A DNA stretch of 63,935 nucleotides, the filler included, from Candidatus Zapsychrus exili (GTDB lineage: Bacteria; Omnitrophota; Gorgyraeia; Zapsychrales; Zapsychraceae), in assembly GCA_030765585.1 (NCBI GenBank). It is 5 parts of 5 records of this genome, joined end to end, with 100 filler letters (N's around TTAATTAATTAA, not from the genome) between each part and the next. Parts side by side here need not be neighbours in the genome. Positions count along the whole stretch, not along the records: positions 25,242 to 54,380 come from JAVCCJ010000097.1; 4 more parts are not named here. One strand, given 5' to 3'. The notes under the pieces are model-generated. The model did no database searches and was not told the DNA's origin. It saw nothing but the letters and a program-made list of their open reading frames with translations. The position numbers and the translations under genes are program-made. Shown piece after piece: positions 1 to 63,935 of the stretch. The number at the start of each line of letters is the position of its first letter. Position 1 is the stretch's first letter.

Positions 1-237
1 AATAGTCTTCAAAAAACTATATCCTGTAACAATACAACCTAAGCAATACACATCATATATTTTATCCTTAAGAATCTTCTCAAAACCTTCCATAGAAATG
101 TCATCAACATCCATATCAATCAGATCAAAATTAATGCCACTATTTTTAACAGCAGTCAGAACATAACCTAAACCTACAGGAAGCATTTTTCTTTTTGAAT
201 CAGGACGCAACGATGGATTTATAAAAACTACTTTCAT
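1..237 (-). CDS. B12-binding domain radical SAM protein, N-terminal part (runs off window start; missing from ORF track)
   Basis: Manual translation from ATG at 237: MKVVFINPSLRPDSKRKMLPVGLGYVLTAVKNSGINFDLIDMD..., the typical N-terminus of cobalamin-binding radical SAM proteins; GGGGA SD-like site upstream. Confidence 0.75.
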   Translation of the reverse strand, partial: MKVVFINPSLRPDSKRKMLPVGLGYVLTAVKNSGINFDLIDMDVDDISMEGFEKILKDKIYDVYCLGCIVTGYSFLKTI

Positions 238-273
238 AGCTAATTTCCCCTTCATCTCTTTATTAATATATTT

Positions 274-1281
274 TTATGAATCATACCTACGAATGATACT
301 ACATATATTTTCCACAATTTCCTCTGTCCAACCTTGATGACAACCAATAACTAAGCATTTTCTATAATCAGAATTAAAAATATTTCTAGCAAAATCAAAA
401 TTTAGAATTGGTGTTTCTACTTTAAGCTCTTTATAAATAGCACATGTTGCTTCTTCAATACGATTAGCATCTACCATCACTGGTATAGCAAAAGGAACAA
501 TATCTTCCTCATCTCGACACTCAGGAGTTCTGCCTGGCATATTCTTATCAACTATTTCTAACAACCTTTTTCTATGAATAATTTCATTCTTTATTTCTTC
601 AGCACTGTCTCCAACAGTAAGTAAAGTCTTAGTTGGAAGTGATACTACTTCTGGCAAATAGCCAAAAACAGAATCTACTTCAAACCTAACTTCTTTTCCC
701 AAAAACCCTTTTTGAAACTTATCCAAAATGTCGTAAGCCATATCTGCACGCCTAAAATGACTAGAAAACAACTTTAAATAATCATCTTTAAAGAAATTAC
801 ACAACTCCTGCTTCTTAGAAATTAACCCTCCCCCCAAAATACAAGGGAATATTTTAGAAAAACTTACAACAGAGAAATCTCCCCAATTCAATATTGGCTC
901 TTCCTTATATGAAGAAAAAATAGCATGTGAACAATTGTTTACAATTATCCAATTATTTTTTACAGCTATTTTCTCAATTTCTTTAATCTTCTGGATATAA
1001 CCAAACTGATGAAATACTAAAACAGCCTTCGTTATAGAAGAAGTGTTCATAGAAGGAAAAGAAGACTTAGCTAAAGATGAAAGTACACAATGACCCAAAT
1101 AAGGCGGAACTAAAATTTCTTCCATTCGACCCACACCCAAAGAACGCAAGCCATACACTAAAGCAGCACGAGCGCAAGAAAATGGAAATATTTCCGAGCC
1201 TACAATAGAATTAAGATTCTCTAAGAAACTGTTATTCTTTGCACTTTTGATATCTCCACATCTAGGATAAATAGTAATCAT
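274..1281 (-). CDS. DegT/DnrJ/EryC1/StrS-like PLP-dependent aminotransferase-fold protein (divergent)
   Basis: ARAAL, EILVPPY.GHC and DFSVVSFSKIFP (PLP lysine) motifs. Confidence 0.65.
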   Translation of the reverse strand: MITIYPRCGDIKSAKNNSFLENLNSIVGSEIFPFSCARAALVYGLRSLGVGRMEEILVPPYLGHCVLSSLAKSSFPSMNTSSITKAVLVFHQFGYIQKIKEIEKIAVKNNWIIVNNCSHAIFSSYKEEPILNWGDFSVVSFSKIFPCILGGGLISKKQELCNFFKDDYLKLFSSHFRRADMAYDILDKFQKGFLGKEVRFEVDSVFGYLPEVVSLPTKTLLTVGDSAEEIKNEIIHRKRLLEIVDKNMPGRTPECRDEEDIVPFAIPVMVDANRIEEATCAIYKELKVETPILNFDFARNIFNSDYRKCLVIGCHQGWTEEIVENICSIIRRYDS

Positions 1282-1283
1282 AC

Positions 1284-2309
1284 TTATGCCTTTTTTGTCC
1301 TTGCTTCAACATTATTCCAAGTAATATTTAACTTGGCATAAGTCTGGCCACCAAAACCATGTTTAAACATACTTATATTAAAATCTTTAGGTGATTTAAC
1401 TTGCTCATCTTGCCCAGAATAACTCTGCATCCCCGTCTCAAAATAACGACATCCAATTCTTTTTGCATAAACTATAGCTTTCCAAACGACTGCGTGAGAA
1501 AGCGGCTTATCAAATAACTCTCGTTTTGAAGCGGACACTCCATAAAAACAATATTTACTACTACAAGGAAACAACGCAGCCGTTACCAATTCTCCTTCTA
1601 ATTCCCCAAATACTGCAAAGGCCTCATTTTTAACAACCATGTCATACTGAAGATCCCAAGTTGATTGCGGCCGAGTTTCTCTTCCTACAACACTAAAATG
1701 CAACTTTCGAAAATCTTCCATATCATCGGCTGAAATACTGTCTTTATCCAATATCCGTAAAACCATATTCTTTTCACCCCAGTTAATTAGAGATTTATAA
1801 CTTTTCCTAACTTGAGCCCCTAAATTAAATTCAGAATCAGAAAGATTAAGCACTTGAGTGAAAAATGGAACTACTGTTGCACCTCTATTCAGAAGATGTT
1901 TTCCCAAAAATGAAAGTTTCCCAGAAATTAAAAAATCCTGATAAAAAACTCGATTAATTGCATGATTATCTAATATATCGTCCAATTCTTGTTTAAGCAG
2001 CTTATGCGCTCCAAGCAGTTTTCCTACTTCACACGAGGTATCTTCAACAAAAAAGACTGGAATTACAGCTTGTCCACAAAGTTCTCTTAAACCAGAAGAA
2101 TGTATATTTATCGACGCCAGAACTCCTAAAATAGACTTCTTACCTTCTTCCACTACAAAAGAACAATCCTCAAATTCAGCTCCATCTACACAAGCCTTGT
2201 AATATAAAATATTACCTGACTGATAAAGAGGGTATTGAAAAGTACTATTCTCAAACAACCTTAACCAATAGCTATTAAATTCCTTTTCCTTTGACCTTAT
2301 TATCTTCAT
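1284..2309 (-). CDS. FemAB/GNAT-fold acyltransferase
   Basis: RKSYKSLINWG, YGVSAS, FETG and FKHGFGG motifs of FemAB-like GNAT proteins in glycan clusters. Confidence 0.7.
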   Translation of the reverse strand: MKIIRSKEKEFNSYWLRLFENSTFQYPLYQSGNILYYKACVDGAEFEDCSFVVEEGKKSILGVLASINIHSSGLRELCGQAVIPVFFVEDTSCEVGKLLGAHKLLKQELDDILDNHAINRVFYQDFLISGKLSFLGKHLLNRGATVVPFFTQVLNLSDSEFNLGAQVRKSYKSLINWGEKNMVLRILDKDSISADDMEDFRKLHFSVVGRETRPQSTWDLQYDMVVKNEAFAVFGELEGELVTAALFPCSSKYCFYGVSASKRELFDKPLSHAVVWKAIVYAKRIGCRYFETGMQSYSGQDEQVKSPKDFNISMFKHGFGGQTYAKLNITWNNVEARTKKA

Positions 2310-2320
2310 ACAAAAATACC

Positions 2321-3439
2321 TTATTTAATTTTTAAAAAACTCTTTTTAATTACCTTTGATAGCTCTAATGCTCTTTTTTCATAACCTTCAGTAACCCACA
2401 AATTAGCAACTTCCTTTTCTAAGATATCAGCGACTTGAAAAGAATCCTTCTCCTGTTCTCTGCCTGATGATGTCCATCGAGATATACACGGATACCAGCG
2501 AGATATATCAAATCCACTCTGACGAACTTGTTTTAACAAATCAGACCTACGTTCTTTTGAAACCCTAAAAGTAAAACGCCAAGGAGAATATCCTTCTTTT
2601 GGTGAAAAAAACGTAATATCGTCGATACCATTCAATTCATTTCTATATATTTCACATACTCTTCTACGTCCTACAACTTCGCTCTCTAAATTTCCTAAAG
2701 AATCAATAATCTTTGAAGCCTGATTGTCTGTGGACTTATAAATATGCATGTCTTTAAACAAAGTAGGAAAAATATCAAAAAGATCATAAGCTTTAGTATC
2801 TTTTTGACCACGTTCCCAAAAATCATAAAAAAGTTTTCTATAAATCTTGTTTGCCAATACATCATCAGCTCGTTTATCATTAAATTCTTCTAGCATAAAA
2901 CGAGCTTGACCGGCTAATGCATCATCATCCATTGCTATCGCTCCTCCATCACCAACATCAATAATCTTAGAATAACTAAAAGAAACCACGGAACAATCTC
3001 CTGCCGAACCAAATGGCTGCCCATCGGAATAAGATCCTCCAAGCGCCTGCGCAAGATCTTCGATTAACATTGCTTTGTGCTCTTTACAAATTTGCGATAA
3101 CTTTTCCATATCTGCTGTATGTCCATACAAATGAACTGCCAATACAGCGCTGATTTCTTTATCTTCTTTTAATATCTTAGAAACAGATTCTGGATCAATA
3201 GTTGCATCTTTTTGAAGAATATCAGCAAATACTGGGATTCTGTCTGCATAATGGACTGCAAGCATCGGATTTAAACACATCATAGAAGGTAAAAGAATTT
3301 TAGGACGTTTCACATCAGCCAAAGAATAAGCTATATGTAAAGCATTAGTTCCATTTCCAGTAAGTACACACTGCTTTCGACCCAACAATTTGGCCAAAAC
3401 ATCTTCACAGGCCTGAATTTTATTTATACTTTTAAACAT
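2321..3439 (-). CDS. DegT/DnrJ/EryC1/StrS family sugar aminotransferase
   Basis: NGTNAL, PVFADI, VHLYG, IEDLAQALG and SFSYSKIIDVGDGG motifs. Confidence 0.85.
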   Translation of the reverse strand: MFKSINKIQACEDVLAKLLGRKQCVLTGNGTNALHIAYSLADVKRPKILLPSMMCLNPMLAVHYADRIPVFADILQKDATIDPESVSKILKEDKEISAVLAVHLYGHTADMEKLSQICKEHKAMLIEDLAQALGGSYSDGQPFGSAGDCSVVSFSYSKIIDVGDGGAIAMDDDALAGQARFMLEEFNDKRADDVLANKIYRKLFYDFWERGQKDTKAYDLFDIFPTLFKDMHIYKSTDNQASKIIDSLGNLESEVVGRRRVCEIYRNELNGIDDITFFSPKEGYSPWRFTFRVSKERRSDLLKQVRQSGFDISRWYPCISRWTSSGREQEKDSFQVADILEKEVANLWVTEGYEKRALELSKVIKKSFLKIK

Positions 3440-3447
3440 TTATTGAT

Positions 3448-4134
3448 CTATTTATTGTTTACAGCTGTAATAATAAAAGTGTCGTTAACCTCAGTAAAAT
3501 AATCTAAGGTAACTCTGCCAACATCTATTTTTGAGAAATATTTAGAAAAATAAAACTTTATGTACTCTTTAGAATCAAAATAAAAGAAAGTTTCGCCTTT
3601 CCTAAAATCATCTTCACGCCCAATCTCATATTGATGATTTCCTAAAGTTTTACTTTTGCGTAATATAGTATGCTTTGGCGCCACCGTAGAGATAAAGAAA
3701 CGGCCTCCTGGCTTGAGAACTCTACTATATTCAGAAATTGCCTTAACAATAAGATCCTCTCTTCCTTCATAATGCAGCACATCCCATGAAACAATATAGT
3801 CAAAAGAATTGTCCTTAAAAGGAATTTTACTATTTTTCCCAACTTTCAAATCTGCATTATGCCCCAACTCTTCCATTCTTTTAGTAGCATGATCACAAAT
3901 ATCCTTATGCACCTCAACTCCGAAAAGTTCCATATCAAGCGTTCCACAAAACATTAAGTTATTTCCAACTCCAAAACCAACCTCCAGTACCTTCTTACCT
4001 TTATAATTTTTTCTGACACCAGGCATATAGCTACCTTTAAAAAGTCTTACAAGTGTTTCATTAGGCCACATTAAGCCTTTATTTTGTTTGCAATAAAAAT
4101 TCATCCAATCTGTAAAAGCTTTATCTTTTTTCAT
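3448..4134 (-). CDS. Class I SAM-dependent methyltransferase
   Basis: VLEVGFGVGNN (motif I), PFKDNSFD and RVLKPGG motifs. Confidence 0.9.
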   Translation of the reverse strand: MKKDKAFTDWMNFYCKQNKGLMWPNETLVRLFKGSYMPGVRKNYKGKKVLEVGFGVGNNLMFCGTLDMELFGVEVHKDICDHATKRMEELGHNADLKVGKNSKIPFKDNSFDYIVSWDVLHYEGREDLIVKAISEYSRVLKPGGRFFISTVAPKHTILRKSKTLGNHQYEIGREDDFRKGETFFYFDSKEYIKFYFSKYFSKIDVGRVTLDYFTEVNDTFIITAVNNK

Positions 4135-4209
4135 ATTTTCCCTCTTTTAAGAATATTTTAAAAGTTTAATCTTATTAAGTTAATCAATACATTCTCTAAA
4201 AAATTAAAA

Positions 4210-5256
4210 TTATCCTAACATCGCCTGCGATAAAGGTATACCCCTTTTTATATTACGTAAAACTTTCTTACCTATAACCTTATCCAGCGCATCTGGCGAA
4301 ATACCATATCCAGGTCTTATACTTTTTACATTACAATGTGTCATTTTATCTCCTGCTTTAATATCCTTAACAACGAATAATGATCTTCTATAATTACGAC
4401 TATTTTTTTCTCTTCCAAAACTGCCAAACTTTACTTTACCTAATGCTTGTTCTGTCTTTCTTACTGCTTGGACCATATCCTTAAACTCTTTAGGATCAAG
4501 TGAAAATCCTGAATCAACACCACCATCACTTTTAGAAAGAGTAAGATGTTTCTCAATAATACTTGCTCCCAACGCTACAGCAGCAACCGGTATCTCTATG
4601 CCCAAAGTATGATCAGATAGTCCTACAACAACTCCAAATCTATCTCTTAACTCACATATAGCTTTTAAGTTCATCTCCTTAGGCAATGCAGGATAAACAG
4701 CAGTGCACTTAAGCAACGCGATTTTATCATTACCACAACTTCGTACAACTTTAACAGCCTTTTTTATCTCTTCCAATGTTGCCATTCCTGTAGACATAAT
4801 GATCGGCTTTTTAGTTAAAGCTATTTTCTTTAAAAAATTTGTATCAATAAGTTCTGACGAAGCAACTTTATAAGCTGGAGCTTTTAATTTCTTTAAAAAA
4901 TCAACAGCAGTGTTATCAAATGGAGACGAAAAAAAATCTATGTCTATTTTCTTAGCTACTTTTTGAAGCCTTGGATACCAATCCCAAGGCATATAAGCCT
5001 TCTTATATAAGTCATATAATGTTTGTCCATTCCAAATAGTCCCTTTAATTCTAAAATATTTATTATCACAATCTAATGTGATCGTATCAGGAGTAAATGT
5101 TTGAACCTTAACAGCATCTGCACCTGCTTTTTTAGCAGATTCAATTATTTTTACAGCACTTTTAAAATCTTGATTATGATTTGCAGACATCTCAGCAATA
5201 ATATATGTAGAATTATCTTCGCCTATTTTATGACTATTTATTCTCAAAATGCTCAT
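4210..5256 (-). CDS. pseI: Pseudaminic acid synthase (NeuB family with C-terminal SAF domain)
   Basis: IIAEMSANHNQD, YKVASSE, STGMAT, GLSDHTLG, IIEKH, RRSLF and IRPGYG motifs. Confidence 0.9.
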   Translation of the reverse strand: MSILRINSHKIGEDNSTYIIAEMSANHNQDFKSAVKIIESAKKAGADAVKVQTFTPDTITLDCDNKYFRIKGTIWNGQTLYDLYKKAYMPWDWYPRLQKVAKKIDIDFFSSPFDNTAVDFLKKLKAPAYKVASSELIDTNFLKKIALTKKPIIMSTGMATLEEIKKAVKVVRSCGNDKIALLKCTAVYPALPKEMNLKAICELRDRFGVVVGLSDHTLGIEIPVAAVALGASIIEKHLTLSKSDGGVDSGFSLDPKEFKDMVQAVRKTEQALGKVKFGSFGREKNSRNYRRSLFVVKDIKAGDKMTHCNVKSIRPGYGISPDALDKVIGKKVLRNIKRGIPLSQAMLG

Positions 5257-6002
5257 AAGAGTATTTCCTTTTTAGCTTCAATTAATTCTCCTCTACCAGA
5301 ACGAATAATATCTAATCCCTTCGGACCTTCATTAAATAAAAGATCAATACAAGATGCGTTTGCAGTAAAAGGTTTATAAGCTTGAGTATACTCGGGATGA
5401 TCATAATCTTTATAAAACACGCTAACACTTCTCTCTTCAAAAAATCTATATTCTTCATTTAAATATGCCAATGAACCTGTTGGAGAAATATAATGCTTAG
5501 ACCCTATCTTCTTTAAAATATCAACTAACAATTCTGATCTCTTGCCAGATACCTTCAATTGTGAAGATCGCACAAAATTTGCAGATAACGACAATTTTGT
5601 ACATAGCCACTTAATAATTTCTATATTTAGATCACACAAATTTCCGATTGCATAAGCATGCTCGAATATTAAAACAAATTCATCAAAGAAATCTTTAAAA
5701 TATGCTGAACGACTATAATTATGCTGCAATTGTTTAATAATCTTACTAGGAGATACAGTTTGATTGATCTTTACATCTTTAATTTCCTGACCAAAACGAC
5801 CTTTAATTAAAACTGGAGTTGTAATCCACTCGAGACCTTTGTTCGTTCGTATTCTGTTACGTTGTTGCCAAGTCTGCTTCTCAAACTGAACATTATCTAA
5901 AAAAACAAAAATATCCGCATAATCTATTAGATCAAAATAGCCAAGCCATGGTAAAAATGTTGGCTGCATAATAACTACCTTTTTATTAATATTTAAATCC
6001 AT
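5253..6002 (-). CDS. WbqC-like family protein
   Basis: MQPTFLPWLGYFDLI, DNVQF...QQRNRI, HPEYTQ and IDLLFNEG motifs; start moved to ATG 6002, just after the upstream stop. Confidence 0.9.
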   Translation of the reverse strand: MDLNINKKVVIMQPTFLPWLGYFDLIDYADIFVFLDNVQFEKQTWQQRNRIRTNKGLEWITTPVLIKGRFGQEIKDVKINQTVSPSKIIKQLQHNYSRSAYFKDFFDEFVLIFEHAYAIGNLCDLNIEIIKWLCTKLSLSANFVRSSQLKVSGKRSELLVDILKKIGSKHYISPTGSLAYLNEEYRFFEERSVSVFYKDYDHPEYTQAYKPFTANASCIDLLFNEGPKGLDIIRSGRGELIEAKKEILL

Positions 6003-6003
6003 A

Positions 6004-6915
6004 CTATTGCTTCTCCTGAATCGCAAGCCCTGCCCCATTGATTCCATAACCATTTCCGTTATAAATCATATATTTATTTCCTTTATGGTTAAAAATAAAT
6101 CCATATTCGATCATTTCAGAATCCCACTCATCACCACTTGACGCTTCTATACCTATTCTATCGTCCATCCTCATCCATTTTTTACCATCATCTGACTCTG
6201 CATATCCCATACGATATTTTTTTCCATCTCTTTTATAAGAATACCACATCTTATAGATACCATCTTCTTTCAATATGCAAGGTCTAGCCAAAGCTGTTTC
6301 ATCTTCTGATACTGCATCAATACATACGGCAATATTTTGTTTCCAATCAATACCATTATCTGATTCTGCATATTTTATATTATATTTTGGAGAATCTGGA
6401 TTCTCCCATTTTATCCCAGAAACATACCACATTTTCCACTTATCACTATTTTTCATAACAAATGGTGCTGTTAATATAGCGATAGGCTCTTCATTGCTAG
6501 TTCTTAAGATAGGAGCTCTTGAATATCTTTTGAAATTACCGCTACTATCACCAATTGCTAAACCAGCAATAAGCCCAAATCTAGTAGTAGAACGTGGTTT
6601 CCAACCTACATAATAAAGATACTTTTTACCATTATGCGTTACAATACTAGTAGGAGTTACTCCGTTATCATCAAAACATCCCAATTCTCCGAATCCCAAA
6701 ATAGGCTCTTTTGCTATATTGACAACAAAGCCTTCCTTGCTTATGTCTATATCAGCATATCCTATCAGAGATCTATTTTCACCATCTCTGCCAGAAAAAT
6801 AAACCCTATATATATCTCCTTCAAGATAATCCACAGTAGGAAGCATAGCGTGTGTTTGCATCCATTTGATTTCTTTGGAAGGCTCAATAATTCTGCCTAA
6901 TTTCCTCCACTTCAT
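6004..6915 (-). CDS. Five-bladed beta-propeller glycoside hydrolase-like protein (GH32/43/130-like)
   Basis: MKWRKLG start, repeated YxMWYS / IxYAESxDGxxW blades, YNGNGYG tail. Confidence 0.75.
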   Translation of the reverse strand: MKWRKLGRIIEPSKEIKWMQTHAMLPTVDYLEGDIYRVYFSGRDGENRSLIGYADIDISKEGFVVNIAKEPILGFGELGCFDDNGVTPTSIVTHNGKKYLYYVGWKPRSTTRFGLIAGLAIGDSSGNFKRYSRAPILRTSNEEPIAILTAPFVMKNSDKWKMWYVSGIKWENPDSPKYNIKYAESDNGIDWKQNIAVCIDAVSEDETALARPCILKEDGIYKMWYSYKRDGKKYRMGYAESDDGKKWMRMDDRIGIEASSGDEWDSEMIEYGFIFNHKGNKYMIYNGNGYGINGAGLAIQEKQ

Positions 6916-6926
6916 TCTTGTCTCCT

Positions 6927-7589
6927 TTAAGAAACTTTAATAGCATCACTAGAAAAACGAAAACATTCAGTATGTTTTCCTCGAAAAACTTGTTTTTCTG
7001 ATGTATTCTTTAAAATTAATGATCCTGCGCCTATAATACATTTTTCTTTAATAACTAATCCATCCCTTACAGTCGAATTAACTCCGAAATAGCAATATGG
7101 ATCTACCCTTACTCTTCCAGAAATAACAACATGTGAAGAAATAAAACAATGCTCGCCAATGCTTGTATGATGGCCGATATGATTACCACTCCAAAGTATC
7201 GTATTGTCTCCAATACTAGCAAATGGCTGAATAACATTATTTTCAAATATAAAACAATTGTCACCAATCTTCGTCTCAGGGCAAACAATAGCTTTTGAAC
7301 TTATATAACTAATAAAACCATAACCTTTTTCTTTTGCTTGAAAATATTTATCAGCCCTTAATCCATTAAGTTGTTTAGCTCCTATCGGAATAAACATGTC
7401 GTACTCTTCTTTTGAATAAACACTTTCTATATCTTCGAAAGCAGCAACAGGTAACCCTCTAAAAGTTTTATCACTAATATATTTTTTATCTACAGTAAAT
7501 CCAACCACTTCAAATGTAGAATCATGTTCTAAATATACATGGGCAATTTCTGCCATTTGTCCATTGCCAAAAATAATTACTTTCTTCAT
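6927..7589 (-). CDS. NeuD/PglD-family hexapeptide-repeat sugar acetyltransferase
   Basis: IIFGNG Rossmann-like start, LbH repeats, WSGNHIGHH. Confidence 0.9.
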   Translation of the reverse strand: MKKVIIFGNGQMAEIAHVYLEHDSTFEVVGFTVDKKYISDKTFRGLPVAAFEDIESVYSKEEYDMFIPIGAKQLNGLRADKYFQAKEKGYGFISYISSKAIVCPETKIGDNCFIFENNVIQPFASIGDNTILWSGNHIGHHTSIGEHCFISSHVVISGRVRVDPYCYFGVNSTVRDGLVIKEKCIIGAGSLILKNTSEKQVFRGKHTECFRFSSDAIKVS

Positions 7590-8686
7590 AATTTTCTCCT
7601 CATCATCTCAATTATCCGCTGAGATCCTAATCCATCCAACATTTTTTGTCCAGAGACGCTCATTGAACACCTTTCACGTGAATTATCAAATAATGCTACT
7701 ATTTCTGCAGCGATCAAATCCGAAGAAATGTCGCAATCAACACCCATATGTTTAGTAGAACCATTCTTTTTAAATGGCATATTAACGACAGTATGATCTT
7801 CATTCAAAGAAATCTGTAGCGAAGGCGTACCTGTTAAAGCCAGTTCATATTTAGTTAATCCTGAATTCGTAATTGCAATATCACACCAAAGCATATGTTT
7901 AAACAAAGATGCAGGAGAATCTAGAACATCAATTTTATGTCGCACATTGCTGTCTCTAAACCTTTCAATCCTGCTTCTAAGCGACTTAGGGAAACATGCT
8001 CCCACAGCTATTCGAATATGGAGGTTTCTGTCTTCAATCTTTGAAATAGCCCTTAAAACTTTCATTGTAGTGCCACTTGGATCTGATCCCCCAAAAGTAA
8101 CTAATATCTTCTTTGCAACCTTACGTATATTTCGTTTATCTTTTTTCAAACAAGAATATTGCGAATGAAAAATAAAATACTTTGGACCAATCAAATAATT
8201 CGAAGCGCAAGTTTTTTTCTGCTTAAAATCCTCTGCACCAAAATAAGGAATGACGACAATATCAACTTTACAATTTGACTTTAGCAGTAATGAGTTATCT
8301 CTCATTCCATCAATCAGCGTAACTAAACATCGCCTACGAAGACTCTTAATATAAAAAGATACCTCCTTAGTATTATTAAGAGCATATACAGTCGAAACAT
8401 CTAATATTACCCCAGACACTTTTAATGCAAGCTTATCAAATATATACTGCGCCTCATCCTTCCAAGAAATATTCTTTGGAATTAAAATATACTGAACTTT
8501 GCTACGTTTTAAAATACCTACTATTTCTTTGTCAAAATAACGACAGCAATACAGGACTTCAAAACCATTTTCTTTCAAAGATTTCCCGAGAGCACAACAT
8601 CTACTAAAATGCCCCATTCCTACTTTTTTATCAGCATCAAACCGTAAAATAATACTTTTAATTTTATTTTTCTTCACATTTATCAT
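7586..8686 (-). CDS. pseG: PseG/SpsG-like UDP-sugar hydrolase (GT-B fold)
   Basis: RFDA...GMGHFSRC, LVTFGGSDP, SGLTKYELA and DGLGSQRI motifs. Confidence 0.75.
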   Translation of the reverse strand: MINVKKNKIKSIILRFDADKKVGMGHFSRCCALGKSLKENGFEVLYCCRYFDKEIVGILKRSKVQYILIPKNISWKDEAQYIFDKLALKVSGVILDVSTVYALNNTKEVSFYIKSLRRRCLVTLIDGMRDNSLLLKSNCKVDIVVIPYFGAEDFKQKKTCASNYLIGPKYFIFHSQYSCLKKDKRNIRKVAKKILVTFGGSDPSGTTMKVLRAISKIEDRNLHIRIAVGACFPKSLRSRIERFRDSNVRHKIDVLDSPASLFKHMLWCDIAITNSGLTKYELALTGTPSLQISLNEDHTVVNMPFKKNGSTKHMGVDCDISSDLIAAEIVALFDNSRERCSMSVSGQKMLDGLGSQRIIEMMRRKL

Positions 8687-9422
8687 TCTTTAGAGATAAA
8701 ATTAACCCTTCATTTCTAACAATATGTGCGTTCTTATTATAAGTTTCCGGATTACCATCCAAAAACTTCTTTACCTCTTTAAAATCAAAAGGCTCTATAC
8801 CTTCTTTATATAAATTCTCAATAATATTTTTAACAACATCTAAATCTTCAGGCTCATCTACAGTTATTCTATAGCTACTATCATCTACGCAATTATCCAT
8901 AATTTCTTTTTTAAACCTATCAAGATTATTATTAATATAAAGTGTAACGTGTTCTCTTTCTGATTTCTTTTTAGCTTCTTTCCAAGCTGTAGATAAATAA
9001 CCAAAAGAAAAGATTTCACAATCAAGCCCTTCAGCAAACCTTGATGATAAATGCGCATATTCAGCTTTTTTATTTAAATACATTTCAAACAATTTATCAC
9101 AAATACCAACATCAATAAGAGGACAGTCACCAGTAATTCTTACAATATTATCTGCCTTATATAATAATGCTGCCTTATAATACCTGTCCAAAACATCATC
9201 TTCATCTCCACGAAACACCGAAAAACCAAGCGATTCAACATACTCACACATCACATCATTTTGCTTATCTATAGATGTTGCTAAAACAATCTTATCTATT
9301 TTACTGGAAAACGTTAGCCTCTCAAATAAATGCCCAATCAAAGGTTTATCCAAAACACTTTTCATCACCTTTCCTTCGCATCTCTTTGATCCCATTCTTG
9401 CTTGAATAATTGCTACAATCAC
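8664..9422 (-). CDS. SpsF/PseF-like cytidylyltransferase
   Basis: AIIQARMGSKR, RGDEDDVLDRY, VRITGDCPLID, REHVT and RITVDEPED motifs. Confidence 0.88.
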   Translation of the reverse strand: MIVAIIQARMGSKRCEGKVMKSVLDKPLIGHLFERLTFSSKIDKIVLATSIDKQNDVMCEYVESLGFSVFRGDEDDVLDRYYKAALLYKADNIVRITGDCPLIDVGICDKLFEMYLNKKAEYAHLSSRFAEGLDCEIFSFGYLSTAWKEAKKKSEREHVTLYINNNLDRFKKEIMDNCVDDSSYRITVDEPEDLDVVKNIIENLYKEGIEPFDFKEVKKFLDGNPETYNKNAHIVRNEGLILSLKNDKCEEK

Positions 9423-9432
9423 AATGCTCCTC

Positions 9433-10755
9433 TTAAGCCAATCTTTTAAAGCCGCTATGGCAAACTGGTCCTTCTAACATTTCTTTCGAACTTCCAGCTT
9501 TTATATTTCTAGAAATTAATTCCATTACTTCGCGAGCCGCAATTAAATATTTATCAACTATCTCCTTAGTATGCGCATAAGACACATAAACCACATTAGA
9601 CGCCAAAAATCCTCGCTTTAGCATTTCTTGAGTAAAAATAGTTTTAACAATCATTGGATCGTCCTCTTTAATAGAGATTATAGGAACTGATACCAATCCT
9701 TCTATTGTCATCTTAAGGCCACAAGAATCAAAAATACCTTTAAGTTCGTAAGAAAGATAACTTCCGATATCCGTGATATGTTTGATAACATTCTTTTTTT
9801 CAAACTGTTCAATTGTCTTTAAGGCCGCAACAAAACCTACACGTTCAGTCCAATATGTACTACTAATAAATGTATGTTGAGCGGCTTGCATAACATTTTC
9901 TCTACCCACTATTGCAGACATAGGATAACCATTGCTCATAGCTTTACCTAAAACAACGATATCTGGTTCAATACCGTGCAATGTATGTATACTGCCGACA
10001 TTTAATCTAAAACCGGATGAAATTTCATCAAAAATCAGAACAGCCCCAATACTATCAGCAATTACGCGTACCTGATTTAAAAAATCAACATCAATTTTCT
10101 TGTGTCGCTCCACCTCCATAATAATCACACCTAACTCTCCATCAGTCTCTCTAACTATGCTCTTTAACTCCTCTATATTGCCATAATTAAACGGGTAAGT
10201 ATGTCCCTCTAATGCACGAGGAACTCCCGCAGCATCTAAACCTGCAATAAGCTGTCCATCAAGATTTTTTGAATTAGATAAATTAGACGAAAGATACCAA
10301 TCGTGCCAACCATGATATCCGCAAAAAGCAATTTTATCTTTTTTAGCAAATGCTCTAGCAATTCTTACAGCTATTGCGCAAGCTTCTCCTCCTGTTTTTG
10401 CAAAACGTACCATATGTGCCCAAGGATGAAGCTCAATTAATTTCTCTGCAAGCTCAACCTCTTCATAACAATTCAATGTGCACATGCTTCCTTCATCAAT
10501 AGCATTCTTTACAGCCTTATTTACTTCCGAGTCAGCATAACCTAAAACACAAGTACCTATACCCATAATGCTCATATCATAAAAATGATTACCATCTAAA
10601 TCCCAAATTTCACGTCCCTTGGCTTTTTTATAATATGCTGGCCAAAAATCAGGTAAAAACATTTCTGGTCTTTTTGATAAAAGCTGAGTCCCTCCAGGAA
10701 TCAATTTCTTAGCTTTTTTATACAGATCTTGAGATTTTCCCATAATCAACTCCAT
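9433..10755 (-). CDS. Class III aminotransferase (glutamate-1-semialdehyde aminomutase-like); true start may be ATG 10743
   Basis: IPGGTQLLSK, WDLDGN, GYHGWHDW, LIFDEISSGFR and GKAMSNGYP motifs. Confidence 0.88.
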   Translation of the reverse strand: MELIMGKSQDLYKKAKKLIPGGTQLLSKRPEMFLPDFWPAYYKKAKGREIWDLDGNHFYDMSIMGIGTCVLGYADSEVNKAVKNAIDEGSMCTLNCYEEVELAEKLIELHPWAHMVRFAKTGGEACAIAVRIARAFAKKDKIAFCGYHGWHDWYLSSNLSNSKNLDGQLIAGLDAAGVPRALEGHTYPFNYGNIEELKSIVRETDGELGVIIMEVERHKKIDVDFLNQVRVIADSIGAVLIFDEISSGFRLNVGSIHTLHGIEPDIVVLGKAMSNGYPMSAIVGRENVMQAAQHTFISSTYWTERVGFVAALKTIEQFEKKNVIKHITDIGSYLSYELKGIFDSCGLKMTIEGLVSVPIISIKEDDPMIVKTIFTQEMLKRGFLASNVVYVSYAHTKEIVDKYLIAAREVMELISRNIKAGSSKEMLEGPVCHSGFKRLA

Positions 10756-11627
10756 TTGTTTGGAAGCAAAATATCTTCATCTTCTATTGAAAGTTTATCT
10801 ATTTCTTCTTTTATTTCACAAACTTTATCAAATAAATTTAAATTCTTTATATTCTCCCGCAGATGATCAAGCCCATCTATTCCAATTACAACCTTATCAA
10901 TATATTCATCCAGTAATGCATAATTCAAACATAAAGCGCTTATTGAAATGTCATTCTTTTGCGATATATCTCTTATCTTGTTCAAATGATCTTTTGCCTT
11001 AGGTAGATGACCTTTCAAACTATTTGGATCTAAAAAGAAAAGCCCTTGCAAAAAAACAGACCTTACATGTATTTCAACATTCTTCTGTTTTAAAATATTA
11101 AAATAACGTTCAAACCTTCTATCAAAAATACTATAAGGAACTTGTATCAAATCAAAATTTATATTCTTGCTCAAAATAAAATCAAGATCTTTAGTATTAT
11201 AAAGCGAAAATCCTATTTTGCTCACCAACCCTTTTGCTTTTAATCCTTCAAAAGCATTCCACAACCATTCCTTCTCTACAAAATCCTCAAACCTATGCAA
11301 TAGATATCCATAAAGACTATCCATATTAAGTTTCTTTAAAGAATTACCAATAATCTCCTCTAAATCTTCGTCTCCGTCAACTGAAAGCTTAGAAACAACA
11401 TTAAAACTATCTTTATTTTTTAATAGGAACTCTCCTATAATACTTTCGCTGTCACCATAAGTACATGCTGTATCCAAACAATTTACTCCCACATCCTTAG
11501 CATAATTAAGTATTTCATAAGATTCTTTTTCAAGAATTTTTCCTCTATTATTTGCAATACCATAATCTTGTCCAAACTGAACAGTACCAAGAGCAATACG
11601 ACTCACATTTAAAGAAAATTCTTTCAT
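10746..11627 (-). CDS. Aldo/keto reductase
   Basis: LGTVQFG, DTA..YGDSE, KIGFSLY and RSVFLQG motifs. Confidence 0.9.
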   Translation of the reverse strand: MKEFSLNVSRIALGTVQFGQDYGIANNRGKILEKESYEILNYAKDVGVNCLDTACTYGDSESIIGEFLLKNKDSFNVVSKLSVDGDEDLEEIIGNSLKKLNMDSLYGYLLHRFEDFVEKEWLWNAFEGLKAKGLVSKIGFSLYNTKDLDFILSKNINFDLIQVPYSIFDRRFERYFNILKQKNVEIHVRSVFLQGLFFLDPNSLKGHLPKAKDHLNKIRDISQKNDISISALCLNYALLDEYIDKVVIGIDGLDHLRENIKNLNLFDKVCEIKEEIDKLSIEDEDILLPNKWS

Positions 11628-11629
11628 TC

Positions 11630-13792
11630 CTATTTAGTCACCTTACCCTCTACAATGTCTTTAATAGATGAAATAACCTTATCAACATCTTTTGTACTCA
11701 TTGATGGATAAATAGGAATCGAAAGACACTTTTGATAATATTCTTCAGCATTTAAAAAATCTCCCCAATTAGTTCCAAAATTTTCTCTATAAAAAGGTTG
11801 AGTATGAACAGGAATATAGTGAGCTTGAGTATAAATATCATTCGCTCTAAGATGACGCATAAATTCTGACCTTGAAATGCCTATCTTTTTAAAATCAAAC
11901 AACAAAACATAAAGATGAAAATTGCTATTACAATAATCAGCTTCAAAAGGAACAGTGATACCATCAATATCCTTAAAAGCATTATTATATATATTCACAA
12001 TTTCTCGTCTCCTGTCAATAAATCTAGAGATCTTTTTCATTTGAGAACAACCCAACGCACACTGAATGTCTGTTATACGATAATTAAATCCTAAACAAAT
12101 CTGTTCATAATACCATGCCTCTTTCATAGGTTCAGAATCTTGAGTTTTAGACTTTTCAAAAGCATTCTCTTTATATATGAATTCTTCTGTATCGCTTGTG
12201 ATGCCATGAGACCGCATATACTTTAACTTCTTATAAAATTCTTTATTTTTTATTAAAACAGCTCCGCCCTCACCCGTTGTAACATGCTTAACAGGATGAA
12301 AGCTTAATGTCACCATATCCGAATAAGCACACGAGCCTATTTTTGTATCCTTATATGTAGACCCTAGCGCATGAGAAGCATCTTCAATAATATATATTTT
12401 ATTACCATATTTCTTTTCATATTTTTTTACAATATTGTAAATTTCTTCCATATCACAACTTTGACCAGCGAAATGAACAGGAATAATAGCTTTTGTCTTT
12501 TCTGTTATTTTTTTTTCAATCTCTTTTGGATCAATATTGTATGTCTTACTATCAATATCAGCAAAAATAGGTTTAGCTCCGCAATAAACTATCGCATTGC
12601 TAGATGCAACAAATGTATTTGGAGAAGTAATAACTTCATCCCCAGGCCCAACTAAAGCAGCAAGACATGCTATATGCAAAGCTGATGTTCCTGAATTAAC
12701 CGCTATGCAATAATTAGAACTTGTAACATCCATAATAGATTGTTCGAATTCAGCTATTTTAGGACCTTGAGTTAAATAATTAGATTGAAGAACTTCAACA
12801 ACAGCTTTAATATCATCTATCATAATATTTTGTCTGCCATAAGGAATATGATCTAAGACCGGATATGCTCTTATAAAATTATTAGGCTTAAGCTTCTTAG
12901 AAACATCTTCTTGATAATCATCAAAAAATATTTTTATAGATTCCTCAACAGATGGAAAAGCACGCCCCAAAGCTTTTTCCATCTTGCTAACATCAAGACC
13001 TAAATTCTTCCTCCTCTTCGCTTTCAAGTCAGCCTGATCAATCGATGCAGATTCTATAAGAGAGCCATCTAATCTAAAATAAGAGGCTATTTTAGAAGCA
13101 AATTCATTTTTCGACATATAAGTAGAACTTGCACAGTTATATATACCCTTTAAATCTTTTTCAATTGATTCATCAATAATTTTTGCCAATTCAAAAGTAT
13201 AAATTGAGGAAAAAAACACATCATCGAACCCTTTAATGCTCCTTTTATGAGAAAGCTCATGAACAACCCACTCAGCTAAACTAAATTTATCCTGAACATT
13301 CCACCCAAAGAAGTTTGTTCTTAAGATTAAAGCTCCGCCTTTCTTGAGAGATTCTTTTTCTGCTTGATGCTTAGTGTAGGCATAACTATTAGGCGGGTTT
13401 ATGTTGGATTCTTCTTTTAAACCATTTTCTTCTGCTTCACCATAAAGCAAATCAGTCGAAATATGCACAAGCTTTACATCTTTAGAATCAATATAATTTA
13501 CAATATTTCTAGTACCTAAAACATTTACTTGATATGCTAAATCTTTGTTTTCTTCACAATAATCTACATTCGAAATCGCTGCACAATGAAGAACAATGTC
13601 TGGCAAAAAATTATCAAAAACTTCTTTAACAGATTTCTCCGAGGTCAAATCAACCTTTTGTATTTTTATGCCTTCCATTTCTACAACATAAGAACGGTAC
13701 AACCCTAAAATATCATACTTATATCTAAGACAATAAGCTACATTGCTACCAAGAAGACCGCTTATTCCAGTTATAAGAAGTTTTTTCTTCAT
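11630..13792 (-). CDS. pseC: Fusion of an RmlD-like SDR (N-terminal) and a PseC-type UDP-4-amino sugar transaminase (C-terminal)
   Basis: N-terminal LITGISGLLG, HISTD and YAYTK; C-terminal IPYGRQ, LTQGP, NSGTSALH, EDASHALG, SFHPVKHVTTGEGG and GFNYRITD. Confidence 0.85.
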   Translation of the reverse strand: MKKKLLITGISGLLGSNVAYCLRYKYDILGLYRSYVVEMEGIKIQKVDLTSEKSVKEVFDNFLPDIVLHCAAISNVDYCEENKDLAYQVNVLGTRNIVNYIDSKDVKLVHISTDLLYGEAEENGLKEESNINPPNSYAYTKHQAEKESLKKGGALILRTNFFGWNVQDKFSLAEWVVHELSHKRSIKGFDDVFFSSIYTFELAKIIDESIEKDLKGIYNCASSTYMSKNEFASKIASYFRLDGSLIESASIDQADLKAKRRKNLGLDVSKMEKALGRAFPSVEESIKIFFDDYQEDVSKKLKPNNFIRAYPVLDHIPYGRQNIMIDDIKAVVEVLQSNYLTQGPKIAEFEQSIMDVTSSNYCIAVNSGTSALHIACLAALVGPGDEVITSPNTFVASSNAIVYCGAKPIFADIDSKTYNIDPKEIEKKITEKTKAIIPVHFAGQSCDMEEIYNIVKKYEKKYGNKIYIIEDASHALGSTYKDTKIGSCAYSDMVTLSFHPVKHVTTGEGGAVLIKNKEFYKKLKYMRSHGITSDTEEFIYKENAFEKSKTQDSEPMKEAWYYEQICLGFNYRITDIQCALGCSQMKKISRFIDRRREIVNIYNNAFKDIDGITVPFEADYCNSNFHLYVLLFDFKKIGISRSEFMRHLRANDIYTQAHYIPVHTQPFYRENFGTNWGDFLNAEEYYQKCLSIPIYPSMSTKDVDKVISSIKDIVEGKVTK

Positions 13793-13806
13793 AATTAAAT
13801 AATTTC

Positions 13807-14243
13807 CTATTCCATATTTCGCTTTTTAATATTTGAGCTAGACTTATTTAATTCTGACTCAAAAAATGTATAAAACTTACCAAGATCTTTTTCTGCAAAC
13901 TTGCGTTCATCTTCTGTATTAAAGGTAATCTGCGGACCATCATGCTCAAAAACAGCCAATTTCTTACGACGAATTAAAGAAATAAAAAAATTAACCAAGC
14001 CTTGGCCATCGTCTAAATCTAAAGATTTCACAGATACTTTTTCTAACTAAGATACCTCTAAAATAAAACTACCTATGTAGTAATTTAAAATCGGTTTCTC
14101 AACAAAAGACTTAGCCCACCCTTTTTGATCGAATGTCAAAAGCCCGAAAGGATTTTGAATTTTAGCACTAACAATAGTCGCAGAAGCGCTGCGAAGAGTA
14201 TGTGCCTTCATCAACCCTTTAATATCAAGATCAATAAGAGTAT
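13807..14243 (-). pseudogene. Sugar-phosphate nucleotidyltransferase, C-terminal half (5' end cut by gap), with in-frame TAG at 14047-14049
   Basis: Reading through the stop gives ...SATIVSAKIQNPFGLLTFDQKGWAKSFVEKPILNYYIGSFILEVS*LEKVSVKSLDLDDGQG...; FGxL and FVEKP are NTP_transferase motifs. Confidence 0.7.
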
Positions 14244-14343
14244 NNNNNNNNNNNNNNNNNNNNNNNNNNNNNNNNNNNNNNNNNNNNTTAATTAATTAAN
14301 NNNNNNNNNNNNNNNNNNNNNNNNNNNNNNNNNNNNNNNNNNN
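14244..14343. other. Artificial contig linker (Ns plus TTAATTAATTAA)
   Basis: 100 nt with six-frame-stop spacer; same design at four places. Confidence 0.97.
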
Positions 14344-16124
14344 ATGTTAGAAACATAAAGAGTGTCAGCAAAAGGCTTGTTTTTATTAAGCCACTCATTA
14401 AGTTTATTAAAGAAATCTGAATTAAAATAATCCTGGTTAATGGCAATTATTCTATCCTCAATAAACATCTTACGAATATGCTGGAATGTTTTTTCATATT
14501 TAACAAATCCAAACATAAAATTTTCCAAATTATAGAGCAAGTTTCCAACTTTAACGCTTAAAACTCCTACTTTTTTTTGAGCGTAATGATCTTTAATGCG
14601 TTCTGAAAGCTTTTTCGTAAAAATACTCGCATTTACAGTGTCGTTTTGTTTCATAATATTAGAAATAATTTTAAAAAGCTCCATTACTTCCGGATTAATG
14701 TCAATAATTATTCCATATTGAGATTTTCGAGAAGCCATAATATCTAAATTTTGCAACCCTGATGTCCCTATATGAACACGTATTTCATTTTCATAAAAAG
14801 GAGTACTGCCCCACAACTCCGAAAGCATTTCATCAAATTTACTTTCATTGGTATGGAAGAATGGTATGGAAGAATGAATTTCAATCTCTTCAGGTAGTAG
14901 CTCTAAGGCCTTAAGCTCTTTTAATTTTACAGCTGGTCCATCAAAAGCATCTTCAACCTTATAGTTTTTATAACGCTGCTGCATAACATAACGTGGAGAA
15001 TCTCTATCTGCTACCATCGCTTTATCAGTTGGCTTTAGCTCAACTGTCACATTTTGCGAACCCTTTGCGCTTAATATTGCTTTATCCGAAACAGTATCAA
15101 CCTCTTTATACGCAGTCAAAAGCGCCTGATCAAATTCCACACCACCAGAAAAATATTTCTTAGGAATTATTTGTTTAATTATTGGGTCATATTCTTCTTT
15201 TATGTAGTTATAAGCGCCGTCTTTAAACATTTTAAGATACTGATTATATATCTGCTTAGGATTTCTATCTTTTGCTTCTAATCCTTTAATCTTGTCTTGA
15301 TTTACATATACCTTAGATAAAATAGATGTCTTTAAGTTGCGCTTGTACCAAGTAGCGAGTATTAAAGAATTATATATCTGGCGTAACGGAGCAAAGGCTG
15401 ATGCCTCATTTACTTGATGCTCTAGTTCAGGGACAATTATTGATTTAATTAAATCAACGTTTAAATTCTTATCTAGAGCTTCCTTACCACTATTCGCCAA
15501 ATACTCTTCTTCTAAAAGCACCTTAAGTTTTGCTTCAACGACAAACGCAGTATTATCATTAGTGTATACAGTAGCCTTAGAAGGCACTATCCAAACTCTG
15601 TTTAAAATATCAGTATCTATATCAGTCGTTCCATATTGTTCTTGTGCTTGAGCGTATATCTTATCCCAAAACTTCTTACCTGCCTCTGCCTTTGGATGCA
15701 TTAAAGATGCTGTTATTTGTTTTAATATATAGTCCTGTGCTAGTAAGTCGCGACCCATTTCAGTTGTTCCAAAAGATTCTTCAACTATCCTATCAGGCTG
15801 TTTAGGGTTTAGATTAACCCACATATCAGATTCTTTTGTGGTTAAAGAAGCTAGAAAATACTTAATAAGCTTGGTTGATTGATCTTTTATATCCCTAGAT
15901 TCAGAATCAACAATAAAATCGAATTTTAAAGGATTATTAGGATAAACTTTGAGGCCTTTTATGATTGTAGGACTTAAGAGAGAGTTTGATACAGCAGGCA
16001 GGCTTATATTAGCTATTTGGGCATAACTAGGTATAATAGTACTAAAAACAAAGAAAAATAGCATAAAAATACTAATTATCTTAGAAAAGAACCTATTTTT
16101 TAAATTATATATATAAAAAGACAT
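14344..16124 (-). CDS. Secreted modular protein, paralog 1 (conserved N-terminal domain plus DKAM-initiated SAM-methyltransferase-like module); 3' end cut by gap
   Basis: Signal-peptide-like N-terminus (...VFSTIIPSYA|Q); N-terminal ~365 aa closely match 42620-45757 (NPLKFDFI, KLIKYFLASLT, GRDLLAQDYILKQITASLMHP, LRQIYNSLILATWYK, PKKYF.GG). Confidence 0.85.
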
Positions 16125-16221
16125 GAAATTATAACAATAGTACTATTAATAGATAATTATTAGTTGATGAGTAAAGAATGCCATATTTGGAGGGAAAATG
16201 CAAATAAATCTAAGGGGAGTT

Positions 16222-16247
16222 CAATTCGGTCCGCGCGGACCGAATTG
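16222..16247. repeat. Perfect 26-bp palindrome CAATTCGGTCCGCGCGGACCGAATTG
   Basis: Self-reverse-complementary; immediately after the addB-like stop codon. Confidence 0.9.
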
Positions 16248-16248
16248 G

Positions 16249-19155
16249 CTAAATATCTAGTACAAAATCAACATCTGGATTTAGTATCTCACTTACAACA
16301 AAATCCAATGATTTCAAGAAAACCTGATTTATTTGATCATAGGAGTAATTTGACTTAGGATTGATAAATCTATGCATAACAAGCGTACGTAGATTATAAA
16401 GAGCAGCATCAATAGTCTCACCCTTAAACTCCTTGCTCAAATAATTAAAATAAAGCGGAACCTGAAAAGACTTTATATTGTCCCTGATTGATTCTCTAGA
16501 CAATTTCATAGAGGCAAACTTTTCAATATCATTTGCCAACTTTTCAGCTATACCTGTCTTATAATCTATAACCATAACCGTGCCATCTTTTAATCTATCA
16601 ATTCTATCAACTATATACCTAAATTTTATCTTTCCGCAAGAAAGCTCAATTGAATCTTCAAAATTATTCTCTAAAAACATAATCTTCTCTATCTGTCTTT
16701 GTTCGTTTGTTCTTTCATTTTCTAAAAATCTACTTAAACGTTCCCTGATTACGCTTTTAAGCAAAAACGCATCTGATTTCATTGACTTTTCAAATGTGTC
16801 GGTAAATTTATCCTCAAACATATCAAAAAACTTGTTCTCAAATGCTTTATCAATAATAGGGACTTTATTAACAAAAGGTTTAAAAGCATCTTCTAGTAAT
16901 TCATGAACAAAAGTTCCGACATGTCTTGCTTCTGGCTCATCAAGCAAATCATCAGTCTCTCTTAAGCGCAAAACATAATTATAATAAAACTCCATTGGAT
17001 TCTTAAGATAGGTATTTATGCTAGACGCTGAGAAAGTATGCCCTTTTAAAAATTCAACCATCTCTTTTGTCTTTTTAACAGCGACCTCTTTTTTATGCAC
17101 TTTAACATCAAAACTTGCTTGTTTTATATCTATAACATCTATTTTATTTTCTTTCTTTTGTTGATCCCAAATCAACTCCTCAATAAAACGACTCTTCTCT
17201 TTTTCTTTGCTCTCTTGATAAATCAAATGAACATTTTTGGCAGACGATATAATGCGCATAAATTGATATCTTTGAATTTCTTCCTCCAGTTCCAATCTAT
17301 CAAGCCCTAGACTTATCATAATCTCTCTTGGTATAAGCGGCTCATACACATTAAGCTTGGGTAAAACTCCTTCATTAACATCTAAAACAATTACATTCTC
17401 AAAATTTAACGACCTTGTTTCAAGGAGCCCTAAGACTTGAAGCCCTTTAAGAGGAGAACCAGAAAACGAAATAACCTCACGAGATATTTTATTATCAAAT
17501 ATCCTAAATATTTCTCGAGAATCTAGTTTCTCATCAACAAAAGAAACATTATCAAACTCTTCTTTTATTCTATACATCCTCTCTGCTATATTTATGTTCA
17601 AAGGATAATTCTTTAAAAAACTTTTATTTACTAATATATCCAAACAATTTTGTAAAGAACAAGAAAAATCTTTTAAGCTTGTTATGTTCTCCCAACCTTT
17701 AAAAACAATCTCGTGTATTTGCTTTAAAGTCTCAACTAATTCTTCTCTTTTAACTTCTATTTTAAGTCGTTTGGTCGTCTCTAACGTTAACGAATAAAGT
17801 TCATCTAACTTCTCTATTGAATCTAAACTAACAAAAGAACTTCCTGATATATCTGTCTTTTGTTTCCCAGTTAATATCTCCTCTATTTTATGCATTAAGA
17901 TTCTTGTAGCTGACACATCAGCGGCTATATGCAAATTCTTTACAAACGGATGCGACAACGCCTTAATATAATCTTTTGTATAATATTTGTTAGTTTTAAA
18001 AGTTTTTTGACTATTTATAATAAGCCCTAACAGCGAGTATAGACTGCTTCTTTTTAAAGGATATCCTACAGAAACATTAAAATTGTCTGATAAAGATGAT
18101 ATCTCGCCTATAAGCGGAATTACAGCCTCGGGATTAGGCAAAACTATAAGCGTATTATCTGTTTTCTTTATTGTTTTTAAAACATGTTTTGCTAATCCTA
18201 CTTGAGCGTGTACATCAAAACCTGAATAAATATTTAAATTAAATTCTGGCCTTTTAATACTCCCGACTTTTCCTAAACTTTTAGACGGTGGTCGGGATCC
18301 CGACTTTTTCGATTTATAATCGGGAAATGTCAAGACCTCTTCTATCTTACAATTAAAACTTTTTTGTATCCTCTCTAATATAGGCCATCTTTTAGCATCA
18401 CCCTGAAAAATAAGAGTTGCTTTATCCTTCTTATAAAGACTTTTTATAACGTCTTCTTCTGTTTTATGAAAATAAAAGAAATTACAAAATAAAATTTGAT
18501 CAAACTCATCAAAAGCTATATCCTCTACACACTTCGATGCAAATAAATATTGATACCCTCGAGAATAAGTATTCTGACTTTCTAGCGACTTATGATATTC
18601 TTGTCTTAAAAGCAAAACGCTCTTTAATATTTTGTTTATATCATCAGGCACATCATAACCTATCTCGGCGTTTGCACGAACCTGCAATAAAGCATCATTG
18701 CTTATATTTTCTATATCCAGAGAATCAATAAATCTTAATATTTCGCGTGCCCACGGCAAAAATTTATCAAAACTCTCTCTGCCCTCTAAAATATCGCAAG
18801 ACACATCTTGCGCAAGCTTATATATAAGATAGCAATTATCTAAATCTGAAATTACACCAAATGATTTCTTTTTTCGTGCTGTAAAAGAAATAAATTCATC
18901 AATAGAGAAAAATCTTGGAGGATAAAAACTAGTATTAAGTTCTTTCGCTAGCTTTCTTTTTAAAAACAAAGATGGACGTTTGCCTCCAAAGACAATTGCC
19001 ACGCGAGACAAATCTGGGGGACAGTCTCGCGGGACTGACCCCTTTGGGGTCTGTCCCTTTTGGGACAGTCCCCTATCTATATAATTTTCTTTTATATAGC
19101 ATTTAAGATTCTCTAAGAAATCTTCACAAAAACTATATGTAATAACTTTACCCAT
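16249..19155 (-). CDS. addB: AddB-like protein (inactive helicase-like body plus C-terminal PD-(D/E)XK nuclease)
   Basis: GLQVLGLLETRSLNF, FSASSINTY, VDRIDR...VIDYKTG and QVPLY motifs; paired with AddA-like gene. Confidence 0.8.
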   Translation of the reverse strand: MGKVITYSFCEDFLENLKCYIKENYIDRGLSQKGQTPKGSVPRDCPPDLSRVAIVFGGKRPSLFLKRKLAKELNTSFYPPRFFSIDEFISFTARKKKSFGVISDLDNCYLIYKLAQDVSCDILEGRESFDKFLPWAREILRFIDSLDIENISNDALLQVRANAEIGYDVPDDINKILKSVLLLRQEYHKSLESQNTYSRGYQYLFASKCVEDIAFDEFDQILFCNFFYFHKTEEDVIKSLYKKDKATLIFQGDAKRWPILERIQKSFNCKIEEVLTFPDYKSKKSGSRPPSKSLGKVGSIKRPEFNLNIYSGFDVHAQVGLAKHVLKTIKKTDNTLIVLPNPEAVIPLIGEISSLSDNFNVSVGYPLKRSSLYSLLGLIINSQKTFKTNKYYTKDYIKALSHPFVKNLHIAADVSATRILMHKIEEILTGKQKTDISGSSFVSLDSIEKLDELYSLTLETTKRLKIEVKREELVETLKQIHEIVFKGWENITSLKDFSCSLQNCLDILVNKSFLKNYPLNINIAERMYRIKEEFDNVSFVDEKLDSREIFRIFDNKISREVISFSGSPLKGLQVLGLLETRSLNFENVIVLDVNEGVLPKLNVYEPLIPREIMISLGLDRLELEEEIQRYQFMRIISSAKNVHLIYQESKEKEKSRFIEELIWDQQKKENKIDVIDIKQASFDVKVHKKEVAVKKTKEMVEFLKGHTFSASSINTYLKNPMEFYYNYVLRLRETDDLLDEPEARHVGTFVHELLEDAFKPFVNKVPIIDKAFENKFFDMFEDKFTDTFEKSMKSDAFLLKSVIRERLSRFLENERTNEQRQIEKIMFLENNFEDSIELSCGKIKFRYIVDRIDRLKDGTVMVIDYKTGIAEKLANDIEKFASMKLSRESIRDNIKSFQVPLYFNYLSKEFKGETIDAALYNLRTLVMHRFINPKSNYSYDQINQVFLKSLDFVVSEILNPDVDFVLDI
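18261..18325. repeat. In-frame palindromic element (TCCCGAC/GTCGGGA units) inside addB-like gene
   Basis: TCCCGAC 18261, GTCGGGA 18291, TCCCGAC 18298, TCGGGA 18320; encodes a low-complexity loop FPDYKSKKSGSRPPSKSLGKVG. Confidence 0.7.
19016..19073. repeat. In-frame palindromic element (GGGACAGTCCC-type units x4) inside addB-like gene
   Basis: GGGGGACAGTCTC, GGGACTGACCCC, GGGGTCTGTCCC, GGGACAGTCCCC; GC-rich island encoding GLSQKGQTPKGSVPRDCPP. Confidence 0.8.
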
Positions 19156-22100
19156 TTATTTCCTCTAAACTTAACTTATCTAAATACAATAAATACCCCT
19201 TCACTTCTTGCTTTGGATAAATATCTTTTAAGATATCCATATATGTTTTAACTTGGTTTACATATTCTTTTGAATCACTTGGCTCTGAAAGCTTATAATC
19301 CAAAATCGTTATAGTATCGCGACTAACAATCAATCTATCAATACGCTTTGTAAAACCATTCTTATCGACGATATCTTTCTCATTAAAAGCTTCTGCATCA
19401 TCCAAATAGAAAAACTTTTTTAAAGTTGCATCTTTTAAAATATCCTCAACTTTTGATTTTATTTGTTCTATATCAACTTTTTTACCAAATCTAAAAGCTA
19501 AATCTTCAAATAATAAATCCAAGTTTTTGCTTACATCTTCTTTGTTTAAGTCCCCTATAAGTGATAGCGCAAAATGAAGAGCCTCTCCTTTTATGCGTTT
19601 ATCTCTATTTCTTAATTGATCAATACAGACAAACTCTTCTTTTAAGAAATGTATCCAATCGCAATGCTCTGACGCAGGAATATTAACAAGCGAGACATCT
19701 TTCTTTTCTTTTGTTTCTGCTTTGTCTTTCTTTCCCATTTCATAAGCACTCTCTGGAATCAAGAATTTAAGCAAATTGAAACTATTGCCCACCTTCTTAG
19801 GAATGAAGGCATACAGCTCTTCTTTACTCCTAGTTGTTGCGACATAAATATTATTTAATTCTGATAAAAAAGCTTTTAAATACTGCTCTTTATAAATTTG
19901 ATAAAGCTCATCAGAGAATTTATAATATTTTTCTTTTAATTTGATAAGACTAATAGAAGAACCATCATTTCTTAAAACATAAGACTGCTTATTATCCGAT
20001 GAGTTAGACCCAACTTGCACATCTATACCTAAAAATGGCAATATAACTACGCCAAATTCAAGGCCTTTGGCCTTATGAACCGTTAATACTTTGATAGCGT
20101 CCTTACCCTTTACATTGACATACAAGCTATCGCCTTCTAAGTTATCAAAATAATCAATAAATGAAAGTATGTCTGAATACTGCTCTTCTTGTGCCTTTAT
20201 TAAATTTAAAAAGTGCATCAAAAATCCTTGGTACTCTGAGAAATTATTTAAAACTTTAAACTTTCCTAAAATACTTGCAACCATCTCATACAAAGGATAA
20301 AGCCCAACATTCTTAAAAAACTCCTCAAGATAATTCTTCCAAATATCAGGATAAGCATCTCTAAACTCCATATAAACATACAAATCTTTTTCACTTTCTA
20401 TTTTCTGACGTAAACTAAATACAAACTTATGCATTTCCTCTTTTGCGACACCTGTGCCGACAGAAAATATATCTCCTAAAATAAAATTAACAAAAGAAAT
20501 ATTATCAATCGGAGAGTCTAAAAACTTTAAAAAAGAAATCAATTCTTCTATTAAGTGGCTATCTCTTACATTTGATGTTCTTTCAGACTCAACTGGTATA
20601 TTCTCCCCTAGGAGCCAATTTGTCACAGATTCCACCTGAGAATTATTTCGCGTCAAAACAGCTATATCAGAATAAGAAAATCGTTTCTTCAAATCAGCAA
20701 CCAAAGAAATGATCTTATCGCGAGTCACCTCATCTCTTTCTTCTTTCTTATCTATATCTACGTACTCTACTTTCACATAACCATCGCCACCTCGCTTAAC
20801 TTCTTGCTGCGCGCTACCAAAAATATTCTCAACCTCTACAAAATCTGATTCTTCAAAAATAACTCTGGTGGCTTTCTTTTTCTTATTTTCATAATCTTGT
20901 TTTAAAGAAACAAAAGACTTTAAATTTTCTATCGAGAAAATAGAATTATTAAACTCAACAACCGCTTTCTTACTTCTATAATTGTCCGTCAAACGCTCTA
21001 AACCTACGTTAAACTGATTGAAATCTTGCTTTATTTTGTCAAAAAGCTCAACATCTCCTCCTCTAAATCCATATATTGCCTGCTTCTTATCCCCGACGTA
21101 GAAAAGCGTTCCGCCAGTAGATAGTGCCTCTTCTATCATTTCTTTTAAATTGTCCCACTGCAAAGCAGATGTATCTTGAAACTCGTCTATCAAATAATGA
21201 CGAAACCGTGTTGCAAGTCTATAGTAAAGTTCTGCAACGGTTATATGGCCCTCACCAAAAAGAAGCTCACATTTTTTATTTAACTCTTCTAAAAACAATA
21301 CATCTTCAGAACAAGATAATTCCTTAAATATATCTTTTACCTGATCAAATATACCAACATAAAGATTAAACAAAGATTGTGACTCGCCAACGCACAACTC
21401 TTTTAAATTTTTGTGTATAGAGCTCCAAAGAGTCTCAACCTCTTTTGATATCTCTGTTTTAGCTTTTGCGGGAAAGACTTCTCTTGCGAAATAATTTGAT
21501 ACGCTATCTATATCAAAACTTTTCTTTGTATTACTTAAAAACTTATTTAAACTTTTTGTAAATCGGGCATCAGTTTCTTTTGGCAAAATAATTGCAAGAT
21601 CATTTATCTTTTTTAATATTTTTATTTTCTTCTTTATCAAATCGCCAGACTCAAATTTACCTTTCTTAAAATCATGTCCATAAGTATTATTCTGCCTAAA
21701 AAGATCATGAACAATACTTAACATATCGTCTTTTGGAAACCATCCTGAGCGATTTTCTAAATACAAATAATTGTGTAAAAACTCTTCGAAGATTTGCGCT
21801 ATATCTTTGTCTGTGTGTGCGTAATCAATTAGCTTGTCTAAACTATAATGAAACTGCTGTGCAGAATTAGTCCTTATCTTAAAATTCGCAGTTAAACCCA
21901 CCTTAAAAGCACAGCCTGACAAAAGAGCATTTATAAATTTGTCAATCGTTTGCACTCCAAAGAAATTATAATGATGTATCAAGTCTTCCATTATTATAAG
22001 CGCTCGCTCTTTTGCCTCTTGCTTATTTATTCCTATGGAAGACAATATCTCTCGCTCGTCTGTCGCAGACAACTTTCCTAATGCAATTAGCTTTAAGAAC

Positions 22101-22309
22101 TCTAAGATGCGACCCTTCATTTCAAAGGCAGCTTTATTAGTAAAAGTAATGGCCAATATATTTCTAATTGGTATATGTTCAGATTGAATGTTTGGATTAA
22201 ATAAAAGCTGCAGATATCTCTTTGCAAGTGCATAGGTTTTGCCTGAACCGGCAGACGCCTCAACAACACGAACTTCGGGAGACTTAAATATAGTTTTATT
22301 TTTTGTCAT
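19148..22309 (-). CDS. addA: AddA-like UvrD helicase with C-terminal PD-(D/E)XK nuclease
   Basis: ASAGSGKT, AITFTNKAA, IDEFQDT, VGDKKQAIYGFRG, TVHKAKGLEF, YVATTR and RIDRL...LDYK motifs. Confidence 0.88.
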   Translation of the reverse strand: MTKNKTIFKSPEVRVVEASAGSGKTYALAKRYLQLLFNPNIQSEHIPIRNILAITFTNKAAFEMKGRILEFLKLIALGKLSATDEREILSSIGINKQEAKERALIIMEDLIHHYNFFGVQTIDKFINALLSGCAFKVGLTANFKIRTNSAQQFHYSLDKLIDYAHTDKDIAQIFEEFLHNYLYLENRSGWFPKDDMLSIVHDLFRQNNTYGHDFKKGKFESGDLIKKKIKILKKINDLAIILPKETDARFTKSLNKFLSNTKKSFDIDSVSNYFAREVFPAKAKTEISKEVETLWSSIHKNLKELCVGESQSLFNLYVGIFDQVKDIFKELSCSEDVLFLEELNKKCELLFGEGHITVAELYYRLATRFRHYLIDEFQDTSALQWDNLKEMIEEALSTGGTLFYVGDKKQAIYGFRGGDVELFDKIKQDFNQFNVGLERLTDNYRSKKAVVEFNNSIFSIENLKSFVSLKQDYENKKKKATRVIFEESDFVEVENIFGSAQQEVKRGGDGYVKVEYVDIDKKEERDEVTRDKIISLVADLKKRFSYSDIAVLTRNNSQVESVTNWLLGENIPVESERTSNVRDSHLIEELISFLKFLDSPIDNISFVNFILGDIFSVGTGVAKEEMHKFVFSLRQKIESEKDLYVYMEFRDAYPDIWKNYLEEFFKNVGLYPLYEMVASILGKFKVLNNFSEYQGFLMHFLNLIKAQEEQYSDILSFIDYFDNLEGDSLYVNVKGKDAIKVLTVHKAKGLEFGVVILPFLGIDVQVGSNSSDNKQSYVLRNDGSSISLIKLKEKYYKFSDELYQIYKEQYLKAFLSELNNIYVATTRSKEELYAFIPKKVGNSFNLLKFLIPESAYEMGKKDKAETKEKKDVSLVNIPASEHCDWIHFLKEEFVCIDQLRNRDKRIKGEALHFALSLIGDLNKEDVSKNLDLLFEDLAFRFGKKVDIEQIKSKVEDILKDATLKKFFYLDDAEAFNEKDIVDKNGFTKRIDRLIVSRDTITILDYKLSEPSDSKEYVNQVKTYMDILKDIYPKQEVKGYLLYLDKLSLEEING

Positions 22310-22332
22310 CTATTAATTGGTAGGATTATTAT

Positions 22333-22365
22333 GTCAGGTATTAAATTATAACTTAATACCTGACA
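22333..22365. terminator. Inverted repeat downstream of mscS (possible terminator hairpin)
   Basis: GTCAGGTATTAA-ATTATAAC-TTAATACCTGAC. Confidence 0.5.
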
Positions 22366-22382
22366 CTTAAAACTTGACACTT

Positions 22383-23438
22383 TTATTCGTCTTTGTTCAC
22401 ATATAACGTCTGCGTCGGATAAGCAAACTCAATATCACGCTTTTCAAATTCTTCTTTTATTCTAAAATTAATATCCTGTTGAATATCCATATACTTATTA
22501 TAGTCACTCGACGCTACATAATAAACAGTCTCATATACAAGACTAAAATCAGCAAATGATAAAAAATGAGATCTATCAAATGTCGCTTCTTTAATTTCTT
22601 CTATAATGCTTTTTATTATCTCTGGTATCTCTTTTACTCTTTTAGATGAAGTGTCATATGTAACTCCTAGTTTAAATACAACTCTCCTTTTTTCCATTCT
22701 CTTATAATTACGAACTCTTGAGCTTGTTAAATCACTATTAGAGAAGATAAGTTGCTCTCCACTAAGAGAAGATATTCTTGTCGTCTTTATTCCTATATTC
22801 TCAACTACTCCCAAATAATCTCCGACAATAATAAAATCACCAACCTCAAATGGTCTATCAAAAAGAATTGAAAAATAACTAAACAAATCACCTAAAACTG
22901 CTTGAGCAGCAAGAGCAACTGCGACACCACCAATACCTAGACCAGCTATTACAGCAGAAATCTTAAAACCTAAATTATCTAAAAAGAAAACGACAGCTAG
23001 AGCCCAAACAATAAAATTAAGAATACGCAAAAGTCCACTCAAAGACCTCTCTACTTCAATATCTTTGCCTCTTTTTCTCCAATAAACCTTAAATCCATAA
23101 CCAATAAAGGCAGTAATAAATCTTGCAACCAATAAAGTTAACACCCCTATAGACAATATATTTACTGATTTTTTAGCAAAATCAGTAAGATTTAAAGTAT
23201 TTATACTAGCAAAAGCAACTCCAACATATGCCAAAGGAACAAAAACTTTTCTTATAAGCTCAACAAGAAAATCATCAATACTTGTATGCGTCTTTTCTGA
23301 CCAAGTCTTTAGACGAGATAAAATAATGTTCTGGAATATTCTGATAACAATAAGAAAGATAGAGAAAAATGCAAGACAAAACAAATAACTCTTAATACTA
23401 TTACCTAGGAAAATCTGGTTAATAAATTCATTTGCCAT
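22383..23438 (-). CDS. mscS: Small-conductance mechanosensitive channel (MscS family)
   Basis: AGLGIGGVAVALAAQ, DRPFEVGDFI, IGIKTTRI and FAYPTQT motifs. Confidence 0.92.
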   Translation of the reverse strand: MANEFINQIFLGNSIKSYLFCLAFFSIFLIVIRIFQNIILSRLKTWSEKTHTSIDDFLVELIRKVFVPLAYVGVAFASINTLNLTDFAKKSVNILSIGVLTLLVARFITAFIGYGFKVYWRKRGKDIEVERSLSGLLRILNFIVWALAVVFFLDNLGFKISAVIAGLGIGGVAVALAAQAVLGDLFSYFSILFDRPFEVGDFIIVGDYLGVVENIGIKTTRISSLSGEQLIFSNSDLTSSRVRNYKRMEKRRVVFKLGVTYDTSSKRVKEIPEIIKSIIEEIKEATFDRSHFLSFADFSLVYETVYYVASSDYNKYMDIQQDINFRIKEEFEKRDIEFAYPTQTLYVNKDE

Positions 23439-23534
23439 ATTAATTGCCCCCTGTTTATTATTTAATCTTAAAAATATTACAATTTATATAATTATTGATA
23501 TACTAATAGAAAGTATTAAGCTTGTAAAGGGCAA

Positions 23535-23577
23535 AGGTGCTAAGCACCTAAAAGAAATCTACAAGTGCCAGGCACCT
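23535..23577. repeat. Two short GGTGC..GCACC palindromes in the divergent intergenic region
   Basis: AGGTGCTAAGCACCT and AAGTGCCAGGCACCT; same family as the element inside tgt. Confidence 0.6.
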
Positions 23578-23596
23578 ACACAGGGAGAGCAACATT

Positions 23597-25042
23597 ATGA
23601 TAGAACAATTAAAAGCACATAAGAAAATTCTAATTATCATTAGTATATTAATAGTCGTAAGCCTACTCGCTACGATTCTTTTCTCTGGTGGCATAAGACC
23701 AAAGAAATACATAGGAGAAATGTTTGGCAAGGAAATTTCATCTCAGGAATTCGAAAACACCTACCTTCATGTAAAAGTTCAATCTATGCTTAAATATGGC
23801 AAGTTATTTGATGAATTCGAAGCCCTTATTGATTTAGAACAAGACGCATGGGATCAGTTAATGCTGCTACATGAGGCAAAAAAACGAAAAATAAAGATTC
23901 AAGATAGCGCGGTCATAAACGAAATAGCCAAATATGATATCTTTTTTAGAAATAAAAAATTCGATAAAAACATTTATAAAAACATCATAAACCGCTCCTT
24001 TAGCTGCAAGCGTCGTGACTTTGAAGAAACAATAAGAGAATCTTTAACTGTTGCTAAACTATATGACCAGGCAACCTCTTATGTAGACGTAGAAGACACT
24101 GAAATACTAAAAAAATATAAAAAAGAAACCGAAGAAATAAAAGCAAGATATATCTTGTTTCCCGAAGATAAACATAAAGAAAAGATACAAATATCCAAAG
24201 AGCAAATAAAAAACTACTACAACGAGAACAAACAAGGTTTTTCAAAACCTCCGTCTATCAATGTTCAATATATAACACTCAACTTCCCTGATGAAGGCGG
24301 CGTGCAAAAAGAAGTTGAAACAAAATACAAAGCTAAAGCGATTTATGATGCACATAAGGAATCTAGTGATTTAAAAACTGCAGCTGAGAAAATCGGTTTT
24401 ACACTACAAGAAACAGGATACTTTAGTAAAATGGACCCTAATTTTGACCCTAAATGGTCTTTTAAACTTATGCTAGAAACCTTTAAAATGGAAGCTAAAG
24501 AGATAAAAGAGCCTATAGAGCTAGAAAAAGGCTATCTAATTATAAAAATCAAGGATAAAAAAGACTCTTACATACCTGAAATCGAAGAGATAGCTACGAA
24601 CATACAAGATATCCTCATATCAAAAGAAGCAAGAACCCTTGCTAAAGAAGAGGCTAATCAATATTTAGAGAAGGTTATAAAAGCATTCGAGCCAAACGAA
24701 GATACTGCTGCGCTTAATATTATAAAACAAGAGCTAGGCCTAGAGATTAAAGAGGCTCCTTTTGTTTCTAAAGAACAGCTTAGCTTTACTCTTGATATAG
24801 ATGAAACTTCAGAAAAAGATTTTTTAAATTTAGATAAAGAAAATAACTCAGACATACTTGTAACTTCAAAAGGCGCTTGCTTAATTTATGTAGATGATTT
24901 TAAGCCAATTAGCATAGATGAATTTAATAGACAAAAAGAAGGCCTTAAGGTAGATATTAGAGAAAAGAAAAAAGAACAAGCCTTTGAAATTATTGTATCT
25001 ACGCTTAAAAATCAAGCCAAAACAAAGAAATACAACGACTAA
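23597..25042 (+). CDS. SurA N-terminal domain / PpiD-like membrane-anchored chaperone
   Basis: N-terminal TM segment, GKEIS, LLHEAKKRKI, ARYILF and parvulin-like TGYFSK region. Confidence 0.75.
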   Translation: MIEQLKAHKKILIIISILIVVSLLATILFSGGIRPKKYIGEMFGKEISSQEFENTYLHVKVQSMLKYGKLFDEFEALIDLEQDAWDQLMLLHEAKKRKIKIQDSAVINEIAKYDIFFRNKKFDKNIYKNIINRSFSCKRRDFEETIRESLTVAKLYDQATSYVDVEDTEILKKYKKETEEIKARYILFPEDKHKEKIQISKEQIKNYYNENKQGFSKPPSINVQYITLNFPDEGGVQKEVETKYKAKAIYDAHKESSDLKTAAEKIGFTLQETGYFSKMDPNFDPKWSFKLMLETFKMEAKEIKEPIELEKGYLIIKIKDKKDSYIPEIEEIATNIQDILISKEARTLAKEEANQYLEKVIKAFEPNEDTAALNIIKQELGLEIKEAPFVSKEQLSFTLDIDETSEKDFLNLDKENNSDILVTSKGACLIYVDDFKPISIDEFNRQKEGLKVDIREKKKEQAFEIIVSTLKNQAKTKKYND

Positions 25043-25141
25043 ACTAGCATTGATATGTTAATATCTTTATGTTATCCTTAAGAGTAAATACTGTAAAATT
25101 TACTAGTCTGTATATAACAATAACTAATCCGATATAAAAGG

Positions 25142-25241
25142 NNNNNNNNNNNNNNNNNNNNNNNNNNNNNNNNNNNNNNNNNNNNTTAATTAATTAANNN
25201 NNNNNNNNNNNNNNNNNNNNNNNNNNNNNNNNNNNNNNNNN
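25142..25241. other. Artificial contig linker
   Basis: Ns plus TTAATTAATTAA. Confidence 0.97.
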
Positions 25242-25483
25242 CGCAAAGACGCTACTTTACTTCACCTTTTTACTTCTTCCTTTAAATGTTCTTGTCATTG
25301 CGAGGAGCAAAGCGACGCGGCAATCCCCCTTGATGAGATTGCTTCGCCAAAAACGCTCGCAAAGACGCTACTTTACTTCACCTTTTTACTTCTTCCTTTA
25401 AATGTTCTTGTCATTGCGAGGAGCAAAGCGACGCGGCAATCCCCCTTGATGAGATTGCTTCGCCAAAAACGCTCGCAAAGACG
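25242..25483. repeat. 116-bp tandem repeat (2+ identical copies), each containing a GTCATTGCGAG...CTCGCAAAGAC palindromic element
   Basis: CGCAAAGACG recurs at 25242, 25358 and 25474; a further half-element at 25492-25538. Confidence 0.9.
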
Positions 25484-25539
25484 ACACAGATGAGATTGCT
25501 TCGTCGGCTTGGATTTTTGACCGCCTTCTCGCAAAGACG

Positions 25540-26343
25540 CTACCTTACTTTACCTTTTGCCTTTTTCCTTAAAACCGCTACCCTCTCTGTACCTACGTAA
25601 TCTTTTGTAAATTCACAACTTAAAAATTCTTGTTCTGCGATTTCTTTTATTGCCTCTGCCTGTCCGTCTCCAATTTCAAGTGCTAGAAATCCTTTGTCGC
25701 TCAAAAGTGCGGCTGCCGCAGGAATTATCTCGTGATAAAAATCAAGTCCATCTTCGCCTCCATCTAATGCTAGCATTGGCTCTTGTTTTACATCTTCTGG
25801 TAAGTTCTCTAAATCAGCTGTTGGCACGTAAGGCGGATTTGAAACAATAATGTCAAATTCCGCGCGCCTGTTTACCTTATCAATTAAAGTTCGCGTTAAA
25901 TCTTCGCAGATAAAATCTATTTTACCACCAACCTCATTGTACTTTGCATTGTATTTTGCAAGCTCGATTGCATCAATTGAAACATCAATACTTGTGACGT
26001 GGCAGTCTTTAATGTTCTTCGCAAGTGCAATTGCAATGTTTCCTGAACCTGTCCCTAAATCTAATATCTTTAGGTGACTGTCACAGTGACTGTCACCTAA
26101 AATTAAATCGACCAATATCTCTGTCTCCGGACGCGGAACGAGCACTCGTTTATCTACAAACAATTTAATATCTAAAAAATCAGCGAAACCAATAATGTAT
26201 TGTAGTGGTTCGTCTTTTGCGCGACGCTCTTTCATCTTTGTAAATTTAGACTTTTGAAAAGGACTAAGATTAACTTTCTTCGTAAACAAATCGACCCGCC
26301 TGCAATCTAAAATGGATGTCAGCATTAGCTCTTGTTCTTTCAT
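25540..26343 (-). CDS. prmC: Release factor glutamine methyltransferase
   Basis: [31 protein letters not shown] and ALDGGEDGL motifs; follows prfA. Confidence 0.95.
26070..26100. repeat. In-frame near-palindrome inside prmC
   Basis: TTAGGTGACTGTCACAGTGACTGTCACCTAA encodes [10 protein letters not shown] just before motif I. Confidence 0.75.
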
Positions 26344-27398
26344 TCGTTGGCCGCCTCTTGATTTGCCCTAATAAGCGCATCAGTTAACTCATCTAAGTCA
26401 CCATCTAAAACAGGTTGAAATTTGTGAGTTGTAAATCCTATTCTGTGATCTGTTATTCTTCTGTCTGGAAAATTGTAAGTACGAATCTTTTCACTTCTGT
26501 CGCCAGAGCCTACCTTTATCTTTCTTTCTTCTGATGCCTTGTCTGCACTCTCTTGACTGATTTTATCCATTAGCCTCGCACGCAAAACACGCATTGCCTT
26601 TGCCTTGTTTTTCATTTGAGAACGTTCGTCCTGACAGATAACAACTAGACCACTTGCAATGTGAGTAATTCGTACTGCTGAATCTGTTGTATTTACGCTT
26701 TGTCCGCCTGGTCCTGATGAGCGAAAAATATCAATACGCAAATCTTCTGGACTAATTGAAACCTCAACTTCTTCAGGCTCAATTAAAACAGCAACCGTTG
26801 CAGCTGATGTGTGAATGCGACCAGATGCTTCTGTCGCAGGCACGCGCTGCACACGATGAGCTCCGCTTTCAAACCTTAAACGCTTTGATGCCTCGTGACC
26901 ACTAAGCCCAAAAATGACCTCTTTAAATCCTCCAGTACCTGATTCGTGACAGCTGATAAGATCTTGCTTCCATCCCTTTGCATCAGCGTATATTGTGTAC
27001 ATTCTGTAAAGGTCAGCTGCAAAAAGACTTGCCTCCTCACCGCCTGTACCTGCGCGAACCTCAAAGATAAGATCTTTGTCTTTCTCTTCGATCTTTGGAT
27101 TTAAAAGCTCATCTAAAACAACTAGAAGCTCTTCTTGTTGTTCTTTTAATTCCTTAAGCTCAGTCTTTGCCATTTCTTTAAAATCTTTTTCGTGGTCCTC
27201 GCCAAGCATTGTTTCAATTTCTTCTGCTTGTTCAGAGGCCTCTCTGTATTTAAAATAATTTGAAGCAATTGGCGTGATATCAGAATACTCTTTTGCAAGT
27301 TTTTGATACTGCGGCTGGTCAGCAATTATCTCTGCATCAGCAAGCTGACCTTCAAGCCTCATAAAACGCTCGTAGATTTTCTTACACTTTTCAATCAT
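26340..27398 (-). CDS. prfA: Peptide chain release factor 1
   Basis: RVPATE (PxT), [15 protein letters not shown] and RTYNFP motifs. Confidence 0.97.
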
Positions 27399-27443
27399 TT
27401 GTGATTCTCTTTTGTTGTTTGGCTTTTCAAATCTGTCGCTCCG

Positions 27444-27614
27444 ACTACCCTACTGTCGTTCCTCTACTGTCATCCCTGCTACCCTACTGTCATCCCTACT
27501 CTCTCCGCTGTCATCCCTGCGAGAAGGCAGGGATCTCCACTTTTAAAGAAGACTGTTTCTCAAATCCTTAAAAGATTCCGGTATTTTTGGCTCACGCCAA
27601 AAAACAAGAATGAC
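27444..27614. repeat. GTCATCCCTGC...GAATGAC palindromic element preceded by degenerate tandem copies of CTACTGTCATCCCT
   Basis: TGTCATCCCTGCGAGAAGGCAGGGATCTC at 27509; GATTCCGGT...AGAATGAC at 27574-27614, similar to 38113-38152. Confidence 0.75.
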
Positions 27615-27621
27615 AAAGACA

Positions 27622-27828
27622 TCACTTCTTCTTGTCGTATCTCTTCTTAAATCTCTCGATACGTCCTGCTGTATCAACAAACTTCTTGTCCCCTGTAAAG
27701 AACGGATGGCACTTTGAACAAATTTCAACGTGAACATTCTTTTTTGTTGATTTTGTCTGCAACATTGCGCCACAAGCGCAACCAATTGTTGTTGCTTCAT
27801 ATCTTGGATGAACATCACCTTTTTTCAT
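27622..27828 (-). CDS. rpmE: 50S ribosomal protein L31 (zinc-binding type)
   Basis: [18 protein letters not shown] and DTAGRIERF motifs. Confidence 0.97.
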
Positions 27829-27848
27829 TTTTACTTCTCCTGTTTGCC

Positions 27849-27920
27849 GTCATTGCGAGCGTTTTTGGCGAAGCAATCTCGTTTTTAGATTGCCACGTCG
27901 TTTTCGCTCCTCGCAAAGAC
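27849..27920. repeat. GTCATTGCGAG-family palindromic repeat
   Basis: GTCATTGCGAGCGTTTTTGGCGAAGCAATCTC...GATTGCCACGTCG...CTCGCAAAGAC; reverse orientation of the 25294 copy. Confidence 0.85.
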
Positions 27921-27930
27921 GTAATCTGTT

Positions 27931-29298
27931 TTATTGTTGATTTAAATTATCTAAAAATTCCTTATTTGTTTTAGTCTTACTAATTCTGTCAATCAAAAGC
28001 TCCATCGCCTCGGCAGAGTTAAGATCGTTGACTACTTTTCTTAGAAGCCAAATTCTCTGAAGATCATCATTTTCAATAAGCTTCTCTTCGTGCCTTGTGT
28101 TAGATCTTTTAATATCAATTGCTGGATAAATCCTTCTTTGAAATAAGTTACGGTCTAACTGAAGTTCCATATTTCCAGTTCCCTTAAACTCTTCAAAGAT
28201 AACCTCATCCATTCTACTGCCGGTATCTACTAACGCTGTTGCAATTACTGTCAAACTTCCGCCTTCTTCAACAGCTCTTGCTGCACCAAAAAATCTTTTT
28301 GGTTTGTGAAGCGCGTTTGAATCAACACCACCACAAAGTATCTTTCCAGAATGTGGAACAACTGTATTGTAAGCGCGAGCTAAACGAGTAATGCTGTCTA
28401 GCAGGATGTAAACATCGCGTCCGTGTTCAACTAAGCGTTTTGCTTTTTCTAAAACAATCTCAGCGATTTGAACGTGGCGTTCTGCTGGCTCATCAAATGT
28501 AGATGAAATAACCTCACCTTTAACGCTTCTTTGCATATCGGTAACCTCTTCAGGTCGCTCGTCTATCAGCAAAACCATAAGTATACCATCAGGATTATTT
28601 TGTACAATGGAATTTGCTATCTTCTGTAAAAGTACTGTTTTTCCACTGTAAGGCTGAGCAACGATTAAAGCCCTCTGGCCTTTTCCAAGAGGAGTCAACA
28701 TGTCCATTATCCTCATTGATATTTCTTCTGGTACTGTTTCAAGGACAACTCTGTCTTTTGGATAAAGAGGTGTTAAGTTGTCGAAAAATATTTTCTCTTT
28801 GCATTTCTCCGGGTTCTCAAAGTTAACTGCTTCAACCTTAAGTAATGCAAAATATTTTTCACCCTCTTTTGGAGGTCTGATGTGTCCGCTTACCGTATCT
28901 CCAGTTTTTAAATCAAACCTTCTTATTTGTGAAGGCGATACATAAATATCGTCTGGACACGGTAAATAATTGTAATTTACGCTGCGCAAAAATCCAAATC
29001 CTTCAGGGAGTATTTCTAGCGTTCCTTCCCCGAACATTAATCCGGCTTTCTGGGCTTGCGCCTCTAAGACCTTAAAAATGAGGTCTTGTTTTCGAATGCC
29101 ACTGATACCTTGAATTTCCATCTCTTTGGCAAACTTGGTAAGCTCAGTCATTTTCATGTCTTTAAGCTTAGTAATATCCATCTGATTTTCAGTAGGGATA
29201 TTATCTCTTCTTGATTCTGGCCTTGGCCGATTGTGTCCTGTTGACATTTTTCTTTCTGGATTCGTTCTGTCTACTTTTGCTGGGATAGGTCTTCCCAT
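27931..29298 (-). CDS. rho: Transcription termination factor Rho
   Basis: [29 protein letters not shown] and FEEFKGTGN motifs. Confidence 0.97.
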
Positions 29299-29870
29299 AT
29301 CATCACCACCTGTTTTCTTGTTTTATTTAAACTACTGTTATTATCTATTATAAAATTCGCAAGACTAATCTTCTTTTTTAAAGGCATCTGCGATCTAACT
29401 CTACGAAGGGCTTCTGATTTAGTTATCTTTAAATTCTTTGAAGCTCTTCTAATTTGTTTTTCTTGTGTTGATTTAACAACTACTATTTTTTCTACTTCGT
29501 TTTCTAATCCAATCTCGAATAAAAGTGCTACATCTACAACAATTGCTTTAACTCTTTTATTCTTTTTAAGTTCACTTATTTGCTTAACTATTTCTTACTT
29601 TAAAGCTGGATGTACTGCTGCATTAAGTTTGGCTAGCTTCTTAGCATCCTTAAAAACTATTTCAGCAATTTTTCTTCTGTCAGTATCATTACCGCTTAAG
29701 ACGCTTTTTCCAAAAAGACTGACAACCTTTTTAAAACAAGTGCCATCTTTTGCAATAAATTTGTGAGCAATCTTGTCTGCGTCAATGATACGAGCACCAA
29801 GGGCTTTAAACATCAAGGCAACGCCTGATTTACCTACTCCTAAACCACCTGTTAATCCTATTGTAAACAT
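29271..29870 (-). pseudogene. coaE: Dephospho-CoA kinase interrupted by one in-frame TAA (29595-29597)
   Basis: GLTGGLGVGKS, IDAD and VHP motifs, then *EIVKQ...VVDVALLFE...RVRSQMPL...ANFIIDNNSSL...QQK* to TAG 29271 in the same frame (199 codons). Confidence 0.88.
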
Positions 29871-29871
29871 C

Positions 29872-32448
29872 TTAGATTTCTTTCATTTCAAGCCAATTAT
29901 CGCCGGCTTTAATGCTTACCTTAATCGGAACTGAAAGCTTTAGCGCGCCTTCCATAAAATCGCGAGCAAGTGTGATCAACTTTTCTTCTTCAGACTTAAC
30001 AACATCAAAAACCAACTCATCGTGAACAGTAATGAGCATCTTCGATTCCATCTCTTGCTTTATCATTTCGTTCTCAACATCAATCATTGCAATTTTCATC
30101 AAATCTGCAGCAGAACCTTGAACAGGAGTGTTTATTGCCTGTCGTTGCGCGAACTGACGAATAGAATTGTTCTGAGCTAAAATATCTGGAATGTATCTGC
30201 GTCTGTTTAGAAGAGTCATTACAAAACCTTTTTGCTCGCATTCACTTATCGTATTGGTCATAAATTCTTTAACCTTCGGATATCTTAGGAAATATTTATC
30301 AATAAATTCCTGCGCCTCAAATGGCGAGATATTTAAGTCCTTTGATAATCCAAATGAGCTCATTCCGTAAACAATACCAAAATTAACTCTCTTTGCCGTG
30401 TTTCTCATTTCCTTTGTCACGTCTACCTGATCGATATCAAATATCAAAGATGCGGTAAAGCTGTGAATATCTTGATCATTTTTAAAAGCCTCTGTAAGCA
30501 TCTCATCGCCTGATAAATGCGCCAATATCCTTAACTCTATCTGAGAATAATCAACTGCTAAAAGCGTTCTTCCTTTTGATGGAACAATTGCTTTTCTAAC
30601 CTGCCTTCCTAATTCTGTTCTTATCGGAATATTTTGCAAGTTCGGTTTGCTCGAGCTTAGGCGACCTGTTTCAGTTCCTGTCTGATTAAATTGCGCGTGT
30701 ATTCTGCCGGTATCTTCATCAATTAGCTTTGGCAAAGCGTCAATGTACGTTGATTTAAGTTTCGCTATTTGACGATACTCTAGCAACAACTTTGGAAATT
30801 CGTAAGTCTTAGCTAACTTTGTAAGAACGCCTTCATCGGTTGAGAACCCTGTCTTTGTTTTTTTGACAGGCGGTAAGCTCAACTTATCAAACATAATGTG
30901 ACTTAGCTGCTTTGGTGAATTTAAATTAAATTCTTCTCCTGCCTGCTCGTAAAGATCAGCAGTAAGTGTCTTTATCTTTTTATCGCCGTCTTTTGATAAT
31001 TGAGCAAGAAGGTCCAGATCAAGCGCAACTCCGTATTTTTCCATTTTTGATAATACGTAAGTAAGCGGCATCTCTATTTTATTAAATAAATCTACTAACT
31101 CTTTAGACTTAAGCTCTTCTGTCATCAAAGGATACACATCGTAAACAGCCTTTACTTCACTTGGGCTTTTATTTTGCTCTGGCAATGTTATCTTAAGATG
31201 ATTCCAGGCAATGTCAGTAACACTAAAAGACCCTTGCGCTGGTCTTATCAAATACCCTGCGACCATTACGTCAAAAATATCACCTCTATCTTTTTCTAGT
31301 TCGCTTAAAAACTCAATATCAGATAATTCTCTTAAGACACCTTTAAGATTGTGTGTTATTTTTGTGATTGCCTTGTCTTCGAATATTGAACCTAGCTTTT
31401 GAGCCATTTCCTTAGAAACGCAAACAACTTCATCTTTTCTTGTTGCGATTAAAAGTCCTTCCGTTGAAAACAAATCTTCTGTCTCTTTTTTATCAACAAG
31501 AAAGGCAAACTTACCTTCTTCTTTTATTTCTTTTATCAAAGAACTTAAAGCCTCATCGTCTTGAATCGACTTTAAGGTTATTTCTTTTTCATCTTTAGAA
31601 CCAACTTCATCTGCAAGCTTTTTAAACTCTAGCTCCTTAAACAATTCAAAAAGTCTTTCATTATTTGGAGCCTCCACCTTTAGCTGCTTTAAATCAATTT
31701 GAAAAGGAACAGTTATAACAAGTACTGCTAGTTCTTTGCTTAAAAAAGCGGTGTCCTTATTGAGTGTTAACTTTTCTTTAAGCTTCTCTGGCTTTATTTC
31801 ATCTAAATGCTCGTAAACACCTTCTAGGTCACCGTACTGATTTATCAGCTTTTTCGCTGTTACCTCGCCAACGCCTAAAACTCCTGGAATGTTATCTGAC
31901 TGATCACCTGCAAAGCCAATAAAATCAACCATCTTCTCCGGAGCAAATCCAAGCAATTCTTCTACGTCCTTACAATCAAGCAGCTTATCTTTTCTGGCGC
32001 TGAAAAACTTAACCTTATCATCTAGGAGCTGATACAAATCTTTATCTTCACTTACAATTACCACTTCAATGTCCTCATCAAATTTGTGCTTTGAAAGTGT
32101 CGCGATGATGTCGTCTGCCTCAAAACCGCCTAATTCAAATATTGATAAATTGTAAGCCTTAATAACATCTTTTATTATCGGCATTTGATCAATCAGTTCG
32201 TCTGGCATTTTAGGGCGCTGTATCTTGTACTCTGCGAACTTTTCCTGACGATGCGTCTTCTTTTTTGAATCAAAACAAACTGCAACGTATTCAGGGTCAA
32301 AGTCGCGTAATATCTTCTTTAAGATATTAATAACTCCAAAGACAGCATTTGTCGGTTGTCCCTTGCTTGTTGAGAGTCCCCGAACCGCGTAAAAAGAGCG
32401 ATAACATATTGTATGAGCATCAATTAAAAATAATCTAGGCTTTGCCAT
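29872..32448 (-). CDS. polA: DNA polymerase I
   Basis: 5'-3' exonuclease (EADD, GDQSDNIPGV) and polymerase (TGRLSS, DYSQIELRILAH, AKRVNFGIVYG, VHDELVF) motifs. Confidence 0.97.
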   Translation of the reverse strand: MAKPRLFLIDAHTICYRSFYAVRGLSTSKGQPTNAVFGVINILKKILRDFDPEYVAVCFDSKKKTHRQEKFAEYKIQRPKMPDELIDQMPIIKDVIKAYNLSIFELGGFEADDIIATLSKHKFDEDIEVVIVSEDKDLYQLLDDKVKFFSARKDKLLDCKDVEELLGFAPEKMVDFIGFAGDQSDNIPGVLGVGEVTAKKLINQYGDLEGVYEHLDEIKPEKLKEKLTLNKDTAFLSKELAVLVITVPFQIDLKQLKVEAPNNERLFELFKELEFKKLADEVGSKDEKEITLKSIQDDEALSSLIKEIKEEGKFAFLVDKKETEDLFSTEGLLIATRKDEVVCVSKEMAQKLGSIFEDKAITKITHNLKGVLRELSDIEFLSELEKDRGDIFDVMVAGYLIRPAQGSFSVTDIAWNHLKITLPEQNKSPSEVKAVYDVYPLMTEELKSKELVDLFNKIEMPLTYVLSKMEKYGVALDLDLLAQLSKDGDKKIKTLTADLYEQAGEEFNLNSPKQLSHIMFDKLSLPPVKKTKTGFSTDEGVLTKLAKTYEFPKLLLEYRQIAKLKSTYIDALPKLIDEDTGRIHAQFNQTGTETGRLSSSKPNLQNIPIRTELGRQVRKAIVPSKGRTLLAVDYSQIELRILAHLSGDEMLTEAFKNDQDIHSFTASLIFDIDQVDVTKEMRNTAKRVNFGIVYGMSSFGLSKDLNISPFEAQEFIDKYFLRYPKVKEFMTNTISECEQKGFVMTLLNRRRYIPDILAQNNSIRQFAQRQAINTPVQGSAADLMKIAMIDVENEMIKQEMESKMLITVHDELVFDVVKSEEEKLITLARDFMEGALKLSVPIKVSIKAGDNWLEMKEI

Positions 32449-32575
32449 TATCTTTTAAATTTCGTTTATTTTAGAATTTTATATTATTTGGAATTTGAAT
32501 CAGTATTGCGACCAACAAAGTTTCTTAAGAAAAGGTCGTAATCTCTAGTGGGGACGCGCGAAAACAAATAAAAAA

Positions 32576-33448
32576 CTAATCTGTCGCTCCACTAGATTCT
32601 TCTGAAATGATGGAAAGTATTTCTTGGGCTTCTTTTCTCGCGGAGTTAAGATCTCCCTCATCTAACTTCTCTTCTACTTGTTTAAACTGCTCTCTTATTT
32701 TGCTCCTAATCCTTTCTTTTTCCACCGCTTCAATAGCTTTAACAACCTTTGGGTTTTGTGGTGTTATCTTTAGAGCTGACCTAAGTTCTGCTGCTGCCTT
32801 ATCGTAGGCGCCCTGCTCTAAATATTCATTGCTTTTCCTAAAATGTTCGCTTGAATGCTGTAGCTTTGTTTCAAGATCTTCTTTTATTCTTGCAGATAAT
32901 TCTTCAGACAATGCTACTACTTGACTCTCTATTTCTTCTCTTTGTCTCGAATAAATAACTTCCTGATATTCTGGACGAATTTTAAGTATTTCGTATCTTA
33001 CTTTCTGCGTCCACTTATCATTAGGATCACCTGATTCGTAACGTATCTTAAAATATTTGTAAGCCTTTTCTAACTGACCTAATTTCTTGTAAAAATAAGC
33101 TAGATTTGAATACGCTGGCAAATAATCTTTATTAATATAAATGGCTCTTAAATAACATTCTTCGGCTCTTTGATTAAGCTCTGCTTCTTCGTAAAGAACT
33201 CCCAAATCATTGTAAGCAACAGCGTTTTCAGTTCCTGTACCTAAGGTCAATGCCTTAACGTAATAGGCCAAAGCTTCGTCAATATTACCTCTTTTTTGAG
33301 CTTCATACCCTTTAGCTCTGTAATCTTTCGCTGTATCAAGCGCTGTATTTGCTAAAACTTTTGAATGAAAGGTAACTAAAGAAATGAATAAAAGAAAACT
33401 AAAAAGAATACGGATAGATTTTTTCCTTATGTTATTTGCATTAAGCAT
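32576..33448 (-). CDS. Exported TPR-repeat protein
   Basis: Hydrophobic N-terminal segment, AYNDLGVLY and AYSNLAY TPR repeats; start shortened to ATG 33448. Confidence 0.75.
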   Translation of the reverse strand: MLNANNIRKKSIRILFSFLLFISLVTFHSKVLANTALDTAKDYRAKGYEAQKRGNIDEALAYYVKALTLGTGTENAVAYNDLGVLYEEAELNQRAEECYLRAIYINKDYLPAYSNLAYFYKKLGQLEKAYKYFKIRYESGDPNDKWTQKVRYEILKIRPEYQEVIYSRQREEIESQVVALSEELSARIKEDLETKLQHSSEHFRKSNEYLEQGAYDKAAAELRSALKITPQNPKVVKAIEAVEKERIRSKIREQFKQVEEKLDEGDLNSARKEAQEILSIISEESSGATD

Positions 33449-33533
33449 AATATATTTATTCACTTTTGTCAAAAAAAATAAATGAGCACATAATTTACGC
33501 AACTAAAAGGAACATAAATTGAGGTGCGAATTT

Positions 33534-33555
33534 ATCCCTGCGAAAGCAGGAATCC
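33534..33555. repeat. Partial ATCCCTGCGAAAGCAGGAATCC hairpin of the same palindrome family
   Basis: Similar to 27510-27537. Confidence 0.6.
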
Positions 33556-33566
33556 CATGTTTAACC

Positions 33567-34820
33567 TTAAACAGATTCGCTAATTTCTTTATTTTCAGTA
33601 TCTTCTGCCGCAAAACTAAGATCAACGGCTCCATCGCCTACAAAGTCTTCAAGGCTGCTTACGCTTTTTCTTTCTTCTATTAACTTTAAAAATCTGTCTT
33701 TTTCGTGATCACAATTTATTAAGACAGCCCCTACTATTGTTTCATCCTTTACAAAGACTTTCCTTAAAACTCCAGAGTCTTCATCAAGTTTCTGTACCTC
33801 TAAAATACTATCATCTTTTTCTACATCACACAAAGAAATTATTGAAAAATCCTCTGTTTTCGCAAATAAAGGCTGTATCTTAGATTCAAACTTCTGATCT
33901 TGACCCATTATCTTAGAGGCCAAAATATCTCCTTTGTATTCCGACTCACTTAAAGTAAGAAAATCGCTATCAAATGTTGTTCCATCCGAACACTCGCAAG
34001 TGTTTCCTATTGCAAAAACATCTTCTAGGTTTGTCTGAAATTGCTCATTTACTTTTATCTTGCCCGTGTCTCCAATATCTAAGCCTGCAAACATTCTTAA
34101 ATCTTCTTTTGCATCGCAAAATACTAATATCTGAGTTGCAATTACTTTTCCCCTACCTAACCTAACAGCTTTTATGTAGCTGTCTCCCAATATCTCAGAT
34201 ATTGATTCTTGACCAATAAAACGTATCCCTAAGCCTTTTAAATTGTTTAATAGCCAATCACCCTCTTCAGAGTTAATGATTGAAGAGACAGCAGATCTAT
34301 CAGATGAAACTAGAATAACTTCTTTTCTGTTCTCTGCAAATGCCATTGCCGCCTGAAGTCCGGAAAAGTTATCAGCCCGAACAACAATCGTTTCTGTAAT
34401 TGATATCAAACTTAATATTTCATTTATCTTATCTAAATTCTTAAAATCGTAAACGCCGTCTTTGTTCGCTCCCTTGATATCTGGCAGCTTACCACAAGGC
34501 GCACTCGCTATTACAAGCAAGTCGTAATCTATCTGTTCTTTGTCTTCTGTAAAAAGTTTCTTTTTATTAAAATTTACTCTTACTATTTTTTTATCTAAAA
34601 CAACATTAATACGATTCGTTTGATAAAATTCTTGTGGCCTACAAGAAATATCATCTTGCGAAACGCTGCTAGCAAGATATTTAGGCAATAGCTCGCTGTT
34701 GTAAGGCTGATGAGCCTCCCAAGGTATTATTGTCAATTCACTTTCATTATCTTGTAAACGAATCTTTTCGAGTGCCTTTATACTTGCGGCGGAATTTCCT
34801 AGTACAACTATTTTCTTCAT
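33567..34820 (-). CDS. FAD-dependent pyridine nucleotide-disulphide oxidoreductase-like protein (rubredoxin reductase/NirB N-terminal-like, divergent)
   Basis: YDLLVIAS, VNEQFQTNLEDVFAIG and IVGAVLIN motifs; glycine motifs degenerate. Confidence 0.75.
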   Translation of the reverse strand: MKKIVVLGNSAASIKALEKIRLQDNESELTIIPWEAHQPYNSELLPKYLASSVSQDDISCRPQEFYQTNRINVVLDKKIVRVNFNKKKLFTEDKEQIDYDLLVIASAPCGKLPDIKGANKDGVYDFKNLDKINEILSLISITETIVVRADNFSGLQAAMAFAENRKEVILVSSDRSAVSSIINSEEGDWLLNNLKGLGIRFIGQESISEILGDSYIKAVRLGRGKVIATQILVFCDAKEDLRMFAGLDIGDTGKIKVNEQFQTNLEDVFAIGNTCECSDGTTFDSDFLTLSESEYKGDILASKIMGQDQKFESKIQPLFAKTEDFSIISLCDVEKDDSILEVQKLDEDSGVLRKVFVKDETIVGAVLINCDHEKDRFLKLIEERKSVSSLEDFVGDGAVDLSFAAEDTENKEISESV

Positions 34821-34830
34821 CTGAATTTAC

Positions 34831-35694
34831 TTAACCTTCCATTTGTATCTTAAAAGCTACAATACAATTTTTCATCAAGCTAACAACAGTCACTGGACCA
34901 ACTCCACCAGGGACAGGCGTGATGTAAGCTGCTTTTTCTTTTGCTGTATCAAATTCAACATCACCTACAATCTTATCTCCATCTTGATTAATTCCCACAT
35001 CAATAACAATCGCACCTTCTTTAATCCAATCGCCCTTAATCACAGACTTTCTTCCAACAGCAACAACTAAAACATCTGCGCGCGATACGTGCTCTTCTAA
35101 TTTTCCTGCCTCGCTTGTTGCGATGTGACAGATAGTTACTGTTGCATATTGATCTAATAAAAGCAGACTTAAGGGTTTTCCAACTATTTCGCTGTGTCCT
35201 ACAATAACAGCTTCCTTACCCCTTAAATCAATGCCGGTTGATTTGATGTGTTCCATTGCTGATGCTGGTGTACACGGAATTATCTTTGTCTCGCCTAATA
35301 TCATTCTTCCAATATTATTTGCATTAATGCCTTCGAGGTCTTTAGCTGTATCTAGATGTTTTGCTGCAGCGTTGTAATCTATTTGACTTGGCACTGGCTT
35401 GTGAATCATTATTCCGTTTACATTTTTATCTTTATTTAACTCTTCTATTTTTTTAACAATTTCATCCTGAGTTACATCTTCAGGGAATATTGCAAGTTCG
35501 TATTTAATACCAATATCTTCTGCTTGTCGTTTTTGAGAATTTGCGTAGGCGCAGGCGCTGTGATTCTCTCCTATCATTATGTTGACCATCGAAGGGGTCT
35601 TTGAAGTTTCTTTAAGAAGCACTTCGATCTCTTTTTTAAGAGCGACCTTTAGGTCTTGCGATAATTTTCTTCCATCTAATATTTGTGCAGACAT
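34831..35694 (-). CDS. folD: Methylenetetrahydrofolate dehydrogenase FolD
   Basis: PCTP, GHSEIVGKP, VIDVGIN, GDVEF and ITPVPGGVGP motifs. Confidence 0.95.
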   Translation of the reverse strand: MSAQILDGRKLSQDLKVALKKEIEVLLKETSKTPSMVNIMIGENHSACAYANSQKRQAEDIGIKYELAIFPEDVTQDEIVKKIEELNKDKNVNGIMIHKPVPSQIDYNAAAKHLDTAKDLEGINANNIGRMILGETKIIPCTPASAMEHIKSTGIDLRGKEAVIVGHSEIVGKPLSLLLLDQYATVTICHIATSEAGKLEEHVSRADVLVVAVGRKSVIKGDWIKEGAIVIDVGINQDGDKIVGDVEFDTAKEKAAYITPVPGGVGPVTVVSLMKNCIVAFKIQMEG

Positions 35695-35729
35695 ATTTTA
35701 TCCTGTGTTTATTATTGTATCCTCGCCTT

Positions 35730-35832
35730 GTCATTGCGAGAAAGTGTTCAGAAAATCCAAACCAACGCGGCAATCTAATTTTTCTAAGATTGCTTCGTTG
35801 CTTCGAATGATTGATTAGCGCCTCGCAAAGAC
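35730..35832. repeat. GTCATTGCGAG-family palindromic repeat
   Basis: GTCATTGCGAG...CGCGGCAATCT...AGATTGCTTCG...CTCGCAAAGAC between fchA and folD. Confidence 0.85.
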
Positions 35833-35849
35833 GACTCGAAAAGTAACAA

Positions 35850-36329
35850 CTATTGCTTGGTCAAGACTATTGCGCTGTTGTAAGAGGCGAAAATCATTTC
35901 AATTGCTATTTCGATATCGCCCATCAAATTTTTGTTTCCCTCTTCTACCAAGAAAGATACTAGTCCGAGTTCTTTGTAACAAAGCTTACAAACCTCAAGC
36001 GGAATACCACGAGCTTTTTTTGCAGCCTTTTTTTGCTCGCTTACCGATTTATCTCGTGCGGCGACAACTCCTTTGTACGCATCTGCGTCTAAATCAATTA
36101 ATTCAATAAGTCTTTTTCTTATTTTCTCGCTATCTAAAATTATCTTCTTTATCTTGCTTTCTTTAGCCTTTTTGCCAGTCTTACCCTTAGAATAGTTTGC
36201 GACCATAAGTACAAGTGAGGAAGCTGTTGCTCCCACTAAAGCAGCAACAGAACCGCCACCCGGAGTTGGCTTTTTCTCTGATAACACCTTCAAATAATCA
36301 CTTATTAAGTAATTTTTGTATTTTTTCAT
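35850..36329 (-). CDS. fchA: Cyclodeaminase/methenyl-THF cyclohydrolase family protein (FTCD_C)
   Basis: PTPGGGSVAA, IDLDADAY and GNKNLMGD motifs; adjacent to folD. Confidence 0.85.
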   Translation of the reverse strand: MKKYKNYLISDYLKVLSEKKPTPGGGSVAALVGATASSLVLMVANYSKGKTGKKAKESKIKKIILDSEKIRKRLIELIDLDADAYKGVVAARDKSVSEQKKAAKKARGIPLEVCKLCYKELGLVSFLVEEGNKNLMGDIEIAIEMIFASYNSAIVLTKQ

Positions 36330-36522
36330 GATTGATTGTTTGGAATATATTAAGTACTGCTATTAATTGTCTTTGAATTGGAGATATTGCGGGAGATCCG
36401 CTTCGACTTCCTACCTGTATCTAGGATTACATCATAACTTAAACTTCAATATTTTGCAATATTTTATAATAAATAATAAATAATACTAATTCTTATTATT
36501 TTAATATTAATAAAGAGGTCAT

Positions 36523-36894
36523 TTAGTCAGAATCAAATGCTCCTTTAATTACCTCTATTTCCTTTATTTCATTATCATCACTTAACAATATCGACAATAC
36601 ATCAAATCTAATATCTGTATCACAAATATTGTTTTTCGCTAAGTATATTTTTGCCGCATTGATTATTTTACCCTGCTTGCTTACTAGCACGGCTTCATAC
36701 CCTACCCCAAAGTCTAAAGACTTTCTTGTTTTTACCTCAATGAAGCAAATTACCTTTTTATCTTTAGCAATTATGTCTATCTCACCTATTCTTGTTAAAA
36801 AATTCCTCTCTACTATCTTGTACCCATTTTTCTTTAAAAATGATACAGCAAGATCTTCTCCGATTTTACCTAAATTCTTTTTTTCTTTTGTCAT
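36523..36894 (-). CDS. yraN: YraN (UPF0102) family nuclease-like protein
   Basis: GEDLA, ERNF...GEIDII, FIEVKTR and RFDV motifs. Confidence 0.92.
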   Translation of the reverse strand: MTKEKKNLGKIGEDLAVSFLKKNGYKIVERNFLTRIGEIDIIAKDKKVICFIEVKTRKSLDFGVGYEAVLVSKQGKIINAAKIYLAKNNICDTDIRFDVLSILLSDDNEIKEIEVIKGAFDSD

Positions 36895-36909
36895 TCGTTG
36901 GCAGATATT

Positions 36910-37548
36910 TTAAGGCAAGGCGACTTTAAAAGTCTTTCGATGAATTTCTGAGGGACCAAATTCTCTAATAGCAAGCCTGTGTTGTAATGTTCCGTATCCT
37001 TTGTGCTTCTTAAAACCATACTCTGGAAAAATCTTATCGTATATCGCTATCATTCTGTCTCTTGTAACCTTAGCCACTATTGACGCACAAGAAATAGAAA
37101 AAACATGATTATCTCCGCCTACAACAGTTTTGTAAGGATAAGGAGACTTTAGCATAAATTTGTCTCCGTCTACTAGAAGACATATTTTGCTTTTGAAATT
37201 TTGTTCTTTGGTTATTTCTTCTGGCAGCTGTGAGACAAGATGCTCAACAGCATTTCTCATCGCGTAAAATGTAGCACGAAGAATATTGTGCTGGTCTATT
37301 ACAAGTTCGTTTATTACACCAACACCCACGTAGGCCTTTTCATATATTTCACAAAATGCCTTTTCTCGCTTTGACGCAGAAATCTTTTTTGAATCGCATA
37401 TTTTATTTTGGAAGTCTTCTGTGCGAACAGCAACTGCAGATGCAACTACTGGACCTGCTAAAGGTCCACGCCCGGCCTCATCGATGCCGACAATCAAGTC
37501 AAAACCTTTTTCTTTGACCTTATTTTCGTATTCTAACATTTGGGTCAT
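36910..37548 (-). CDS. rnhB: Ribonuclease HII
   Basis: GIDEAGRGPLAGPV, DSKK, ASIVAKVTRD and HKGYGT motifs. Confidence 0.96.
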   Translation of the reverse strand: MTQMLEYENKVKEKGFDLIVGIDEAGRGPLAGPVVASAVAVRTEDFQNKICDSKKISASKREKAFCEIYEKAYVGVGVINELVIDQHNILRATFYAMRNAVEHLVSQLPEEITKEQNFKSKICLLVDGDKFMLKSPYPYKTVVGGDNHVFSISCASIVAKVTRDRMIAIYDKIFPEYGFKKHKGYGTLQHRLAIREFGPSEIHRKTFKVALP

Positions 37549-37573
37549 TCTTTTTTATTTTTAATAATGCCCC

Positions 37574-37652
37574 TGATTTCACCGATTAAAAATAGATTTC
37601 ACCGATCAAAAACATACCATCTGTATAATCTTATTTAAAAATCTGTGTAATC
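37574..37652. repeat. Short direct repeats GATTTCACCGAT x2 and ATCTGT(A/G)TAATC x2
   Basis: Seen directly between rplS and rnhB. Confidence 0.55.
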
Positions 37653-37686
37653 AAACGCCGATACAAATCCTTAAAAAAGGCGTTCT

Positions 37687-38049
37687 TTATTGCGTTTGTC
37701 TTTTTTTTACCTTAGCCTTTTTACCTATTCTATCTCTTAGGTAATAAAGCTTAGCACGTTTAACAATACCCTTGCTAAGAACTTTGATGCTATCAATAAC
37801 TGGAGAATTAAGCGGGAATGTTCTTTCAACTCCTTCTCCGTAAGAGATCTTACGTACAGTAAAAGTTGCGCGAATGCCTCTTCCTGTCTTTCTTATTACA
37901 GTTCCTTCAAAAGGATGAAAACGTGTCTTATCAGCTTCTTGAACTTTAATTTTCATTTTTAAAGTATCTCCAACTTCAAAATCAGGGAGATCTGAACGTA
38001 TACCTCTATCATTAATTTCTTTAATTGTTGCTCCTACATTAGTAACCAT
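37687..38049 (-). CDS. rplS: 50S ribosomal protein L19
   Basis: FEVGDT, TFTVRKISYGEGVERTFP and RAKLYYLR motifs. Confidence 0.97.
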   Translation of the reverse strand: MVTNVGATIKEINDRGIRSDLPDFEVGDTLKMKIKVQEADKTRFHPFEGTVIRKTGRGIRATFTVRKISYGEGVERTFPLNSPVIDSIKVLSKGIVKRAKLYYLRDRIGKKAKVKKRQTQ

Positions 38050-38071
38050 TTAAAACTACCTCCTATTTACT

Positions 38072-38152
38072 GTCATTCCTTACAAAGGTAAGAAATCTTT
38101 TCTTTACTGACGAGATTCCGGTCTTTTTGCTTACGCTTAAAACCAGAATGAC
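38072..38152. repeat. GTCATTCC...GAATGAC palindromic element between trmD and rplS
   Basis: Ends GTCATTCC and AGAATGAC; second half similar to 27574-27614. Confidence 0.75.
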
Positions 38153-38156
38153 AACA

Positions 38157-38840
38157 TTATTTATTATTTTTGTCCATTAAGTCTGGTCGGTTTTTCTTCG
38201 TCTTTAAAACAGATTGTTCCGTTTGCCAGTCTTTTATTGATTTATGATGCCCAGATAGTAACACATTTGGAACCTTTTTGCCACGAAAATTTGAAGGTCT
38301 TGTATATTGTGGATATTCCAGCAAATTACCCTCAAAAGACTCATCTACTAGCGATGCTTCTTTTCCCAACACTCCTGGAATAAGCCTTACTAAGCAATCT
38401 ACTAAAACTGCTGCTGGAAGCTCGCCTCCAGTTAAGACGTAATCGCCAATTGATATTGTTTCATCAACAATGTTATCAGCGACTCTCTGATCAATTCCTT
38501 CATAATGTCCACATAGTATAATCAAATTTTTAATTTTCGCCAATTTTTTTGCATTTTTTTGCTTTAAGGGTTTTCCGGTTGGGCACATCAAAATTACCTT
38601 GGCATCCCTTCTGCCTTTTATCTTTTTTACTGCATCAAAAAATGGCTGAGGCGTCATCACCATTCCAGGTCCGCCACCAAAAGGTCTATCATCTACCTTT
38701 TTGTGCTTATCTAAAGTAAAATCCCTTAAATTATGCACCTTTATCTTTAGCTTCTTTTTCTCTTGAGCTATTTTCATAATAGACTCATTTAAAATTGGCT
38801 TAAACATCTCTGGAAAAATTGTAATTATATCTATTCTCAT
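38157..38840 (-). CDS. trmD: tRNA (guanine37-N1)-methyltransferase
   Basis: VDDRPFGGGPGM, CGHYEGIDQR, SIGDYVLTGGE and YPQYTRP motifs; start moved to ATG 38840 (GAGGT SD). Confidence 0.97.
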   Translation of the reverse strand: MRIDIITIFPEMFKPILNESIMKIAQEKKKLKIKVHNLRDFTLDKHKKVDDRPFGGGPGMVMTPQPFFDAVKKIKGRRDAKVILMCPTGKPLKQKNAKKLAKIKNLIILCGHYEGIDQRVADNIVDETISIGDYVLTGGELPAAVLVDCLVRLIPGVLGKEASLVDESFEGNLLEYPQYTRPSNFRGKKVPNVLLSGHHKSIKDWQTEQSVLKTKKNRPDLMDKNNK

Positions 38841-38898
38841 AATGAATAACCTCACTTCGTTCGGAACTATTACATTGAAACAATCAAGCATTCTAATT

Positions 38899-40059
<1,161 letters not shown>

Positions 40060-40074
40060 CTATTCTTTTTTTAC

Positions 40075-40286
40075 TCACTACGTAGTGACTACGTAGTTGT
40101 TCTATTTCTACCTCTGTCATTCCTGCTCATATGCGTCATTGCGAGGAGGTGTTCAAAAATTTAAAACCGACGCGGCAATCTAGAATGAGATTGCTTCGTC
40201 GCCTTGACCTGCTGATTAGCTTCTCGCAATGACATAAAAACCTTAAAAACGAGATCCCTGCTTCCGCTTCGCTCCACAGGGATGAC
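40075..40286. repeat. Repeat cluster: TCACTACGTAGTGA palindrome plus a GTCATTGCGAG element (40135-40233) nested in a GTCATTCCTGC...GGGATGAC element (40116-40286)
   Basis: Terminal motifs read directly in the queA-tgt intergenic region. Confidence 0.8.
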
Positions 40287-40289
40287 ACG

Positions 40290-41300
40290 CTAGAGTATCA
40301 CCATCACATCGCCATAACTAAAAAATCTATATTTTTCTTTTATGGCACAAGCATATGCCTTCTTCATAAGTTTCTCACCGCCAAATGCAAAAACAAGCAT
40401 CAAAAGAGTGCTTTTAGGAAGATGAAAATTTGTTATTAACGCATCTACTAATTTAAATTTATATCCAGGATAAATAAAGATATCAGTGCTTCCGTCTAAT
40501 TTCTTATTCTTTGCAACCGTTTCAAGTACGCGCGTAGCTGTTGTACCGACTGAAACTATTTTATTTCCCTTTTTTCTTGTCTTTACTATCGAATCTAATG
40601 TGTTCCGTGAAATAGAATATTGCTCAATATGCATTTTGTGTTTTGTTATGTCAATTTCCTCGACAGGCTTAAACGTTGCATAATTTATATGTAATGTTAC
40701 TTCCTTCTGTTTGTGTCCCTGCTTTTTAAGGTCGCTCAATAACTTATTTGTAAAATGCAATCCCGCCGTGGGGGACGCAACCGAACCTTCTTTCTTTGCA
40801 TAAACTGTTTGATAATAATTCCTGTCCGACGCCCTATCTTTTCTTTTTATATACGGAGGAAGCGGAATATGGCCTACTTTTTCTATTTGCTTTAAAATAT
40901 TTTTTCTATTAAATCTTACAATTCTTTTCTCTTTATCAGCTATCTCAGCAATAAGTCCGTCAGAACCAATAGCTATTTTTTCGCCTTCTTTAAGTCTCTT
41001 TGTCGGTCGCATTAAAACTTCATAACTGTATCCATCGTCAAGCTTCTTAAGCAAGAATATCTCAACCTCGCCGCCTGTATCTCTTTTTGCAAGCAACCTC
41101 GCAGGAATAACTTTACTATTATTTAAAACAATTATTGAACTTTCAGGTAAATACTTATTTAAATTTGAGAACACATCATGCCTTATGGTTTGTGTTTTTC
41201 TGTCAATAACCATAAGACGAGCACTATCTCTTTTTCTTAAAGACTCTTGAGCTATTAAACTCTCTGGCAAATGATAGTCGTAATCTTTTAGTCTTAACAT
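40290..41300 (-). CDS. queA: S-adenosylmethionine:tRNA ribosyltransferase-isomerase
   Basis: LPPYI, YQTVYA, SPTAGLHF, TNFHLPKSTL and YRFFSYGD motifs. Confidence 0.97.
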   Translation of the reverse strand: MLRLKDYDYHLPESLIAQESLRKRDSARLMVIDRKTQTIRHDVFSNLNKYLPESSIIVLNNSKVIPARLLAKRDTGGEVEIFLLKKLDDGYSYEVLMRPTKRLKEGEKIAIGSDGLIAEIADKEKRIVRFNRKNILKQIEKVGHIPLPPYIKRKDRASDRNYYQTVYAKKEGSVASPTAGLHFTNKLLSDLKKQGHKQKEVTLHINYATFKPVEEIDITKHKMHIEQYSISRNTLDSIVKTRKKGNKIVSVGTTATRVLETVAKNKKLDGSTDIFIYPGYKFKLVDALITNFHLPKSTLLMLVFAFGGEKLMKKAYACAIKEKYRFFSYGDVMVIL

Positions 41301-41301
41301 A

Positions 41302-42474
41302 CTAATCTTTTAATATTCCCTCTTCTTTGTAATCAACAATGTCCGTACCAGGATAATAAAATTCTAGTATTTCTTTATATTTATATTTTTGACGTGCCAT
41401 ATTATGTGTTCCCCATTGACATAATCCCACGCCATGCCCCCAACCAAAACCAGAAAAGTCTGCGTAATAACCCTTCATCTTTATTTTGTAATTATTACTT
41501 CTTATTTTATTAGGACCGACGATATCTCTAAAATCTTTTCCCTTAATCTTTATTTTACTTCCATCCCTTGTCAAAATTTCAAGCTCTCTTATTCTTCCGC
41601 TTTTATTACGTTCCAATATACTTATCTCTTTTATAAGTCCAAAGTCATATCCTTTTTTGTTAAGCGCATCTGAGACATCTTTTAATCTAATATTCTTCTT
41701 CCATTTATAGCTTGGAGCATCTTTCGAAAACTCTGAAACAACGCCTTTTAAAGGCGCAAGATCATGCTCCCAAAGCTCGCTTACATCCTCAGTATGTCCA
41801 CCGCTATTTGAATGATAGTATGCTGGAAATATTTCTCCCTTATAACTAAGGATTTCATTTCTTGTTCTATTTGTAGCAACACTTGTCCTGTATTTCTCTG
41901 CATTTTTACCGCCGTACACTTGAGAATAGATGTCACTTCTTAAATCGTACTGCTGATCTTTATTTTCTTTTACTTGATACAAGGCATATGTTCTTACTGC
42001 AACCGCCTGTGCCTTTAAGGCCTCCATTGGCCATCTGTCGCCCACTTCATGATACAAAACACCCTTAACATATCTTTCTACATTAAGCGTATTTACTACC
42101 AATAGATTATTGTCTTTTTCTAAAAATATATCAATATCGCCTCTATACCTATGGGATTTATCACCTACATGTATTGACATCTCTTTTTTAGGAGATATTC
42201 GTATATGCCCCAACTTGTACTCAGCCTCGTCTATTTTTATATTACCATCAAGAGATGTAATAACAGCTTCACGCAAAACCCTGCCAAATGTTAAAATCTT
42301 ATCTGTCTTAGGATCTATTACCTTGTGTTTTAGTCTTGTAGACACGACTATCTTGTCTGCACCTTTAAGTATCGCAACTCTTACATTTTTTCCTCTATTG
42401 ATTTTTGCCTCCAGAGAACTAGCGTGTAAAAAGATTGCTGCCAAAATAAAAATTGTAATTATTTTTCTGATCAT
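41302..42474 (-). CDS. SpoIID/LytB domain protein
   Basis: YVKGV..E, EALKAQAVAVRTYA, SQVYGG and GWGHGVGLCQWG motifs; signal peptide. Confidence 0.93.
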   Translation of the reverse strand: MIRKIITIFILAAIFLHASSLEAKINRGKNVRVAILKGADKIVVSTRLKHKVIDPKTDKILTFGRVLREAVITSLDGNIKIDEAEYKLGHIRISPKKEMSIHVGDKSHRYRGDIDIFLEKDNNLLVVNTLNVERYVKGVLYHEVGDRWPMEALKAQAVAVRTYALYQVKENKDQQYDLRSDIYSQVYGGKNAEKYRTSVATNRTRNEILSYKGEIFPAYYHSNSGGHTEDVSELWEHDLAPLKGVVSEFSKDAPSYKWKKNIRLKDVSDALNKKGYDFGLIKEISILERNKSGRIRELEILTRDGSKIKIKGKDFRDIVGPNKIRSNNYKIKMKGYYADFSGFGWGHGVGLCQWGTHNMARQKYKYKEILEFYYPGTDIVDYKEEGILKD

Positions 42475-42619
42475 TGCTTATTAAATAAGAATAGTATTAA
42501 TTTTAAAATAATATTTATAACTGTACCAATAGCTATAAAAATGCATTTGCATTGTGACATATTCTACATTCTAAAGTTAATTTAGTAAACAAAAAAAGGT
42601 AGGCCAATGTTTCCTTAAT

Positions 42620-45600
42620 TTATCCTCTTAGATATACAGGATATTCTTCTTTGAGGTCTGCTGATTTACCGTGAGTTTCTTTCTGCGATCCATATTCTTC
42701 TGGAAAGTTTTCGTCTTCAGCAATACCAAGCAACATTGGAATTTGTGCTGGTGCGATTGGCATAATATTAAGAATAACTGGAGTTAGTCCATTGATTTCT
42801 ATATTTTCAAACTCTTCTAAATTATAAAAACTATCAAAATCTATTTCCGCACCCTTGCTCTCTATCTTTAGCTTCTCAGCGTTTAAGTCAATACCACCAA
42901 CCTCCTTTGTCACCATCGCATTGTCTACATCAACGCTACTTTCAAATATTTCATCTATAACTTTTATTGAACCATCAATATCCGCATGTATATCATTAAA
43001 ATCAATTCTATCTTTAAGCTTTTGACTAACATATTGAAGCTTTGCATCTTTAGCATCATCTTCCGCATAAGAACCTTTATAAAAATATCCTGTTGTTTTT
43101 GTGCCTACATCTCTAAAATTGCCACTTGTTTTTCCAGCTAATACAATATCTTCATCTGAAATATCACCTTTTTTACTTTTCCTGCCCTGCGTCACTATCA
43201 ATTCTCCGGGAGAATCAATAATAGTTAAAGGAGTCCATCCGACCATCATACTCAATCCTCTTTTATTCTTCGTATTGTCTCCTGTACCTTTGCTTGTCCA
43301 TATAGCTTCGCTTGGAGACATTGTCCATTTCTCTCCATTATCCATAATGTGTATCTTGCTATAATTCTTTTTTCTCTCGACAACAACTATACCAATTCCA
43401 CGCTCAACATGCTGGAATGTATTCTCCAAAGCAAAAGCTACAAAGTTTTTCTCTTCCCTGCTAAACTTCCCTTCAAAAGATTTGTTTCTTTCTAATTCAA
43501 CCGATATATCTCTATGTTCAACATAATTATTATCCTCTGGTTTTATATGCACATCACTATCCCTGCTCTTACCTTCAAAATCATTATCAAGAAATGCTAC
43601 CGCAAATACACCTTCTTTTTTATTTAGCTCATCAACTGTCGCGTGAAGCTTTTCCCAAAGATTAATATCAAAATCTTTTTCTTTGAGATCTTTCGGTGTA
43701 GGTATACTTTTCTGCGCTACACTTATCAACTCCTGGTTTAAAAAATTGCTCAAAGAAACATTGTCGCCCATCATCGCAGAATCTTCTGCTAAATTAATAT
43801 TTGAAAAAATAGTAACACCGCGAGATTCCATGCTTTTTTTGAGCTCGTCCTTTCGACGTTTTAACTTATTATTTTTAACATATAAATTCTGCCCATTAGG
43901 ATTATCTAGAATTTCTTCCTCCAATCCTTCTATTTCTTTCTTTAATAAACCTATATCTTCAAAAAACATAAGATAATTATTCAATTTTTGCAACACCAGC
44001 ATAAGTTCTTCAAAAGTCAACTGAACAAAATTTAAACCATTAGAAGAAGAAATCTGTCCTGCCATAGGCCTAAAATTTTCATCTAACATGCCCCAAAATT
44101 TAAAAGCCTCCTTTTCATAAAGCTCCTTAAAATTACTATTTCCTTTTATATCGCTATAATCATCATCAAACTTAGATGGATAAAATTCTAAAGCAAAAAA
44201 TCCAAAATTCTTATCTCCTAAAATTATTATACCCTTTTTAACACCTAATTCTTTAGCTTTTCTAATATCAGCAGAATTAAGGCTTATAGTAATATATCCT
44301 CGCCGAATAGGATGAGTATGCACCCAAATGCCATCTTTATACTTGCTTAATAAGTTGGGGGTAATAAAAGTCCCCACAAAACTTTCACCTCCAGAATTAG
44401 CAATGATAGGAATGCCATAGCGATCAAATCCGCTTTGCGCTTCTATTTTCTGTTCCACTAAAATATTCATAATATTAATTAAATGTTTTACCGCTCCACC
44501 AGTACCCGAAATAGGAAACGCTGCAGGATTAAAACGCTCGTCAATATCAACAACCCCGCCACTCAAAGAATCTTGCGTCACCATCGCATAATCAGAAGCT
44601 ACAGAAATTTTGTTCTCTATGGCAAAATTAGTCTCCACCAACATTGCGTTATCTAGATTTACATCTTGCGCACGACCTGTTGTTTCTAATATTTTGCTTA
44701 TCGTTGCAAAATCTTTACCACCGCAAAAATACTTCTTAGGAATTAAAGACTTAGTGGCTGGATCATATTCTTCTTTTATATAATTATAAGCACCATCTTT
44801 AAATGTTTTAAGATACTGATCATATATCTTAAGCTTTTCTTGCTTGTCTTTTATTTCAACACCGGGAGTTTTGTTTTGATCAACATATTTACGCCCCAGC
44901 AAAGATTCTTTTAGATTTCGTTTATACCAAGTAGCGAGTATTAAAGAATTATATATTTGACGCAAAGGAGCAAAAGCTTGACCTTGGTTTACCTGACGTT
45001 CTAATTCTGGAATGATGACTGATTTTATGATGCTCAATTCTAGATGCTGGATGCTGGATATTTTGTTTTGTTTTTTGCTAGTATCTAGTATCGAGGATCT
45101 AGGATCTAGATACTCCTCTTCTAATAATACTTTAAGCCTGCTTTCTACTACAAAAGCTCTATCTTCTGCTTCATAAACAACTGCACGCTCAGGCACTATC
45201 CAAACACGATTCAATACATCAGTATCTATATTAGTTGTTCCGTATTTATCAAAAGCTTGCTTATATATTTTCTCCCAGAATTTTTTACCTACTTCCCCTT
45301 CAGGATGCATTAGAGATGCTGTTATTTGTTTTAAAATATAATCTTGAGCTAGAAGGTCGCGACCCATTTCAGTAGACCCAAAAGAATTCGGAATTATTTT
45401 ATCTGGTTGTTTAGGATTTAAATTGACCCACAAATCATTTTCTTTAGTTGTTAAAGATGCTAGGAAGTATTTGATAAGTTTAGTTGATTCAATTTTAAAA
45501 ACTTCACCTGAGGCCTTTGATTTGCCAGAATCTATAATAAAATCAAACTTTAGAGGATTCTCTGGATAAAGCTTAAGACCTTTTATGATGGGAACTGAAC

Positions 45601-45757
45601 CTACGCCAACGCCAAGTGCTGACAATGGTTGAATTAATATAGATTGCTGGGCAAAAGATACAGGGGTAATGGTAGACAAAACAAAGCATACTATAATAAA
45701 TATTGATATTACTTTATATATTGGTGATCTTTTAATAATGCCGCCCCTTAAAGTCAT
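42620..45757 (-). CDS. Secreted modular protein, paralog 2 (conserved N-terminal domain, JAB-like module, GHKL-like module, GGIDLN C-terminal domain)
   Basis: Signal-peptide-like ...STITPVSFA|Q; N-terminal domain shared with 14344-16124; DxAM motifs at 44642, 44582, 43772 and 42914. Confidence 0.88.
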   Translation of the reverse strand: MTLRGGIIKRSPIYKVISIFIIVCFVLSTITPVSFAQQSILIQPLSALGVGVGSVPIIKGLKLYPENPLKFDFIIDSGKSKASGEVFKIESTKLIKYFLASLTTKENDLWVNLNPKQPDKIIPNSFGSTEMGRDLLAQDYILKQITASLMHPEGEVGKKFWEKIYKQAFDKYGTTNIDTDVLNRVWIVPERAVVYEAEDRAFVVESRLKVLLEEEYLDPRSSILDTSKKQNKISSIQHLELSIIKSVIIPELERQVNQGQAFAPLRQIYNSLILATWYKRNLKESLLGRKYVDQNKTPGVEIKDKQEKLKIYDQYLKTFKDGAYNYIKEEYDPATKSLIPKKYFCGGKDFATISKILETTGRAQDVNLDNAMLVETNFAIENKISVASDYAMVTQDSLSGGVVDIDERFNPAAFPISGTGGAVKHLINIMNILVEQKIEAQSGFDRYGIPIIANSGGESFVGTFITPNLLSKYKDGIWVHTHPIRRGYITISLNSADIRKAKELGVKKGIIILGDKNFGFFALEFYPSKFDDDYSDIKGNSNFKELYEKEAFKFWGMLDENFRPMAGQISSSNGLNFVQLTFEELMLVLQKLNNYLMFFEDIGLLKKEIEGLEEEILDNPNGQNLYVKNNKLKRRKDELKKSMESRGVTIFSNINLAEDSAMMGDNVSLSNFLNQELISVAQKSIPTPKDLKEKDFDINLWEKLHATVDELNKKEGVFAVAFLDNDFEGKSRDSDVHIKPEDNNYVEHRDISVELERNKSFEGKFSREEKNFVAFALENTFQHVERGIGIVVVERKKNYSKIHIMDNGEKWTMSPSEAIWTSKGTGDNTKNKRGLSMMVGWTPLTIIDSPGELIVTQGRKSKKGDISDEDIVLAGKTSGNFRDVGTKTTGYFYKGSYAEDDAKDAKLQYVSQKLKDRIDFNDIHADIDGSIKVIDEIFESSVDVDNAMVTKEVGGIDLNAEKLKIESKGAEIDFDSFYNLEEFENIEINGLTPVILNIMPIAPAQIPMLLGIAEDENFPEEYGSQKETHGKSADLKEEYPVYLRG

Positions 45758-45989
45758 TTGCTTCTTTACTTTTCTTAATATTTAACTAGTACATAAAAAG
45801 TATAAAATATATATACGGACTTTAGGGGTGTTTTTGGGGATTTGAAGAAAGCGGTTGCTTTTTATATAGAATATCTTACATAAACTACTGATAGTAGTAA
45901 GTTTAAGTAAGTATATGGCACTTCAAAATAATATTAATATTATAAAATTCTTATAAAATATTAATATTATTAGACATATATTGTATTTT

Positions 45990-47030
45990 TTAAAAAAGTT
46001 CGGATTGTTGTCTTTTGGGAGTGGAAGTTGCTTTAATATATTTGAGGGATTGCTCTGTGAGCTCACGTCCGCGCGAAGTTCTTTTTAAGAAGCCAATCTT
46101 TAAAAGATACGGCTCAAGCACATCAGCAATAGTATCAACTTCTTCATTAAGTGTTGCTGCAAGAGCATCAATACCAACAGGTCCACCTTTGTAACTATCG
46201 CTTATTACTCTTATAAGTTTTCTATCTACCTCATCTAGTCCAAATTCATCTATTCCTAAAATTTGCATTGCTGAGGCTACTGTATCTTTAGCTATTGGAG
46301 CGCCTTTTTCTTTTACTTGTGTGTAGTCTCTTGATCGTCTAAGTAATCTATTTGCAATTCGCGGTGTGCCACGAGAACGGCGAGCAATTTCAACAGCTGC
46401 CTCTTTGTCTATCGTAACATTAAGTTTTTCTGCTGAGCTAATTATTATATCTGCTAACTCCGCTACTTTATAAAAATCAAGATGATGAAAGATTCCAAAA
46501 CGCTCACGTAACGGAGATGCTAAAAGTCCACTTCTTGTTGTCGCGCCTATCAAAGTAAACGGCTTTAAATTAAAGTTTATTGTCTTAGCATACGGACCTT
46601 TGTCGACTATAAAATCAATTTTGAAATTCTCCATTGCAGGATAAAGAAACTCCTCAACAACCTTTGAAAGCCTGTGAATTTCATCAATAAATAATACGTC
46701 ACCCTTCTCTAAATTTGTTAAAATTCCGATTAAGTCGCCAGCCCTATCAATTGCAGGACCTGACGTAATTGTAATACGTGCATCCATTTCAGCTGCAACT
46801 ATATTCGCTAAAGATGTTTTTCCTAATCCTGGAGGTCCTGAAAAAAGCATATGTTCAACAGGCTCGCTTCTCTGTTTTGCCTCCTCTAAAGAAACCTTTA
46901 GGCTATCGACAAGATCTTTTTGTCCGACAAAATCATCTAGCTTTGATGGGCGTAAAGATAAGCTATATACCTGATCTTCTTCAGTCTCTTGATTAAATAC
47001 TATTTCTCTTTTTTCATTTTTTTCATTCAT
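45990..47030 (-). CDS. ruvB: Holliday junction branch migration helicase RuvB
   Basis: SLRP, GPPGLGKT, FIDEIHRL, GATTR and RGTPRIANRLL motifs. Confidence 0.97.
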   Translation of the reverse strand: MNEKNEKREIVFNQETEEDQVYSLSLRPSKLDDFVGQKDLVDSLKVSLEEAKQRSEPVEHMLFSGPPGLGKTSLANIVAAEMDARITITSGPAIDRAGDLIGILTNLEKGDVLFIDEIHRLSKVVEEFLYPAMENFKIDFIVDKGPYAKTINFNLKPFTLIGATTRSGLLASPLRERFGIFHHLDFYKVAELADIIISSAEKLNVTIDKEAAVEIARRSRGTPRIANRLLRRSRDYTQVKEKGAPIAKDTVASAMQILGIDEFGLDEVDRKLIRVISDSYKGGPVGIDALAATLNEEVDTIADVLEPYLLKIGFLKRTSRGRELTEQSLKYIKATSTPKRQQSELF

Positions 47031-47865
47031 CTTGTATACTATTTTTTTCTTTTGGTTGATCTTCTACAGGTTGCTCTTCTTTGGATTCTTCTTCGATAAG
47101 ACCCTCTTCGGACTTATCTTCACCAACGGGTGATGGAGCAAAATTTTCTTTATTCCTTAAAATTTCTATATCACTAAAAAGCTCTTTTTGAATAGCCTTA
47201 ATTTCTTTTAAACGAATAAGCTCAAGCACAGCTAAAAATGTGACAATAATTTCTGACTTTGTTCTAGCTTTTTTAAAAACATCTTTAAGCAAAACTGATG
47301 TTTCTTGAAGCAAAAGATGCAATATATCGTGTATCTTTTGCTCAACAGTATACTCTTCCTTTACAATCTCATGAATAACATCTTCAGGTGCTCTTTTAAG
47401 AGCATCTGACAATGCATTTATAAGATCAAATAAACTAGACTCAAAATATATCTCTTTTGCACTATGCTTTATTTCGTCTAACTTACTCTGATCAGCAACC
47501 CTAGAAAATAAGTTGCGCCTATCTGATTCTTTTTCTTTAAGCTCGCCAGCGATTTCTTTAAACCTTTTATATTCGTTAAGTCGTCTTATAAGCTCATCTT
47601 CTGGAGCTTCCACCTCTTCTTCTTCCTCTACCTCTTCTTTAGGTAAAAGCATTCTAGACTTTATCTGCATAAGTGTTGCTGCCATAACAAGAAAATCTCC
47701 GACTAAATCCAAATTAAGGATTTTCATCATTTCAATATATTGCATATACTGTCCTGTTATTTCAGCAATTGAAATATCACTAATATCAAGATCGTTCTTT
47801 TTGATAAGATAAAGTAAAAGATCTAAAGGGCCTTCAAAGATGTCTAGATTAAGCTTGTAACTCAT
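47023..47865 (-). CDS. scpA: Segregation and condensation protein A (kleisin)
   Basis: FEGPLDLLLYLI, FLVMAATL..IKSRMLLP and FLAVLEL motifs. Confidence 0.95.
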   Translation of the reverse strand: MSYKLNLDIFEGPLDLLLYLIKKNDLDISDISIAEITGQYMQYIEMMKILNLDLVGDFLVMAATLMQIKSRMLLPKEEVEEEEEVEAPEDELIRRLNEYKRFKEIAGELKEKESDRRNLFSRVADQSKLDEIKHSAKEIYFESSLFDLINALSDALKRAPEDVIHEIVKEEYTVEQKIHDILHLLLQETSVLLKDVFKKARTKSEIIVTFLAVLELIRLKEIKAIQKELFSDIEILRNKENFAPSPVGEDKSEEGLIEEESKEEQPVEDQPKEKNSIQDE

Positions 47866-48839
47866 TAAAATATCACTTCTTTTATTTCTTTTATAGTCTG
47901 TTGTGCTATTTCTCGTGCTTTCTTTTGCCCATCAAGTAAAATATCTTTAACCTTTGCCTTGTCGCGAACCAACCCTTCTCTCTTTTCTTTGATTGGGGCT
48001 AATGTTTTTATCAAAGCATCTGCTAAGAACTTCTTACAATCTGTGCATCCTCTTGTAGCTGACTTGCATTCTTCGCATGCTGCCTCAGATTCCTTAGACG
48101 CAAAAACATTGTAATAGCTGTATACATTACATTTTTCAGGATGACCCTTGTCTGTTAATTTAATTCTTTTAGGGTCAGTAAACATACTTTTTGTTTTCTT
48201 GATTATCTCGTCGGAAGAATCAGAAATATTTATTGCATTATTATAACTTTTGCTCATCTTTCTTCCATCGACACCAAGAAGTCTTGGGGTCTTAGTCAAA
48301 ATAGCTTCGCAATCTCTAAAGAAATCTTTTTTAAAAATATGATTAAAGCGTCTTGATATTTCTCTGGTTAATTCTATATGAGGAAGCTGATCTTCACCTA
48401 TTGGAACAGCACTAGCGCGATAAAGCAATATATCTGCAGCTTGTAAAACTGGATAACCTAAAAAACCATATGTCTGTAAATCGCGTGTCTTAATTTCTCT
48501 TAATTGTTCTTTATATGTTGGGTTTCTTTCAAGCCAACCCAATGGTGTAATGCACGATAAAATCATACTTAATTCTAGATGCTCAGGAACTTGTGATTGA
48601 ACAAAGAGTATTGACTTCTCTGGATCGATTCCGGAAGATATCCAATCAATCGCCATATCTATTATATTTTCATTTATTTCTTTGCTTTGCTCATACTCTC
48701 CCATTAAGGCATGCCAGTCTACTATACCGAATATACAATTATGTGTTTTTTGCAATTCAATCCAATTACTAAGAGCACCGACAAGATGTCCTAAATGTAG
48801 CTTTCCCGTTGGACGCATTGCGCTAAATACTGTTTTCAC
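47865..48839 (-). CDS. trpS: Tryptophanyl-tRNA synthetase
   Basis: RPTGKLHLGH, YPVLQAADIL and KMSKS motifs; start moved to GTG 48839 (AAGGA SD). Confidence 0.96.
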   Translation of the reverse strand: MKTVFSAMRPTGKLHLGHLVGALSNWIELQKTHNCIFGIVDWHALMGEYEQSKEINENIIDMAIDWISSGIDPEKSILFVQSQVPEHLELSMILSCITPLGWLERNPTYKEQLREIKTRDLQTYGFLGYPVLQAADILLYRASAVPIGEDQLPHIELTREISRRFNHIFKKDFFRDCEAILTKTPRLLGVDGRKMSKSYNNAINISDSSDEIIKKTKSMFTDPKRIKLTDKGHPEKCNVYSYYNVFASKESEAACEECKSATRGCTDCKKFLADALIKTLAPIKEKREGLVRDKAKVKDILLDGQKKAREIAQQTIKEIKEVIF

Positions 48840-48938
48840 TTTTATTTCCTTTATTGGGTTTAAGGTATAAAGTCTACGGTTTAAAAAAAACATTATACTT
48901 AAATCTTATCCCTTAAACCTGAAACCTTAAACCTGAAA

Positions 48939-51380
48939 TTATAACTTTTGTGCTATTGACTCTATTTCATAGGCTTCAATAGTATCGCCTACTTTATATT
49001 CTGTATACCCTCCTACAGAAATACCGCATTCCATGCCTTCACTTACATCTTTTGCATCATCCTTAAATCTCTTAAGCGAAGATATGGTTGCAGATAATAT
49101 AATATCGCCATTTCTTATAATGTCAGCTTTTGACTTACGAGAAATTTTTCCTTTTGAAACAATACAACCTGCGATTATTCCATGCTTAGAAAGCTTAAAT
49201 ACTTGTCGTATTTCAGCTCTACCGACGAAGTTCTTTTTAATCTTAGCTTCAAGAAGACCTTCTAAAGCATTTCTAATATCACTTACTGCATCATAAATTA
49301 TTCTATATTCTCTTATGTCTACTGGATCTTTTTCTGTCTCTTGTTTAGCCCTTACATCAACGCCAACATGAAAAGCTATGATAATAGCCTTAGATGCAAT
49401 TGCTAAAACAACATCAGACGTGTTGACCTCTCCTACACCAGCATGAATAAAATTAAGCTTAACTTTATCGCTTGGAATTTTTGATAATGAATCTTTTAAA
49501 GCCTCCAAAGATCCTTGAACGTCAGACTTTAAAATAACGCAAAGTTCTTTAATAGCACCTGCTTCTATTTGAGCATGCAAATCTTCAAGAGTTATTCTAG
49601 TTGAGCTTCTTAATTTCTTATCTTTAATCTGTTCTTGTCTTCTAAAAGAAATATCCCTTGCCTGCTTTTCATCTTCTACAACATAGAACATTTCGCCAGC
49701 TTCTGGAACATCAGAAAGACCTAAGGCCTCAACCGGCATTGAAGGACCAGCTTCTTTTACTATTTTTGAATGATCATTAAACATTGCCCTAATTTTTCCA
49801 TAATGTGGGCCTATTACAATAAAATCTCCATCTTTTAATGTTCCACTTTGAACTATTAATGTTGTAACGGAACCTTTTCCTCTGCTTAAATGAGCTTCAA
49901 CTACTATTCCAGATGCTTTTTTATCAGCATTTGCCCTTAGCTCAAGTATTTCCGCTTCAAGCAATATAGCTTCAAGCAAATCGTCTATTCCTTCGCCTGT
50001 AATAGCAGATACAGGTACTACCATAGTTTTACCACCCCAATCTTCAGGACCCAAATCTTTTTCAGCTAATTGCTTTTTAACGCGATCAATATCAGCGTTT
50101 TTACGATCAATCTTATTAAGCGCAACTACTATCGGAACACCTGCAGCACGAGCATGATCAATAGCCTCTTCTGTTTGAGGCATAATTCCTTCATCAGCTG
50201 CAACTACAAGTATTACTAGGTCTGTTATGTGCGCTCCTCTGGCTCTCATTGATGTAAATGCCTCATGACCAGGAGTATCTAAAAAGGTGATCCTTCCTTT
50301 GTCAATATTAACAGAATACGCACTCATATGTTGCGTTATACCACCATGCTCAGCATCAGCAATTTTACTTTTTCTTATTCTATCTAAAAGAGATGTTTTT
50401 CCATGGTCAACATGACCCATGAAAGTAATAACAGGAGCTCTTGGCTTTAATGATTCAGGAGAATCTTCTTCTTGTTTATGAAATTCAATAAGCTGCTCTT
50501 CTTGCGTCCTAATTTTAGCTAAATTAAAACCAAATTTAAGCGTTAACTTACCTACAATGCCTTCATCTAGACTTTGATTAATATGAGCAAATAAACCCAT
50601 ATTCATAAGTTCTTTTAGAACTGCACTTGGCTTTTGTTGAATTTTTGTACTGAAATCTTTAACAGTAATTGGTAATTTTATTTCAATATCTGGTAATGAT
50701 GCATCTACTGCTCTCTCGGTAGATAAATTTCCAGCATCTGTCGCATCCGATGCTTCTAAATGCTTATCAGCCTGCTGGGCAGCATCTGCTGCAACAGTAG
50801 AATTTGTATCTTTACCATCTCTAGGAAGAGTTATTCTTTTCTTCTTATGTGCAAAAGGTTTTAAAGTTATAAGGGGTTCCCTTGATATCTTTGACTTTGT
50901 CTTCTTCTGAATCTTTTCCTCAACCTTAACATCTTTCTTCTCTTCAACCTGTTCCTTTTTGTCCTCGACAACAACCTTCTCTTTGCTTGATTTAACTGTC
51001 TGCTTTTTCACATCTTCTTTTTCTTTAACAGTCTTTGTTTTCTCTGCAGTCTTTTTAGTGGCAGTCTTTATTTCTTCTTTCAGCTTCTTTTCTTTCGTTT
51101 CTTTTACTTCTTTTTTCTCTTTTGTTTCTTTCTTCTTTACAGGCTTTTTAGCCTCTTTCTTTGTTTCAGCCTTAACCTCTTTTTCTATCTTTTTAGGTTC
51201 TTCTTTAATCTCATCTGCTTTCGGCAACTTTTTATCTTTTAAATGATTCTTTATTACAGAAACAACGACGACATTTAGCTCTTGATTGCTATCTTTTGCT
51301 TTAAGCTTCAGCGTCTTAAGTTCCGACAATATGGCTGCGCTTGTCGTATTAAATTCTTTTGCTAAATCAGAAACTTTCAT
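48939..51380 (-). CDS. infB: Translation initiation factor IF-2
   Basis: MGHVDHGKTSLLD, GGITQH, DTPGHEAF and NKID motifs; K/E-rich N-terminal linker. Confidence 0.97.
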   Translation of the reverse strand: MKVSDLAKEFNTTSAAILSELKTLKLKAKDSNQELNVVVVSVIKNHLKDKKLPKADEIKEEPKKIEKEVKAETKKEAKKPVKKKETKEKKEVKETKEKKLKEEIKTATKKTAEKTKTVKEKEDVKKQTVKSSKEKVVVEDKKEQVEEKKDVKVEEKIQKKTKSKISREPLITLKPFAHKKKRITLPRDGKDTNSTVAADAAQQADKHLEASDATDAGNLSTERAVDASLPDIEIKLPITVKDFSTKIQQKPSAVLKELMNMGLFAHINQSLDEGIVGKLTLKFGFNLAKIRTQEEQLIEFHKQEEDSPESLKPRAPVITFMGHVDHGKTSLLDRIRKSKIADAEHGGITQHMSAYSVNIDKGRITFLDTPGHEAFTSMRARGAHITDLVILVVAADEGIMPQTEEAIDHARAAGVPIVVALNKIDRKNADIDRVKKQLAEKDLGPEDWGGKTMVVPVSAITGEGIDDLLEAILLEAEILELRANADKKASGIVVEAHLSRGKGSVTTLIVQSGTLKDGDFIVIGPHYGKIRAMFNDHSKIVKEAGPSMPVEALGLSDVPEAGEMFYVVEDEKQARDISFRRQEQIKDKKLRSSTRITLEDLHAQIEAGAIKELCVILKSDVQGSLEALKDSLSKIPSDKVKLNFIHAGVGEVNTSDVVLAIASKAIIIAFHVGVDVRAKQETEKDPVDIREYRIIYDAVSDIRNALEGLLEAKIKKNFVGRAEIRQVFKLSKHGIIAGCIVSKGKISRKSKADIIRNGDIILSATISSLKRFKDDAKDVSEGMECGISVGGYTEYKVGDTIEAYEIESIAQKL

Positions 51381-51409
51381 AAATATATATATTCCTCTCT
51401 CAAATCATC

Positions 51410-52684
51410 TTATTGTCCAAGCAATGATTTTGCTTCTTCGATTAATTTTTCTGCCTTAATTTTACCTAAACCCTTTATTTGCGTCAAATCTTTAACGCTG
51501 GCCTCAGATATTTTCTCAAGTGAACCAAATCCTATTTCCTTTAGCTTGCTTAAAATATCAGAATTAACGCTAGTCAAATTAAGACTTTCTGAATTTTCTT
51601 CTGGCTCTTCATCACCTTTTATTCCTTCTTTTACCTCTGGTTCTTCAGTTTTGCTTTCAACAACTTCTTCTTTGCCATTCAATATATTTTCTGCACGTTC
51701 TTTTTCTTGATCTTCTTGGTCTAATTCATCCTGAAGTTCGCCCCATTGATCAAAAGAAAAAAGATCAAGTTCCCATCCTACAAGCTGACTTGCCAAACGA
51801 ACATTCTGGCCATTTTTACCAATAGCTAAAGATAACTGATCATCTGCAACTATAATATTAATCTTTTTATCTTCATGATTTATTTGTATTTGCGATATTT
51901 CAGCAGGAGACAATGCAGCCTGAATATATTCTTTTATGTCAGACGAATATCTAACAATGTCTACCTTCTCGCCTTGAATCTCGGCAACGATATTCTTTAC
52001 CCTAGCTCCACGCATTCCAACACATGCTCCAACACAATCAACTTTTTCATCCTTAGAATAAACAGCTATTTTTGTTCTTTGTCCAACATTTCTTGATATT
52101 GCTTTAATTTCAACTATCCCCTCGTAAATCTCAGGAACTTCAAGTTCAAATAAACGTTTTATAAAGTTAGGATTAGAACGAGACAATACAACCTGCGGAC
52201 CTCTATTTTCTCTTCCTACATCCACAATATATGCACGTATTCTATCACCTTGTTTAAATTCTTCGCCTGGAGACTGTTCTTTTTTAGGTATATACGCTTC
52301 AGCTTTTCCTAGATCAACAATGATACTTCCCTTTTCAAAACGATATACACTTCCGCCAATAATTTCACCTACTCTGGTTTGATACTCTCCAAACACTACA
52401 TCTTTTTCTGCCTCACGTATTTTTTGTATCACAACCTGTTTAGCGGTCTGTGCAGCGATTCTTCCAAACTCTCCAGAGCGAATCTCTTCATCTCCAGCAA
52501 ATGCTGAAAGCTTGCCTGTTTTAGTGTCTAAAACGACTCTAACGTCTTCCTCTTTATCTACTGTCCATATTTTTCTTGCAGCTGAAGCAACTGCTGATTC
52601 AACAGCACTTATAAGTACGGCTTTATCAATACCCTTATCGCGCTCCAATTGTTCAAGTATCGTTAGCAATTCATTTGTTTCCAT
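51410..52684 (-). CDS. nusA: Transcription elongation factor NusA (with C-terminal HhH extension)
   Basis: FGRIAAQTAKQV, EVPEI, GACVGMRG and AIGKNGQNVRLA motifs. Confidence 0.97.
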   Translation of the reverse strand: METNELLTILEQLERDKGIDKAVLISAVESAVASAARKIWTVDKEEDVRVVLDTKTGKLSAFAGDEEIRSGEFGRIAAQTAKQVVIQKIREAEKDVVFGEYQTRVGEIIGGSVYRFEKGSIIVDLGKAEAYIPKKEQSPGEEFKQGDRIRAYIVDVGRENRGPQVVLSRSNPNFIKRLFELEVPEIYEGIVEIKAISRNVGQRTKIAVYSKDEKVDCVGACVGMRGARVKNIVAEIQGEKVDIVRYSSDIKEYIQAALSPAEISQIQINHEDKKINIIVADDQLSLAIGKNGQNVRLASQLVGWELDLFSFDQWGELQDELDQEDQEKERAENILNGKEEVVESKTEEPEVKEGIKGDEEPEENSESLNLTSVNSDILSKLKEIGFGSLEKISEASVKDLTQIKGLGKIKAEKLIEEAKSLLGQ

Positions 52685-52702
52685 TTTTATTTCCTTCCAG
52701 TT

Positions 52703-53158
52703 CTATATAACTTGTACCGCTTTGTTAATTTTATCAAACGGAACTGTTATTGATTCGTTTTTAACATTAATAACAACTTTATTATCTAAAACTTCTTTTA
52801 TTTTTCCCTTATGTTCTTTTTTACCTTCGATCTTTTCTAAAAGATAAAAAATAACATCACGATCAATTACCCTTAAAAAATCTTTCTTGTTTTCAAGCGG
52901 CCTATCTAATCCTGGCGATGCAACATTAACAGAATATGGCTCTTCTACTAATTGTTCCTCCTCTATCTTTTGCAAAATATGCTTATTTAGAGAAGAACAT
53001 TCGTCAATAGTGATACCACCTTTTTGCCTATCCGCTATTATCTCAATTTTAGTCTCTTTATTTACCACCTTTATATTGATATCAACAATTCCTAAAGACG
53101 TTTTCTTAAGAAATTCAGATATCTCTTTTTCTATTATTTGTTTCAATTCTTCAGACAT
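52703..53158 (-). CDS. rimP: Ribosome maturation factor RimP
   Basis: GITIDEC and VASPGLDRPL motifs; upstream of nusA. Confidence 0.93.
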   Translation of the reverse strand: MSEELKQIIEKEISEFLKKTSLGIVDINIKVVNKETKIEIIADRQKGGITIDECSSLNKHILQKIEEEQLVEEPYSVNVASPGLDRPLENKKDFLRVIDRDVIFYLLEKIEGKKEHKGKIKEVLDNKVVINVKNESITVPFDKINKAVQVI

Positions 53159-53160
53159 AA

Positions 53161-54380
53161 TTACACTAACTCTTTTATTTTCTTTAAAGCCTCTTTGCTG
53201 TCCACCAACACAGTTTCTTGATTATATCTCGTCTTTATTTCAACTTTTCCATCTTTTAAATTTCTCTGTCCTATTATTATGTGGACTGGAATTCCTATAA
53301 GCTCAGAATCATTAAGCTTACTACCAACACTTTCATCTCTATCATCAATAAGAACATCAGTACCTAGTGCTTGGAGCTCTTTATAATATTTATCAGCTAG
53401 TTCTGTAGTCTCATCTGAGCCCTTTTTACCGCCAAGCGGTATAATTTCAACATCAAAAGGAGCAACATTCTTTGGCCAAATAATACCTTTATCATCATTA
53501 TGTTTTTCTATTATGGCTGCTATAACACGACTAACACCTATACCATAACATCCCATAATAATATCTTTAAGCTTTCCATCATCATCTAAAAATTGTGCAC
53601 CTTGTGCCTTACTATACTTTGTCCCTAGCTGAAATATATGACCTAACTCAATTGCTACTTCTTTCTTTAATTTTGCTTTCTTACACTTTGGACAAGTCTT
53701 TTGATCGTCACAAGTCTCATTGATTGCGCTACAAAACCCACACGAAGAACACATCACAAGAGAATCTTCTCCTATTTCAGCTGGTACCATAAACTCGTGC
53801 GAAACATCTCCACCCATAGCGCCAGAATCAGCTTCTAATATAACTGTGTCTAATTCTAATCTTTTAAAAATTCTTTTATAGGCTTCATACATCAACTCGT
53901 AATTCTTTTTTAAACCCTCTACATCGCGATCAAAACTATAAGCATCTTTCATGATAAACTCACAAGCACGAACAATGCCAAACCGTGTACGAAGCTCGTC
54001 ACGAAACTTTGTTTGAATTTGATATAACGTTATCGGAAGTTGCCTATACGATTGTACAAAATCTTTAACTAAATTTGTAATAACTTCTTCATGAGTTGGT
54101 CCAAGACACATTTGCTTGCCTCGATTATCTTCAAACTTAATCATTACATCCTTTAAAACTTCATCTCTTCCTGTTTCTTTCCAAAGCTCTATAGGATGAA
54201 GACAAGGCAAAAATAACTCTTGAGCATCAACAGCAGTCATTTCTTCCCGAATAATATTCTCAATTTTCTTCAAAACTCTTAAGCCTAAAGGTAAATACGA
54301 ATACACACCCGAAGTAAGCATATGGACTAAACCAGCTCTTAAGAGAAGCTTATGACTTACAGCCTCTGTGCCCATTGGAG
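53161..54380 (-). CDS. proS: Prolyl-tRNA synthetase (5' end cut by gap; short form without INS editing domain)
   Basis: SHKLLLRAG, LGPTHEE, YQIQTKFRDE, EFIMKDAYSF, GHIFQLGTKYS and MGCYGIGVSR motifs. Confidence 0.95.
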
Positions 54381-54480
54381 NNNNNNNNNNNNNNNNNNNN
54401 NNNNNNNNNNNNNNNNNNNNNNNNTTAATTAATTAANNNNNNNNNNNNNNNNNNNNNNNNNNNNNNNNNNNNNNNNNNNN
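54381..54480. other. Artificial contig linker
   Basis: Ns plus TTAATTAATTAA. Confidence 0.97.
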
Positions 54481-54832
54481 CGGCTTTTTCCCATTCCACA
54501 TCATATGGGGCAAAAGGAAGATTCGCTTCCATTTCATGAATCACTTTAAATTTCGCGCTATTTAAATCTTTATACGATCTTATCAGCCTATACCATAAAA
54601 AACACAAGATCATGCCGGCGCAAGAAATTATCCAATAAAAGTTAGCTTCTTTTCCGGTGCATAGACCAACATAACTAACAAGAGCAACGATTGCCGTATT
54701 TATTGACAGGAAAAATGAATTAGCAGTTTGTCTACGACCGCTGATTCTATCGGCCATTTCAACATAGAGCTTATACTGTTCTAATAAATGCTCTGTGTAT
54801 TTGTCGCCATATTTATCAGGAGATATTGCCAT
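54481..54832 (-). CDS. Small membrane protein (two visible TM segments), putative defence effector; 3' end cut by gap
   Basis: EQYKLYVEMADRISGRRQTANSFFLSIN-TM-TM-W...SYKDLNSAKFKVIHEME..LP...EW; resembles my recollection of the RipA/octameric membrane protein family (unverified). Confidence 0.65.
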
Positions 54833-54839
54833 AATATCC

Positions 54840-55220
54840 TCACAAACTATCGATAAAATTTTTTATACCGTCCCATGTCCAGTTTATAATTTTCTTCCCA
54901 TCAAGTTCAGATGGAATCTGACCTTTGTCGTCTTTATGAATATGAACACCAATAATAGGGATGCCTTCATCAACAGCACACTGCATTTCCCATTTTGCTC
55001 CATCTGCGTTTCTTGTCTTTTTACTTATCAACGCAATAAAACCCTCACATTGCTTAATGCGTGCCTTGCATCGGGTTTTACAAGAGCTATCCCAAGGATT
55101 TTTGACCGACATATCATAAAAGCTAAAGGGGGCTCTATGATCTTCGGATTGGTGAACAAGATGATCCCTCGCAAATTTATCTTCTATTGCAAAACTAATA
55201 AAAATCTGTTTAGTAGTCAT
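54840..55220 (-). CDS. TIR domain protein (MTH538/DUF1863, ThsB-like)
   Basis: IFISF start, I.QC..FIALIS, KWEMQCA (catalytic Glu position) and PIIGV motifs. Confidence 0.85.
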   Translation of the reverse strand: MTTKQIFISFAIEDKFARDHLVHQSEDHRAPFSFYDMSVKNPWDSSCKTRCKARIKQCEGFIALISKKTRNADGAKWEMQCAVDEGIPIIGVHIHKDDKGQIPSELDGKKIINWTWDGIKNFIDSL

Positions 55221-55237
55221 GTGAGCACCTCCAATTT

Positions 55238-57247
55238 TTAGGGTTCTAAAACCTTATCCATTAATCCCTCAGTTTCTTTTTCAAGAGCAAGAATATCTTT
55301 CCGAATCTCCTTAAGACTGCGTAACGGCTTATATTTGTAAAATTCTTTGGTAAAGTTGATTTCATAGCCTATTTTATCTTTACTCCTATCCATCCACGCG
55401 TCAGGGACATGCGGTAAAGCTTCGCGTTTAAAATACGTCTCGATATTATCTTGTAGAGGCACGTTCTCGCAATCCCGAAGCCCTGAATCATGCTCAGGGC
55501 TTCCTTTAGAATCCATACAAATATCTGCTGTCTCATCCCGCTCTGACAATGCCTTAAGAATCATTTTTATAGTCGGAGCTTTTGCTTCATCTCCCTTTTT
55601 TTCAAAAATCTTCTTCATATCATTTACAAACTTATCACGATTCTTATACAGCTTCTTTGAATCCATCTGACTAAAAATACTCTTAATAAACTGCTGATAT
55701 TTTTCGCCTTCCCCTATCTCTTTTAATGCTTTATTGCCCTTCTTTTTTGATTTTGCCAAACCGTTGAAAGCTGTTTCATTATCCAATCGATTTATACGCT
55801 CTTTGCTTGTCTGAAAATTAAGACGCAATGGCCTTTCAACAGTAACCCGCGTATAACCAAAATAATTGTTATCAAAAATCTTGCAGTATTCGTTTTCTTT
55901 AAATACTCCGTAATTTTTTGTTATCTCATCAATATGCTTATCGCTAATCTCATTGCGTTTATTTCCGAGGCTATGGGACATTTTTTCAAAGAAACTTACA
56001 GCATTAATAAGTTGTATCTTCCCTTTGCGCTTCTTTTCCTTGCGATTGGTAACTATCCAAATATAGGTCGAAATTCCAGTGTTATAAAAAAGCTGACTTG
56101 GAAGAGCGATAATAGCTTCAAGCATATCGTTTTCAATAATCCACTTGCGGATTTCACTTTCTCCGCTTCCGGCACTACCTGAAAATAACGGAGAACCGTT
56201 AAAAACTATTCCCAGACGCGCGCCGCCGTTCTCCGGCCGCATCTTTGAGATCATGTGCTGCAGGAATAAAAATGAGCCATCACTGATTCGCGGCAATCCT
56301 GCCCCGAACCGTCCGGCAAAACCCTGTTTTTCATATTCTTTTTTTATTTCAGCCTCAACCTTTTTCCATTCCACGCCAAACGGCGGATTACTGAGCATAT
56401 AATCAAATTTCTCATCCCTCAAGCCGTCTTGCGTAAATGAATTACCATATTTTATAAGATCTGTGTTCTGCCCCTTAATAAGCATATCAGAATTACAAAT
56501 TGCGTATGATTCGGGGTTTAGTTCTTGTCCGAACACTCGTAAATCAGCGTCAGGATTAAGCTCTCGTAAATATTCTTCCGCGACTGAAAGCATCCCGCCG
56601 GTTCCGCAAGCAGGATCATATAGAGTTTTAACTATTCCTTTTTTAGTCAAAATATCTTTATCGTTCAAGAAGAGAATATTTACCATAAGCCGGATAACTT
56701 CACGCGGGGTAAAATGTTCTCCTGCTGTTTCATTAGATAGATCCGCGAATTTGCGAATCAGTTCCTCAAAGATATATCCCATCTCGATATTACGAATTTT
56801 ATCCGGATGCAAATCAATTTCAGCAAATTTCTTAATCACTTTATAAAGAAGGCCCGCCTTATCAAGACGCTCAATATGATCATTAAAATTAAAATGTTCC
56901 AAAATAGCGCGGGCATTTTTTGAAAAACCATTGATATAATTTTTAAGATTAGCACTGATATCATTAGGGTCTGCAATAAGCTTCTGGAAGTCGAATTTGC
57001 TTCTGTTATAAAAAGAAAGTTTTGCCTGACGTTTCAGCACCTCTTCCGCGGCCGCGGGAGATAACCCTTTTGCCTTTGGTAAATAATTCATAACCCTTTG
57101 CTTGGTCGGTTCAAGGACACAATCCAGACGGCGTAAAACAGTAAGAGGCAAAATCACCTTGCCGTATTCTGACTGTTTATAATCACCGCGCAGAAGATCG
57201 GCTATACTCCAAATGAAATTGGCTCTTTCTTTAAAATTTACTGTCAT
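55238..57247 (-). CDS. hsdM: Type I restriction-modification N6-adenine methyltransferase subunit M
   Basis: FIWSIADLLRG, GEHFTPREV, YDPACGTGGML, NPPF, FYNTGI and GYEINF motifs. Confidence 0.95.
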   Translation of the reverse strand: MTVNFKERANFIWSIADLLRGDYKQSEYGKVILPLTVLRRLDCVLEPTKQRVMNYLPKAKGLSPAAAEEVLKRQAKLSFYNRSKFDFQKLIADPNDISANLKNYINGFSKNARAILEHFNFNDHIERLDKAGLLYKVIKKFAEIDLHPDKIRNIEMGYIFEELIRKFADLSNETAGEHFTPREVIRLMVNILFLNDKDILTKKGIVKTLYDPACGTGGMLSVAEEYLRELNPDADLRVFGQELNPESYAICNSDMLIKGQNTDLIKYGNSFTQDGLRDEKFDYMLSNPPFGVEWKKVEAEIKKEYEKQGFAGRFGAGLPRISDGSFLFLQHMISKMRPENGGARLGIVFNGSPLFSGSAGSGESEIRKWIIENDMLEAIIALPSQLFYNTGISTYIWIVTNRKEKKRKGKIQLINAVSFFEKMSHSLGNKRNEISDKHIDEITKNYGVFKENEYCKIFDNNYFGYTRVTVERPLRLNFQTSKERINRLDNETAFNGLAKSKKKGNKALKEIGEGEKYQQFIKSIFSQMDSKKLYKNRDKFVNDMKKIFEKKGDEAKAPTIKMILKALSERDETADICMDSKGSPEHDSGLRDCENVPLQDNIETYFKREALPHVPDAWMDRSKDKIGYEINFTKEFYKYKPLRSLKEIRKDILALEKETEGLMDKVLEP

Positions 57248-57298
57248 AGAAACTCCTCTTAATATTTATTCCCTACAATTTTTCACTTTTTGTTTTCA

Positions 57299-57829
57299 TC
57301 ATACACCCATAGCCTTTAAAATACTATTTAACTCGTTAACCAGGCTTCTTTTTTCATTAAGCATCTCTTTAGAGAATAACCGTTCATACGATCGTTTATC
57401 TGTCTTTTTATCTGGCGCTAAATACGTTGTTTCAAATGTGCTCTTGCATTGACCGCTACTATTGTTCTCAGTATCATCTAAAATGGATAAAAACAAGCCT
57501 TCTATGCAGGGCGTTGATTTCAATATTTCTATTTTCGGTTTTCGTTTCATGCGAGAAAGTAACTTTTTGTCAGCTTTTAATGGAATATCAGCGTCAATCA
57601 AAACAAAACACTTATCATATCCTCTGCTTCCGCACAACCTAATAGCTTTTTCTATAACATTCCGAGGAGACCCTCCGGATCCACATTCAACATTTACTGA
57701 TATGTCCATATCCCGCTTTATATATAATTCTTTCACATATCGCAAAAAAGCTTTTTCTGTTGGGCCTTCACCAACAATTAAAACTGTTTTCTTTGTACGT
57801 CTGACTGGTCTTTTTCGCTGGGCCACCAT
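57299..57829 (-). CDS. rloB: RloB-like (TOPRIM-related) protein
   Basis: LIVGEGPTE..F, GGSP, LIDAD and STPCIEG motifs; downstream of an AAA_21-type ATPase. Confidence 0.75.
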   Translation of the reverse strand: MVAQRKRPVRRTKKTVLIVGEGPTEKAFLRYVKELYIKRDMDISVNVECGSGGSPRNVIEKAIRLCGSRGYDKCFVLIDADIPLKADKKLLSRMKRKPKIEILKSTPCIEGLFLSILDDTENNSSGQCKSTFETTYLAPDKKTDKRSYERLFSKEMLNEKRSLVNELNSILKAMGV

Positions 57830-57840
57830 TAGGACTCCTT

Positions 57841-59070
57841 TTAAATGTTTGGTACCGCGCCGTAAGCGCCAGCCATGTATTTCGCGTAAATATTATCATC
57901 TCGACGTATGCCTTTTAATTCATCCAACCTGTACATTTCACTTTTGCATTCTTTATTCTTTTCTACTAAAATCACTTGTTCCTTTTCTAAATGGCTTAAT
58001 ATTTCAAGTGAATGAGTTGTAAATAATAACTGCGTATTTTTAGGATTTGTCACCGGGTTACTAAATAATTCGATAATCCTTGGTAAAGTATGCGGATGCA
58101 GATCAATCTCTAATTCATCCATTATCGCTATGCCTCCCTGTTCAATGGCAGGCAAAAGAAAATGTAGCAAGACAAACATGTTTTTTGTTCCGCTAGATTC
58201 AAAAGCAAAAGGTAGTTGATATTCATTTTTATTAACTACGTGCACTCCGAAAGGGAAATATGCTTGTTTTTTTTCTAAAGCCTTCTCATTGTGAGTCTCT
58301 CCCACCGCAATACGAATGCCCTCTAGTCCAAGATCAATGTCTTTCAAAAAAGAAACAGCTTTCACAAATAATTCTGGATTTTTATCATAGAACTCGGCCG
58401 CTTGAAAGAGTCTCCGCCTCCCCAGCGAAACTGTATCCCACGCTTTACCCATACGATAGACATTTGTAAAAATTCCTTTCCAAAACGATGCTATTTCAGT
58501 AAGCTCATCATTTTTAATAGCTACTGATGCTGCGACAAGGGAAACATTTTTTCTTAAGATTTCTTTAACAACTTCTGTTTTTAAATTAATACGTTGAGAT
58601 ATTTCTGATCTCTGATCCGCTTCGTTCCATTTTCTTTTAAATAAATAATTAAAATGATTTGTTCTTTTGTCCTTTTTATATAATTCTTCCTTAATAACAT
58701 GTGTCCGGCACAAATGAAGTACATACTTATAAATCTGCGCCCTTTGTTCGAATACCATATCAAATTCAGAAGGCTTCTCCCTCTGATCAGAAAAGGCAAA
58801 AGTATCAACCGGAATTTCTTCCTTTTCACCTTCTAACCCCACGAAAGAATTCCGTACAAACCAGCCCAAAAAAGCCAGAGCCTTTAAGATATTTGTTTTT
58901 CCTGAAGCATTCGGTCCGATAACTGTTGTAATTTTACTCAAATGAACACCAGCCGGACTATTGACAAACATATTGCTTTGAGTTTCCTGCCCTTTACGGA
59001 TATCCTCAAAACTCATTGATGACTCTTCCGAAAAAGAACAAAAATTCTTAAAAGTAAATGAATGAATCAT
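57841..59070 (-). CDS. AAA_21/AbiEii-type ABC ATPase (RloA-like)
   Basis: KNFCSF, GPNASGKTN, ESSGT, MDELEIDLHP, QLLFTTH and Y..GAYGAVP motifs. Confidence 0.9.
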   Translation of the reverse strand: MIHSFTFKNFCSFSEESSMSFEDIRKGQETQSNMFVNSPAGVHLSKITTVIGPNASGKTNILKALAFLGWFVRNSFVGLEGEKEEIPVDTFAFSDQREKPSEFDMVFEQRAQIYKYVLHLCRTHVIKEELYKKDKRTNHFNYLFKRKWNEADQRSEISQRINLKTEVVKEILRKNVSLVAASVAIKNDELTEIASFWKGIFTNVYRMGKAWDTVSLGRRRLFQAAEFYDKNPELFVKAVSFLKDIDLGLEGIRIAVGETHNEKALEKKQAYFPFGVHVVNKNEYQLPFAFESSGTKNMFVLLHFLLPAIEQGGIAIMDELEIDLHPHTLPRIIELFSNPVTNPKNTQLLFTTHSLEILSHLEKEQVILVEKNKECKSEMYRLDELKGIRRDDNIYAKYMAGAYGAVPNI

Positions 59071-59391
59071 TTTATTCTCCTATATTGCGTGTAGTCACTA
59101 TATTTTCCACTTAATAAACAGTATAATAATACCATTTTAACAATAATTTGTCAATAATTATTTTTATTTCTCTTAAAATCCATTAAATTCACTACTCTCC
59201 TTGTATAAACTAAAAAATCTAATATTCTCATGAAATAAGAAAATCAGTGTTTATTTCGCTATGTTTCGAGGTCAAAATTATCAACATTTGCGAAAATTTA
59301 ATCGATTTTGACTTATTTTATAAAAAAATTGCCTTGATGCTATTCTTATGTACGATCAGGACTTGATACCGCATTTTAATAATTTTCCAAG

Positions 59392-60276
59392 CTAATCTAA
59401 ATTTTCCAATACCTTCACGTCCTCTTTCATATGCACAGTAGGTAAATGAGCATATTTCATTGTATCACGAATATCAGAATGACCCAATAACTCTTTTATT
59501 TTGTAAATATCCACGCCTTTTTTCAATAGAAATGTGGCGTACGAATGTCTAAGCTCATGCAATCTGGTAAGACCGGCGATATTTGCTCTTTTTGCTATCC
59601 TCATAAGAACCCGCCTTGGCATATGTTTTGAATATGGCCCAAACAGAACTGGACTGTTTTTCGGTAGACTTGTTAATACCTGCTTGAGGCTATCGTGTAT
59701 GGGAATTATTCTTTCTTTGGCTTTACCTGTTTTTTTATTTATTCCTTTGGGCCGAAAATTTTCTTTATTGCGTATATATATTAAACCTCTTTCGAGATCT
59801 ATATCGCTCCATTCAAGACTAAGAAGTTCTGATTTTCTTAATCCGGTATGTATAAAAGTGTAGAACATAGGATAAAATTCTTTAAATTCGCTTTTACAAA
59901 TAGTCATAAATTTAGTATATTCTCCTTCTGTTAATACTTTTATTGGTTTTGAATCAATTATTTCGACCGATTTCAAATTTTTAGCCGGATTTTCAGATAA
60001 ATAATCCCACTCTACCGCTTTACAAAAAAAGGCCTTTAAAACAATGACATGATTTTTTAGTGTGCAGGTTTTAACTTGATTTAATCTATGCTGTTTATAG
60101 TTTTCAAGCAGTTTGGGCGTAATATCTGATAGGTTTTTGATATTAGGATATTCCTTGAGAAAATTAACGAATGTTTTTAGAATAGATGTATAGCTGCGAA
60201 GAGTTTGAGCGCGACGGTTAATTTTTATCCATTCTAAATAATCAGAAATAAAAACTTCTACAGATTTTTTTAAGAA
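59392..60276 (-). mobile_element. Tyrosine recombinase/integrase (5' end cut by gap; frame open well upstream of the ORF-track start)
   Basis: TGLRKSEL, HELRHSYAT, LLGHSDIRDTMKY catalytic motifs; upstream core-binding region ...NHVIVLKAFF...W.YLSENPA in frame to 60276. Confidence 0.9.
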
Positions 60277-60376
60277 NNNNNNNNNNNNNNNNNNNNNNNN
60301 NNNNNNNNNNNNNNNNNNNNTTAATTAATTAANNNNNNNNNNNNNNNNNNNNNNNNNNNNNNNNNNNNNNNNNNNN
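60277..60376. other. Artificial contig linker
   Basis: Ns plus TTAATTAATTAA. Confidence 0.97.
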
Positions 60377-60796
60377 CAGGGAAATAGTAATACTTATTTT
60401 ACGTTTCTTGTTATTACTTTAGTTGTTGGTATCATAGTCTTTATTTCTGGAAATTGTTGTATAATTACTTATAAAACAGAAATTCATATGTGGGAAAAAG
60501 ATATTGTTGCGTGTCAAGAAAATTATGAAGAAGTTCATAGTATTATGAAGGATTTTCTAAAAGATTATCCTATGGAAAAAGAGGTTTACGATAATTTTAA
60601 GAATCTTAGTTTTTTACTTCATTTACCTGAAGTAAAAAGTAATATATTGTTATCTGAGCAGATTAATAATCTGAAAGAATTAAAATGTGAGATTAAGTTA
60701 CTTAGGTTTAAAATTAATTCACATCAACAAAATTTAGAGTGGCATAAAATTCTGGGTTTTGGGGCATATATTCGAGTTCTTTCTACAGATTCTTAG
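60377..60796 (+). CDS. Hypothetical membrane protein (frame open from contig start)
   Basis: In-frame upstream extension QGNSNTYFTFLVITLVVGIIVFISG... contains a TM segment. Confidence 0.55.
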   Translation, partial: QGNSNTYFTFLVITLVVGIIVFISGNCCIITYKTEIHMWEKDIVACQENYEEVHSIMKDFLKDYPMEKEVYDNFKNLSFLLHLPEVKSNILLSEQINNLKELKCEIKLLRFKINSHQQNLEWHKILGFGAYIRVLSTDS

Positions 60797-60928
60797 TAAT
60801 TTGTTATTTTGTTTTAGAAGAGGTAATAGTGGAGGAAAATGTTTTTAGATATTGTTTTGGTGTTTTTGGGGATTAGTTATTGAAGATATTTGTTAGGGAT
60901 GATGAACTACTAGAACAAGGAGATTTCG

Positions 60929-61699
60929 ATGGGTAATGAATTGACTCTGAATGGTTTGTATTGGGTAATTGGTATTTGTTTCTTTATATTTGGGGCTATC
61001 ATGATCTTTCTTGGATCTATTTCTATGACTGTTAAGTCTAAGGTGAAAGTTCTTTTCATAAGAGCGAGTATTCGGTTGAAAAATCTTTGGACTTTAATTA
61101 AGAATCATCGGAAATGGATTAGAGGGTTTTTGTTAGGAGTTGTTTTTGTTGGTGCGGTTATTTTTGCTATTCATTGGGAAGGTGTTTCTCAAAAATGGTT
61201 TACTCCTTCTTTACAAGAACAGTTGGTTGAGATTGATGAAGAATATCAGGGTTTGATTAAATCTGATCAAGGTATTCAGAATCTTGAAACTGATATTGTT
61301 AATTTGGAATCTCAGATGAATAAGGTTCAACAGAATATTCAGGAAAAGGTTAAGTTGGTTAGTTGTCTTAAAAGCCAAGTGGAAGGTAAGGGGTTAACGG
61401 AAAGTATTGTTGTAGATGATAATACTTATATTGTTCGTGATTTGATTCGTGAGATTCGTATTGTGAATGTAAATATTGGTTCTTTGAATTTTAATCTTCA
61501 ATCTTTTAATCAAGAGAGGGTAGAACTTGTGAAAAGATTGGGAATTTTGAGAGAGCAATATGTTCAGCAATCTGAAGATTATGTTCAAGGAATTCAGGTA
61601 AGTTCTCATTTGGAAGCTTCAGAGATTATTGGTGAAAATCAAGAGATTGCTGAAGCGTTTATGGATGGGGGAGATATTGCGGATTCTTGTTCTGAATGA
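60929..61699 (+). CDS. Hypothetical protein with two TM segments and a coiled coil
   Basis: AGGAG SD, two hydrophobic stretches, heptad-rich C-terminal half. Confidence 0.7.
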   Translation: MGNELTLNGLYWVIGICFFIFGAIMIFLGSISMTVKSKVKVLFIRASIRLKNLWTLIKNHRKWIRGFLLGVVFVGAVIFAIHWEGVSQKWFTPSLQEQLVEIDEEYQGLIKSDQGIQNLETDIVNLESQMNKVQQNIQEKVKLVSCLKSQVEGKGLTESIVVDDNTYIVRDLIREIRIVNVNIGSLNFNLQSFNQERVELVKRLGILREQYVQQSEDYVQGIQVSSHLEASEIIGENQEIAEAFMDGGDIADSCSE

Positions 61700-61728
61700 T
61701 TAGGTAATTGATATTTTTTGTTTATAAT

Positions 61729-61773
61729 AAATCTACCTTGTATTATATTCCCGATGTAAGGTAGATTTTTTTT
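61729..61773 (+). terminator. Rho-independent terminator candidate
   Basis: AAATCTACCTT...AAGGTAGATTT followed by a T run. Confidence 0.65.
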
Positions 61774-61797
61774 AGTTAAGGGAATTGGAGTTTTGAA

Positions 61798-62436
61798 ATG
61801 TATCATAGATATACTGAAGCTGAGAAGAAATGGTTGAAGGGATATGAGTTAACTGGGTGTACTTCTGTTCCTTTGAAAAAGCTTGCAAGGGAGTTTAAGA
61901 AGAAATTTAAGATTAGTATTTCTTCTAAGGCATTATATGCTAAGGCTGCAATTTTGCAGGGAAAATGGCCTTCGGGTAATGGAGGAGTAGTTGTTAGAAG
62001 TAAGCATCATTATACTTTTGAACAAAAAAATGAGCTAGAAACTTGTAATCTTCCAGGTTCTTCTTTGAGATCAAAGAAGAGTTGGGGAAGAAAGATGAAT
62101 AAAATTTTAGGTACAAAATGTACCTGGGATGCTCTTTTGCATCAGGCAAAATCATTGAGAGGTGATTGGCAACCTGGAGGTAAAAAGAAAGAAGTTTCTA
62201 AGCCTCAAGATACTCGGATTAAGGTTGGGACGAAATCTAAGGAAACTCAGATTATGGAAGATCAGGAATTTGAGTATATTCTTTTACTCAGGGGAGAAGA
62301 GGTTTTGCGTGGTGAGTTTAAAATTGATATATTTGAGGAGAAAAATAAGGGATTATTCGCAGTAGTTAATGGTAAGAGAGTCTGGCAAGGTGATATTGGT
62401 GATGAAGTTGTTGTTGGTAAAAAAGATCTTGATTAA
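61798..62436 (+). CDS. Hypothetical basic protein with two internal ~68-aa repeats (Myb/homeodomain-like, putative DNA binding)
   Basis: HRYTEAEKKWL...ALYAKAAILQGKWPSG versus HHYTFEQKNEL...ALLHQAKSLRGDWQPG; GGAG SD. Confidence 0.6.
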   Translation: MYHRYTEAEKKWLKGYELTGCTSVPLKKLAREFKKKFKISISSKALYAKAAILQGKWPSGNGGVVVRSKHHYTFEQKNELETCNLPGSSLRSKKSWGRKMNKILGTKCTWDALLHQAKSLRGDWQPGGKKKEVSKPQDTRIKVGTKSKETQIMEDQEFEYILLLRGEEVLRGEFKIDIFEEKNKGLFAVVNGKRVWQGDIGDEVVVGKKDLD

Positions 62437-62451
62437 GGAGGTGATGTAAAT

Positions 62452-62940
62452 TTGAAACCCTTAGACAGCTCTATTCGGGATAGACTAAATGTTAGTCTAA
62501 CAAATGAGATGAATGGAAACCGAGCGAAGCTTGCAAGAGCCATTGGTTTTCCAGAATCAACTTTTCGTAAAATTTGGAATGGAGGTAATATTTCTCGTCC
62601 TAGTTTGCAAAAGATTCAGGATTTTTTGAAAAGATATCCTTCAGGGGTAGTTCAGGGTGTTTCTTTGCCTTCTAAAGAACATCTTGAAAGATCTCAGTTA
62701 TTGAAATTAGTAAGTAAAAGAGTAGAGAAGTTGAAATATATTCTTTTGCTTCTTGAGGAAGAGCTTGGAGAATTTCGTGATGATTCTCCTGAAATAAGAG
62801 AAATTTTAAGAAAGTTATTGGATATTGATGATATTGGATATGTTGCAAGTTTACTTACTATGATTTGTGATGAGAAGCAATTTCAGAGATGGCGTGTATT
62901 GAGTAGTAATGGATTTAACTCATTTAAAGGAGGTAAATAG
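62452..62940 (+). CDS. XRE/Cro-like helix-turn-helix protein
   Basis: RAKLARAIGFPESTFRKIWNG...SLQKI; AAGGAGGT SD. Confidence 0.65.
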   Translation: MKPLDSSIRDRLNVSLTNEMNGNRAKLARAIGFPESTFRKIWNGGNISRPSLQKIQDFLKRYPSGVVQGVSLPSKEHLERSQLLKLVSKRVEKLKYILLLLEEELGEFRDDSPEIREILRKLLDIDDIGYVASLLTMICDEKQFQRWRVLSSNGFNSFKGGK

Positions 62941-63935
62941 ATGAGTAGAAAAGTTGGTCTTGATTTTGGAAGTACGTCATTAGCTGTTAAAAGCCTCGGA
63001 AGGACATATAAAGGTTCTGCAGATGCTGCAAAAGAGCCTATCTGTAATGCTTTAGATGAGCATCTTAATCCAGATAATTCTGAACGGGCAAAGAAACTTG
63101 GTATTTGTAAGGTAATTTATACTCTGAAGAAAAATAAGATTATAATTGAAATGCCTTATGGTATGGATGAAGCAAGATTTGAAGAAGCTGTTCAAAATAT
63201 TGCTAAGTCTATTAAAGAGGGTGTTGATTATACTCAGATTGGACATCAGGCTATTGGGTTATTTAGTTGGTTTCAGTTTGCAGGGCAGTGTGTTTATTTT
63301 TCTAAGCATGAAAAACATGAGCCCACTATCAAGGTTACTGTAAAAGAAGGTCTTGATGATGCAGATTTTGAAACTGCTCGAAGTCATGAAAGCTTGAAAG
63401 AGCCTGGGATGAAGTTAATTATATCTAATCTTCATTTTGATCCTACAAGAGGTACGAATCCTCTTTCAGCTATCCGATTTCAGAAGTATCTTGGTAATAA
63501 ATTTAATCATTATCTTAGAGAGGGATTTCTTGAAATTGAAATTCATTCAAAGGGTAAAAGTTATCAGGTAGAACCTATTTTAATTAATCTTCCAAGGATT
63601 GCTGAGGATTATTCTCTTCTTTATGTGAGGGGAGATGATTCTAAACAGATTGGAATGGAGTTGTATTTTGATGCTTCTGGAAAAGGTGTTGTGTCTATAA
63701 GGCATAGAAAAGTTCCAAATGTTGAAGACATTAGGACTCTTGATGCCTTGGGGTTTGAATCAAGTATTTTTGGTTCTGGTTTTATAACAGGGTTTTTAGA
63801 TCCGACTTTTCTTACTCCAGATACAGGTAAGACAAGTTTTACTGAGAATGAATCTTGGTTTGATTTTATTGCTAAGATGAATGAAATCGCTGCATCTGTA
63901 GAAGCAGAGATTGAAAGTCTTAAGGAAATGGAGTC
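62941..63935 (+). CDS. GHKL (MORC/Hsp90-like) ATPase-domain protein, runs off window end; missing from ORF track
   Basis: Manual translation MSRKVGLDFG...AKEPICNALDE...IEMPYGMD...QIGHQAIGLFSW...PGMKLII..., open to 63935; GGAGGT SD overlaps the upstream gene end. Confidence 0.7.
   Translation, partial: MSRKVGLDFGSTSLAVKSLGRTYKGSADAAKEPICNALDEHLNPDNSERAKKLGICKVIYTLKKNKIIIEMPYGMDEARFEEAVQNIAKSIKEGVDYTQIGHQAIGLFSWFQFAGQCVYFSKHEKHEPTIKVTVKEGLDDADFETARSHESLKEPGMKLIISNLHFDPTRGTNPLSAIRFQKYLGNKFNHYLREGFLEIEIHSKGKSYQVEPILINLPRIAEDYSLLYVRGDDSKQIGMELYFDASGKGVVSIRHRKVPNVEDIRTLDALGFESSIFGSGFITGFLDPTFLTPDTGKTSFTENESWFDFIAKMNEIAASVEAEIESLKEME

Follow-up and report, generated by a model that had tools for sequence, protein, structure and literature searches.

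A family of cassette-built proteins of Candidatus Zapsychrus exili with conserved ends, a putative Sec-type export signal and a short motif at domain boundaries

The window analysed here is a stretch of 63,935 nucleotides from Candidatus Zapsychrus exili, and its focal feature is an open reading frame (ORF) of the minus strand (Table 1). Translation bears out the layout which the original prediction had claimed for this ORF of 1045 aa: the tetrapeptides DYAM, DSAM and DNAM fall exactly at 44593, 43783 and 42925, the motif D-x-A-M being found at residues 369, 389, 659 and 945, and the two modules are reproduced with their sizes of 270 aa (A) and 286 aa (B). The start does resemble a signal peptide, with a basic n-region, a hydrophobic core of about 15 residues and S-F-A followed by Q (a heuristic assignment), while the tail begins DNAMVTKEVGGIDLN. 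The head is common to a second ORF of the window (59% identity over 383 aa, E 2e-139), whose cargo, DUF7790, is a different one. As had also been noticed, no immunity-like small gene lies 3' of the focal ORF: the next gene, 145 bp downstream, encodes a SpoIID-like (SpoIID-domain) protein of 390 aa. A scan for promoters and terminators stayed at the level of shuffled sequences, no c-di-GMP riboswitch matched Rfam at gathering score anywhere in the window, and the focal gene contains no in-frame palindromic repeats.

Table 1. Features of the focal ORF and of its paralog, in window coordinates
Feature	Residues	Position	Strand	Basis or remark
Whole ORF	1045 aa + stop	42620..45757	-	
Signal-peptide-like N-terminus	1-36	45650..45757	-	basic n-region, hydrophobic core, SFA/QQ; heuristic; AF2 helix 12-30
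Conserved head, end ...KKYFCGG	37-368	44654..45649	-	homology; AF2 pLDDT 68
D-N-A-M no. 1	369-372	44642..44653	-	motif scan
Spacer mini-module, 20 aa	372-391	44585..44644	-	flanked by two D-x-A-M
D-Y-A-M no. 2	389-392	44582..44593	-	motif scan
Cassette A, 270 aa, orphan	392-661	43775..44584	-	HTHP...SAD, JAB-like by eye only
D-S-A-M no. 3	659-662	43772..43783	-	motif scan
Cassette B, 286 aa, without named family	662-947	42917..43774	-	core related to C26 ORF and C39 cassette
D-N-A-M no. 4, opens tail	945-948	42914..42925	-	motif scan, tail alignment
Tail, 98 aa: GGIDLN ... GLTPVILNIMPI ... PMLLG, then acidic extension	948-1045	42623..42916	-	
GGIDLN	954-959	42881..42898	-	predicted lowest-error head contacts at I956/D957
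In-window paralog: head + DKAM + DUF7790 cargo		14292..16124	-	3' end lost in N run

The claim that modules A and B resemble enzymes was not confirmed by sequence searches. The whole focal protein matches no Pfam family at E<=0.01, and its cassettes and tail match none at E<=10; for the two cassettes PHROGs, PADLOC and PDB sequences gave no match, NCBIfam gave noise only (best E 0.076), and two homolog database searches (148-473 aa and 574-1829 aa) returned nothing except the focal protein itself. This leaves "enzyme-like" unproven for them. In cassette A a pattern HTHP...SAD, to be compared with E...HxH...S..D of JAB/MPN metalloproteases, can be seen by eye and the atlas gives a weak lead to Prok-JAB (score 0.86, 13% of one cluster); Pfam and PHROGs gave no match. 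The atlas offers no lead for cassette B. Its core has two relatives, a stand-alone ORF of 499 aa on contig C26 and one cassette of the C39 polyprotein; a local iterative HMM search linked it to these two only, and not to the HATPase_c cassettes.

Collecting relatives by head and tail, as the original prediction had proposed, recovered a large family. The source genome (2.04 Mb) holds 17 head-bearing and 18 tail-bearing ORFs, the family amounting to about 97 kb, nearly 5% of the genome. A search with the head gave 7,906 representatives of 50% identity clusters at E<=1e-3 and 6,125 at E<=1e-30, hundreds of proteins matching the focal head with E between 1e-110 and 1e-169. The head, of about 350 aa, is N-terminal, starting within the first 76 residues, in all 150 relatives listed (protein lengths 420-4,536 aa). 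Relatives which have a name are called Omnitrophota or Omnitrophica. Among 151 phylum-sampled genomes the head is present in 15, all labelled as the same order or class, and a single genome has up to 21 matches; the family is confined to one class of what the names of the relatives indicate to be Omnitrophota. The head is followed by cassettes which are each roughly as large as an entire protein, and complete copies end in a tail of 60-100 aa (GGIDLN...PVIINITPI...LLG); the focal tail can be aligned with 15 further tails of the same genome, and a tail lies within the last 150 aa in 120 of 170 outside relatives. Family comparison thus supports the notion of a cassette-built protein with constant head and tail.

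Five of the paralog genes are interrupted, three by in-frame stops (TAA, TAG and TGA) and two by frameshifts, which means that part of the family may be decaying, or that the assembly is imperfect. A single stop-codon recoding was rejected because each of the in-frame stops is a different codon. In another genome, a divergent homolog of 421 aa carries YFSGGVDL directly after the head; it may represent a cargo-less ancestor, and it remains a lead because the match of the tail HMM comes down to 7 residues there (E 0.05-0.33).

We counted the boundary motif inside and outside the family. D.AM occurs 81 times in 32,364 family residues as against 47 times in 577,560 residues of other ORFs (about 31-fold), with the consensus D-[KNQE]-A-M-[VILM]-[AST]. 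In the 170 outside relatives there are 357 occurrences, compared with 15-27 for the scrambled controls M.AD, A.DM and D.MA and 89-98 for near-variants such as D.AL, D.AV and DA.M. None of 61 occurrences in 37 outside relatives falls inside a Pfam stretch, where 13.2 would be expected (binomial p 3e-7). In paralog C80, PGK (1189-1640) and enolase (1641-2096) are flanked by the motif, as are UDPGP, PFK and PGI in paralog C83; the PGK and enolase cassettes end at most 4 residues past the native C-terminus and start 8-25 residues before the first conserved block. Several paralogs have, like the focal protein, a spacer of 20-36 aa after the head. The cargo differs among the 17 paralogs and between genomes. 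Hence motif positions are not random relative to domain boundaries and cargo order is not fixed by descent, because the motifs mark boundaries and the cargo changes among copies and genomes. Two DNA metagenome runs yielded short identical contigs only, which are uninformative on cassette swapping.

In other lineages A-S-S-P-V or D-x-S-M replaces D-x-A-M at the same positions. The alternative punctuation SSP[VILA] is found 84 times in the 170 outside relatives, compared with 10-14 times for its controls; 98 of these proteins have D.AM only, 25 SSP only, 16 both and 31 (about 18%) neither. Another candidate punctuation, R-S/A-E-x-R, is not enriched (7 occurrences, compared with 5-17 for controls). 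As judged from its codons, the motif is under selection at the level of the protein; its Asp codons are mixed as in the rest of the genome. A recombination site or an internal start as the cause of the motif was rejected, given the variation at synonymous sites and the lack of a Shine-Dalgarno-like pattern upstream.

The paralog cargos which can be identified are enzymes of central metabolism and regulatory enzymes. They include the series GAPDH-PGK-enolase-aldolase, its GAPDH cassette being preceded by a region of 450 aa, and UDPGP-PFK-PGI(-PGM), together with PEP-utilising domains on contigs C13 and C119. The cassette cargo of this genome includes a near-complete second glycolysis (PGM, PGI, PFK, aldolase, GAPDH, PGK, enolase and PEP-utilising enzymes). 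Stand-alone genes for GAPDH, PGK, enolase, PFK, PGI and Gmk are also present elsewhere in the genome: the glycolytic cassettes are extra copies beside the housekeeping genes. Cassette enzymes and stand-alone copies share 29-43% identity, and the motifs SCTTN, RVDFNVP/GGGDS and SHRSGET are kept. The enolase cassette is peculiar to this genome, none of 40 other genomes in the order having a second enolase. Sister proteins thus bear duplicate glycolytic and sugar-nucleotide enzymes which are catalytically intact, and this suggests that the duplicates are meant to act outside the cytoplasm of the producer.

The N-termini point in the same direction. By inspection and a simple script, both heuristic, the Sec/SPase I features (basic n-region, h-region of 7-15 residues, small-x-small site) are found in 14 of 17 heads, with [small]-x-[A/G]-Q at residues 27-37, and the head-bearing proteins have almost no further hydrophobic segment, the tail excepted. 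The N-terminal helix could instead be an uncleaved anchor, keeping the cargo at the membrane inside the producer. The cargos, being classic cytoplasmic enzymes with intact active-site motifs, would suit this arrangement; however, basic residues precede the hydrophobic core and an AxA-Q site follows it in those 14 copies, which predicts an N-in/C-out topology, and housekeeping copies of the enzymes are already present. We therefore regard an anchor of this kind as highly improbable.

The head itself has no invariant Cys, His or Ser in the family alignment, and neither the single sequence nor the profile gave anything meaningful in Pfam, NCBIfam, PHROGs, PADLOC or PDB sequences. The sole matches of the profile, a Huntingtin HEAT-like family and a designed protein, were dismissed, the HEAT-like one having come from cargo columns. 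The AF2 model is of mixed alpha/beta type with long helices; at a pLDDT of only 68, it gave no fold match, the best structural hits being at E 0.13 (Foldseek, PDB), Z 3.8 (VIA-align wide) and E 0.06 (BFVD), and none of the Foldseek and VIA matches has the TIKI/TraB/GumN fold. TraB_PrgY_gumN (PF01963) is likewise absent from the 25 families shown of 95 obtained with 57 head-bearing sequences at E<=1.

Modelled alone, the tail has a pTM of 0.21 and no strands, and is thus predicted to lack a fold of its own. Modelled with the head, it gives ipSAE values of 0.78, 0.79 and 0.75, the best control reaching 0.00, with contact agreement of at least 70% between runs and partner pLDDT of at least 57. 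Of 157 solved complexes 116 attain this ipSAE mark, as do 2 of 215 mismatches, a calibration which is rough only, as the models were made with our own unpaired alignments; the score expresses the confidence of the model. The predicted lowest-error contacts join I956/D957 of the tail to W110, V111, D139, W186-V188 and L265 of the head, and the predicted interface takes in 16 of 38 invariant head columns as against 64 of 296 others (Fisher p 0.007). The tail is thus predicted to dock on an invariant face of the head, both ends forming one composite clasp.

Such docking would also suit a scaffold in which the chains stay uncleaved and tethered, the motif being a conserved hinge or cap, and in which docking closes rings or daisy-chains paralogs into an array bound to the surface or the membrane. 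It would amount to a non-covalent counterpart of the multi-enzyme proteins of more than 10,000 aa reported in Omnitrophota. The heads and tails of all paralogs are compatible, and the cargo split over the chains is coherent as a pathway, with upper glycolysis on C83, lower glycolysis on C80 and the PEP-utilising part on C13/C119; moreover, 10.64898/2026.06.07.730766 describes giant multi-enzyme proteins which bear signal peptides. But there is no need for a passive hinge to conserve a motif of four residues or to exchange it wholesale between lineages, and junctions of about 4-10 residues between enzymes which are usually dimers or tetramers look sterically awkward. We consider the scaffold unlikely.

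The reading towards which we lean, by a small measure, is that of a Sec-exported carrier with docked head and tail, whose cassettes a lineage-matched protease would cut apart at the motif. The chain would be exported by Sec, head and tail would associate as a clasp within one chain or between chains, the protease would separate the cassettes, and the released enzymes would act outside the producer's cytoplasm, whether on the cell surface, in the periplasm or inside a host or prey to which the producer is attached. The cassettes are probably released at the motif, because the cargos are joined from near a native C-terminus to a native N-terminus and because the motif differs by lineage. Against the carrier stand the 31 outside relatives which have neither motif, the five interrupted paralog genes, and the fact that glycolytic enzymes need ATP or NAD, which makes them odd outside a cytoplasm. 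No candidate for such a protease was identified.

The original prediction had gone further, to a MARTX-like multi-effector for delivery into a host or prey cell, with DxAM as a site of processing between A and M which would free Met-initiated effectors. Taken as a toxin, the protein would be injected and would process itself at this site. MARTX toxins of Vibrio have conserved ends, an exchangeable array of effector cassettes and processing between the cassettes. The conserved ends and exchangeable cassettes are found here too, with an export signal and with extra enzymes able to act in another cytoplasm, and the genome-specific enolase cassette fits the fast turnover of effector repertoires. 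The analogy is nevertheless unsupported: no toxin, RTX, cysteine protease (CPD, inositol-phosphate-activated in MARTX) or defence family was matched, RTX/GD-rich repeats are lacking, there is no type-I-like architecture, immunity gene or recognised translocation module, and the cargo of the paralogs is metabolic or regulatory rather than toxic. Type I secretion of MARTX uses a C-terminal signal, whereas the signal here is N-terminal and of Sec type; no T1SS genes were recognised among the annotated neighbouring ORFs. Predatory or host-dependent lifestyles have been proposed for the phylum (PMC10066038; 10.1101/2023.11.21.568195), which would accommodate a toxin; we give it little credence.

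The carrier can also be set beside other systems with constant ends or strings of domains. In polymorphic toxins a short motif marks the switch from constant to variable sequence (VENN in CdiA, PxxxxDPxGL in Rhs), and a single C-terminal toxin is accompanied by an immunity gene. This family likewise has a short conserved motif at the constant/variable border; unlike them, it has several cassettes, a constant tail after the cargo and no immunity gene here. TpsA proteins of two-partner secretion and PE-PPE proteins place an N-terminal domain, signal or constant and a few hundred residues long, ahead of long variable passengers, which is functionally analogous to a head that serves as a handle for secretion or recognition; here the head model is not a beta-helix, and no transporter gene is adjacent. 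The polyvalent proteins of phages and conjugative elements, reportedly described by Iyer et al. in 2017, are said to combine unrelated enzyme domains in a row, and it has been proposed that they are delivered and then cut into pieces. In contrast, the present family is chromosomal, multi-copy and signal-peptide-bearing, has constant ends, and gave no phage family match in PHROGs.

The giant proteins of Omnitrophota, the same phylum by the names of the relatives, commonly have signal peptides and reach at least 10,000 aa (10.1101/2023.11.21.568195 and 10.64898/2026.06.07.730766). The former preprint (West-Roberts et al., 2023) raises cleavage of the chains and states that the cleavage points are unknown. 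Their cargo is shared with our family as regards HATPase_c, methyltransferase, GNAT, NUDIX, PPDK_N, PGM, radical SAM and HEAT, whereas our chains measure 0.5-4.5 kaa, their ends are constant and their boundaries have been mapped. Term searches and passages of the two preprints yielded no conserved head, tail or boundary motif, and "linker" and "cleav" have 0 occurrences in the searched text of 10.64898/2026.06.07.730766. New here are the predicted docking of the tail on the head, and A-S-S-P-V in place of D-x-A-M in some lineages.

We found no description in print of head, tail or boundary motif, and this very large family is still without a Pfam or NCBIfam model. Since the motif coincides with domain limits, it provides candidate cleavage sites which are directly testable, and the predicted head-tail clasp is a concrete interface which can be mutated. 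It is conceivable, if improbable, that a clasp with inserted cassettes is cut at lineage-specific motifs and that its cargo is delivered into a host or prey cell, where it would redirect the flow of carbon and energy. If this were true, it would constitute a bacterial "metabolic effector polyprotein" system and would supply the missing cleavage map for the giant proteins of Omnitrophota. The putatively exported second set of glycolytic enzymes is relevant to the nutrition of these ultra-small and probably host-dependent bacteria.

The gene under study is a genuine feature, ordinary as a gene and remarkable as a member of a family. Its product begins with a basic stretch followed by a hydrophobic core of about 15 residues and then by S-F-A|Q-Q; the head ends in ...KKYFCGG at about residue 347, the motif D-x-A-M occurs at residues 369, 389, 659 and 945, and two cassettes, the first of 270 aa and the second of 286, precede a tail of 98 aa starting DNAMVTKEVGGIDLN. 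This is the anatomy which had been claimed from the sequence (signal-like start, head, modules, tail), and the nucleotide positions 44593, 43783 and 42925 given there for D-x-A-M agree with ours. The neighbors are housekeeping genes (RuvB, ScpA, a TrpS/TyrS-class synthetase, IF-2, QueA, Tgt, TrmD), and, as originally noticed, no immunity-like small gene follows: the next one, 145 bp downstream, encodes a 390-aa SpoIID-domain protein. We found no in-frame palindrome in the gene and no riboswitch in the window. A Sec signal is predicted, by heuristic, on the proteins of the family; the alternative, in which the cargo would be anchored in the cytoplasm, appears to us very improbable.

Features of the window and of the genomes compared (C, contigs of the source genome; L, loci)
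Feature	Position	Strand	Content
Gene under study, 3,138 nt, 1045 aa	42620-45757	minus	head, two cassettes, tail
In-window paralog	14292-16124	minus	head, DKAM, DUF7790 cargo; 3' end cut by N run
Two adjoining large genes	16249-22309	minus	resemble an AddAB-type helicase-nuclease pair: UvrD helicase and PD-(D/E)XK; second gene PD-(D/E)XK
Fusion gene, 720 aa	11630-13792	minus	RmlD/epimerase-like reductase domain and DegT/DnrJ/EryC1 aminotransferase
Polyprotein, 2,991 aa	C80 (L011)		head, GAPDH, PGK, enolase, class-II aldolase, tail
Polyprotein	C83		head, UDP-glucose pyrophosphorylase, PFK, PGI; after TGA phosphoglucomutase
Other paralogs			methyltransferases, GNATs, HATPase_c, NUDIX, guanylate kinase, PEP-utilising domains, HTH arrays
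Interrupted family genes	C39, C67, C83, C73, C119		loci L013/L034, L025/L035, L014/L033, L019/L020, L018/L027
Stand-alone ORF, 499 aa	C26:1719-3218 (L031)		no Pfam family
Giant ORF, 9,937 aa	C24, from base 37451 (first 20 kb, L032)		no head or tail; DEAD/ResIII helicase domain
Homolog in another genome of the class, 421 aa	L036:538-1803	minus	signal peptide, divergent head only

The head common to this gene and to the in-window paralog is 59% identical over 383 aa (E 2e-139), as had been proposed, and past DKAM the cargo of the paralog differs (DUF7790, E 2e-16). The paralog is truncated because the window consists of several contigs joined, 25242-54380 being a single one; given the N run and the contig join at 14292-14350, its 3' end is therefore missing rather than absent.

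In the source assembly (2.04 Mb, 129 contigs, 96% complete) there are 17 ORFs with a head and 18 with a tail, of 84 to 2,991 aa, and the whole family amounts to 24 ORFs, 32,364 residues and about 97 kb. Five of these genes are interrupted, three by a single in-frame stop (TAA in C39, TAG in C67, TGA in C83) and two by a frameshift (C73 and C119). The three stops being three different codons argues against recoding; the splits could be due to decay, to strain mixture or to assembly error. Outside the source genome, a search with the head alone gave, for clusters at 50% identity, 7,906 representatives with E<=1e-3 and 6,125 with E<=1e-30. In each of the 150 proteins listed, which are 420 to 4,536 aa long, the head begins no later than residue 76; the named relatives are Candidatus Omnitrophota/Omnitrophica, one being labelled Desulfobulbaceae. 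Among 151 sampled genomes of the phylum, 15 have the head (at most 21 matches per genome), all of them labelled as of the same order or the same class. The tail motif lies within the last 150 residues in 120 of 170 outside relatives, and the precomputed cargo families of the relatives are very diverse.

The motif D-x-A-M occurs 81 times in the 32,364 residues of the source-genome family, and 47 times in the remaining ORFs of 150 aa or more (577,560 residues), which is an enrichment of about 31-fold; its local consensus is D-[KNQE]-A-M-[VILM]-[AST]. The codons of its Asp (61 GAT, 20 GAC) follow the mix of the genome and the synonymous positions vary, and therefore the constraint is on the peptide and not on a DNA site. 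One can notice that the Ala codon before Met is skewed, GCA or GCG (a purine before ATG) being found at 69 of the 81 sites against 53% genome-wide. In the 170 outside relatives, D-x-A-M is counted 357 times against 15 to 27 for the scrambled controls M.AD, A.DM and D.MA, while the near-variants D.AL, D.AV and DA.M reach 89 to 98. The motif marks domain boundaries, as predicted: 41 relatives were chosen because a Pfam domain had already been computed for them, and in the 37 where one was recovered at E<=1e-5 none of the 61 motifs after residue 300 falls within a Pfam stretch when 13.2 are expected (p 3e-7), many of them being at most 20 residues from a domain edge. In some lineages, A-S-S-P-[VIL] is found at the same places instead, also just before the tail; SSP[VILA] is counted 84 times against 10 to 14 in controls, and among the 170 relatives 98 have D-x-A-M alone, 25 have SSP alone, 16 have the two together and 31 lack them. 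A third variant is D-x-S-M, and R-S/A-E-x-R is not enriched over controls. The giant ORF of C24 has six D-x-A-M between residues 3932 and 6263, so that the same punctuation may extend to the giant protein of the source genome.

We assigned the cargo of the paralogs with Pfam, on 20 paralogs and on the piece following the stop of C83. The enzymes are tightly bracketed by the motif (for example PGK 1189-1640 and enolase 1641-2096): cassettes start 8 to 25 residues ahead of the first conserved block and end at most 4 past the native C-terminus. Thus each cassette is in essence a complete protein, the end of one being joined to the start of the next. The source genome has elsewhere stand-alone genes for GAPDH, PGK, enolase, three PFKs, PGI and Gmk; the enzyme cassettes are extra copies beside these genes, with 29-43% identity to them and with the catalytic signatures SCTTN, RVDFNVP/GGGDS and SHRSGET retained. 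We found no second enolase in 40 further genomes of the order; 37 of them gave one match each, in open frames of 346-532 aa about 40% identical to the enolase cassette; the latter is specific to the source genome. In the C80 polyprotein, about 450 aa ahead of the GAPDH cassette (residues 391-842) and about 250 aa ahead of the aldolase match (2200-2455) have no Pfam family and could hide missing glycolytic steps, such as triose-phosphate isomerase or mutase.

The two cassettes of the gene under study had been described as enzyme-like. This was not borne out, and is unproven for this copy since they match nothing in database searches: there is no match in Pfam (E<=10), PHROGs, PADLOC or PDB sequences, NCBIfam gave noise only, and two large homolog searches gave no relatives. 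The first has a weak JAB-like lead, with an HTHP...SAD string seen by eye. The core of the second, about 125 residues, is common to a cassette of the C39 polyprotein and to the stand-alone ORF of C26. The original prediction stands firmly for the architecture of a polyprotein and poorly for the analogy with toxins; that the cargo is an effector or a toxin injected into another cell is quite unlikely.

We favour cleavage at the motif over no cleavage, because in a passive linker one would expect neither the conservation of a specific motif of four residues nor its wholesale replacement, because the junctions are too short for oligomeric enzymes to fold comfortably side by side, and because each cassette is a whole protein. 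The chain would be exported, a protease matched to the lineage would cut it at the motif, and the cargo would act outside the cytoplasm of the producer. An array of enzymes remaining tethered and uncleaved is a rather unlikely alternative, to which we still give some weight.

In an alignment of 57 heads, 38 columns are invariant, mostly aromatic residues, Gly and Pro, with a few polar ones (D139, K143, K209, N257, R266, Q267) and no Cys, His or Ser. The AlphaFold model of the head is mixed alpha/beta (pLDDT 68, pTM 0.63), and with a model of this confidence neither Foldseek (best E 0.13 in PDB, 0.06 in BFVD) nor VIA-align against 48,161 chains (best Z 3.8) gave a fold match; a TIKI/TraB-like head was not recovered, PF01963 being absent from the 25 listed of the 95 families matched by the 57 heads at E<=1. 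By itself the tail does not fold in modelling (no strands, pTM 0.21). Folded together, head and tail gave ipSAE values of 0.78, 0.79 and 0.75 against 0.00 in all three controls, with at least 70% of the contacts common to the runs and a partner pLDDT of at least 57; of 157 solved complexes 116 attain the calibration mark, as do 2 of 215 mismatches, counts which are only rough here because our own alignments were used. In the predicted complex, the contacts of lowest error set I956 and D957 of GGIDLN against W110, V111, L135, D139, W186-V188 and L265 of the head, and the next tail strand packs on head strand 192-195. The interface holds 16 of the 38 invariant head columns against 64 of the 296 other positions (p 0.007). 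The two constant ends are thus predicted by modelling to form one composite unit, within or between chains. The heads finish with YFSGG, after which x-D-[LF]-A-M often comes, and a GG-x-D/E-L/F-like sequence is present in 41 of 177. The 421-aa homolog has YFSGGVDL where the polyproteins have YFSGG...cargo...GGIDLN; the tail HMM matched only those 7 residues, not significantly. From its sequence it is possibly a cargo-less relative, and one lead is that cargo may have been inserted into a once-continuous head-tail domain.

Giant Omnitrophota proteins are treated in the main text of 10.1101/2023.11.21.568195, where cleavage is suspected and its points are said to be unknown, and that of 10.64898/2026.06.07.730766 reports multi-enzyme clusters of metabolism within proteins of 10 kaa or more, most of which carry signal peptides or TM helices; neither 'cleav' nor 'linker' occurs in the text of the latter. 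Term searches in the main texts of these two papers and of PMC10066038 gave no description of the head, the tail or the motif, and a full-text literature search gave no paper on Omnitrophota and polyprotein. What is new here is the predicted clasp between head and tail, together with a spare glycolytic cargo specific to this genome.
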